A stretch of DNA of 62,637 bases, filler included, from Trichosphaerium sp. ATCC 40318 (Eukaryota > Protista > Tubulinea), in NCBI GenBank assembly GCA_038496445.1. It is 3 parts of 3 records of this genome, joined end to end, with 100 filler letters (N's around TTAATTAATTAA, not from the genome) between each part and the next. Parts side by side here need not be neighbours in the genome. Positions count along the whole stretch, not along the records: positions 48,682 to 62,637 come from JALMLS010000312.1; 2 more parts are not named here. One strand, given 5' to 3'. Shown here piece by piece: positions 1 to 62,637 of this stretch. The notes under the pieces are model-generated. The model had not been told where the DNA came from, did not search any database, and saw only the letters and a program-made list of their open reading frames with translations. The translations under genes and the position numbers were made by a program. Position 1 is the first letter of the stretch. The number at the start of each line of letters is the position of its first letter.

Positions 1-563
1 CGTGAAATTAATGTTCATGTTGATTCATGTACACGCTAAATGTGCCTACATTCTCTCAGCAATCCAATAAACTGAGGCTATACAGCAAGCTTCTAACAGA
101 GAGTGTCGGCATTAAGGCCAGCATTAAATCCTTTCAATTAATTTAGGTCTATGTAGATTTGTTGTTAAACAACTTCACTGAAGTCTTCTCTTGCACTACA
201 ATACGCTCATATACTACAATAGCAACTAAAGGTCAGGCTTACTTACACTACCATTACATAACTATTACGAAAGAAGGAATACTTATACTTCAACATAAAC
301 AGCAAACACAGAGCAAAAAAAGAATACAACATCAACTCAGTTCTTCGTTCGAACATAGAAATAAACAAGGAACCAAAGACAACGCGATCAAAAGTGATAC
401 CATAAATACAGGAAGTAAAAAAAAGAAAGGTAAGACATAGGAACTGAAAAAAGCGTTAAAAACTCAAAGAAGATTCAAGTTTATCTGAATGTGAACGGTC
501 TCTCAGAGATTTGTAGGAACTTCAAAGCAACAAAAAACAGAATTCTATACACTAAACAAGCTC

Positions 564-1232
564 ATGAAGAAAAGATTTGAAGAATTAATTGCCGCGAATC
601 AGTCGCGCCAAAATTTGACACCGTTCGTCAGCAAAATCATGGAATACGTACCAGACATGATAACATCAATCGCAAATGGCACTACGACAGCACCACAAGG
701 GGAAATGGTTCAAGACGTAATGTACAAACTTCCAATGTACCAATACGGCGATTACGAGCTACGTCTTCATTACGTGCTCTCTAGTACTACTACGCAGATA
801 CATAATCATACGCGTACGATGTATTCGCTTCTTCTTGGTGGGACATACACGAATACAATCTGGGGCGTTATTCCAAACGATCGTGGTGCCTATCAGCAAT
901 GGCAAAGGACTCCAAACCTCCACAACGTCTTCAAAGAAACTGTAAATTCGGAAGGACAAAAGATGTTTTCAGACTTGATTGTACATACCTCTTCCAAGCG
1001 CAAATTACTATCAGTCCTTCAAATTCCAAGTGGGATATACCATTCGATTAAGACAGACAGCAAGGAGCCTTCAATCTCAGTCGTTATTAGGCTTCCAGCC
1101 GATAAAAAGAAGGCTGATTTTTGGGTTCCTAGAGGAGAGGACTTGTACAAAGAAGAAGTACCAAGTGAGACCATGACAGACACCGACACGAGATCCATGT
1201 GGCGTGACCTTGCCGCCACGCTATCCTTGTAA
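564..1232 (+). CDS. Cupin-fold protein, cysteine dioxygenase-like (intronless)
   Basis: 222-aa ORF with LRLHY...QIHNH (HxH) and a distal YHSI His, the 3-His pattern of CDO-type cupins. Confidence 0.55.
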   Translation: MKKRFEELIAANQSRQNLTPFVSKIMEYVPDMITSIANGTTTAPQGEMVQDVMYKLPMYQYGDYELRLHYVLSSTTTQIHNHTRTMYSLLLGGTYTNTIWGVIPNDRGAYQQWQRTPNLHNVFKETVNSEGQKMFSDLIVHTSSKRKLLSVLQIPSGIYHSIKTDSKEPSISVVIRLPADKKKADFWVPRGEDLYKEEVPSETMTDTDTRSMWRDLAATLSL

Positions 1233-1395
1233 AAAACCAACTGTAAATAACATTCTTGTACATAAAAAAAATGACTTGCTTGTATTGATTTGCGTTTGGC
1301 CAGTTTTTTTGATGTGAGGTGTCAAAAGTCTTTAAAATGATTCATTGAAGGGTTTTTTTAGCTATTTGTGCCATCTGTATTTAGGGCGTTGCAAT

Positions 1396-2690
1396 ATGAG
1401 CGCAAGTAAAGCCCTCTTTTCGTTCGGCATGTTCGCTGATGCCCAGTACGCCGTAAAGGAGATGGTAAAGGTAAAAAAACGCTTGGTTAAACCCAAATTA
1501 TAATTTATCAGAGTTAACACCTCAAAGTCAAGGTATTACGATAAGGCAGCGGACAGATTACAGGTTTGTCTTAATGAGTTGTCAAAACACGAGCTTAGCT
1601 GCGTTTTTAACGTTGGTACGTATCAACGACGCGTGTGAGCGTATAATAACAGTTTATTGTAGGTGACATTATTGATGGCAACGAAACAGAGGCCAAAACA
1701 AACTCAGACATGGACAGAGTGCTATCGGTACTGGACACCTATAAGGGCAAATTTAATCATGTCATTGGTACGTTTTGTATCCCAACGCGCTTCCCAGACT
1801 GTCACAGCATTTACAACCACTACCATTTACATTCACTACTTTTAACGCTTTTACCTTATTAATACTATAGGCAATCATTGCCTAGCGCTACCAGGAGGTA
1901 AAACAAAGCTCATGGAGGTATTAAAAATGCAAAAGAATTACTACGTTGCCTTTGATCGCGATAATTATGTCGGCGTTGTACTTGGTAAGTTTTAAGAATA
2001 AAAAAACTTGACGCTCACTCCTTCCAGATGGCACAGATGTTGGTCTCATGTCTTGGCCTGAAGGATCAAAACAATGGGAAGAAGCTAATACAATGTACAA
2101 GTCTCTTCTAGACAAAGAAGCCCCAAATGCAGAGGTTGTTAACAATGGTTTTTTTTCTTCATAAAACAGTGAATTTTATATTGTCCTTTTTAATCCCAGT
2201 CTAGCCATGGAATAGTGCGATAGGTAAAGATCAGATAGATTGGTTACAAGCGATAATTAGTAAATCACGTACAGAGAAGAAGAAGTGCGTAAATCTTGTG
2301 TTTGTGGGTACTTGTACTAATCTTCTTTTCTTTACATGAAGGGTTTTATTGTTTTGTCATTATCCTATTTATGATAAAGCCAGCTTTGCGCGTCACTTGC
2401 TTTGGAACAGCCATGAAATGTTGGATATACTTGACAAAAATAAAGACGTTGTTGTGGCGTGGATTAACGGACACTATCACAAAGGTGGTTATGCACAACA
2501 CCCGTACGATTTCCAATACTACATTTTCTTTTTTTTAAATTGACATGGCATACATCACGTTACAGTACAAGCAATTTTGGAAGCACCTGTTGGCTCTAAT
2601 GCGTATGGTATTTATGATGTATTTTCGGATAGGATTGACATTCGCGGATTTGGTACTGTACCGTCACAAACGCTCACTTGGAAAAAATAA
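1396..2690 (+). CDS. ADPRM: Mn-dependent ADP-ribose/CDP-alcohol diphosphatase (metallophosphoesterase), multi-exon
   Basis: Spliced motifs FSFGMFADAQYA, SRYY, GDIIDG, VIGNHC, FCHYP, NGHYHKGGY, ILEAP; GT-AG introns. Confidence 0.85.
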
Positions 2691-2860
2691 ACTTTCCTTC
2701 TTTTTACAACTATCTGCTGGATTTCAATTTAGCATTTTACACTCCTATACATCGCACCAGCGCCTTGATACAGGGATGTATACAGTGTGAAGTTAAGCGA
2801 TTGCCTTAACGGTTTAAATGAGAAATTTCATATTGCACAGGCGTGAACGCGGTTTATAGC

Positions 2861-4160
2861 ATGCAAATACGCACTAATGTATTAATATTTGTTTGCATTG
2901 CGATTCTGGGAGTTTTTAGTTCTAGACTATCAAAAACATCAACATCAGGCTCCTTGACCTCAGGAAAGTCCAGTAAGTTTGAAATAAAGTGGTTTTAGTT
3001 ATTAAAACAAAATTACGTTTTAACGGCGTAATAAAGGCGCTATTTTATCCACATCAAGCGGGAAAATACTTCCACAGGCGTTATACATTAAAGTAGTAAT
3101 CACACCCAACGAAAAAACAAGGTCACGCGTTAAGGTGATTAAACTTCCTGTTACACCCTTCAATACCCTCTAATATCTACAGAATCACGCAATTATACAC
3201 AACGAGGAACTAGGATTAGCAGAGGACCTCGTATTTAAACTGAACTCGCCGTACACGTGGGGTAAACCAAAACAAAGAGAGAAAGATTGCTGATTTTTTT
3301 TTTGAAGTTCGTAGCTTTTCTTCATGCGATTATCCATTATTAAGCGAACCACATAAAGTATCAGTATACCTAGAAAGTGTCAGTGGTACCAAATACGATT
3401 ATGAGGTCACACTAAGCCATTGTAAGCATTATTCTTATTTTGTTTCAAAAAAAACCAGAATTTTTGACCTGTTTTCTCAGATCACACTTCTCTGGAGTTG
3501 TTCATGGATCGATGGATACACTTTATGGGACCATCGAACGCCACACATTGGATGATACCAATTGGAAGTGACGCTACACCAAATCAAGCGCACAATATGA
3601 CATTAGAGTTTCGTTCCATGTCTGATTCGTCACCTACCTCACTCTTGAAATCAGTAACACTACGGAATAGTATGTAACCGTCTGTTTATGATTTACAAAC
3701 GATTATTAGGTCATAGTTGTAAGAGTAAGTCCTTCTCAGGAGAAAACGATTGGAGAGAAAAACGGTTTTTTGATGGTAAGTATTGTTGGTTTTTATTTTG
3801 ATTTTTTGTTTTTTGGAAAAGGAAAATTAAAAAGCCTGACTGTTCTCTTAGATGGCGCAAGACATATTGCGCAGTTTAGTGATTTAGGAGCATCAAATTG
3901 GTATGTAGATTTAAAACACAAAGATATACTTGAATCAAAGCGAGGCATTGAGATGAAAGTAACAGGTATGTACAAAGAGCGTTTAAATCATTTTCCTTTT
4001 TTTGTCAAAATTCTCTGCAGTAGTTGAGGTTATGATTTTGTATGACAACTCCCTTTATCTTTTTAGCTACTTTAGCTGTACAATAAATAATCTTATTTGT
4101 AGTTGTCAAAACATACAATAACGGATTTTGTATGAACGGAAGATGTAACCGCATTCACTA
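2861..4160 (+). CDS. Multi-exon secreted protein of unknown function (3' end uncertain)
   Basis: Signal-peptide-like start MQIRTNVLIFVCIAILGVFS; series of exon-like blocks bounded by GT...AG. Confidence 0.4.
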
Positions 4161-4646
4161 AGGAACTTCATTCACGACTAATCGCAAAGCTTTCAAAAAC
4201 CAAAAGTCCGAGGTCATTTTCCAAACGTGGATTTAATTGTAGCTCCTTGTAAATAGCGCGTCAGTGTTCGCTGATGACAGGTTATAACCTCAAATAGCCG
4301 AAAGCAGTATTAGTTCTGAAAACGGAAAACTGGGTATTTTTAGTTCAGATCCTCGTCGTTAATTTTGCTTTAATATACTTTAAACGCGTAGGATATTCTT
4401 AAACAAACGCGTTTCGGGTGTTTGTTCGCGTTTTATATTGCGTCGATCTTTTCGGAGATAGACGCTGACGATATCAATTCTATGTGCATCCACAATGTGT
4501 AGCAGTAGCCACATCCATGTATTTAAGCAAATTAAAGTTGAAGTTGCAAAAAAAAATAACGACATTGTTAGATTGATGGCTTGTTTTGGCATTTTCGGTG
4601 AAACGGGAGTTGAAAAATTTCCATTTTAATGTACCAATCTCTATCG

Positions 4647-5655
4647 ATGGACCTGACGGAGGTGACTTCATATTTTTTGTACTTTCTTACGTACTAATAT
4701 ATACACTTAGGAGAGTTTAACGTTATTACAACTTCCTGTAGCTATTCAGCTGTACATTACTGACTTTTCCGCTGAAACTTATTTATTATGGCCTCTATTA
4801 TCAAGGAAAGCAGCTACAAGTACTCGTTTTAATGATAGATTACAAAAGAATGGAAAGTGGATACAATTCCGTAAAACGAAACGCAAACAAATAGTACGAC
4901 AACAAACGCATTGGAAAAACGGTAAACGACATGGTGAAAGTAAAACATGGACGATGAATGGGAAAAAGATCGTCGAACAACGTTTCTACAAAGAGAATAA
5001 AAGACACGGTATTCAAAAGGAGTGGCGTAAACGAGGGTGTTTATTAACTCATTACAATTGTAAGGCGGGTAAACGAAACGGGGAGTACAAATCGTTCTAT
5101 TCTAATGGAGAACTACAGATAAAGTGTTTTTACGTGGAAGGAAAGAAAGATGGGGAGTTTACAAGGTGGGGCAGAGACGGGAAAATAAAAGAAGCATTTT
5201 TTTACAAAAGCGGAAAGCGAGACGGAGAGTACATGGCTTTCTCTAATGATACGCTTATTTTACGATGTTTTTATAAGAGAGGCTATAAAGACGGGTTATA
5301 CGAAGAATGGTATCAGGATAGGACTCAGAAAGTATCAACTTTTTACAAAAACGGAGCAATTCACGGAGAATTCAGAAAATGGTTTATTTCTGGGAATCTT
5401 CATACCCATGGGTTTTATAAAGGTGGTTTAAAGGTAGGTAAATATGCAGTGTATCATGATAATGGACAAACGTTTCTCGAGTGCTCATACAAGAACGATA
5501 TGCCTCACGGGAATTTTAAAAAATGGGATGAGACTGGCAGTTTATCTCTCAAGTGCGTATACAAGGATAATATCCTACATGGCGATTACAAGCAATGGCT
5601 CACCTCAGGAAACGCTATATCGTACAAGTATAAGGATGGTAAAATAAAACGGTGA
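4647..5655 (+). CDS. F-box-like + MORN-variant (YwqK-like, ~24-aa) repeat protein
   Basis: ATG 4647, intron 4662-4710, then in-frame ESLTLLQLPVAIQLYI...WPLLS...; about ten GEYKxWYxNG...YKxG repeats. Confidence 0.8.
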
Positions 5656-6094
5656 CCGTGTTAACGAAATCCAATAAAAAAGCAAGAAAATATCAATACC
5701 TAGGTTTGTTTACTACGACAAGTAATAGTTTATAATGATAAAGACTTGATGACCAAAACAACAACTAAACATACTAGCCTTATTTCTACAATACTAACAC
5801 TCTTCTTCGCAGTTGACTCATTGTCGTTTTCTACAATTTATTAGTCACCACAGCTTAACAGTGTTGAAATGCTCATAAGTAATACCATCACAGTAATTTG
5901 AGAAGATGTGCAACAAATGTTGCAGATAATAAAGTGAAGATGACGGTCAGATAAAGGGGGAGCGCAATTATGTTGATGACAAGCGTGAAGGGAACATAAG
6001 AAGTGGATCCAAATGGACAAATATGCAACCACTTTTCATCACTGTCTGTACACGTAAAAATTATATATCTCAGGGTGATACAATAATACCAAAT

Positions 6095-8463
6095 TTATTT
6101 GCTGCTTGGATCACGTTTCTGATATTTTGTTAATACTGTTTCTTTAACTCCAGGTCTTTGCACTATGTACAGTTTATTTGTATTGTACATTCCATAATTT
6201 GTGATTTTAAAATACTGTGATTATGTATAAAGCAGGAAGAGGCTCAAAAATAAGATACATCAGGCAGGAACAAGACATCTGGATCTGGAAAGTTCAAAAA
6301 ATCCTCAGGGTCGTCTTCACTGATGATGGCTCCCACATCCGTCACTGGATCAAAATCTTCATCTTGCATATAAAGTAGCTTCTTTAAACTCCTTTTATCA
6401 TACTGCAATCCATGGAAATCAGCTGTATCCATCAACGACCTACCAACGTCAATTTTTATCCGCACTTGTCTTTTTTTTGAGAAAATTGTGAGAATAAACA
6501 AACCTCAACAATCTGCTACAAGACTCAACAGGAAATTTATTGAACATGTATACCATCAACTAAAGGCGAGTAAGTTTCAACTAGTGATGACTCATATGAA
6601 GACAAACAATGATAGCACACTACAAGATAGTAGAAAAAACGAATGTTTGTACAGTCCAAATAAAACTATTTACCTCTTTCAGGAATTGTACATCTCCACC
6701 ATGTATTGCAATGAATCCAAGGTCATGTAACACATGCATATGTGTAGGACATCGATCTGGATACACAAAGTAATCATAGAATAATTGCCTTGCTCGCTAT
6801 AAAAGTAAACAAAAAACGGTAACAAATTTTGAGTTCCAGCTAAACCTTACCTTTACGGCTTCATTTATATGGCCTCCTGCATAGTATACCATAGCATATA
6901 GACTAGTGTACATCGTTCTATAACTCAGCCATAACTCAGGGTGTTTACTTTTGTCAATAATTGATGCTCCAAGATTCTTCATTATAGATAGTTCATAAAG
7001 ATAGTGTGCAAAGTCATCTTCTGACTTAAAAACAAATTAAGTTCTGATTTATTTGCACTTGTGCGTACAATCTGGCGGAGACGGAAGCCATTTTCAGTTT
7101 CAATAGAAATTGTCATCCATATCTAAACACAATTTAAGTCACCTAAAGTGAGCGATAACTAAATAGGACATTAATGTACCTTGCCTAAAGAACACCACAT
7201 AACCTGAATACCAAGAGCTGTTGATACGTTCATTGGATTCTCTACAATAGATCCGAGTTCATCGCCAACCAGCAACAGCTTCTTTAGTTCGTCCTCCCTA
7301 ACACATTTGATCAGTTCTTTATTCATCAAACCAGGTAATAAAACGAACCTGTTTGTGAAGATACGGTGTGTGAATAGCCTACACCGTCGTTCTACAGTAT
7401 GCAAATAGTCAATATATTTATACAAGGGATCTTTAGCGAGTTTACAAAGCATGTCTAGTAAGTATATTAGTGGTATTTGATAGAGCGAAAATTACTAGCA
7501 TTTGTGTTAACATACTGCATCCTTTTTTAGTGTGTTCAGATATACGCTCTACTCCTTCAAAAAATCCACACGCTTTACCCAAAAGAACTAAACCAGCTTT
7601 CAAAGTGTTAGCAGGACGAATGTTCAAAATGAACTTACTGGCAACATTAGGATGTGATGTTCCTTCCAAGTTTGTAGATAATTGTTCGCATACTTCGAAC
7701 AACCTCGTTGATGCTTCTCCGGGTGTATCTTGGGCACCAATTGCGAGCATACCGAGGACTTCAAAGACTTGCGGTTCACCCGACCAACCTAACATTGTAA
7801 ACACTCGTATAACGCTAATAGACATACTAGGGCAAGTCTCAAACAGCTCATTAACATTTTGTGAGTTCCAGTGACGTACAGGTACAGCCTAGATTGTATC
7901 AGAATGGGAAAAAACAGTTTGCGACTCAACAACAAATAATAGAACAGTGCTTACATAACGTGGGTAATATTTTCTCTGATACGCATCCAGCCACATTGTA
8001 ACACAAGCTGAAACGTTTAAATCAGCGTACAGCTGTAGTAATCTTGTCTTACAGGCAGCGTCAGATCAATAACTCAAAAACAAAAAAGGTTGGAAAAAAA
8101 TTCCAACGATGATACCTGCTTGTTCTGCGTGCTCCTACAATACATTCTACGCCAATGAGCGGTTTCACGTGCTTGCAAAGCCAATTGTTCCTTTAATTTT
8201 TGTACCGTTGTTGGAGGCCCTTCTTGGGGTGTTATTTCTGCTACACAACGAAGAACAGGTTACGCACTCTTGCTTGGACCTCTTTTCTTTTGTATTGGGT
8301 AAACACAATCTATATTTCTTTGCGAACAACGTGTACATGGTGAGTGCTCACTACATTTCGCGTGGCTGTTACGACAAGCAATACAAGCGCGGCTACTTCG
8401 TGTTCTTCGTTTTGCAGATGTTTTGCTAACGCGTCGTTTTTTACGTGGCGGTGATAAGGACAT
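6095..8463 (-). CDS. Zn(II)2Cys6 (GAL4-type) transcription factor, multi-exon
   Basis: ACIACRNSHAKCSEHSPCTRCSQRNIDC followed by KKRGP; frame continues across a 27-nt intron (8241-8267) and further exons to a TAA at ~6095. Confidence 0.8.
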
Positions 8464-8789
8464 AAGACCGAACTATGAAGGTGGTTAAATAGTTTATCCG
8501 CCTTGCTTGTTCGAAAAGACGGGATTAATTGAAAGAAACTTAAGTTGACTTTTACAAAACGAGTAGTTTTTAAATCTTTACACCTATGGTGCCATTACGC
8601 CAAAATATTGTCACAAAAACCTCAGCTAGCTCTTATAGGTTTAGACAGGAGTACTGGTTGGTCAGTGCGGGTACGGACTGCTGAACAATTGTATTCTAAT
8701 GTCGTAACAAAAAATAAATTAACAATGCAAACGAAGGCAAATATTGTGGCTTTTTGACTTGTCATTATGCAGTTGCATTTTAATTTCAT

Positions 8790-11700
8790 TTATTCATATA
8801 CATTAACACCAATAACACTCCATGAAGGCATTGGTTGATCAATTAAAAACTTGTGTGGATACTCAACTAAGTGTCCTTGGATTTTCTCCAAATCGTGTTG
8901 ATGATGCATAATTTGCATCTCCTGAAGCTTTTTCTTCTTATCAGAAATACTTGAAATCTTATCACCATATACAATTGGGAATACACGTTCATAGATACGC
9001 GTATTACTAGCTGCCACTGACTTGAGATAATTGAATGTTTTATCACTTGTTGCATCTTTCAAAAAATCAACATCTTCTCCTTCTTTATCACATAATCCGA
9101 GATGTTCCTTCCACAATTGCATACGCAAAGACTGTGCAAATGCAGATACCTGAAAAGAAGCAGGTCAGGGTAAAAGGTAGCGTACATTTCACGTGGTCTT
9201 CAAACGAAATAGGTCGTACATTAAATTTGTGACCACCCATCTTTCCGGGAATCAAAGTCTTCCCTTGTAGGACAGCTGCAATTTCGCTATCTCTGGATCC
9301 AAGCATACTAAATAAAACGTGTTACTTTCAGTGTTGAGAAAATCAAAGGCATGACAACGGTAAACAAACACGCTCAATGTTTTGCTCTCAAAAAAAACAA
9401 ACGTTTGACCAATACCTTCTATCATTGATATTTGCAGAACCAATAATAACAGAACGATCATCAACTATCATTAGTTTTGCATGTACATATACCATTTCCT
9501 CAACAACTCCTTTCGAATAAAGTTTTCCCCAATTACGAAGAGCAAAAAATTGAATATAATCGCTGGCTTTAAAGTCAGGATAAGTAGGCTTCAATTCTGT
9601 CTCTAGAGACTCTATAAGCGACATTGCGCCTCTAGATATTGTTTTAAATTGCCTGGTAATATAAGTAAGCTTTATACGTTAATTGAAGGTTGTACCTGTC
9701 CATTACAGCGAGCACGTGATATCCACTTTGAGAATCTTCAAAGTCTCCTTCAGGATGGACAGGTAACGTAATGTACACCTTAAATCTCTTCTTAGATTCA
9801 ACTGCTTCAGTAATACGTCGCCTTAGGCAATCAGCTACTTCATTCTTTACAATAGGCGAGGAAATAAAGAACTAAGGTACAAGCATTAGAACAACAAAGA
9901 AAAAAAATAAAAAAGAAGAGCTTCTCGTTCAGTCTGATGAATGGTACTCACTTGATTCTCAATGTAAATATAGCGCTTTGAAGTAAGTATGAGGTCTTTG
10001 TATGCCTCGTGTATAGACGCTTCTAGTTTAGAGCCACCTGACCAATGGTCTATTGACCGCACTATTTGTACGTTGAGTGGACCGTCTCCACGAACAGCAG
10101 ATAACTTTGGTAAAATGACAGTTGAAGAGTGGTGATTCCATCTTTGTATAAAGTTCAATGCCACATCTCTTGCTGCTTTTCCATCTAAAATAAAATTTAA
10201 TAAAGGTGGTGGAGCACGTGGAATACATAAAGGTAACAAAAATAACAAAAAAGTGGTGTTAGTGTAACATACCTACGAGGCATTGTATGTCATGCCATGG
10301 CATCCTAGGATGTTCTGTACGATCTAGAGCATCCACAAATGGCTGTAAAGCTCCACCTATAATAATGTAAACGAGAGATTGACAGAACAAATATTCGTCT
10401 GGTTGAAGCGTACTTTCTAAAATTTTTGGGTTGTAGTAATCCTTGCCAGGCCACGTTGTGTTTAAATGACATTCATCTGTCAATTTGTGTTCTTTTGTGT
10501 CATAGCGACCATACGCTATATCAATACCTCCCAAGTATGCTAGATCTTGATCAATCACAACAGTCTTTTGATGATGAGACCTAGAATCGTTTTAGCGTGG
10601 GTTTTTTTGACGAAGTGCCCGTCTCATTGCCGTACCATTTTAATACCAGAGAACCAGCGTACGGATGTGTTATGGCGTGGATATTAGGATGTAATGACTC
10701 TAGCCTCTTCGAGGCTTCGTTTGAATTAAGCTCGAAGGCAAACTTTGTTTCATTCCATATGATAATATATATCTGTACACCTTCTCTAGCCTAACACATT
10801 TGCTTAATATTAACGTTGTCATACAATGTTTATAGTTTACCTTCTGTGCTAGCATAACATCGAATCTATCGGATATTAGATGAGGTGGGTTTCTGTCGAG
10901 GTAGAGTTCAGGACAGAGAAACCAGCCAGTTAAGAAAATACTCTCCTTCGCTCGTAAAATTGCATTTTTAAGAGATAGGTAGTAATCATGGCCACCCACA
11001 AACCATTTTGCATTTATGCCGCTTCTAAGGTGAGCAAAAGAACCGTATCTTCTTTCCTTTGCTTTACAAAAGAAGTAAGTGACAAAGGTTTGACGAGAGT
11101 ATTCAATATGTAAAACAAAAAAGTTTCAACACAATGTTGATATAAAAGTTGACGCACATTTAGCAGTTGTAAGCCTATCGAACCATTCTTTGGTCTTTTT
11201 TTTATCTTCAAATTTAATTCTAGCGTGCGCAGCAGACGACTTATCCACAATACTAAAGTATTGATGTCTCCACTTAAGCTTAGCAGTCTTTAACAATACA
11301 ACATTCTCTGGAACTTCAACGTCATCGTCACATCGATACACCACAACAACATCATCAGTGGCTCTAAGAGAAGTCTTATTCGAAGCTTCTATTGACACTG
11401 AATATGCTTCATCTATTGCAGTATAAAACACACGTGATAACTAATAAAAAAAAGAAGTGTAATTAAAAACTTACCAACTAATAAGGCAAAAAAGTCTTTG
11501 CCAGTGCAAAGAGGTAATCTCACACGTTGAATCCGAAAGTCAAAAGGAACAATATGTGGTGTGGTAACATGTTTATATCTTTGTTTTATCCAATCTTTAA
11601 AACCACATCCCCAAGTATACGTTACACCATTTTCTACGATACATTAGAAACTTATTTTAAGTTGGGTTTTTTTTTTCTTTACAAGCAATCGTACCATCAG

Positions 11701-14700
11701 TTGCCAATGCATAGGAATTTCCCGCTGTAACAGATATAATCTTCCCAGCACCTTTAGGAAGCTCTATGGGTTGTGGGTACATAAAAGCTTTATTGTCAAT
11801 ATTCTCGCGGCCCAAGATACCATTACTAACTTGCTTTCCTATTGTCAAAACAAGTTAGATGCAAATCCAAGTTGTAGCCCAACTCCTGAAAATGAATCGT
11901 ACCTGAGCCCCACGAATAAACTACGCCAGCGCTATCAAGCGCAAATATCCACGACATTCCAACACTGACATCAGCAAGCTCAGTAGGAAGTTGAGATACA
12001 AGTGTAGGTGCCAAGATATCGCGTCCGTGCTTTGGAAGTATTGTAGTCTAGGAATAAAGATCAGAAACTTATGGCACCACCTGCTGCCATCTTTTGGTAA
12101 GGGGGATGTACCTCGATAGATATTTTACCGTGTCTGTTTTTACCCCAGACATACAGGCTGTTGCCGTCTGGATTGAGGACTAGAAATATATTTAACAAAG
12201 CCTTTTATCGTTATCTCATCCAAGAAACTTACCATTGACAAGGGCCATGCTATGAGGACCACATGATATACGTGGTGCTTGTCCAAATGCCGGAAGTCCT
12301 TTAACTATCTCTTTGGGTGCTGAATGAAATACTGTATCACCATGTCCTAAAACACCATGATCTGCTTGACCCCCTATTTTTTCGAAAGTCATTTTTAAGA
12401 TAGCCAGAAATCCTTTTTAGTTTTCTTGATTACGCACAAGTAAATACTCGAGCTCGTCTGCTATTATTCGCTGTTACAACAGCTGTATATCGTTTTCCAA
12501 AAGCAACCTAAAACCAAAATGAGTAAACAAACAAAAGCGGTTTCTTCTCAAAAAGAGGCGTTTATATTGGTGCAGAACACGCACCTGCGTTATGTATGGA
12601 TCTGGAATATCCACAAACTTTGGACTGAATGTATCTTCTTCACTATGTGCGGATATAGGAAGTTCTCCCCATACATACAACTTGTCGTCTAACTTTTGTA
12701 TTAAAAGCGTGGTAAAGTGTAAGATGTCAAAGTACTTACGTGACGCTGAATTCGCATCGGTTGAGGTTGATACTAAGCCAGACATGTGAAATCTGTTGAG
12801 AGTAAAAATGATACACAAAAAAAAATGAATAGAGCTTTACCCCGCTGCAATGCTTGTAACGTTTTCGTTGAAAGGAATCCGTGTAGGTTTCGTGACATTG
12901 GTACGCTGACTTCCTAGTCCCAATTCACCTCTCTTCCCCGTGCCCCACGCAAAGACAGAACCAGACTCTTTAAAAGCAAATGTCAACAATTTTAAACAAC
13001 CTTTTTAGTTTTACCTGTGAGTGCTAAAAAGTGATGTATGCCCGTGGCAATACAGCGCACTGAGAATCGTCCCAGTCCCGGTATCAATGTAGGCTTCTGT
13101 TTATTTGCATTCCACACATAAACTCTGGAAACTAAACGCGAGAGTGATAAGTGTACAAAGGTGACATGTGAAGCAAACCTACCAGTTTGACGTGATACAG
13201 CACCTGCTTCACTATTCGAAGCTTGTGCATTTGAACTGTCTTCCTCTGGATCTACTACCCTTTCTATCTCGTCAGTCTCATACTTTCTGGCGTCTGTGTG
13301 ATCACCTAAAGGGTATCATCACCTATTTAGTATTGCCTCTCGGAGGTAGCATAAGGAGTTGAGAAAAATTATTACCATTCTCCCATTGAATAGGCATCAT
13401 ATGTCCAAAATCCATCACCTCCTTTGGGTTGTCAGTTGCCCAAGAGAAAGGTATGTCATAGAAATTAGGATCAATCTGGGTAAGATTATGACAATACACC
13501 ATCACTGGGGTTTCCCAGCCAAGTGTCTTTCTGATTTGCTTCGTCAAATCAAGGTATGCATTGTGGTTACCTACAAAAAAAAAAAAACTGAGCGCTCCAC
13601 TTTCGTTTACGAAGATTAGTAAGCACATACTCATGCCATGTTCTTTTCGCGTTTTGTTTGTTATTATACGGAACTCTGGATTGTCTTTCAATCCTGGATT
13701 GGCAGATAGTGTCTTTATCGCCATTGATGTTGAGTCAACCCTACACAACCGAGTAAGGCAGAGAAATATGGTCCAAGTTCCATAAAACAATTTCTTGTAC
13801 TTGTGTACAGTGCTCTTCTTCGACCCTTGCTCGATAAACCGTATCAACGTGTTATTACCAGGATCATTCACTAGATGATGTACCCATAGCACAGAAGGTT
13901 CATCAACCTTATACTTTGGCACTACACATTTAATCAAAACAAATTAGCTAATCAAAAAAAAAAATTGTGTCTCACTCACACTTTGTATCTTCACCGTCTG
14001 ATGATGCCAACAACTTGCCACCTGCTTTCTTTAACTTCTCAATGGGGTTGTGAGTAGTTTGTTTTTTCTTGGTTGGAGTACTGCGCAACTGAAATACAAC
14101 CGTTGAGTCAATCATGTCTGTAGCAAAAATTCAAGATATAATAAAAATGGGAATACCTTCTTAGCGTCTTCTTCGCGTCCCTCACGCACTGCCTGTACCA
14201 AGTCGAGGTAGTTGGATAGTCCTGGAGGATAATTTTTTGCGTATTTCTCCATTACACCGAAAATGAGGCTTTTAACCGTTTCTTCGTCATCTTTCAAAAG
14301 TCCTACGCGCTAACGTTAGTTCCTTTTTAAATTTTTTTGTGTAGGAATAGCTGTTGGTTAGCTAATTGGTTTAAAATTAAATCAACGTTTCACGAGACGC
14401 CATAGGTTAACGCACTGTGTACATCAGTGTCCGGGAAACTGTACTGAATACCCCTCGTTTTAAACGTTGCCTCGATAACCCTGTAGTTATCCTTGTAGTA
14501 TGCTACCGCTTTAGGAGATAGTCTGTACGTTAACACAATTGGTCTGTCTGATAAAATCTCTATCAGGCGAATTATGTTCACGCCGTTGCGAAAATCCGTT
14601 GTAAGATTGCCAACCACTATGTTTGCGTTCGCCAGTTGATATTGGACCCACTCCAGAAACACCTTTTGCCCTGTTAGTGGCCCACGAGCCTATGCGCATG

Positions 14701-14791
14701 CGCCTTGGTTGTATAATAATACAAAAAAAAAAAAAAAAAAAAGGCAAACCTTTGATTCCTTCTCGTTTGTGGCTCCCGCATGTTGTTCCAT
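8790..14791 (-). CDS. Multidomain phospholipase D: CH - receiver-like - RCC1 repeats - PH-like - PLD1/2-type catalytic core
   Basis: HKD motifs SHHQKTVVID and YVHAKLMIVDD..IIGSANINDRS, YIENQ, LRMQLWKEHLG. Upstream exons give PH-like, RCC1 (VFAWGTGKRGELGLG), REC-like (VLWVHH...IITNKTR...PVMVY) and CH (FLEWVQ...NLTTDFRNGVNIIRLIEIL) segments; checked junctions splice in frame. Confidence 0.75.
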
Positions 14792-16584
14792 ACCATCAAA
14801 AAGGTGATATTTATGCTTGTATTTCAAGAAACGGCCAATAGCACTCGTTTGTAAAAACAGAACAACAAAAAAATGGAAATAATTGAATATTTTATTAAGT
14901 CCACTGTGGAGTTTTTTGACATTTATATTCCGCGCTACGTATACCAAATCTACAAATTCTGGACGTTGTACAATGAATTTTAAGCTTGTATGGCTTTTTT
15001 TTTTGAGAACTGCATGACGGCTGTTGTAGTCTACAGAAGCGCAGTGCAACGGGGATGATAACCGGTGGCCATCACTCCTTACGTACTCTACACTTTACGC
15101 TATGTCCCACGTGCCATTATTGGTATAAATAACGCAAAGTGTTTTTTTAAATGATACAAACACGACACGGGACGGCAATCTGTGCCACCATACGTTCATC
15201 GTGGCGTTTTTGCCCATTGTGGAGTATGTACGTTTGAACTTCGGTTGGTCTTCTTGTCACAGCCTCGCGCATTAAAAAGGTACATAAGAATTGGTGTTTG
15301 TTCGCTGTTTGGTGAGGTCGTTGCGATTCGCGACGTACAGGAAAGGCGAAAAAGAGGTAAAACGAGCGAATTTGTACGTACAAAGGCAAAAATGAGGTGT
15401 ACTGAGTAGTTTTGTGGATTTTTTTTTTAGTGGATACGAAAAATTAAAAAAAGAGCGCACACTACCGTTTGACTCCAAATCGAGCGTTTGAACGCGAACA
15501 AGAGAGAATCAAGGGGCTCCAGGGGCAAACAAAAATAAAAAAAAGCGTAACTGTTTGGCGCGGGCGGGTACAACGCTGGCAAGTTTTTTTTTGGTGTATT
15601 TTTTTGGAGATAGACAAAAACCATCATAAAAAGTGCTGTGGAGAAGATAAACGATTAAAAAGTGAGGCTTGGGACTGTGAAAACTCGATATTTTCGGGAA
15701 AGGAGCTCAGTCCTACAACCGTGTAGCCTAAGGGAGGCGTAAATGGAGAAAAGACTATGAGGCACAAACCGAAATCAAATTCCCCAAAAACGCCGGGCGA
15801 TTCACCTGCGCGGAAGGAAGAGGAAAATTTTTGAGCGGAACGCGCCTGCAGAAATCTCATCTCTTTCCCCTTGGCACAATCGAGAAAAAACAAAAAAAGA
15901 ACCGGTCGAATCGCAATAAGCGCATTTGAAGAAAATGCAGCAAAAAAACGCGACGTCGCGCAAGCCCTTTTGTTTTTTACCCGATGAACGAGCCCACAGG
16001 GAGTGCACGATGATGTGGGACCGCCCATCGTGCAGCACATTTACGGTGACTGGCCATCACGCCTGAGAAACACTCCAAAATACAGGAGCGCGATCGGGTG
16101 CGATGGTAAGCGCGAGGACCTATGATGCTGTCGTCTTCTGCCACATAAGCCCCTATGAAAACATGCCGTTAAAAAAGCATAACATAGGTAGTGGCAATTG
16201 ACTACTGGATCGGCAAACATAGTGAAGAGGGTAGCCTGTATTCATCTGCCGCAAGACAAAACACTTTAGAACAAACGGTTCTACTTGAGTTTTTGAGCGT
16301 TTTTGAGCATATGGCTGTAAGTCCTGTTTGCTGTGCAAACGCAATAAATCCTCTCTTCCGATTGGAAGATGGTGATATATCAGTGTTTTAGTTGCACTTA
16401 CGCACACACACATTCAAAAAACCCCACTAAGTAAATGGCTACTCTAGCTTTTCTTATGTGATAGAAAAGGACGAGTTGTGACGCGCCTCTTAGTATATCC
16501 ATCGATGACGATGCCAGGTGGGTAATGTGTTGTGCGCATGCAGCTTCAACATTGTATCCCACTCTTGCAGTAGCAGAAAGGGTT

Positions 16585-17312
16585 CTCTTCTAACATTATA
16601 ACGCACGTTTAAAGTACGGAGCGTAGAAATGTTAATCGAGTGCATTGGATACTCTCAATGACACAGCAACATCACACTAAATGTAGCGATGTCGTTGGTG
16701 ACTACAAAGTGCTCTTTTTCCACATGCAATGTGTTAATCGAGTTACTTTGTATCATTAGAATACCACACCTTGTTCACACAATCATTGTCCTTAGTGGAC
16801 CAATGTGTTGTTTAACAAGACTAGACATAGTACTCCTCCTTCATCTTATCTCTGTCATTGAATGACAGATTGATAAAGAGATGTCGATCGAGTTACTGTC
16901 ATTAAGACATGTTGAATTGAGTTTGTAGCCCCTGAGTGGGAAAACAAGTCGGTACAAATATGAGTTGAAGCCCTCAGTGGGCAACAACTACTTGTGTTCC
17001 AAAACACACACATGTGCTTCTTCTAGCATTAGAACACTCATCTTGAAGTGTAGAAATGCTAATCGAGCCATGTAAACAAACTTTAGCTATCTCCTCTAGC
17101 ATTAGAACACTTTACTACAAAGTGTAGAAATGCTAATCGAGTGGCAAGATTTGGTAAATATGCATTTCCTCCTAGTATGTGCAAGTCATATCACTAGGAG
17201 TACAAATGCAAGTTGAAGCCCTTAGTGGGCAACAACTGGCAATGTATGAACGCACGTGTTCTCTTCTAGCATTATAACACTTCTCAAGGAATGTGTAGAA
17301 ATGCTAATCGAG
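16585..17312 (+). repeat. Dispersed array of two covarying hairpin motifs in the rDNA upstream spacer (putative 5' ETS)
   Basis: TAGCATT-AGA-ACAC...GTGT-AGA-AATGCTA-ATCGAG at 16591, 17024, 17097, 17267, plus two degenerate copies; CC-TNAGT-GG hairpins at 16788, 16930, 16970, 17218. Confidence 0.8.
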
Positions 17313-18016
17313 TCCAGAGTCATACAACAAATACAACTCTGAGTATGTGATGAAAGGAATCAAAGTGTTCCAATTAATCCATAGAAGTTGTATAACCACA
17401 TCCAAAACACCCAATGGAAAGAAAAGTATCAAGTACTTGGGTAATAATAAATGTGGGCCTGAAGCAGTAATGCGAAAAAGGCAAATTGACGGAAAGGCAC
17501 ACAAGCCAAGTACATCAATAAAGTGTAGCTAATTGCTACAACTTGAGAGCTCAACAAGGAAAGGCACTGTCCAAGTACTTGAATAGCAAAGAAAAACAGA
17601 AATTAAAAGAGTGTATGAAAAATGATGCAGTTGCAAGCTATTACCGACGATGCCTCAAGGGCTACTCAGTAAAAATAGGCATGACTCATCAAGAAAAGTA
17701 GTCCATAAAAAGACACAACCCTATGCTGTTGTGGCAATGTGCTCTATGAGCATCTCTTGCCATAAAAACCATAACCAAGACATACTAGCTTCTTCTCCAA
17801 CAAGAAAGGCTAGTACTGTCCGGCACCAGGTATTTGTGATGTTCATCAAAAAAACCTTCATCTTACATCCTCCTTGAAAGAGAATAGGATTGTAGATTGA
17901 ATGGTTTCTTACGAAGTTCATTCTTCAAAAAACCACCTAAAAACCTCAACCACCTTTGGTCTGATGAGAAATTATTTTAAATGCAGCTATCTGCTTTAAA
18001 ACTCTGATGCAAAAGG

Positions 18017-20664
18017 TACCTGGTTGAGCCTGCCAGGAGTGATAAGCTTTCTCGAAGGATTAAGCCATGCAAGCTCAGCAAAGAGGTATCCTCGGAGCCG
18101 CAAACGGCTCCTTAAAACGGTCGTAACCCACCCGACAAGACTAATAATGGTCACGTCATTTTGCACACAGGAACTTGTTTTCCTAAACGCACTATAACCA
18201 AAACTCGTGGCCTCCCCCGCGGATAACCGGGATTAAAGGAAACCTGCGGCTAATACGTAATGCGCCTAGCGCTGCCGATGGGCCCCTCTGCTGCAAGGAC
18301 CCATCGGTCGCATCCAACGCTCAGGAGCGGACGATCACCCGATCCCATCTTGGTTCGCCAAGGGAAGCAGCCTCCCCTTAGGAAGCGGCGTCCGTACTCC
18401 GTCGGGAAGAGCGGCGTTGGGGCATGCGATGGAGTTATGAGGAGTTCTCTCTGACTAGACATGTTTCTAAAAAAATTTGTTAAAGTTTACATAAGTGAAA
18501 CTAGGTGAAAGAAAAATGAACACTGTTCAAATCTCGATCCTTCGCTGAATGTGCTTCTTCATAAAGATCATATCGATATAAAGTTGAGAGTTCTCCCCCT
18601 CCACGAGTCGGAAGGGCGGCCGACCTATCAGCCAGGCGGTAGGGTAACGGCCTACCGCGGCAGTGACGGGTAACGGGGAACTAGGGTTCGGTTCCCGGAG
18701 AAGGGGCATTAGATACGGCCCCTGTACTTACGGGTAACAGCAGGCGCGTAACTTGGCCATTGATTGCAAATCGAGCCAGCGACTGAGTGTAACGAGGCCG
18801 GCATTTAAACCGGTCGTCGCAATGAGGGGCAACTGAATGTCGCCCTGAGAAACTATTGGAGGACAAGTTGGGTGCCAGCACCCGCGGTAACACCCACTCC
18901 GAAAGCTTATACTTTTGCTGTTGCTGTTAAAGCGCTCGCAGTCCAAACAACGACACAGCTGAGAGGGACAAGGTTTAGATATAAGAATTTATTCTTTGAA
19001 CAAACCCCCCGACTCTTTTTCATCGCCCGACCAGGCATAAATGGCTTCGCTCAAACGCAAGGTCAGTTTAGGCTTCGGCCGCTATGCCACCCACCAGCAT
19101 CCTGGAATTGGGCTTTAAAAAAACAAAAAACAACACTTTACCAAGTGCGACGCTCAAGTCTCATTTTACTAAGTATGAACAATATCCTGAAATGCAAGTC
19201 TGAGTGAAAACTCATGTTCTTCATTAAGGGAATAAAAACATTGTGAACTACAAAAAGTATTTTGAGATCAAACTTGAGTTAGTCTTCACACTAATAAAGA
19301 ACACACGATTACTAGGTGCGTACGGGGTAGAGAGTGTGGTATCAGCGAGGAGTGAAATCTTTTGACCTGATCCAAACTACCCGAAGCGAAGGCGCTCTGC
19401 AAGGGCGTGGCCGGTGATCTAGAACGATGGTGGAGGGAGCGAAGCGGATTAGAGACCCGTGTAGTCTCCACAGTAAACGATGCCGACTGAATGGGCGCCG
19501 GGCAAACCAAGGCTCGGGGCCCGTTCCCACGGGAAACCGAAGTAATCGGGCCCAGGGGGGAAGTATGGTCGCAAGGCTGAAACTTAAAGGCATTGACGGA
19601 GCAACACCACCAGGCTCTGGAGGCTGCGGCTCAATTTGACTCAACGCGCGACAACTTACCGGGATCGGACGCTCTAAGGGGACGAACAGACTGAAGGGTC
19701 TTTTCCGAGTTAGCTAACGGTGGTGCATGGTCGTTTTAGGCTCGTGGACTTATCTGTCAGGTTTATTCCGATAACGGGCGAGATCGCTACTGTCACATTG
19801 ATTCCCCCGCTTCGTGCGGGACCCCTGTGCAGGACTGACGGCGAAAAGTCGTAAGAAGCGGCGGCTATAACAGATCCGGATGCCCCCAGATATTCCGGGC
19901 CGCACGCGGCCTACACTGCTTAGTTCAACGGGTTCCTGGGCCGAACAGGCATCCGGGCAAGCCCTGAAACCGCCAGAACACTTCTTCACGACAGCGAGTT
20001 AAACCTCAGATTTTATTATCTAAATACGACTACACTTAAACGCACCTTCGGAAACTACCACCTTCAAAACAAAGTCTGTCCTGAACCTAATATAAAGAGT
20101 TAACCCCCTCGTCGAGGCTTTTTAGGAAGTAATTCCTTTAATGTTAAGACGAGAAGCGCTGTTAGATGAAATTTATATCTTTGGACTCGTTTCCTTAGTA
20201 TAAACATTGAAAGAGCTGTGGATCGTTTCAAATTAACAAATAAGGTTTCTTCTTCACTTAAATGCTTTGACTTGGAAGATTATATCTTTACCAAGGCAAA
20301 CTTTATTATGAAGTAAGTTTCTGCAATGTTCATAAAAAAATACATGAAAGCGCACCGTGTGGTCGATTTGGATGTTAAGTGTGCTCAATGCTGCTTCTCC
20401 GAAAAGACACATGCGTGCTTAGGGACTGGTTGCTGTAACTGTAGCCACGAACGCGGAATGCCTCGTACAGGTGTGTCATCAACGCACCTGGAATCTGTCC
20501 CTGTTGCTTGTACACACCGCCCGTCGCATCGACCGATGTGGGTGCGAGTGAGACCAGGGGGGACGACCGGCTTGCCGGTTATCGAACCTGCTCGAACTTG
20601 CGCTCATAAAGGATGATGAAGTCGTAACAAGGTTTCAGTAGGTGAACCTGCTGAAGGATCAATA
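18017..20664 (+). rRNA. 18S rRNA, highly divergent, ~2.65 kb with AT-rich expansions
   Basis: TACCTGGTTGAGCCTGCCAG start, GTGCCAGCACCCGCGGTAA, AAACTTAAAGGCATTGACGG, TGTACACACCGCCCGTC, AAGTCGTAACAAGG...GAAGGATCA end. Confidence 0.97.
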
Positions 20665-20902
20665 CTATTGGTATTAAACCCTTAGAAGCAATTAAACCAA
20701 CTTTTAACCAAGTTTAAAAGAAAAAATTGGAGTATCAGCTCTGGTTTGGTAAATCTAATCTTACCTCGGTAAGTGAAGGTGTAATCATCCTCTGCTGTGG
20801 TGATATCTTGTATATCTGCCAGCTCCATAACCGCCATTTTGGCAAACAAAAAACACAGTCGTGGCACGACTATAAAGAACGTCAAGATTTTCGAAAGAAA
20901 CC
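20665..20902 (+). other. ITS1
   Basis: AT-rich spacer between the 18S end and the 5.8S-like sequence. Confidence 0.75.
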
Positions 20903-21068
20903 AAACCTTGTCGGTGAACGGTTAGGCACCTCCCCCGAAGAAGGCCATGGATCACTATGAAACCAGCCACCGGAATCGCTCTCATCTGAAGGTGGCATTG
21001 CCGAATGCCTCAGGCCGCGTTCTGTATTCTCACGAATCACAGGCAAAGGAGCGTGACTCAGCGACGCC
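20903..21068 (+). rRNA. 5.8S rRNA (divergent)
   Basis: Position; AACCTTGTCGGTGAAC...CGAAGAAGGC and CCGAATGC resemble 5.8S motifs; 3' end GACTCAGCGACGC pairs with 28S 5' GCGTCCTGAGTT. Confidence 0.8.
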
Positions 21069-21270
21069 AGCAAAACAAACACTAAATTTATTTGGTGCTG
21101 CGTATGGTGTACACACTTAATCTTCTAAAAAAAGAAAGTGGTTGCCACAACTAATTAATAAATTGCCGGAAGTGATGTTCCTCCAGAACTCATGCCTAGC
21201 TTACTTAAGCGAAGCTTCAGAGGGAAGGTTGGTTCATACTGAACTGAAAGCATAAAAAAACACAACAACT
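21069..21270 (+). other. ITS2
   Basis: Spacer enclosed by the 5.8S/28S proximal stem. Confidence 0.7.
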
Positions 21271-22168
21271 TGCGTCCTGAGTTACACTTGGCGACCTGCC
21301 TAAGTTAAGCATATCATTGGGGCAGAGGAAAGGAAACCAAAAGGGACTCCCTGAGTAGCGGCGAGCGAAAGGGGACAAGCTCAAGCCTGAATCCGAGCCT
21401 AGCATCGGAGTTGTGGGCTAAGGCGTGGTGGCTCTTCCAGACGTTGACGGGAATTACGCACGAGTCGTAGCCGTAGAGGTGCGAGCCCCGTACGCTGTCA
21501 ACCGAGGAAATAGAGTCCCATCGTCCAGGAGTAGTATGGTTTGGCCGTGCCATACGAAGTTACGGGAGGTTACCCGGCAAGGCTAAGTATCGGGAGGTGG
21601 CCGATAGCGCACCAGTACCGTGAGGGAAGACTGAAACAGCACTCCTCGATAGAGGGTTAAAAGACCCGAAGCCGCAAGGGTACAAATGGCACGGAGTACG
21701 TAGGTGCCCTGCACCTAATCTGCACATGGCAGACGCTCTTGTAGCGAGGAAAAGCGACCGGGGCCTTGTGCCCTGGAAGATTATAATGAAACAAAACGTC
21801 GAGGGAAGGTAACATAGAAGTGACTAACACAAAAAAGTCATACTGGCTAATGTGCTGTCCACACCATCCTACAAGCTGAAAAGCATAAAAACGTGTTTGG
21901 TTGAAAGGACATCAAAAAGCACTTTTAAACCTTTAAATATGTTGGTTCACTGAAATTACTGAAACCTCCGAATGTACGTCTTCTTCCGAAAGGAACGAAG
22001 TTCGTCATTCATCGTCCACAACCTCAATGAGGCTCTATGCCCTTATTGGGCCATGGCCTCCGTGTATCCCGTCTTGAAACACGGATCAAGGAGTTCGCCG
22101 AGCGTGCGAGGTGAGAGAAATCAAACCTCCAACCCGCACAGAAATGAAGCCAAGGATAAGCTCCTAGG
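21271..22168 (+). rRNA. 28S rRNA, 5' part (D1-D2), truncated by contig end
   Basis: TTAAGCATATCA...GAGGAAAGGAAAC, AGTACCGTGAGGGAA, CCCGTCTTGAAACACGGATCAAGGAG. Confidence 0.95.
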
Positions 22169-22268
22169 NNNNNNNNNNNNNNNNNNNNNNNNNNNNNNNN
22201 NNNNNNNNNNNNTTAATTAATTAANNNNNNNNNNNNNNNNNNNNNNNNNNNNNNNNNNNNNNNNNNNN
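22169..22268. other. Artificial contig spacer (N run with TTAATTAATTAA)
   Basis: 100 nt, six-frame stop linker, same as the second spacer. Confidence 0.97.
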
Positions 22269-23425
22269 CTATCCAGATCACCGAAGGTACGCATTTACGA
22301 GATCATCGCGTTTTTTTAACACGTTACACGTTTTTTTTGAGTGACATTTTGTGTATCTGTTAAAGCTGCTTTATTCGCTCAATTTGGTTCGTAAAGCGTG
22401 GTTGTAGCGAGATTGACACGTTTTACAATTTCTTTTTTTTGTTTCGGACTTTTTTCGTTTAGTTTTGTTCTTATCGGTCTTAGGTTCTTTAATTTCGCTC
22501 AAGCGCCTGATCAAGCTATTATTAGAAAGTATATAATGACGTCGTTGACCAAATATTACCTGCAGTAGATACAGAAGCAAATAATGCAAAAACAAATAAT
22601 GCAAAAGATCCGCGTATTGTTTTCGCTGGTGATTGTAGAGGTGCCTTGAATATTCTCCGATTTGTTGGTGAGAATAATCCAAAGTTTGTTGATACGCTTG
22701 TTCTTGAATGTCCATTTGTATCAGCTAAGAAGATGACGGATCGGTACGGCAACTTTATTTATTTTGATTGTTTCTTTTTTTTTTTCAATTTTTCTCCTTC
22801 TTACACACTTAGTATGGCTGAAATTTCATTGCCATGGATCCCTTATGGTGGTAGAATATTATACAACGTATTTGTGTTTTGGTTCCCTAATTATAAATCA
22901 CTCTGTCAGGTAAGCTTCGCATTCCTTTTTTTTTCTTGTTTCATTTGATTGCTTGAGATATTTACAAGCTTGTTTTTTAGGATCCAAAGGAGCTCTTGTC
23001 GAGCATAAAAGATAAGAATATATTTATTGGACATAGACAGGATGATTTACTTATTTCTGCTGATGCCATGGCTACAATTGTTTCTACTCTTTCGAAAAAT
23101 AATAAGGTTTATTTTTGGGTTGTTGATAAAGATGAGGATAATACAGCAAGTCATTCAGCTATTACAAATGCTCCTTCATTTCAAAAAGCTGTAAATGCTT
23201 TTTATAAAGAGGTTAACTTACCTCATGACGAGGAACTAGCACTATCTGTACGTGCAGACTTGTTCGAAACGCAGACAAGTTTTTTTTTCAAAATTTCTTC
23301 TTGTTTTGTATAAACGCACGTTTTTTGCACTGATTTTGTCTCTAATGGTTCCATAGGGTTCTAAATTACTAGATGTGGCTTTGATTAATTCTGACACGGA
23401 TGTTTGGAAGTACCTACACGCATAG
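22269..23425 (+). CDS. Alpha/beta hydrolase, 5'-truncated, multi-exon
   Basis: RIVFAGDCRGALNIL elbow, LVLECPF, QDDLLI acid, ASHSAI His. Confidence 0.65.
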
Positions 23426-23646
23426 AATTGGTTTTGCGCAAAACTGGAAATAAAATAAACAAAACTGTACAACAAGAACCCTCGGCGTTTCCAAAGAAGA
23501 TAACACTGTCGTCTTTAATTGTATTTCCTTTCTATTTGCATTTCTGGTGTTCATAAGCACTTGCAACGGCTTAAACAAAATTTTTGAAATTTCAAGTATT
23601 TCGAACTTATTAATGAGTTTCAGCGGTTACTAGTTCGCTCCACATT

Positions 23647-25912
23647 ATGATATACGCACTGAGAGGCTCCAGGGTAGTAGATACATCTCTGGCATGTAAT
23701 AGACGACAGTATTGTACCAATAGTAAAGAAAAGCTCAAATTCGCTATTGTAGGTGCGTAGAGAGTATCAATGAAGCCTATTTAATAAAACTTCATTAACA
23801 GGCGCTGGACCAGCTGGATTTTATACTGCAGATGGTATTTTGCGTAATAAAGATGCTGTAGTTGACATCTACGAAAAATGCGTTAACCCTTACGGCTTAG
23901 TACGCTCAGGTACTTACATACGCGTCGGTATTGTAAAAACAATATTCAGGTGTCGCACCAGATCACCCTGAAGTGAAATCAGTTCAAAACAAGTTTGATT
24001 CCATTTGCAGTAATCCAAGAGTAAGAGTACGTTCGATAGAGGGTTTATAAGCTATTTTCTTAGTGGCTTCAATAGTTCTTTGGCAACGTTAGTGTTGGAA
24101 CAGATGTACCAATTAGCGAACTTCAAAAACGTTACCATGGCGTTGTACTTGCTTATGGTACCTTTCTTATTGTAGTTAATGTATCTGTTAACGTTCTGTC
24201 TCCAGGAGCTGCATCCAATAAGGTGCTCAATGTACCTGGTAAAGATTTAAATGGTGTAAGTTTTGGGTTTAGGATTTTTTTTTGAAACAAAGTTGATTGG
24301 CCTCTCTCTCATTTCTGTAGGTTCACTCAGCTAGGAGTTTTGTTGAGCATTACAATGCATTGCTCGATGTACAGCTGGAAGCATCCGACGCATACGATCT
24401 TAGTAATTGTGCGTTGAGGCTTTTTCTTTTTTTTTTCTGTTGTGGTACTTAAAAAGGTTTTAGGTAAATCTGTTGCCATTATTGGAAACGGTAATGTTGC
24501 TGTTGATGTAGCACGTATAATATTGCGTAAACCAAGTGAATTAGAAGAAACTGATATTTCTTCAAACGTTTTAAAGTTGCTAAAGAGCAGTAATGTTAAA
24601 GAAATTCACATGATTGGTCGTAGGGGTACTTGGATTTGGCAATACTATCGCAACTATGTATCGTTTGTTCTAATCATACCTTGTAGGTCCAGTGCAGGCT
24701 GCATTTACAACAGCAGAGTTACGTGAACTGACACGTCTTGAGGGTGTTACGACAGGTAAATTATTTGAGAATTTTTTTCATTTCTTCTTTTTTTACGTAT
24801 TGTGCTCTGTTTTATCACGTGTTTGGAGTCTCACAAATGTTAGTGATTGATGGTGGTGTTTTACCTCTAACAGACGTTGATGAAGTGGATTTGGAAGAAC
24901 GTGTCGCAAAGAGAAAGTTTAAAGTTCTGGAGAAGCAACTTTCGAACAAACCATCAGAAAAAACTCTTTATTTACATTTCTTGAAGAGTGCGTTGACTCT
25001 CTTTCCTTGTCACTATTACCTTACTATTATATCTATAACTTATACATAAACAGGTCCATTAGAGTTTATGGGAAGAGAAGGAAAAGTGTGTGGTATTAGA
25101 CTAGTAAAGAACAAACTGGAGAAGCCTATTATGAACAATCTTCCTTTATTTAAAGAACCTGTCAAAGGTGCATCAAAAAACCAAAAAGCTGTTGCAACAG
25201 ATGAACAAGAAGAAATCGAATGTGATATGATATTTACTAGTATTGGGTATGACTAAGAGATATAAGTCAGTCGGTTCAGAACTGACATTTTATTTTTTTC
25301 CTGTTTTAGGTATAAGTCAACACCTATTGAAGGAGTACCGTTCAGCGAACAACAAGGCGTTATTCCTAATATTTATGGTCGTGTAAAAGCTAGTATGACT
25401 GGTGATGTTAATGAAGAAGCTATACGTAATCTTTACTGTGCTGGGTGGGTAAAACGTGGACCATCCGGTATCATAGGTACGTGACCAGTTGTTTTTTTCA
25501 TTGAGGATTTTTGGTTCCTGTTTACCATTGTTTTTCCTTGTACACTTCTTCAACACCGTACATCACTTTGATGTTCGTTGATAACATTCGATTTGATACT
25601 TGTTGGTGTTGTCTCGTGTTGTCGTATTTCTGAAGTAACTTGAAGTAACCTTTGTTAACTATTGTAGGTACAAACATTCCTGATGCTGATAGAACTGTTG
25701 AATCAATATTTGAAGACTTAAGCAATGGTAGTATAAAGAAACCTACTGAAGAGAGTGACGTTACATTGCCTAAAGATCATGTTACTTTCGAAGAGTGGAA
25801 GAAAATAGACGAAGCGGAGATCGAAGCTGGTAAATTACTAGGAAAAGAAAGAGAAAAGTTTTCAACAACAGAAGCCATGCTAAAGGTTTTGGATCGATCT
25901 ATAAATACATAA
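23647..25912 (+). CDS. FDXR: Mitochondrial NADPH:adrenodoxin (ferredoxin) oxidoreductase
   Basis: [71 protein letters not shown]. Confidence 0.93.
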
Positions 25913-26436
25913 GCATCTCCTTAGACATATAAAAAAGGAAAGATAGTGATACTTAGTATAAAGATTGCATAATCGAGGAGTAAGGGGGTTTTTATTCAAC
26001 AAAAGGTGTACAATACAATATATATTAAGAAGTTCATTCTACTGTGGAGTGATCCCTACTATTGCCTTTTCGTAGCTGTATACTAGGGATGACCTCCTAT
26101 TTAGTTAAGCTGCCGTGGTGCTTGAGTTCGACTTCCCACTGATTACCGAGCCTAAAAAACTCTTCAAGCATTCTTCTTGACTGGTAAGATTACCAACAAG
26201 TTTTACTTTTCTATTTCTCAGTACAAACATAAAAGTCCAGTGATACAATATTCAAAATGCATGTCAATGACACTCAGCCGTTATGTTATTCCTTATTGAT
26301 GCTAGTGTTGTGGTAGCGAATCAAGTTGTTAAGACTATTTAGGAGAGGTCATAGCGACTTTTACTCGTTGACTGTTAGACCAAAGTTGGCACGTGATTGA
26401 AATTTCCTTCGATATTACCAACAAACTTGAGCACAC

Positions 26437-29086
26437 ATGAGTTTGGCAACATCAAGCGTAGTCTTTACGCTACTTCTTGCACTATCATACGCAACAAACA
26501 TCGTCAATATACCAGGGTTAGGTATAGTAGAAGGAACGTCCGATGATACCCATAGAGCGTTCAAAGTACGCTTTTAAGCAAATTAGAATGTTATGTTTTA
26601 ATTTCACTTCTAGGGCATTCCTTTCGCGGAGCCACCTGTAGGAGACCTAAGATGGGCTGATCCAGAACCTGGTATAGCGTGGCAACCAAAAATATGGAAT
26701 GCGTCGTATTTTAGGCCAGGTTGTCCTCAATCTTGTGTATTACCTCCACGTGCGTTAGTTCTAAGCGTATTTGTTTTAATACTTCAAACAGACACGTGCC
26801 CTCAGGTTACGAGCGAAGATTGTCTTTATTTAAACATCTATACGCCTTTAAATATCCAAGGGAAAGCTTCTGTGATGATATGGCTACCTGGTGGCGATTT
26901 TAAACAAGTAAGTTTTGCTTTATTTAGAACTCTGCATTGCGGTTTTTGGTAATGTTCTTTTTGATCAGGGCACAGCCGGTTCGGCACTTTATGATGGTAG
27001 ATTTATTGTAAATACTACTGGAGTTATTGTAGTGACCTCCAATTATAGATTGGGCGCGTTAGGATGGATAGCAACTAAGAAAGCGCTCAAGGTATGTAAA
27101 ATAATTGTGGTTGGTGCAAAAATATTAAGAAGAATTAGGGAAATTACGGATTCCGTGATCAAAGACTTGCGATACAGTGGGTTATAAAGGTAATGCTTAT
27201 ATGCTAGTATCCTGTTTTAATCGAACCAAAGAATATTGAAGCTTTTGGCGGGAACCCACAAGACATTACACTCGCTGGACAGAGTGCAGGTATGATTTAT
27301 CTTTCTTGATTTTTTATTCACTTTAACTATCAGGTGCTGCGTCAACAGCTGCCCATTTAGTATCCCCTTACTCTAGAGGACTATTTCAGAAAGCTATTGT
27401 CATGAGTAACCCTGCTACTTTACCTATGAAGTACGATTCATCGTAGTTTTACAATTAAGAATTAAATGAGAATTGACTTTTTGTTGAAGGCCATTATCTC
27501 GTATTCAGGAGGATGGTGTAACTTTTCTGGACTATCTAAAGTGTAGTGATGATATTGAATGCTTGCGTGGAAAGCATGTTGATGATATTGTCGCAGCTGA
27601 AGTAAAATTTCAAAAGGATGTTTACCATGACTTGACTCACATTCTTGAGTTGTTTTTACCTTGGACAGTTGCCGGTAAGGGTTTTTTCTTTCAAGTCATG
27701 TCTGACTTTATTTTCAGTTGATGGGGATGAGTTACCAGAAGATCCTTACTATGCGTTCCAATCAGGAAAATATCATAAGATTCCAACTATTATTGGTGAT
27801 GTTAGCGAAGAAGCAGTTCCTTTTATTTACTTGGTAATGCAGTTTTCATTTAACTTGTTTATTTTGAACCTCGCGTATTCTACAACCCATCAATTTTTAT
27901 CAAAGACAACTCACATCTAGTACTACGTTGTGTTTAACTAGCGCGTTTTGAACTTTCCTTTTAACACAAGAATTAGGCTCTGAATTTTTCTGTTAGTGAT
28001 GTTGATGTACGTCTATCTTTTTTAAACTTGAAGTCTTACCCTTGTAAGTATGTCGGTGGTTTGACAGCAATATTTGGATCGGATGCTTTAAGAGTTTTAG
28101 AGTACTTCCCTCCAGAACCTGTCGTAGGAGATAAGAGACCACAACTTATTAATCTTGGTACTGATTATATTTTTGCTTGTTCGCAACAAAGTGTAACAAG
28201 TACATTGGCTTCTCGCTCTCCTGGTCAAGTATACTTCTACGAGGTAATAGTTAGTTGAAAAACATACTCTTAACAGCGTATTTTAGTATAATCATGCTCT
28301 GTCATTCGACGCATGGGGTCCAAGGTGCGTGCACTGTTTTTTTCTTGAAAAAACAGATAAAACTGGATTGAACTTTTGAGAACACGTGATTTCTGTTTCT
28401 CTTTTGTTTTGAACGTTTGTTTTTGTATTTTGTGTTTATTTTTTTTACAATCGGTATGCTGTAGCTTTTGGATCAATCAAAAATCGTTCATTTACTAGAT
28501 ATTGTTGATCAATCCGCACTTTTTTTTTATTGATTGAAATACGGATAGACATCGTTGTTTATCAATCTAAAAAGCAATCTTTTTTGATTGAAATATAAAG
28601 TAAGCGTTTGTAGGTATGCTCATTGTAGAGGTCACGTTTGTCATGGAGCAGAGCTCCCTATTCTATTTGTACGTATTCATATAGTTGACTATTCTTATGT
28701 GTTTCTATAGCATAGTGCTGAGCTTATTCCATCCGCTGGATTTAAATTCACAAAGGAAGAGGATGCCCTTTCAAAGTACGAACAGAGTAATTTCTTGTTA
28801 TGGAGAACCAATTGTTGATTGATTTTACGTAGGAACATGGTTACATATTTGGGCAATTTCATAAGGACTGGTAACCCAAACAAACCCATGCCTGTCAAGG
28901 CAGAATGGCCTTTATTCAATGAAGGTCAGAGACCAGCTATAGTATTCGAAGCACCAGAAGTAACTGTTACAACAAGTAAGCTTTAGTAAAACATTCATTT
29001 CCTTTCTAATTTGTTTCCGTTCAGACTGGAAGAGTGGAACGTGCAAAGATCTCTTTGATAAAATAGGGTATCACCACGGTTACTGA
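26437..29086 (+). CDS. Secreted type-B carboxylesterase
   Basis: Signal peptide; GIPFAEPPVGDLRW, SEDCLYLNIY, NYRLGALG, GNYGFRDQ, FGGNP..ITLAGQSAG, CHGAELP. Confidence 0.93.
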
Positions 29087-29320
29087 TACAAGTTTTGCCA
29101 ATAAAAGACTTGTCCAAGTAGTTCTTCGTTAGCAATATTGAAATGCCTGTACATCTGCTACCACCTAAGAAAACGAATTGAACAAGGATGATTTTACTTT
29201 CTATTCTAAATCTTAAACAGTACCTCTAGACTGAAACACATACGGTGCTATTACGATAAGTATATCGTACTAGTTAGTAATACCTTATACGGGGCTGTAA
29301 TTGCTTTCAAAGAGTTTTAT

Positions 29321-30684
29321 TTATGATAGCATCTTTAGTCTGCTTACAACACAATTCTCACAAAGACAAATACGAGTACAATTTTGAACCTTAATCGAAG
29401 CACTATGTATCATCGTCTTCTCTCCATTCTCGTAAGTCAAGTGAGCAAGAAACTCGCCAAACCTATTCCACTCCTTGTACTCTCCGTGTAGTTTTCCTTT
29501 GACATAGTGAGTTTCAAGGAGTATTCTTCCATCTTCATCCCAGTGATGATAAGGACCGTCAAGCTCGTCGTTTGAGTATGTATTCAGAAATTCTAATTGA
29601 CCGTTTTCAAACCATGTCTTGAGCTCTCCTCCTTTTTTGTCATTGATAAACGTGCATTCGGCTTTCTGTTGACCACGTGCACACCATTTCTTGAAGACAC
29701 CTTCTTTTTTGTTGCTGATATACATAGTTTCTTCCTTCAATTGGCCGTTATCATGCCATTGTTTGAGTTCTCCTTCTGGCTTGCCATTGACGTAATGACA
29801 TCTCATTGCCAGCCGACCATTTTGATGCCAACGATTGTACTCTCCTATGTACTTTCCATCCTCACATGTATAGTGTTCTTTAAGTTGACCATTGTCGTAC
29901 CATGACTGGTACTCTCCTTGTTTTTTATCGTTGACATAAAAGCACTTAATCCATAGATTGTTATTGTCATGATAAGCCTTATAATCTCCGTCTTTCAGGT
30001 CATCGACATAGTGACAGTGCTCCTTTAACTGTCCGGTCTCAATCCACATCTTAAACTCTCCGTTCATTTTATCGTCAACGTGATTAGAGTGTGCGAATAT
30101 TTGTCCGTTCTCATACCAAACCTTCATCTCTCCATTACGTTTTTCATTCAAGAAAAACCTTTGACTTTGGAGTTGACCATTTTCGAACCACTGTTTTGAT
30201 TCTCCTTGGATTAAATCATTGATACAGAAACAGAACTCCCTCAATTGTCCGTTTTCATGCCACTCCTTGTACTCTCCTTCGATGTGTTCATCGATAATAG
30301 TCCACTGAGCTTCAAGTTGACCGTTTTCATGCCATTTCTTGTACTCGCCGTGTTCTTGACCATGAACAAAGTATTGTTGATGGTTAAGTAGAAGAGTTGA
30401 GATAGCAGCATCATCTGGCTGAGTTAAAGTAAAACTACGCCATTTTCCATGTTTTTCGAAATTCTCGTCAAATCTTGTTGTAATGGCTGTATACTTTGAA
30501 AGGAGAGGCCATTTAGTGTAAACTTCTGGATCTTGATCGATAATATCAAGTTGAAGTTCAAGAGGAAGATTGAGGATAAGATTGATAACACAATCAGAAT
30601 TTGTAGTTTTTTGCTATTTTTACCAATCAGTTAACAGTAGTGTTTCGTAAGCTGTACCTTTTTGAGTGGTGATGAAGTATACAT
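29321..30684 (-). CDS. F-box-like + MORN-variant repeat protein (paralog of 4647-5655)
   Basis: ATG 30684 (MYTSSPLKK), short 5' intron, LILNLPLELQLDII...WPLLSK, then >12 GEYKEWHENGQL-type 24-aa repeats in one exon. Confidence 0.85.
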
Positions 30685-31985
30685 GTTTATTGATTTTGTA
30701 AGGGTTGAGATTTGTTGTGATGCTCGTGTGATGATTAAAATATGATTTTTTTTGAGTTTTCTATAGAAATATCAATCAGGGATTTGATGGGAAAATCAAC
30801 CTAATTAGGAAGAATTTCTATCAAGACAGAAATTATACCTTACGATTTCAATCAGTGTTTAGTATTGTAATATTATATCCTTCATAACACCTAGCTACGA
30901 CAATTAGAAAAATCAATCATGTTGTCAATCATTTAGGCGTATTTGACTTTGGTTGAATTTTACCATGAGAAAAGAGTAAATTGCTCAAATAATAACTACC
31001 TTCTATGTAACGATATTCAGATTTCCTCAATGCATTGTAAAATTGGCACTTGTATTTTTTTCCGTAACAAACTTTTTTATAATCAACATGCAACTCCAAT
31101 GTTACATTCACTTAGTGTTCGAAGAACCAATGGTGGCTGTTGAGGCCTCCTTGTCAGGTACTAAACCTTTTTTTTGGCGAACCTAAGCCTTCAACTGATA
31201 AGGGTCCCTTGCAATAGTGTGCTAAACCCAGAAGACGGAAAATGCAATAAACGACAATATCCTACAATGTTGAAATGAAGGCCTGTATACCGCTGTCATA
31301 TGCTTATTATCCTCAATGAGAAGAGCTCCTCATCATTACTTGGTCATTACTTAGTCACGTGACTGTAAAGAGTGAAGAATATTTGAAAAACTTAGAACAT
31401 GACAAGTCGCAAGTTGATTCTATCGGGTGAGATATCATTTGACGTTAGATTGCCAATTGTCAATATAAGGGAGACGCGCTTGGGAGGAAACACACTCACT
31501 TTTTGGTGGCTCTAGTGTAGCGAGCGGATTTATTCTACATTTAAGAACACTCGTATGATTGCAAATGTGTTTGAAGGAAAAAATAAAAATAATGTTGTAC
31601 ATAAAAAAGAAAAAGGATTGTAGGGTGAGGGGATGTTTTGATTGCTACTCGCCATTGTCGTTGTTGCCTATTGTGTCCTTCGATATTAATAGTCTTGTTC
31701 AGTCCAACCAAACGCTTGAAATGTTCCACATCTTCATTCATTACAAAATCAAAAACTGCAGTTTTTTTGGTGCACTGAACCATGATTTCAGAGAAAAAAC
31801 AAAGCAAATCTTGTAGATTGTCCGAGTTTCCCCGATATCCTAGATAATTTTGCAATAGCCGTATTATTTTGTTTGGGTATCACATAAACCAAACAACAAC
31901 ACGTGGTGAGCTATGACGTGATATACACTTAAAACATTAAGCCGTTATTTTTTGAGCAGAAAAGTTCAAAACAAATACAACAACA

Positions 31986-34342
31986 ATGTGGAAGCTCGCA
32001 CTCATTGGTAAGATACAAAAGGGTTATATTAACAACTTATTTTCGATAGTTCTACTAGTTAATGCCGTTTTCTGCTATGATAAACAGTACTGGGATAACG
32101 TACATGAGTTTGAAGTCGTCACTTCGAGTGCGAACACTACGGTGTATTTGTATCTCAAGACCTAATTTTTGGTAGTTGATTTATCACTTTCAACAAAACG
32201 AAGCGCTGAAGGAGTTCATATCTTAAAAGTGAACAAAAGTAGTGGTAACATGACAGTTGAATGCATCAAAGATTCGCCGTTCAGTGTTGATTCTAGGGTA
32301 CTTTTTTTTTATCTTTTTTTTTTCTCATGAGACTTTTAAGATTATCTTGGGTACAGGAAACAGCACGAAGTATATTCCTGTTCCTTCAAAGACCTTCAAA
32401 TCTATCAATGACAATTACAGATTCCGGTTTATGGCTCATAAAGATGGAACAATAGAAGGTATTCTATTTGTTGATGATGAAATGCTTGTCATTGAACCAG
32501 CGAAAAAGTAAGTTCTCGTTCAACGTACTTGTTGTGCGTAGTCTCATACTAACAACCGTTTGCTATTTAGACACATTGAATACATGTCACCACATCATTT
32601 ACAAAAACTTGGTTCAGCCACTCACGTGATTCTCACGTACGAAAAGTCAATTTTCTGTTTTTCTTTGTTTTTTCTTTTACTTTAAAGCATTTCTAATTTT
32701 CTTCTTTAATTAACAGGCCGAACAATTTAAAACGCAAACAGTCAATCGGTTGTGATTTATGTAACGAAAGAATTCGTTTTAACAAGCATCAACACAAGCG
32801 TTCAAGAAGGTTTGGACATTTGTTTCTTTTCGCACTCGACCTCTACTAACTTTGTAAAGATCTTACCCTATGGGAGATAGAACACCACTAGTGCCTCCGC
32901 CTGATAATTGTCCATCTTCATTAAGGGTTCTCCGTATGGTACAATAAATATTTATTAAATACTGTATCATTAAAAGTCCCAAAAGGTTGCAGTTGTTGAT
33001 GAAAGTCTTTTCGATGATAGAGGTGTTGACGGTTCAGTTGACTATGTTACAAATAGTACGTCAATCAGTGCTATTTTAAATGTGTTCTAAATCAGTGTTT
33101 TTTGTTAGACATTCATGGCGTAAATGCAATATACAATGAAGAACTTGTAAGTGTATTTTTTGTAATCAAAAACTTTATGAGTGTGCAGTGTACTTATTCT
33201 CATTTCAAAGAATGTAAAACTTGTCGTTTCAGAACTATTAATAATGGAAGACCGTGATGACCATTGTACGTGGAAGAACAATTTCATACTGCAAGAAAAT
33301 ATCTGTTGTAACCTTTTTTTTTTTAGCTGCTAATTGGACTTGCAAGAACAGAGGTCAAATACTCGATAATCTTAATTCGTGGGTATACAATAGATATCCA
33401 TATGGTGACGATGGTCGCGAAGAAGCGTTCGTGTTACTTTATCACAACTGCGATCCGGGAAAGGCATTAGGATCAGCCACACTAGGTCGTATGTGTTCCC
33501 AAGTCGATTTTGGAGCAGAAGTCACTCAACGAAGTGACACTCGTAAAAGAGTTATTTTGACTGCACATGAAATTGGGCATCTTCTGAATATGGAACACGA
33601 CCCAGATAAATCTGGTATCATGAAATCAACCATACCTACAAACAAGTAATGTCTCAGATGGACCTTCTATTTGACTTATCATTTTTTTTCCAGTTTAAAC
33701 AAATGGCTCAGGTTTTCGAGGCACAGTCAAGCCCAGGGATGTGGTAAGCTTAGCGGAATTGACTCTTGTCTTTCCTATACACACACAGAAAAGGTATATA
33801 CCATGAGAAAGGAGAATGCACTTGGGTATGCTTTGACAGCACAGAAGCAGCCAAATGCAAACAACAATAATGTGTATCTGTACAAATACAATGATGAAAA
33901 CGAAAATCAGCACTGGGTTGAAACAAAACATGAAAAATATTACATGTACCGCAAGCGATATACAAAATATTGTCTCGATGGAGGAACTGGTGCTGCAGAT
34001 AAACAGTAAGGGCTCTTATCGAAAGAAAACAATGCTTATTGTTACATTTTTTTCCAGGAACTTGAAGCTTATTGAGTGTGATCAAGATAACGAAAACCAA
34101 CATTGGGAGAGGTCCTTAGTATCTGGTAAAGCATTTACGTATAGATTAAAAAAGCGTGACCTTCGTTACTCTATTGATGGTAATAATGGAGGATCAAACA
34201 ACCAGTACACGCCAACTTTTTTTAATTCCTATAATGACTTTCAGTTGTTAACTGTGTATTTTACAGGAATGTGTATTTGTATACATATGGAACAAATAAC
34301 CACAATCAACAATGGAAATTTGAGAAACCTCCAACAGCTTAG
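31986..34342 (+). CDS. Secreted M12B (reprolysin/ADAM-like) zinc metalloprotease with C-terminal ricin-B lectin repeats
   Basis: Signal peptide; TAHEIGHLLNMEHD plus GIM Met-turn; NQHW/NQHW/NQQW and YCLDG ricin motifs. Confidence 0.88.
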
Positions 34343-34827
34343 GATCGGGTTGTTAACATGACCATAATAAAAAATAAAAACAAAAACTTACCGAAACTGC
34401 CTGTAAAGGCACCTACATTAGTTTGAGTACCTAGCATTACAAACAATGGTTGTAATTATTTTGAGGCCTTGACCTAGAACAAACTCAATTGAATAGTAAT
34501 GCCGTGTCTTGTATTCTCATGTAATGCAAGGCAAACATGCAATCACGAATGTAGAAAAGCGTAATAGACAGGAACTATTTAGAAAGCCCCCTTTTAGGGT
34601 CGTGGGGTGGGGCAGAGTCTACCGGCGACTGAGCGCCATAACCCAGTTGCTCCCTTTGTGGCGAACAGTTCATAACTTTTTTTCTACATTTTAGTACACC
34701 GTTTGTTATTTTTGACCGCAGTATCACGTGACTTAAATTCGTAATAAAACAGCTGTTATACTTACTTTCAACGTTGTGGGTTCCTCCATCACAGCTAGCT
34801 GTTATTAATTAGACAAATATAGACGAT

Positions 34828-36405
34828 ATGATGCTTTCTACCTCAAAGGGTTGTAGAATTGACAGTACCACCAGCACAAGTTTGCTACAGCTACCGACCG
34901 AGATATTAGCGCATATCTTACGCCAAACGACCAAATCGCGATTTGCAGCTTGTCAGACATGTCATTTGCTTGCTTCTATTATTCACGATATTATTGGATA
35001 CCACGCTATTACGATTAAAACGCCAACTCAAGCAAAATCAGCTGTAAAACATCCTGGGATTCTTAAATACACAAAAATCTCAGTACCTTATTTTTATGAC
35101 AACACTGTCAAAGCACTTGCTGGAGTTCGTACTATTTCCCTCAATAACACTTCAGTAACTGACGAAGGCGTTAAAGCACTTGCTGGTGTCCATACTATTG
35201 ACCTTTGTCGCACTTCAGTAACTGATGAAGGCGTTAAAGCACTGAAGGGTGTCCATGCTATTGACCTTTGTCGCACTTCAGTAACTGACGAAGGCGTTAT
35301 AGCACTGAAGGGTGTCCATACTATTGACCTTTGTCGCACTTCAGCAACTGACGAAGGCGTTAAAGCACTTGCTGGTGTCCATACTATTGATCTTTGTCAC
35401 ACTTCAGTAACTGATGAAGGCGTTAAAGCACTCGCTGGAGTTCATACCATTCGCCTCAATTTCACTTCAGTAACTAATGAAGGTATTAAAGCACTTGCTG
35501 GAGTTCATACTATTGACCTTTGTCACACTTCAGTAACTGATGAAGGCGTTAAAGCACTTGCCGGAGTTCATACTATTCGCCTCAATGGCACTCCAGTAAC
35601 TGATGAAGGTATTAAAGCACTTGCTGGAGTTCATACTATATCCCTCTATAACACTCCAGTAACTGATGAAGGCATTAAAGCACTTGGTGGAGTTCATACC
35701 ATTGACCTAGCTCGCACTTCGGTTACTGATAAAGGTATTAAAGCACTGAAGGGAGTTCATACTATATCCCTCTATAGCACTTCAGTAACTGATGAAGGTA
35801 TTAAAGCACTTGTTGGTGTTCATACTATTCACGTTGCTAACACTTCAGTGACTGATGAAGGTATTAAAGCACTGAAGGGAGTTCATACTATTTCCCTCAT
35901 AAGCACTTCAGTAACTGATGAAGGCGTTAAAGCACTCGCTGGAGTTCATACTATTCGCCTCAATGGCACTTCAGTAACTGATGAAGGTATTAAAGCACTT
36001 GGTGGAGTTCATACTATTGGCCTTTGTCGCACTTCGGTTACTGATAAAGGTATTAAAGCGCTTGCTGGAGTTCATACTATTTTCCTCACAAACACTTCAG
36101 TTACTGATGAAGGCATTAAAGCACTTGCTGGAGTTCATACAATTGACCTTGATAACACTTTAACAACTGATGAAGGCGCTAGAGCACTCGCTGGAGTTCA
36201 TAAGATTAACCTCAAAAATACTTCAGTTACTGATGAAGGTATTAAAGCACTTGCTGGAGTTCATACTATTAACCTCAATAACACTTCAGTAACTGACGAA
36301 GGCATTAAAGCACTTGTTGGAGTTCATAAGATTCACCTCACAAACACTTCAGTTACTGATGAAGGTATTAAAGCACTTATTGGGGCAAAAATACATAGTT
36401 TTTAA
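34828..36405 (+). CDS. F-box + tandem 21-aa leucine-rich repeat protein (intronless)
   Basis: SLLQLPTEILAHIL F-box-like motif; 20 units of VHTIxLxxTSVTDEGIKALAG. Confidence 0.92.
   Translation: MMLSTSKGCRIDSTTSTSLLQLPTEILAHILRQTTKSRFAACQTCHLLASIIHDIIGYHAITIKTPTQAKSAVKHPGILKYTKISVPYFYDNTVKALAGVRTISLNNTSVTDEGVKALAGVHTIDLCRTSVTDEGVKALKGVHAIDLCRTSVTDEGVIALKGVHTIDLCRTSATDEGVKALAGVHTIDLCHTSVTDEGVKALAGVHTIRLNFTSVTNEGIKALAGVHTIDLCHTSVTDEGVKALAGVHTIRLNGTPVTDEGIKALAGVHTISLYNTPVTDEGIKALGGVHTIDLARTSVTDKGIKALKGVHTISLYSTSVTDEGIKALVGVHTIHVANTSVTDEGIKALKGVHTISLISTSVTDEGVKALAGVHTIRLNGTSVTDEGIKALGGVHTIGLCRTSVTDKGIKALAGVHTIFLTNTSVTDEGIKALAGVHTIDLDNTLTTDEGARALAGVHKINLKNTSVTDEGIKALAGVHTINLNNTSVTDEGIKALVGVHKIHLTNTSVTDEGIKALIGAKIHSF
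35124..36385 (+). repeat. Coding tandem array, ~20 x 63-bp units
   Basis: Recurrent acttcagtaactgatgaaggYRttaaagcacttgctggagttcatactatt framework. Confidence 0.95.
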
Positions 36406-36498
36406 CTACATATGTAAAGTTACAGTAAATGGGGCAAGTTTGTGTATTTAATAAGCACTAGTTAGAGTTATTGCACTTTGTCTCCTCTTTTCTATCAA

Positions 36499-36982
36499 CT
36501 AACCGACTGTAGACAAAGGAAATTTGTTGATGGGATGTCCACCACGTTCTGTATCACCTAGAAACGTTTGAAATAATAAATAACAGCGTTCTACATCACC
36601 TTCTTGCTTCAATAACCTTAAGCGGAACAACCTTGGATTGGCTTTTGCGTTTCTTACAACAATACGAACTGTGTAGTTTATATCGCTTAGTATTGGTTCG
36701 TGTCGCATGAACAAGTTTGACAAGAATCTCACTGCGTTGCTGTACTCATCCACCTACAACACCATTAGCGAAGAATTTATAAAAATAGCAGAAGTCGTAG
36801 GTGCCAACATGCTACCTCAGTACTGATCCATCGATATTATTTCAAACGTTTCTAGATTATACAGAACGTGGTGGACATTCATTAATTAGTACTCATTAAC
36901 AAATCAACCTTGTATATACCATCTTAGGTTTATAATGTACCGAGCTGATGGCCATTATTTCGCTTTTGGCTGGTGATGTCAT
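36499..36982 (-). CDS. Small multi-exon hypothetical protein
   Basis: ATG 36982, GT-AG introns and an 84-aa ORF block; no family recognised. Confidence 0.35.
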
Positions 36983-37058
36983 CAGTTTTTTTTCCGTTTA
37001 CTTTAAGCCTCCTATCGACGTTTTAAGGTATTGACTACCAAACAGTACTTAGCTTCTT

Positions 37059-37298
37059 TTGACAGATTTTGAAATAATGACAAAGAGTATTAACCTCGGA
37101 TCAATGAGTTCTGTCACTGACGAGCATCTTAAACAACTCTCAGGATGTGGTATTAAAAATATCTGTCTACGTTGTACAAAGGTGAGCGATGAAGGTGTGA
37201 GGGCTTTATCTGGTATTCATACAATTGATCTTACATCAACTTCAGTAGCTTTGATGTCCACCGCGAAATATGATGAACTCAATTCACATATTTTGTAA
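37059..37298 (+). pseudogene. Fragment of the LRR family (2-3 repeats)
   Basis: VTDEHLKQLSG, TKVSDEGVRALSGIHTIDLTSTSV. Confidence 0.65.
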
Positions 37299-38169
37299 AA
37301 GTGTCCTTATAGCAGGCAAGGAGCAAGGTTTTTTCTAGTGCAACAAGAAAGCTCCTACAACAACCCAACCATCAGATTCGATCACCTTGCGCCAGGCGTT
37401 CAAGTAGCACTCCGCCAAAGGAGGCAGAAAAAAATTATGCAGGTCTCGCTTTGCAACGCTAAAAATACCACGTAAACTGTGGCACACTTCTTTTAAAAGC
37501 CGTCTAGCCTTACAGGCATTGTCTCCGATGTAAATGAGACCTTCGTCAGGGATTTCAACAGTTTTTATGTGTTCACAGCACCAAGTAAGAGCACTACCAA
37601 AAATTAGGAAAAGAAAACGAAAGATAACCGAAAAAAAAATAAAAGCTGGTATTACGTAACTCACTACTAGTGATTTTTTTCTGCCCTGAGAAGAAGAAAA
37701 AGTTAGTTTGGTGTCTGTTGGTAGCAATCCAGATGGGTTGCTCAACAATTACAAGACCAAACACTACCTACCTGGATTTTTTGATGCGGAAACACGTGAC
37801 TTTAATCATAAACTGAAACCAGGAGATAGACATACTTTTCAAATAACATTACTGTTTGACAATAATACAAACGGATTTGGATACCCTCAGGTACCTTATC
37901 ATGGTACAATATCTCTTTTGGGCAAAATGTCTGAAGTTTATGTTGCCTGCAATGAAACACCAGAAGTGTTTCCTCTTCAAGTATTTGTAAATGTCTATGC
38001 TTTGAGGGAGCCACAAAAAGGTCATTTTGGTACTTGTTTGCACATTGTTCAGTAGTTACAAGCAATGTTGTAAACCTTACAATGTACAAGACATCAAAAT
38101 AAATGTTTTTCAACCGTTACACAATACTGGCTTTGAATGTTGTACAAACGTTCCAAAATCTACCTGCTC

Positions 38170-39872
38170 TTCAGTAGCACATGAAAGCATAATTGACAAG
38201 TTTATTTTTTGTAGCATTACTGAACAGAAATGCTTTATAGTACCAAAAACAGCATAAGTACAAGAAGAGTTGTACAAATGTTGAGCATACTACCAGTACA
38301 CTTTACTCTAAAGGCAACGTTTAGGGACTGTGTTAGCCCAGTAGAAGACCTGGTTTGTTCAACACACTGGTCTAGACGCAAGATAGTCTTTGGGTTAATT
38401 TCTTTACAATTTTTGAAATGATTCATCAGTAGCGATGCTACCTAAAAACAATATTACAAAGTGAATAGGTAAAACGCTGATAGAAATTTGTACCTCTGTT
38501 GATGTTGCATCAATAGTAAATTGACCATCGATACAACCAGTCACATCAAGTATTGTCTTCGGTTTAGTCAACTGAATTATTGTATCATTAAATCTAACCA
38601 TGCCTGAGTTTAGGTTTAGCGAGGACAGCTTTCACAAGAAGTGAGAGAAAAAACTACCCTCAACAAAAATATCATCATCTAATACAACAATGGTCTCGGT
38701 TGGTATAAAATCCATTAATCCTTAAACAAAACAGTTAACTTGTATTGATTGAAACTTAAATAAAAGTAACAAAAATCTTGTAGCACGTGGCAAACAAAGA
38801 CTTAAGTTTACAAAAAACCAACTTACTTGTAGTTGGTGCTGTTGGTGCTACCGTTGGTATGTCAGTAGGGACACAATCTGGAAGAGATGGATTGCAATAA
38901 AGGCTTGGCATTACGGCACCAGTCCACTTCGCTCTTAGCTCAGCATTGCTGTTGCTGATGTTTACGGCTCTATCCCAAAAGCTAAATCCAAATTTTTCTC
39001 TTGTAAAAAACGGTTGAACATTCGCTCCCCAAAATCCATCTCCATGTAAACCAGAACATAGACTACGACACCACTTTATGGACCAAGGAATATCAGATTT
39101 CAATGCAGCAAAAACACCTTCAGAACTTGCACCTGCAGCACATGTAGTATGATTATCAGGCAAGTAAGACTCTTGATGTAAATCATCATCGGGTACAAAC
39201 GACGACCCGCAGTGTATATCTGAGCTCCCTTGGCAAGGGCCATAAGTAGAAGATCCTGTGGCTGGGTATTTAGTATCCCACATTGTCGTATGTTTACGTT
39301 CAGTTGCCCATTGAGCTCTAGCAAACGTGCAAATGTCCTTCTTTACTTGCCTTTCTGTGCCAGTGTAACCTAAAAATGACGTTTACAAAAAATAAGACAA
39401 TAGGAGATAGTTCACAAGTACGATGTCGATTTTACAACGTACCAATGAGGGCTCGTAAGTGATTGATAGCTATACGGTGCCACTCATCTACTTCCGACTT
39501 TGTTGGATTCGAGTTGTTCGCAAAAGGCTTGTGTTGGTAGAATACCGCTCTAATGCCTCTAATAACGTCCACTGCAGGGCAAATAGCCTCAGCAAACTCT
39601 TCCTTTGTCATTTTGGAAGGGTTGAATATTGTTCCATTCCATTTCGTTTCGTCCCACCGTTCTGGTGTTATCCAACTGATACCATCAGGATCATGCGATG
39701 GGTTGACAGCAAGTGCTTTTGCATTGAACGTGGACCAATCGGCTTGATCTGGCGTATACTGCTGTAACATTACTACGCTCACGCATAGCCACAGTACCAA
39801 GCAAGTCGCTAGTACTTTTGGTTAGATAAGTGTAGAAATGCTCTAACACGTGATAAAAGTAGATGTAGACAT
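38170..39872 (-). CDS. Secreted Cys/Trp-rich protein of unknown function with Pro/Thr linker (3' end uncertain)
   Basis: Signal peptide after a 33-nt intron; long ORF exons 39432-39800 and 38756-39283; PTDIPTVAPTAPT linker. Confidence 0.6.
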
Positions 39873-40639
39873 TACACGGTTGTTTATCGGGTATTTTGCC
39901 TGTATACGGTAAAATGCTTTAAAAATAAGATGATCTTTATGAATAAGATACCTGACGCTACGCTTGGCATCGCAGGTTGCTATCAGTAAACAAAACTTTT
40001 TGCTACCATTTTAAGTAGAAGTTGACGAAGTAAGTTTCTTTTTTTTCTATTTGAAGTTCCTCTACACCCACGTGACAAGTACCCACAACAGTGTGATCAC
40101 TGAATTGCAACAAAGCATTTCTAATTAATGCCCATTCAATGTCTGGAATCTAACCAAACTGTGTACTCCGATAATAAACCACCCTACTCGATTGCCGTAA
40201 TAAAGTCAATGTTAGACCGGTCCTCTGACCACCAATAAGCAACTAAGTCTTGGGTGGAAAGGAACTGCTATTTTGTATTGTTTGCAGTGTAAACAAAGTT
40301 GACAGTGCGGCAGTTTTGTTTTCTGTTAATTACTGAACATGATGTACATTTCACGACGTTAGAACAGAGAGGACCAACCAACTAGACGTCCACCGTCAAC
40401 CAACCAATAACTACGATAGCTAATATGACCATCTACATTATTACTTTATAACACACTCGTTATTACGTTTGTTTGACCTGTTTATGAAGCGTGGGCTCGC
40501 TGCTGCCACTTAAAGCTGTTGTTACAACTAGCCACGAGTTCCCTTTCCTTGTAATACAAGGAGCACTATTAGCAATATTTGGTGTGCGACTAGCAATAGC
40601 AACTGTAAGTGGTATTTCAACTGGACCTGTATTTTAGCC

Positions 40640-41380
40640 TTACATTATTGTACAACTTTTAACAGAATCCGTGTTTCCGTCATCTAATACTTTCTGTTTC
40701 CTTATCTCCTTTGCAAGCAGATGAAAAGCTTCTTCAATGTTTATATTTGCCTTAGCTGATGTCTCAACGAAAGGTATACAATATCTTTTTGCAAGTTGTT
40801 GACCTTCTGTTGCAGTTACAGATATGTCTTCCTTCAAATCAATTTTATTACCAACCAATACACCAGTAATTTTCTCAGCATCTTTGACCCTTCAAACAGT
40901 TTGACATTGATGAGTAGCTTTGCTTTGTTTTTTAGTTTGCACTTACCTTTTGATGCGGTCAACATAATTTGAAACTGATTCAAAAGACTCGTTACTTGTA
41001 ACTGAATAAACAATTAAACATCCTGCACTCCATCTCACACGGGCGCTGTCATAAAAATCCGTTACTATTTTCATAAACCAAACATCTTTTACTCCTACTC
41101 AAGCTGTTCTTCAGAAAATTCGTCATGTACAGTTGGTCTGTCCCAAACATTCAACAATACCTCTTGACCGTCAATAATAACTTGCTTACGGTATCTGGAG
41201 ATGTATTAGTCAGTCAACACGTGACGGGAGTCGAATAGTAAGTAAACGTTGTCAAAAAGCTTACGAATCTTCTATTGTGGGGTCGTAGTCCTCAATAAAA
41301 CGATCGTGTACTAATCGTAGTACGACCGTTGTTTTTCCAACGCCGTGATCCCCTAACACTAATAGTTTGAAATCAGCCAT
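40640..41380 (-). CDS. Ras-family small GTPase, atypical
   Basis: GDHGVGKT, YDPTIEDSYRKQ, VGNKID, ETSAK, CaaX CTIM. Confidence 0.92.
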
Positions 41381-41745
41381 CGCTTAGTGCTGTTTGTGAG
41401 CTAACTGGATTGTTTTTTTTTAGCTTTCAATGAAACTTATTTTGACTTTCGATCTACTCAACTACTTAGATACACAAACAATCAAATATTTATTTCCTAA
41501 GAATGCTACCTCCATCCGTAAATCGTTTTAGCCTACATTAGGTCAAACTTATTGGACTGTCACTTCAAATGAAACAAAAAAAAAACTTGTTTTGCTACCG
41601 TCCTACAAAGTAATAATGAAATAAAACTACATAATTGTGATAAAAGCATTCATATATTTATAATACAACTGTAAATAATACAAGCGTGAAAAACTTTTTT
41701 TCAGCGCAAATAAGAGGTCAAATCTTTCTCATTTTTTTCTCATAT

Positions 41746-43468
41746 TCACGAAGGCCAACAACGTGATGAATCCTTGTAACTAATAGCAAAAGCCCACCCA
41801 AAAGCTACTGGTACAATACCATGCTTACAAAATTCATCACCAAGCTTCAATGGTGCTTTTAATGTTCTTAATCCATTACAAGCAAAATCTAAAGTACGCC
41901 TATCTAGATCAACTGTAATACGCACAATATCTCCAACAACAAAGTCTCTTGATACAAGCAAATCATTCTCATGTCTACCTGGTTTATAATCGTTTGCTTC
42001 ATCATAGATATCACTTGCTATACCAATGGCTATAGAAAATATTAACAGTTTGCTTAAAAACCGATAAAAAAAAAACTAAAAGTAGAAAATACTTTCTCTT
42101 TTGAGTACTGATCACCACGTTTTTGAAAAAAAATAAGCGCGTACAGAACAAGAGAATAATAAAGTGCAAGATTATTCGCTTGTCTTTGTATAGCAGGATG
42201 TAGCAAAACTGGTTTTCAAGAAAAAAAAAAATAACCATTCATTTCGAAGTCACCCCAACTGAAATTAGTTAATTCAGCATGTTTCTTCATAATACCAATA
42301 GCAGGCTCGTAAGAATCATCTTTAACCATTAATAATTGAACAAACCATTCATGACGACCAGTAGTGAAGCATTTATTAGCATGAAGAATCATACCCTCAG
42401 TTCCAACTTCTGGTGAACACAAGGCAACTTTACCTTCTAAAAAAGTAGTCATATCTGTATGAGATACCCACCTAAACAGACGAACAATTAATAAGAGAAT
42501 AACCAACCACGTATAAACTAAGTACAGGAAAAATAAAATCGAAAAAAATTCGTGACTTCTAAGGTGGAATTCCACGCTTTTTAGACTTTTTCTAAAAATG
42601 GAAGTTTTGCCAAGTACGTGGCAAAGTTATTGGGTAAAAAGCTGTACCTAAGTTCATCACGTTTGTATGATACATCCTGAATCTGGTAGTAATCAAGTTC
42701 TGTAACAAGTGCAACACGCTTAGAGGCTGATTCTGGCCAATACATGTTCCCTGTTCTTAAATAATTTAAAATATAAGCAAAATAACCTCCGTCTCTATCA
42801 ATGAATACCTTACGCGTTTGTAAGCAAAACTAAAAATAAAAAACTACAATAAGCCGTAAAAACGATCGTACTTGTCCTCTCGGATTTTTCTGTATTTTAT
42901 GTCTTCCGCTGAACATAGCCTCAAGCATTGAGCCTACTTACGTGTAAAACAGTGGAAAAAAAAATATAACTAGCGTCTACAAAAATTGCAAGCGCTTACC
43001 TTGAGCCCACACTGATCTAAATGTGCTCAAACGCGTCTCGAATGTTTTTCCTTGTAAAGTGTAAGGTACAATCAAACCAAAAAAACTGATCAACGTACCA
43101 CCAACGTTTAGCACAACAAGTTCATCAGGATCATACGTTCCAGAGTTGGCTACCCATTGTAGTTCCTTTTCAAAAGACTACAAACTGTTAAACGACCTTA
43201 CAGTGCACCCGCGTATACCTCTTTTGCGTCTTGTAGCTCTTTTTTTTCTGTTTCAAGCTGTTTAGTTTCTCTACTTACAATCGCTTCAAAATCCCTTATT
43301 TCTTCGCGTAGTAGGTTGTGCAATCGGGTGCTGAAATCTTTTAAACCTTTTACTTCTAAAATGCGAGTTTAGAAGCGCGATTATTTAACTCTACGCACTC
43401 TTTGGTCTTCTAGCGCCTTCTACATTCTTTGGAGTACCGTTATCTTGATTACCCCTTTTGCGTTTCAT
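41746..43468 (-). CDS. KCTD-type BTB (T1) + SPRY-like domain protein
   Basis: VVLNVGG.TFET, SMLEAMFSGRH, FIDRDGGYFAYILNYLRTG; GRHEW...AIGI and GDIVRITVDLDRRTLDFACNG. Confidence 0.85.
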
Positions 43469-43616
43469 TTTACCGTATACAGTGCTACACAACGAGAAAT
43501 TCAAGTGTCAAACGTCACCGTTGAGGCATTTAGAGTATGATTTTTTTGTCCGACAAGACACGCGTTGAACGGCTCCCCAAATTTCACGATTTCAAAATAA
43601 TAACGCTCATCACAAC

Positions 43617-44509
43617 ATGGCAAAGATCTCTCGTGAAGCTCTCAGTAAGTAAAGACAATTTTTAATTATTATCTAACCAACTATGTAGTGTACGCAGCTT
43701 GTAACGTTATGATTGTACTAATAGAATACATTATAGCATCGCAGGACTATCTTTTGTTCTAGCTATTGGTGTTCTATGTAATATTATGGCCTGTGTCCTT
43801 TTCAAGAACTGGTTTCCTATTCTCGTTGGTACCCACGACTTTCATTCAACGTTTTCATCGTTAAATTTATGTAGTTGTCGCGTACCTGTTCGCACCTCTT
43901 CCTAACCTACTCTGCGCTGCTGTACGTAATAGTTTAGATGTTCCGACGTAATCACCAACGTTTTTTAGTGTGGTCGAGGCTACGAAGATAATAAAGCAAG
44001 GTACAATCATAATATTACTTCCCACGCTCATTACGACGCATAGAGCATTTAAAGACGCCGGATTCTTCTTGACAGGCATTTTTGTCGTTAGCGGTCTCGG
44101 TACGCCCTCAAATACATGCCATTTGAATTGACAGCGCATTTCACCGCGTTTTTACTTCGATTAACATGCGAGAAAATCAAAACTCAACTTTAACTGACGC
44201 ACCTTTAAACTCATTTTTCTGTAGCTCTACCAAGTGTACTCGCGCATTTGACCATTGTACGTTAGCAAATCGGCGTTATAACCCTTTATAGAATTATTTG
44301 TTTTTACCCGAATGTAAGTCGTTTACAACCTTATAGATTAAAACAACAGCTCTATTCCTCGGTCTGGCAGGCGGTTTGATCGTTTACGGGACTATTCTAG
44401 TACGCTTTTTTTTGAAAGTTTTCACCGTTTTTGAAAAGCCGACTTATGTTGTTTCTAGACTTACTTGCATTGCTTCCACGGTAAGAAACGTGATGATGAT
44501 TTCATGTAA
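43617..44509 (+). CDS. VPS55: Vps55/LEPROT family membrane protein
   Basis: IAGLSFVLAIG...ACVLFKNWFP, YLFAPLPN, GFFLTGIFVVSGLALP.VLAH. Confidence 0.88.
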
Positions 44510-44834
44510 GTATTTACGGATCTGCGAAACGTGTTGTAAAACGTTGTTTGTACAAATAAAATTCAGAGAAAAAAAACCATACCGCTGTCAAACCTTTGTA
44601 GTGACACTAGTGGGTGTAGTCGCAGGAAATTTAAATGCAAAGGTATAAATCGTCGAAGACACTTGCATTTACGAACACCTATCTCTCGCTCACTGCGGTG
44701 CAATAGCGGTTAAAGCAACACTCATTGTAGCTGGAACTTCCAAATAGATTTCACCTGAAGTTGTTACCTGCATGATCATTGAAATGAAATGACTTTATTT
44801 TAACTGGCCTTGTTCAAACAAACAACAACTGCGC

Positions 44835-46077
44835 ATGTCTGGAAGCGAATCAAACGAAACAGCGTACTGTGCTTTGAAAACATTAAATCACTAAACAACT
44901 CTGTAGGTCGCTGTTAGCACTCCCAGTCGAAACAATAGCAAACATAGTGTTGTTTTTAGATAAATCTCGGTTTAGTGTAGCCCAGACATGCTGTGCGCTT
45001 GCTGCAGTTATACACGATATCACTGGATATTCTTCCGTTATTTTGACCACCCAAGAGAGTTATAAGAGTTTCATCGTACAGAGGAGTATTGTGTAACTCG
45101 TTGGTTACAGCAATAAATGCTACTGGCACATTGCTTACTCTTTTGAAGGGAACAAACGATTATATAAGATCCTTCTTGCACTCTAAAGAGCACTGATTTA
45201 ACAGTTCTTGCTGGTGTCAAATCTATTGATCTATCGGATAGTAAAGTCACAGTAACTGATGATTCACTATGCGCACTTTCTGGTGTTCATAAAATCAATC
45301 TTTGTGACTGCAACAGTATTTCAGATGTTGGTGTTTCAGCTTTAGCTGGTGTTCATACGATTGATTTAAGTGGTTGTATACATATCACAGATGAAAGTGT
45401 TAAGCTGATGGCTGGAGTGCACACAATAAACTTACGTCGCTGTAAAAACGTAACAGATGAGGGCATTAAAGCGCTTGCTGGTGTTCATAGTATAGCGTTG
45501 AGTACAGGTTCTGATGAAGGTATAAAATGGCTCAAAGGCGTAAGTACAATTCTTCTTCAAGGTACTCAAATTACTGATGTCGGCTTGCAAGCTATCAAAG
45601 GAGTAAAGAGAATTGATGTTAGGGATTGTGCTGTTTCAGATAAAGGTCTTAAAGCTATCTGGTGTTCATACTATATTGTTGCGTGGTTCGTTAACAAACA
45701 TTACTGATGAAGGTATAGTGGCACTTGCAGGTGTACATACAATTACGTTTTGTGGTAAAAATGTATCTGATATTGCAGTATCAGCTCTTTCTGGTGTCCA
45801 TACAATGTGTATATCCGGAAGCTCAGCACTAACAAATGAAGGTGTAAAAGCACTTGCTGGAGTCCACTATTTAAGTTTATCGCACTGTGATGGAGTAACA
45901 GATGAAGGCGTCAAGCATCTTTGTAAAGTTCATACACTTATTCTTTGTATGTTACTTTCAGTTACAGATAAAGGCATCGAGACGCTTGTTGAAGTAAATA
46001 CACTACATCTTGTTGGAATGAACAACAAATGGAAGTATTTTACCACTGAAAGCAGGGTGTTGAAGTATTTGCAATAA
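44835..46077 (+). pseudogene. F-box-LRR paralog with 5' intron and frame disruptions
   Basis: SLLALPVETIANIV...KSRF...QTC...IHDITGY; TDEG.KALAGVH repeats; stop or shift near 45095 and a shift near 45660 (could be assembly error). Confidence 0.7.
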
Positions 46078-46779
46078 ACTGTGGAGATGCGACGAATACA
46101 GAATATAGCGTGATGGCTGTTTACGACCTAATAGAGCCAAATATCTTTTTGGAATACAATATGTAGAGGTAATAAAGCATTGCATATCGTTCCCAAAAAT
46201 CACGTGATTTATTTACTTTACGAACACTCACTAGAAAACAAGCAAACACTTCATTTACAGCGACTCTCATTAGTGGTTTGCTGAATACCTTTTAACCATG
46301 GAGGTTAAGATAGAAGTCTCAAAACGATCCAAAGCTGTTTAGCCAAAGTTGCAGTAAGTTAAGTCAATGTGATGAGGCGTTAGCAAGTATTGTTCGAATA
46401 CAGTGCGAGGTGTAAACAACGCAACGTGAGTATTTTGAAAGAGTAGCCGAGCCTTACAAGTACACTACCAATTTTAAAACCTATTTTTGTAATTACATCA
46501 CTGTTTCGCGTGTTTACGCGTATAAAAGGGTTCACAAACAGTTTTCAGCGATATTCTTATAAAAAAAGCTTAAAAACCCTTTATTGCTCGTATCATTAAT
46601 AAACGAATTAAACAACCTTTTTAGAGCTTAAATAAACGCTTTCGTTCATTTTCGCTGTGTCAAATGACTTCAACGAAAATGAGATTTTTTTTTGTAAATT
46701 AGTTGACAGGACTCCTTACGTACTTCCTTTAGGCCTTTTTTTGCATTCATAATATCTAAAGACAACAACATACAACAAC

Positions 46780-47537
46780 ATGGCAGGCGCAAAGATAAAA
46801 GCAGACATTGACCCAGACTGTTTAGAAGAATACGAAGCGTATGTTTAAAAAAAACAATCCAAAAGAACTGCTTTTGCACATTTTCCAGCACGCTATCATG
46901 TCTTTGTACACAAACACTAGAAAAAATGGATTCCCTAATATCTAGTTAGTCAGGATTGACTAACTATTTGACAGGGACCGTTCCGTCATAGAACTTTTTC
47001 GTTTAATGATGCTAAGTCATTTTCTGCTCTAACACTTTTTTTAGTTTTAAAGATGGCAAAGGATCATCTTACATTGTTTACAAACTTGTCGATAAGTTCA
47101 AACGGGTAGCAATAGACACAAAGGGTACATCAGGAGATAATTGGGAGACAATGATGAGCAATCTACCTGAAGACGAACCGAGGTTTTGTGTATTTTCTTA
47201 CTCTTTCGATGTTGGTTTGGGTGAAAGAACTAAAATTATCTTCCTATTTTGGTAAGTATAGTGGCGTAACACGTGCTCAAATTATTTATTTTCTTACAAG
47301 CATACTTATAGGTGTCCTATGACTTCAAAGGTAAAAGCGAGAATATGCTACAACTGCTCCAAACAGCATTTTCGTGCACAACTGCCAGTACGTTATACTA
47401 GGAAAAAGCAGATAGTAGCAACAATCAATGAGCTTATTTTGTGTTAGGGCCTAGCTTTACGTATACATGCTGATGCAAAAGGAGGTGTTACAAATAGCGG
47501 ACTACTGGATACATGCAAACTTAAGTTTAAAGAATAG
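46780..47537 (+). CDS. ADF/cofilin-family protein
   Basis: YIVYKL, LPEDEPRFCVF, RTKIIFLFWCP..SKVKARICY. Confidence 0.88.
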
Positions 47538-47741
47538 ACAAACCCATTATCAATTAATAGTAACAATTACTGAAATACTCTTTGTTTATTATTTAACTTT
47601 GCTTGTTTGTTTTTTTTTCAAAGGATACAACTTATTCCTTTAGTATAACATCTTTTCCAGCTTGGATATGGTATCGCAGAAGTGGTAAGTAATATTTAAC
47701 GAACTTGGAAGTAATTGCAAAAGGATTCAAATAGCTACATA

Positions 47742-48581
47742 TTTAGTTAGTACTTAATGCTACAAAATCAGTACCTTTCAATGCTTTGACTCCTTGCTCT
47801 GTTACTTTAGTATTAAAAACGTAAATTTTATGAACACCTGCAAGTACTTTGATGCCTTCATCAGTTACTAAAGTGTCACTCAGATTAATAGTATGTACTC
47901 CAGCAAGTGCTTTAATGCCTTCATCAGTTACTAAAGTGTAACTGAGGTTAATAGTATGAACTCCTGCAAGTACTTTGATGCCTTCATCAGTTACTAAAGT
48001 GCCCCTCAGATTAATAGTATGAACTCCAGCAAGTGCTTTAATACCTTCATCAGTTACTGGAGTGTTATTAAGGTTAATAGTATGAACTCAAGTGTTTTAA
48101 TGCCTTCGTCTGTTATATCTCACACTCATAGAGGCATATCTCATGAACTCCTTTTAGTGCTTTAATACCTTCATCGGTAACTGTAGTGGAGTTTATGTCT
48201 ATAGTATGAACTCCAGCAAGTGCCTTGATGCCTTCATCTGTTATATTATTGCATCGATTTAGGACTACATCATAAACACTTTGAGTGCTTTGACACCTTC
48301 GTCTGTTATATATCACACTCATAGAGGCATATCTGAACTCCTTTTAGTGCTTTAATACCTTTGTCAGTAACTGAAGAGTTATAAATGTAAATAGTCTGTA
48401 CTCCCGCAAATTGTTTGATAAAATCATCATTAGAACCATGTTTGTCGATGCTGATTTTTGTGTGTTTCAGAATGGGATGTTGTACAGCTGATTTTGCTTG
48501 AGCTAATGTTTTAATTGTTATAGTGGTATCCAATAATGTCATGAACGATGGAAGCAATGAAATGACAGGTTTGACAAGCTG
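47742..48581 (-). pseudogene. F-box-LRR paralog, frameshifted, 5' end cut by the gap
   Basis: ITIKTLAQAKSAVQHPILKHTKIS matches the 34828 gene; ~10 TDEGIKAL.GVH repeats split across frames. Confidence 0.75.
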
Positions 48582-48681
48582 NNNNNNNNNNNNNNNNNNN
48601 NNNNNNNNNNNNNNNNNNNNNNNNNTTAATTAATTAANNNNNNNNNNNNNNNNNNNNNNNNNNNNNNNNNNNNNNNNNNNN
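48582..48681. other. Artificial contig spacer
   Basis: 100 nt of N with TTAATTAATTAA. Confidence 0.97.
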
Positions 48682-48696
48682 GTTTCATACTGAGGT

Positions 48697-51600
48697 TTAG
48701 GGTGGTTTTTTTCTATGCCGTTTACTTTTCCTTCTATTTTTAGAGCTGAATTTAAATTTTCTAAGAAAAACATTAATGCAAGGTTTTCGTACAATGTAAT
48801 GATATCCTTGATTACATTTTATTTGAATGGACAGCAATGCAGTCATGCCATTATAAATAGCCACATACCTTTTTGGTCTGTGTTCCCGAAATTCCTCGTT
48901 GTAAAGATTTTGAGTTGGCTCTAATCTTGATAGTCTAGGAAGCCTAGGAAGCCTTCTTTTTGTTGTATTCGAATTCCTTTCATGTGTGACTCGTATTGAT
49001 TTTAGATGTGACACAACTTTATAGGATTTATTTTCCTCTGCATGATCAAACGCTGTTAACCCTCGATTATCGCAAGCTAAGGTATGCTTGTTAATATTTA
49101 GAAAACCCAAAAACAGCTGAATCTTTTTTTTGGGTTTGTTTTACCCCTTACCTGACACTTTTGTATTGTAAGTGAGCAGCAACTTAGCAAGTGTTATGTA
49201 ATCTCTCTTGGATGCATACCTAATAACTATGAGTAACTAATGTAATGGTACATGCCAACTGTGACAAAAACACACAAAAAAGTGCTTACATTAAAAGCGT
49301 CTGTCCGTTGTTGTCCTGAAACAAGTGGTTAGGAGATATGGTTTGATACATATTATTATGATATCATACGTAGTTGTTAACATGGTATTCTAGTATTCTC
49401 GGGTATGTGCGTATGATACAGATTGCAGCAGCTTCGTCAACTTCAATAGCAATGTGAAGTATATTTTGGTCATTATCATTTGAGATACGCCAATTTGCTC
49501 CAATATTAATAAGTTTATGAATAACATTTATCATTCTATGCCTTGCTGCTACTAAGTATAAAGTTAATATATTTAAATAGTATACTTTACATACTCAGTA
49601 GACATGTATCTCCATCAGAAGTTGTCAAATCTGGAAGTAAATGTATTGTAAGTTTTCTTGCTAAACACTTTTCAATGAATAGTATAAGTACCAATGTCAA
49701 CTCCAAGATTAGCTAGTACATCAAGCCATGATCGTGAATGATAGCTCGAGTATTTCATCATAATATGTATAGGAGCCATACCAGCATAAAGACCATCTGT
49801 GAATGGTACATCGAATAGGTTTTGTAATAACTTTGGTCCAATTTCAACGTAGTATGCATTTATCAATCTAGGTATTAAATCATAGTTGTGAAACTTTTTT
49901 GTTGATCCTGTTGGCTATTAGAGACAAACGTATAAATTTGATTATTACTTAATGCCAAATGTAGTAAAGAAATATCATTTTGTTGAATACAGTCCAAAGA
50001 AGCACCAAAAGTAATAAGCGTCTATTTGCAGAGTCAGGTTACACAAAGTAATTTTTTTTCTTTACCTGAAAAACATCAACCGCCTGCTCGTTATCTCCAT
50101 ACTCGGAACAAAGAATGTGTAAAGGAGTATGCCCATTAGCGTCTATAGTATATAAAAACCAAAGGGACTTTGGAAAGTAGTACCCATTGCGTTAATACCA
50201 CCCTCAGGAAGTCGTATTTCATGTTTGCTTGAAAACAAAACCCTCAAAGATTTCACATCACGTGTACTCACAAAAAAATGAACAATCGTGCTTCCTTTTG
50301 CTATAGTCCTTGGTATGCGTGTTATAGATGTACTCAAACTAGAATAAAATACATTAGTAACCAAACAGACACGTGAGGACCATACTCTAAACTAGGCGCT
50401 TGAAGCAATATCTCAACCGCACGCTTTTTATTCATAGTCATTGCAAGGGTCATTGGGGTAACCTGATCTTTAGCGAGTACTATTATTGGTATTAACACTT
50501 TGAAGTTATTAAAATGATATCACGTGCATGTAAGTTGTGGAATATATCCATGAGTACAGTCATCATGAAAAAGGTGATTAGCATTTATTGCTTCATACTT
50601 GCTAAGAAACTTTTTATACTCTAAAAATGGGCAAGGTGCGTTTGCATCACAACCAATGTCTATCAACGTCTTTACAATTGCATATCTATTCTATAGGTCT
50701 TTGTGAGTTTATATTTAATCGTTTTAAAGTAAGTACCAATACGATAGCATAAAACAAGAGTAAGCCTTGATATCTCTTCGTCAGCTTTATGTTCTAAAAA
50801 AAAGATTAAAAAATTAAGAAAATAAAAGGAATGAAAAGACTAAAGCGTACTTTTGTAAAAATGGATTTTGCCACTACTGGTACTATCCAGATAGATGCCA
50901 GGAGATCATTTATAGTTATTGTAAAGTGTACAGCATTAGAAAAGAAAACCATAGTCTTATGATCAGTCCCAAATGCAGCAAGAAGTGAAAACTTTAAAAG
51001 AAAGGCAATCTAACGAAGAAATGTTAGCACTTTAACACCTACAACCCTGAGAGAAAACAATCCAAATTGCTCATTAATAACCAGTGTACCTTTGGTATTA
51101 AAAGAGTATACGGGTGAGGTAGAGTTGAAGTAAAAACATCTCGACAAGCTTTTGTTAATGTTTGATACATTTCATCAATAGGTAGATTCATAGCAATACT
51201 GGGCGTTAACACAGGAGGGTTTGATGATCCAAGGAGGGTAAAGAATTCTGTAATTGTTGAAACTGTCCATTTTATATCATCAGATAACTTGAATCTATTA
51301 CTCGGCATCCAAGTCAATAAAGGAGCGTTCAATGTTATATTGAGTTTTTTTTCCCTTTTTGATTTAATACTCTCTTCGATTACATCAGTTTGATGCTTAA
51401 TGCTTTTTATAGGACAATAAAATGTATGTAGATTTGGGAAAACCTTCGGATCTGAAAGAACTTGACATGCTTCAGAAGAACAAGAAAGAGTAAGATCAAG
51501 TCTTTCTAAATTTGGTAATATTGATGATATCTTCGCTAATTGATCACTTTTTGTTATAGGAAACTCGCTACGGATGATACATAATTCTTTAAGGTTTGTA

Positions 51601-52240
51601 GTAGAGTTTATGAACCAGGTATCGCTTTGAGAGACTAGAAAAACATCAGGCTTTTGAGGATTATGTACACAAAATAACTTGAGCAGAAACGCAATTTGTG
51701 ATGCGTGATAAGCATCGATGTTGTTATAAAGCATGTAATACGAACCACTGAATACCCAGTCAAGGCGTGAAGCACTACAAAGGACTAGTTTCGTAAGTGT
51801 AGAACTGGAATGCTCTATTTTAGAGTCTGCACTTGGAATTAAGCTAATGGGCCTAAAAAAGGTTTACAACATGCGTGAAAATGCGTTTTAGCTTACTTCA
51901 GAATTGCCAAACGTTCAATTCGCGGGCATTCTCTCAAGATCATTTGAAAGGGCGGTGTTATTACTGTAGGCGCTGAAAAAAGGTCTAAAGAGTGAATGTA
52001 CTGGCCAAACGTTCCTATTGAACGTTGATTCCGCGGAAATACCTTAAATCGTTACGCACCGGCTATACTACGCCATAATTTGAACGGTACGGGTGAATAA
52101 TGAAACGAAACCGCATGCCAAGTAAATGGACTTGCAACCGCCTTTGAAGCGAGTTTAAACGCAGTTGATAACGACCATCGCTCGTGAAGTGTCAGTAGTG
52201 AAGCAATATGTGTCAACAGCTCTATTGGAAGAGATTCCAT
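48697..52240 (-). CDS. F-box - LRR-like - ankyrin-repeat protein (possibly two genes)
   Basis: MESLPIELLTHIASLL; LPNLERLDL, FPNLHTFY; DANGHTPLHIL, DNRGLTAFDHA ankyrin motifs. Confidence 0.65.
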
Positions 52241-52949
52241 TCAAAATGGATCCAAACTGAGTTATTGTAAAAAGGATTCAGTGGCGTTGCTTTTTCTCGG
52301 TTTAGCTTCAGCGAAATGTGAGTGTTGCGAAGTCTTCTCTTTTCACAAGGTGCCACTCATTTTAGAGTGTCACAAGACCAGTGTATTGTTAACCTATCAG
52401 AAGGACATCGCAAGCAAACTTCAGATTGACTTCAATTTATTAGGATATTTTCACGTGACTTTCGTACGATTTATTTCTTTTTTTTTTTTCAAACAAGAGG
52501 TTGTTAGATTTATTTCAGCACGTAGGAACGTAGATTTGGAACAGTACATGTGAACAGCCGCGTGCTGATATCTTATCGTCTTCCATGCCCTCTACGCCTT
52601 GCTCTGACCCTGAAACGTGTTTTGCCACCTGCTCTTCCTCCATGATGCCCCTCACTACTAGGTCTTGTTCTTTTTCTTGTTGACAATCTAATACCCATTT
52701 ATGATGCTATGAATCGAAGTACGGTCACCCTGAAGTTGTAGGAGTAGTATCCAAATTCAATGTTGAATTGCGTTAGTTCACAAAAGATATTTTTTTGTTT
52801 GACTATGAGTTTGCGTGAAGAGTACGTCAACTTAATGTAAACAAACAAAATAAGCGCACGTTACATAATTGGAATCCACACAAACGCAACAGAAAGCGAA
52901 TTAATGTTTAGCACAGAGTAACCAAAACCGCTATTTGACCTAGTCCTAC

Positions 52950-53130
52950 ACCCTTGACTTACCTATGAGGTTCTAGCAATTATGCTACAGCACAAAATCT
53001 GGTTTGGCAGCTCCCATAGCATGTCGTCTATTTTCTTCTATTGTTGATGAAATTATTGGCCATTACAATAAAAAGCAACACTCACTGAAAAAACACATGT
53101 CGGCTTTCTTCACCAACATAAAAACAGCGC
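52950..53130 (+). pseudogene. Degenerate N-terminal fragment of the F-box-LRR family
   Basis: EVLAIML...ACRLFSSIVDEIIGHY aligns by eye with TCHLLASIIHDIIGYH. Confidence 0.5.
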
Positions 53131-53265
53131 TTTTATATAGGACTGCATTGATACACCACCGTTTGAACACTGAATTCAACCCACCTTTAACGTAAACACG
53201 ACTAAGTTTCAATTTCGATTCTAACACTGTCAGTTGCGAAGAAATTTCAGTGAAAAACTTGCTTT

Positions 53266-53349
53266 TAGAGATGGCAGAAATACCAGTCCGGACCGGTTAA
53301 GGACCGAAAACCGATATCTTGAAACCGGACCGGTATCAGACCACCTCTA
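53266..53349. mobile_element. 84-bp hAT-like MITE
   Basis: Imperfect TIRs TAGAGATGG...CCACCTCTA, inner ATACCAGTCCGG/CCGGACCGGTAT, 8-bp TSD CTTGCTTT/ATTGCTTT, ACCG repeats. Confidence 0.75.
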
Positions 53350-53519
53350 ATTGCTTTGTGATGGCATTAATATGAAGAGCAATGTTGCTCTCTGTTGAAA
53401 ACAAGCCTCAAAAATAGGGAAACATTGCTACGTAGCACAGAGTGAGCATTTCGTGAACAAACAAACAAAAGCAAGTAAGTGAAATGTATTTATTAATAAA
53501 GACGTTTTGATTTGCTCAG

Positions 53520-53990
53520 ATGCGTGGTAAGGAGTCGAAAGAATGTTCACCTAATTTAAAGATTACTTTGTTAAACACTTATAGCTTTGGTAGTTACCTT
53601 TTAAATTGGTGATATCTACCCTAACAATGGCTCCTTTGCTTGTTACACAGAATAGAATAGGAGCACCTGAGTGATAGTTAAACATAAATCAAAGAAACAT
53701 TCCAATACAATCAGTTAACTGGACGTACTTTGAATAGAGCAATCTTTAATAGGATCTTCGTGGTTTAACCCACCATAACGTAAAGTAAATATCAATTTTG
53801 GTTCAAGATGTCCGCAGGCAGCAACTGAAACTGTAACAAAAAGTAAGATTAATAAGCTTGTCATTCAAAACATCTTTGTCCACAGCAACTTTTTGATGAA
53901 CGTACCTAGAGCGAGGAAGCAAATGAGATATAGATTGAGGTACATCGTTGATTAATAATGAGAAGTGTGGCTGATGTTGTTGTAATTGTT
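53520..53990 (-). CDS. Possible small multi-exon hypothetical gene or fragment
   Basis: Short exon-like blocks bounded by GT-AG; no family recognised. Confidence 0.25.
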
Positions 53991-54267
53991 GTTTAATGTT
54001 TAAAGATGCAACTTAAAATATGTTTTCTGCGCTTAACAAAAAATCAATCAAATCTTATAACTTTCGTCAACAATCCGATTGACTGATGGCCACTCCTTGA
54101 ATACTGGATAATGAAAACCCTATCTATGAACTATCAATCACATCATCAATCACAAGAACCTTTCAATCATTTTCGACTCGTTTTCAATCTCAGTTTTCAT
54201 TTTTAATCAATCACTATCAACAACAAATATGGGAATTGTGGTTAAAAGAGTGTTGAAGTATCTTTTC

Positions 54268-54545
54268 ATGTGTTTCTCGGCCTATTGGCTTTGATCATGT
54301 GTAATAAAAGTTCAGCTCCAGGCAAGTGACCATGTGTTACTTTGTCTTAAACCCATTATTTGGAAAACAAATGGTGATTGATCTTGCTTGCAATGTATGT
54401 TTGAAAACTTAGAAACAAACGTACAAGTGTCAATAAGAATGTACATTTAGCGTACTCTCAAGTGTGCTTACAACACTGCACAGGTCATAGTCACTTGCAT
54501 CCTCTTTCACTCACCTCCCACTGATCTAGCCTGCAGCTCTGACAA
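54268..54545 (+). ncRNA. U2: U2 spliceosomal snRNA, divergent (3' end uncertain)
   Basis: TTCTCGGCCTATTGGCTTTGATCATGTGTAATAAAAGTTC aligns without gaps to canonical TTCTCGGCCTTTTGGCTAAGATCAAGTGTAGTATCTGTTC; Sm-like ATTATTTGG at 54355. Confidence 0.85.
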
Positions 54546-54944
54546 AGGATTGGCTTTTCACCTAAGCACTAGGTTCAATTCCTGATACTACTTCGTGTTG
54601 TCTGGTTACAATACAATCACTTCTACCACGGTGGAAGCATGTGCTCCCGTAAACTATTCCTCAGCAAGTTCAAATACGAGTGCTTACAATCATTACTTCA
54701 TTCAAACATCATACAAAATCAACTACAATCTTGGTCAGTCTTTTCCTCACAATTACGGTCCGCATCCACTCATTACAAAATAGTTAACCTGAAATTCACT
54801 CTAAGTTTTTCTCGCATTGAGAGCGGTAGGTGCCACTCCTATGTAAGCCCTTCACTCTTCCAGGCAATAATATAAAACGTCGCAGCTTAGGAAAAGAAAT
54901 GTACCCATAAAATGAATTGTTAAGTATTTTAAGAACGTTTTTTT

Positions 54945-56633
54945 TTATTCATACGGCTTCAAACACCCAGTACTGATTAATCCTGAAATTGCATCACATG
55001 CTAGTCCTTGGCTTACTTTAGAAAACCTGTCAAACCCGGAGTTTCTATGTTAACTAAAGTTAACAAAGTGAAATGTAAGTATACACCTAACATACGAATT
55101 GCTTGATGATGGGCCCATAATCCCATCATTGTCATCAGGCACTCCAATCATTCTACCAATAGACCATCCTATATCACGACGTGTAATTAACGGTGTGCGA
55201 TCAGGAATTGTGAAGGAAGGTAAGGCTGGCTAAGAGTGGAACTCACTTAGTAGGCGACAACTTCAAAAAAAAAGTAAAGGGCGTACGTTTCCACATAGTA
55301 TTCTGGAGTTTGGCAAAGAAGAAAACGTTCCACAATTATGAAATAATATAGCCATTGCTGTAGTTCCACAGCATTGAGTTATTTGAGTTTCCCATCCAGG
55401 AACAAAAGTAGTACTAGGATTCTCACAATCGCTTGAGCGTTCAACATTCCAAGGCACTCTTCCTTGAAAGAAAAACTAAGGTTCTACATGTTGAATAATA
55501 CCTTGAGTTCAAAGGAAATCAATATACCTTGAGTTGTGTATACGATAGCGTTCTGTATTGAGATGTGCAACTTCTACAAAAGGGGTCAAAGGTGGTAAAA
55601 AGGTGAAGATTTTCAGTCTCGTCTTTCATACCAAATCAATCTCAAACCAAACATTGAGACTCATGATAGCTAATATGTAGTTAAGCTAGTTAGATGAAAG
55701 GTCTAATGTACCTTCAGCAATGAAATTTACAGTGTTTTCAATACTACTATGAACATTAAAGTACGCAACAGTTACAGCAATACTCTATAACGCAGCGTTA
55801 ACAAATACTTACAAAGGTTGTTAAAACGCACAACTGTAACTTCGTGGATTTCAGCAGGACAAGAAGAAGGAGGAGGAGAAAGCGGAGCTTTATCTCCAAC
55901 AGCTGCACCTCTTTTTACTGTTTTTATAGCTTGCTCAGGTTCTCTAAATATATAAAGTAAGTGATAGCTCAAGTACAATGCTACATATACCTGAACACCA
56001 AGTGAGTGCCATTCCCTATCAACGACTTGTGACGAGGAAGCATGAATGCCACGTGTCTTGTTTGTTCCGTAAGCAAACTTGCTACAATGGAGGGTCGTGC
56101 CTGTTAAGAGCATCGAAGAATTGCCAATGACCTTGTTCTGAGTACCAAAAACCAGAAAAGGTACCATCAGAGTATTTGGTAATTCGAAAATGTCGATGGC
56201 TTTCTCCTATAGCTTTGAACGTGTTTGAAGGCGCATCAATAAATGTCTCGTTATCGCCATTTTGAATTTGTATCTACAACAATTTTAGGAGTCACGTGAT
56301 AATTAAATTTAAGGCGTACTTTTGTATTTGTCGCGTATGCTGAGTGTTTAACACAAATGAAGGTCATAGTGGTGTTTAACTCGAACTTCAGTACCACTCT
56401 ATGGTGGTATTCATCCACGCGTAGTAGTGATACTAAAACGAGATGAATACTAGTTAATCTGGTACTGCAGGTACCTATTTTAATTACTTCAAATTCTTCT
56501 GTGTTTTTCCAAAATTCGTGATTATATCCCCTCACAAACATGATAAACAATAGACAAGTACCTTTGGTGTTTTTAATACACGTTTTTGGAATTATAGTAA
56601 TTACGTACAACAAACAGTTTTCGCATTCCACAT
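54945..56633 (-). CDS. Secreted M12B-like protein lacking the zinc-binding motif (pseudoprotease)
   Basis: Collinear similarity to 31986-34342 (W.N..EFEV, PPP..CP, L.HNC, GIM, RFS..SQ...C); HEIGH is replaced by WSIGR. Confidence 0.7.
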
Positions 56634-57199
56634 GTTAATGGAAGCGATTATTAGATATTATTTTGAAAAGGGTCACCAGGGAAAGATCGGTTTTTTGATA
56701 CTGGAACTTTTTTTAGAGCTTCGGGCGTTTAAGCGAGTGTGAATTGATTCTTAACGAGTACATAGACGCTGCTAATTTGTCACTACGTACTAAATGTAGG
56801 GTTCAACTTGCAGACTGCAGACGACAGACGTTGCACTACAGCGTACTTAACTTATATATAAGTAACCGACCTTAGGTCACAAAATGTAAATCAAGAAATG
56901 ACGCCGAAGCAAAATGTGCTTACGCTTCAGCACAAGCTGGTTTTCTTTTTTGAATGACCTTCTTCAATATGTGATTGACAATGTAGCTGTGGAAAAAAAC
57001 AAAATTTATTTCCGGGCTGTTGTTTTGAGTTGATACTTGTTCATTTTTTTAATTTTCATATTCTAAATTAACTTTGTTTTTTTGTTGAACAAGACCAAGT
57101 TATCGTCATTATTATATTATTATTTTAGTATCTAATGTATCATCGAGTGCGCACTCATGTTTATACATATTATTTACACTAATGCCCGTTAATAAATAT

Positions 57200-59250
57200 A
57201 CAAGTGGAAGAGTTAAAGAACAGAACAACATTGAACTTGAAAAAATTGTGGGACTTCAAAAAGCAATGACTTGTTTCATTTCACTGAAATTCTAAAAAGA
57301 TCAGCAAAAAAAATGACCCTTTAAACATACAATACGCTTGTACAACTCCCTAAGAGTAGGCTTACAACTATTCAACATTGCGGTGTAATAGAGATTCGCG
57401 ATTTTTTCTTGTTTTTCACAAGCATCTATGTCTAAAATTCTTGTACAATTTATAAAAATACATTGTTGGCTGTACAGGTTTTCTTCGTCTAAGTCCAGTA
57501 AGAAGTGCTATTGGCACCAGATAACAGTTCCATCATAGCACCATCACCGATTTCTACGTCATAAGGGAGTGCATCTACAAAAAAAGTTAATAATCTAACA
57601 AAACCAAAACAGCTTGTTGACTTACTGACGATTTCTTCTGTAATATCCCACGTGGGTGAAGGACTTGGATTGGTTTGATACTCCAGAAGTTTAACAATCT
57701 CTTTAAAACGTCCAAGTAAAAAATTGCTATCTTCTGTTTCATCAGGGAAGTATGTTTCCATCTCTTTGACCCTGCCAAGAAAAAAGGTTAGAACATTCAA
57801 AAAACAGCAAAAAAATCTTTACAGTACCGTTGCTTAGCATTATCAAGAGGTGATAAACCTTGATAAGATATAACAGATAATTGGGCTTTCTCTCGTATAA
57901 GAATCTAGAATAAAATCAATGACTTTGATGAACTAGTTTCTTTGCAGTTTTTTTTTTCGCTTTTTTTTACCTCAACTATTTCTTTTCGTCCTTCGATAGC
58001 CGCTAGATGAATACATGTATATCCATATGCATCTTTTTTTGAAAGCATTTTATATCTTTCTTCAATACTACACAATAAAAGAAGCATCTCAAATACCTCC
58101 ACACTAACCGTTTGTTAGAAAGTTCAACATAATTTTTTGATAAGAAAAATATTGTTTTACCTTCCATATACTACAGCCATACTTATTGGTATTCGAGTAT
58201 TGTGATTAACAGCCTTTAATTGTGTCTTTATATTAGGTATACTATCAAGAAGTAACTGCATTATAAGCGGCTAAGTAACACATTAAAAGCCATTGTTAAT
58301 AGTTCAATAAATACCTCATTGCTTTGTGCTGCTGTGTGCATTAGTGTATTGGCATCATAGTCAATACAAGAGCATACTTCAATACGATCATCTTCGTCCA
58401 AGCTCTGAATAATAAAATCAACAATATCGTACGAGCCATGAAACTACAAGTGATGTTAACAGCGACAGCAAAAAAAAATAACCAAAAAAAGTTAAACTAT
58501 GCACGTTTTGCAGTTTGTTAAATGCAACGCATCAGTGTTAATGCGCATGGACAAAAATTGTTTAATAATTAAGGCATAAAATCATAATATTACCACAGCT
58601 TCCTGAAGTGGTGTATAACAATTATTGTTCTTTTGTAATAACCACTTCATCCTTGTGTCATCTGAAAGCTCAGTAAACATTCTCTTGAATATCTTTGTAT
58701 TATTTGATGCAGCAGCTAGATGAAGAGGTAAATCGCCATGAATATCAGCTGTTGTATAAGTAGTCATCTCGCACTAAAAAACACTCAACAAGGTCACAAA
58801 GGCGGAGTTCATAAACAGAATAAAATAAGAAATAACTTCTTACCAGTTTACTTATCTCGTCTGTTATTTCTCCAAAGTATACTGAAGCAACACGATGAAG
58901 AGCTGTGTGTTTAATATGTACATCAACATTACCCAAAATATCTTCAATAGCATTAACAGGAGGTGCATCTTCATCGTCAACCTTCGAAACACCAAAACGT
59001 GAAAAAATCTCCTTCAACGATCACGTTAGTTTGCCAAGGGAAATTGTAAAGTGTAAGTAATCCGTACCTGTATCCTCTCATAACGCTTTCGTTTAGATCC
59101 AGGTTCATGAGCCTTGTATCTCTCAAGACATAAATTCAAAACATCCAAAGGAGTTTTGCGTTCATTACAGCGGAGTTTGTATTAATGACATCTGTTGTCA
59201 AATTTTTAAGGGACACAGATGTCTACTAAAAGTACGTTATTTGCTAGAAC
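57200..59250 (-). CDS. Ankyrin-repeat protein, multi-exon (ends uncertain)
   Basis: HTALHRVA, DIHGDLPLHLAA, NCYTPLQEA, DAYGYTCIHLAAIEG. Confidence 0.7.
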
Positions 59251-59445
59251 GTGTATTTTCTAACAAATATTGCTGTTCAAACAACGCACTTTAAGTTGGC
59301 GTTACGTTACTTCTATCAAAAATCTTTTAAGTTTTTATCATGTACACATATACTTTTGTTATATCACGGAGTTTGGCAATTGTAAAACTCGATAGAGCAT
59401 TCCCTTGATGAAGACAAAAAAATTGTACTTACTTTTTTAATTCAG

Positions 59446-60294
<849 letters not shown>

Positions 60295-60681
60295 AATACA
60301 CTTTTTTGTAAAAAAAAAAATAAATAAAAAGGAAAAACGCAAAGTTTTTACATTTAACTATCCGCAAAGGAGAAAATAGATCAAAAAATATCCAGATAAT
60401 AAAATAATCTAAATTAGCGCTATCAGATAGCTTGTAAAAATTTGTATTTGTTACAACTAAAGAAATGGAGCAGAGCTTGCACAAAAAGTTTCCTGTTTTG
60501 GTTTTGTACTATTGCATCCAAACACTGAAAGCTAGTTCAACTCACCCCTCCTGCATCAGCATTTGCGTGCACTAAACTGCACTAGGTGTATTGTCTATCC
60601 AACGTTGTTGTTCAACCAAACATCTTAACCTTTGATTCTTTGACACGTCTTAATTTATACCGTAATGGGTTTTCTGTTTGG

Positions 60682-61497
60682 TCTACTTTTTTTGGGCTTC
60701 TAAGTTACGTATAACAACATCCACATTTGATTCAAATAGTAAACCACCTTGAATCATCTCATCAATAACAAAATGTACCTTTAAAATCGTTAGAGCTCAT
60801 TGGTGAAAGAAATTTTGGAAAAAAAAAAAAATATTGAAAAAAAAAAAATGAGTTTTTGATGACACGTGGTTTGGAAAGTTACCTTCTCTACGTTGAGTTC
60901 TATATCCAGCTCGCATACATCTTTGAATTGTTTATCAAGGCATTGCATCTAATAAAAAATATTAGGTCATCTCTAGGAGAAGGAAAATGAAGAAAATTTC
61001 TGATGTTAGTACCAAAGTGTCAATAATTTCTAGAATCCCAATTCTGGCTCGCTATCATCAACAACGAATACAATAAACAGTCTAGCGTACTAAAAAGTAT
61101 TGTTAGATGTATGACATCCCTGACAGCTATCGTTATGGATGTAGAGCCGGTTTTAACTTTAAACGTTGGTAACCTTTTTATATATGAGTTTCGTCCCTTT
61201 TCCCCTTCTCTTGCGCGTGAGAAAGTAATAAAAACCAATATAAAAGGGATTTGTACTTACATTTTGTCAATTCGCCATCTATGAAACTAGATAGTATTTT
61301 ACGCTTACTCAGTAGAGATATAACATCGTGGAGGTATTCTTTTTTTTTCTCGTCGTCCTTTGGTTGTAGTTGATTAATTCACGTTTGTTGTAACACAAAA
61401 CAGCGTAAGAGCTCATAATTTGGCGTACAAGAAGAGAATAGAACTTTGTTAAACGCACTTGGCGCTCTTCGTTAAAGAATAGAATAGCATGTATCAT
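60682..61497 (-). CDS. Adaptor (AP) complex sigma subunit, AP-3-like
   Basis: MIHAILFFN...RLTKFY, LIYKKYARLF, LDKQFKDVCELDI, VHFVIDEMIQGG; two apparent single-G deletions. Confidence 0.85.
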
Positions 61498-61854
61498 GTG
61501 AACCTATTTAGCCAATTGGAAGTAATAATGACGCTTTTAACGGTTGGCACAACGGAAATAAAAACTCACAATTTTTTTCTTGAATGTGTTGGACTGTAAG
61601 ATCCTAGGGTGCAGCTCCATGTAGGCGTAAATTTGTCTTTACGTTGTAAACTGACGCAAGACCATTTGCTTCGCTAGATGGTTAACTAACTGGGAAAGAT
61701 TCTTTGCTAAAAATACCTTCATCCTAGTCAAGTTCCTTCTCACTTTCAAACGTTTTGCTCGAGAGACCACGTGCATTCGAAAGGTACTTCATCTTACAAC
61801 ATACCACAAATACCTTTTGCGCTTTCCACCCCAAGACGTTGTAATATCGACATC

Positions 61855-62510
61855 ATGAGTTTATTACAGCTACTTACAGAGATAGTAGCGCATATCTTAC
61901 GCCTGACACAAATCGCGATTTTCCGCTTGTCAAACTTGCCGTTTCCTTGCTTTTAATGTTCACGACGTAATTGGATACGACGCTATTTATATTACAAAAG
62001 TAGCTCTTGTACAAGTCGTAAAACACGCTGGTATTCTAAAAAAACACATATATCAATGTTAACGGTGCATGTTGTTCAGATGACAACTGCATCAAACAAT
62101 TTGCAGGTGTTTCAAACGATTGATGTTGGGTATTCATTAAATATCAAAAGGTCATAAAGCACTTGCTGTGTGTTCATACTGCATAACAATAGTGAAACTT
62201 CAAGCATGATGAGGTGTTAAAGCACTAAAGTTTGTTCATGAGATACAGCTGTATCAGTGTAAGAATGCATACAGATGAAGGTCTTAATGCACCTGCTGGT
62301 ATTCATAAGATAGACTGTATAACTGTAATAATATAACAGATTAAGGTGTTATCACACTTGCTGGTGTTCATACTATAACCCTCAGCGGCACTGCAGTAAC
62401 ATTTAAAGGTATCAAAAGCGCTTGTGGGCGTTCATACTATTTTACCTCAATCGCAAATTAATAACTGCTGAAGTTGTTAAAGCACTAAAGGGTGCTCACT
62501 TTTGTGCAAT
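61855..62510 (+). pseudogene. Heavily disrupted F-box-LRR paralog
   Basis: MSLLQLLTEIVAHILRLT; nucleotide remnants of aaagcacttgctggtgttcatact units with many indels. Confidence 0.75.
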
Positions 62511-62637
62511 TGAATTTAGACACAACATTTGAATCACTCAACTCTATAATGAGAAGCACATCGGTGCATCTAGAAGGGCACACCAAATCAATTTAGCAAT
62601 TAAATAACGGGTTATTTTTTTGTAAATTACTTTCTAA

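Follow-up and report, generated by a model that had tools for sequence, protein, structure and literature searches.

A diverged U2 snRNA-like locus carrying GUAAUA amid two classes of intron branch motif in Trichosphaerium sp. ATCC 40318

A piece of the Trichosphaerium sp. ATCC 40318 genome contains a full-length relative of U2 snRNA in which four features that define working U2 RNAs have failed. Its branch-point recognition hexamer reads GUAAUA, not GUAGUA. We give a probability of roughly 0.5 to the reading that the locus is a drifting U2 variant paralogue that has come under weaker constraint, or else a pseudogene, standing beside a canonical GUAGUA U2 elsewhere in the genome. Under this reading, a U2 snRNA gene copy would have drifted far from the working design while remaining full length, and the G-to-A change in the branch motif would be one of approximately eight substitutions at almost invariant U2 positions. 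A canonical GUAGUA U2 encoded elsewhere would do the main splicing work, and the abundant TATTAAC and TGTTAAC motifs of this AT-rich genome would be accommodated by ordinary G·U wobble with that normal U2. We infer two things: the main working U2 is not this locus, and the genome has a canonical copy elsewhere.

Extent and Rfam score of the U2-like locus

The window (the whole stretch of DNA analysed, 62,637 nucleotides) includes a 13,956-base piece that carries the U2 snRNA-like sequence at 54268..54436 (+), approximately 169 nt if A54268 is taken as the start; counting from this base gives the same register as in yeast and plant U2. The Rfam U2 model (RF00004) matched positions 54269-54436 (+) over model positions 1-192 with 41.5 bits, at E-values of 1.4e-5 for the whole 13,956-base piece and 1.4e-6 for 1.4 kb, and on the strength of this alignment 54269-54436 can be considered U2-derived beyond chance (E 1.4e-5). 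The Rfam gathering score for RF00004 is 46 bits, of which the match falls short, and no U2 match at the gathering threshold was obtained. In the E-value search, U2 was the sole Rfam family in the piece: no U6, no other non-U2 family and no tRNA was found across the 13,956 bases. A preliminary description of this DNA had called the locus a U2 snRNA. U2 ancestry is upheld by the score, and the Rfam model search of the piece did return one U2-like copy, but a sub-threshold one, the 3' part of which is not recognized by itself. Specifically, nt 1-50 searched alone were assigned to U2 with 28.6 bits, and the 3' part searched alone gave no U2 match even at E 10. Within the full RF00004 alignment the 3' part nevertheless contributes approximately 13 bits and is collinear with U2—UUAAA, an Sm-like site and GCUUGC occur at about canonical spacing—with collinearity reaching approximately nt 125 of U2.

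The locus shares with canonical U2 (RF00004) stem-loop I, GCU followed by GAUCA, GUGUA.UA equally far from the 5' end, a hairpin at the stem-loop IIb position, an Sm-like site, a GCUUGC loop and a length of approximately 170 nt. It differs from canonical U2 in its sub-threshold score, A for G in GUAGUA, the UU linker, GAUCAUG, AAA for UCU, the lack of a recognizable IIa or IV loop and an interrupted Sm site. Neither flanking direct repeats nor an A-tail were found around the locus (the coordinates of its parts, and of the introns and genes discussed below, are given in Table 1).

Table 1. Features of the U2-like locus, curated introns and neighbouring genes (positions along the window).
Feature	Position	Strand	Detail or basis
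Stem-loop I	54275..54294	+	UCU-C-GGCC / UAUU / GGCU-U-UGA; cmscan alignment with NC marks
U6-pairing segments	54288..54297	+	GCU 54288-90 (helix Ib), UU 54291-92, GAUCA 54293-97 (helix Ia)
Branch-point recognition sequence GUGUAAUA	54299..54306	+	Read directly and aligned to consensus
Expected UCUGUUCUU and stem-loop IIa region	54307..54320	+	Reads AAAGUUCAGCUCCA
Hairpin at stem-loop IIb position	54321..54346	+	Stable fold, loop CAUGU
Sm-site-like AUUAUUUGG	54355..54363	+	Aligned to consensus AUUUUUGG
Long 3' hairpin	54382..54438	+	Stem III loop motif GCUUGC 54386-54391
T-type intron, example	57575..57625	-	Ankyrin-repeat gene; TATTAAC, branch A 12 nt from 3' splice site
Further TATTAAC introns	49552-49590, 49077-49151, 58256-58314		Hand-curated
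C-type intron, example	57772..57827	-	TTCTAAC, branch A 16 nt from 3' splice site
Further C-type introns	58104-58160, 49316-49369, 61090-61260, 60779-60882		Hand-curated
Further C-type introns	59759-59822, 59232-59295	+	Hand-curated
DDX3/Vasa-type DEAD-box helicase, 3' exons		+	Helicase_C 6.8e-15
Two ankyrin-repeat genes, F-box/LRR gene, AP-3 sigma-like gene		-	AP-3 sigma-like gene recognized by eye

Conserved 5' core

Direct reading of the bases confirmed GTAATA at 54301-54306 and GCT-TT-GATCA at 54288-54297 exactly as first described. Both deviations are therefore present, but the original list of two was incomplete: the stem I loop, GAUCAUG, IIa, the IV loop and the Sm site also depart from U2, and at least six near-invariant positions are altered besides the two that had been flagged. 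Stem-loop I followed by GCU..GAUCA is present, with GGCC/GGCU, GCU and GAUCA intact and UU as the linker. Stem-loop I keeps its upper 4 bp but not its lowest pair, which the second U of the linker turns into a U·U mismatch, and the loop reads UAUU versus UUUU in the Rfam consensus; the local fold has a free energy of -6.8 kcal/mol (z -2.2). The helix Ia and Ib assignments apply established U2/U6 models to the aligned sequence. As had been pointed out, the UU linker stands in place of AA, the state of animals and plants. Budding and fission yeast U2 have UA at the linker, so AA is not universal, and by this comparison UU would be one step from a known state. In addition, GAUCAUG takes the place of consensus GAUCAAG, and AAA replaces UCU directly after the branch-pairing motif; relative to the Rfam consensus, UAUCUGUUCUU has become UAAAAGUUCAG.

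The altered base of the branch motif lies at 54304, an A in place of the G found in almost every known U2 RNA; it is nt 37 counted from A54268, with GUGUAAUA spanning nt 32-39 and the hexamer at 54301-54306 reading GUAAUA, not GUAGUA. The core changes mostly spare the U6- and branch-pairing blocks: GGCC/GGCU, GCU, GAUCA and GUGUA are all unaltered. A 2026 survey found GUAGUA kept in all sampled eukaryotes but two sponges, whose Rfam U2 sequences carry substitutions (PMC13685798); natural exceptions to GUAGUA may thus exist, glimpsed so far rather than studied. A literature search for GUAAUA together with U2 found nothing. The heptamer CATGTGT occurs three times in 75 nt (54267-54341): once at the 5' end, once immediately ahead of the branch-pairing motif and once in the loop of the hairpin.

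Downstream domains

Immediately downstream of the branch motif, the conserved IIa sequence is swapped for a shorter, unrelated stretch. The IIa region is 11 nt shorter, only GUUC is kept within 54307-54320, and no IIa helix of more than 2 bp was found there; the cmscan alignment shows two remaining base pairs and a deletion. For the segment of UCUGUUCUU and the branchpoint-interacting stem-loop, the minimum free energy is 0 kcal/mol; the segment does not fold, and the feature is absent. The hairpin at the IIb position has its CAUGU loop in common with the plant-type U2 at L001 (described below), from which its stem differs by paired changes. Sm sites have the form A U4-6 G and lie between structured domains. 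In AUUAUUUGG, the U run is broken by A, and the predicted fold sequesters the site in a hairpin with 54368-54376. The 3' domain (54352-54440) is predicted to fold stably (-22.5 kcal/mol, z -4.23, 0 of 200 shuffles as stable), with perfect helices of 9-10 bp and of 7-11 bp, the former (54395-54403 / 54416-54424) lying in the long 3' hairpin. The locus has the GCUUGC loop but lacks the stem-loop IV motif bound by U2A'/U2B'': it contains no UUGCA.UAC, nor any loop of the U2B'' type. A 13-nt inverted repeat (12 of 13 positions complementary) connects 54322-54334, in the IIb-position hairpin, with 54486-54498, 50 nt past the Rfam match; approximately 0.06 such pairs are expected by chance in the stretch.

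Branch sites of the local introns

Using reading frames and GT..AG boundaries, we curated by hand 29 putative short introns in the same piece (span 48761-61428), a small sample of predicted intron models. Their lengths are mostly 34-108 nt, often 34-70 nt, and 22 of the 29 contain a YTRAY motif with the branch A mostly 11-16 nt from the 3' splice site. The introns combine weak donors beyond GTA with a strong YTAAC/YTAAT 11-16 nt from the 3' splice site, a fungus-like architecture. A strict motif (NNYTAAC, 11-40 nt from the 3' splice site) was present in 13/29 introns: seven C-type (TTCTAAC three times, AACTAAC, TCCTAAC, ATCTAAC and CTCTAAC) and six T-type (TATTAAC four times, TGTTAAC and TCTTAAC). 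The intron positions cited at the outset fall outside the piece and were set aside, but the two classes of branch motif reported there, of TRTTAAC and TACTAAC type, do occur side by side in introns of one piece (6 versus 7). TATTAAC pairs with GUAAUA, as also claimed, and is its perfect complement.

GUAGUA pairs with all 13 strict motifs, through G-C or G·U, and GUAAUA mismatches every CTAAC-type site, leaving 3-4 base pairs. C lies opposite the altered U2 base at 7/13 sites versus a frequency of 0.28 expected from intron composition, an enrichment of approximately twofold (binomial p 0.04). Such a bias points to G as the partner; A would not be expected to produce it. The suggestion that the spliceosome and branch sites had co-diverged is disfavoured in its wholesale form by this count. 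The other suggestion, a second U2 isoform for an intron subclass (TATTAAC), is possible and compatible with the data. UA at heptamer positions 1-2 was found in 4/6 T-type and 0/7 C-type motifs (Fisher p 0.02, post hoc, n=13), an association that is compatible with an isoform and equally expected if G·U, as the weaker pair, depends on pairing at its flanks. An ordinary GUAGUA U2 would fully serve all the local introns. An isoform is not needed: G·U wobble lets normal U2 act on UAUUAAC, which is the natural branch site of the SAE3 intron in yeast (PMC3141232).

GUAAUA-type U2 in other collections

A metagenome scan for U2 5' regions carrying GTAATA yielded three loci (L001-L003), all of them plant-type U2 copies unrelated to 54268-54436. 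L001 is a full-length plant-type U2 (164 bits) that is otherwise perfect and has only the G>A change (GUAAUA); upstream, a USE-like GTCCCACCTCG and a TATA-like CATAAAAGG occur at plant Pol II snRNA spacing (L001:21-300 (-)), and judging from these elements it is a seemingly active U2 gene with GUAAUA. L002 and L003 are truncated U2 copies with the same G>A. The three loci indicate that G>A arises repeatedly in multi-copy U2 families, in active-looking genes and evident relics alike. Two prokaryote-genome matches to the GTAATA-type U2 5' region were rejected as chance occurrences inside bacterial sequence, and a scan of viral contigs for this region gave no match.

Origin of the locus

We favour a drifting paralogue or pseudogene because the locus scores 41.5 bits against a threshold of 46 bits and L001, with G>A alone, scores 164 bits; because the core is changed, IIa and the IV loop are missing, no clean Sm site is present and the branchpoint-interacting stem-loop segment does not fold; and because CTAAC-type motifs number seven to six of the TTAAC type, with C enriched and GUAGUA pairing with all. 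The same reading is favoured by the sporadic appearance of an identical G>A among multi-copy U2 families, truncated pseudogenes such as L002 and L003 among them, and by the handling of UAUUAAC by normal U2 in yeast SAE3 (PMC3141232). Frameshifts in neighbouring genes, one of which looks degenerate, suggest that the region holds decayed duplicates or sequence errors. Against drift, uniform neutral decay at approximately 20% core divergence should have broken the 3' helices (z -4.2), and the core changes mostly avoid the U6- and branch-pairing blocks; nor was any canonical U2 copy seen within the 14 kb covered. Gene-dense genomes usually hold few snRNA pseudogenes, and the fairly high gene density of the piece thus also speaks against one here, as do the GUAGUA substitutions in two sponges, through which natural exceptions may exist (PMC13685798).

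That the locus is a working U2 or an isoform of any kind, all such readings taken together, is a tentative possibility, and we regard it as doubtful that the organism expresses a natural GUAAUA U2, main or second isoform, whose helix would be perfect with the abundant UAUUAAC class. Within this range, an expressed minor isoform is unlikely: a canonical U2 would serve CTAAC-type sites and the GUAAUA variant, through a six-pair helix, would help to splice the UAUUAAC class. This arrangement would account for TATTAAC at the branch position in 4/29 curated introns, for the restriction of UA at positions 1-2 to T-type motifs (4/6 versus 0/7, Fisher p 0.02) and for the intact core pairing blocks and 3' hairpins, and L001, which combines GUAAUA with an intact USE-like element and TATA, suggests that the variant is possible in seemingly active genes. 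However, the candidate isoform has no recognizable IIa or U2B''-type loop and an imperfect Sm site, and the UA/T association is post hoc, comprises 13 sites and is predicted equally by compensation of G·U through flanking pairs. It is very unlikely that the locus is the main or only U2 of a diverged lineage in which branch sites are moving to UAUUAAC under AT pressure, that is, by co-divergence. The genome seems compact, and in a compact genome a U2-like locus has a high prior chance of being the gene; the U6-pairing bases and most of those that pair with the branch site are unchanged, the fold of the 3' domain is stable and GUAGUA substitutions are found in the Rfam U2 of two sponges (PMC13685798). 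The neighbouring helicase exons, closest to Vasa/DDX3, would also fit an animal. Yet more than half of the strict motifs are CTAAC-type with C enriched, and an A partner should select against C; moreover, one would expect the U2 of an intron-rich genome that uses conventional splice signals to score far above 46 bits, and neither IIa nor the loop of stem-loop IV, both essential, can be recognized.

The locus might instead be a U2 5' fragment of approximately 50 nt fused to unrelated sequence, either a 3'-truncated retro-pseudogene or a U2-headed repeat, in which case the resemblances to an Sm site and GCUUGC farther downstream would be fortuitous. Recognition of nt 1-50 alone (28.6 bits) and not of the remainder alone, together with truncated U2 copies of exactly that kind in metagenome contigs (L002, L003), fits this explanation, which we nonetheless consider quite unlikely given that the 3' part adds approximately 13 bits, that UUAAA, the Sm-like site and GCUUGC are collinear at near-canonical spacing, that the IIb-position hairpin has its loop in common with a plant-type U2 (L001) and that flanking direct repeats and an A-tail are lacking. 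That the deviations arose through faulty assembly or base calling of a normal U2 gene is hardly credible. Three frameshifts in well-conserved exons of two neighbouring genes do suggest an imperfect consensus, but these lesions are indels, whereas the U2 differences comprise many substitutions and an 11-nt shorter IIa region and far exceed any plausible consensus error rate.

Likeness to known U2 variants

Multi-copy U2 variants and pseudogenes (human RNU2 variants and L001-L003) likewise carry point changes at conserved positions, and L001-L003 share the exact G>A change with 54304; these copies are near-identical to a canonical parent, whereas 54268-54436 differs throughout yet keeps stable helices. 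Diverged U2 RNAs of kinetoplastids, diplomonads and microsporidia have a conserved 5' third and an idiosyncratic 3' domain, are short and score sub-threshold against general models, and the introns of their hosts are few or atypical. The locus resembles them in its conserved 5' third, idiosyncratic 3' domain, short length and sub-threshold score; in contrast to those hosts, the neighbouring genes here have many conventional GT..AG introns with a strong YTAAC. In 1987, Parker, Siliciano and Guthrie reportedly found that yeast branch-site mutations are suppressed allele-specifically by compensatory U2 mutations. The pairing logic is the same in that a GUAGUA change re-targets U2 to a complementary UACUAAC change, although the yeast system is engineered. 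To our knowledge, no natural U2 isoform pair of this compensatory type has been shown.

If the organism did express a GUAAUA U2, it would provide a natural counterpart of the engineered yeast compensatory U2/branch-site pairs and an exceptional departure from GUAGUA, an RNA motif that ranks among the best conserved in eukaryotes. Matched to a class of UAUUAAC introns, it would also show that evolution can partition or re-tune the recognition of branch sites, and would offer a natural system for studies of branch-helix specificity. To claim spliceosome co-evolution, more than a single diverged snRNA copy is needed; the locus does single out a genome in which the complete set of snRNAs and the branch-site logo merit a look.

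Neighbouring genes

The piece (approximately 35% G+C) is fairly gene-dense and derives from an intron-rich eukaryote. Alternative genetic codes were considered as a cause of the sparse and short open reading frames and were rejected; introns explain the sparseness. The F-box/LRR gene comprises a 274-codon open frame at 51042-51863 (-) and an F-box exon at 52055-52240 (-), with weak LRR and F-box signals. A word search with this open reading frame detected no relatives at E 1e-3, the frame itself is not on record, and an exhaustive search among 1.84 billion representatives gave one weak LRR match, located on a large and probably plant-derived chromosome; the frame is either an orphan gene or belongs to an unsampled lineage.

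The exons were searched individually, and the nearest solved structures (PDB) to those of the helicase are Vasa and DDX3X, an affinity that hints at an animal and contrasts with the fungus-like introns. Three single- or double-base frameshifts lie inside well-conserved exons, at 61029-61090 (-), 59500-59515 (+) and 59806-59825 (+): one in the AP-3 sigma-like gene, between ...SEPELG and ILEII, and two in the helicase, at ...LIKTH / DKVETLV and FKNID / LKILVATS. They represent either assembly indel errors or recent pseudogenisation (decaying duplicates). The upstream half of the helicase at 59090-59450 (+) looks degenerate, with stops and DEDK in the place of the DEAD motif, and may be a decayed, intron-containing duplicate; the same interval overlaps the 5' region of an ankyrin-repeat gene on the opposite strand.
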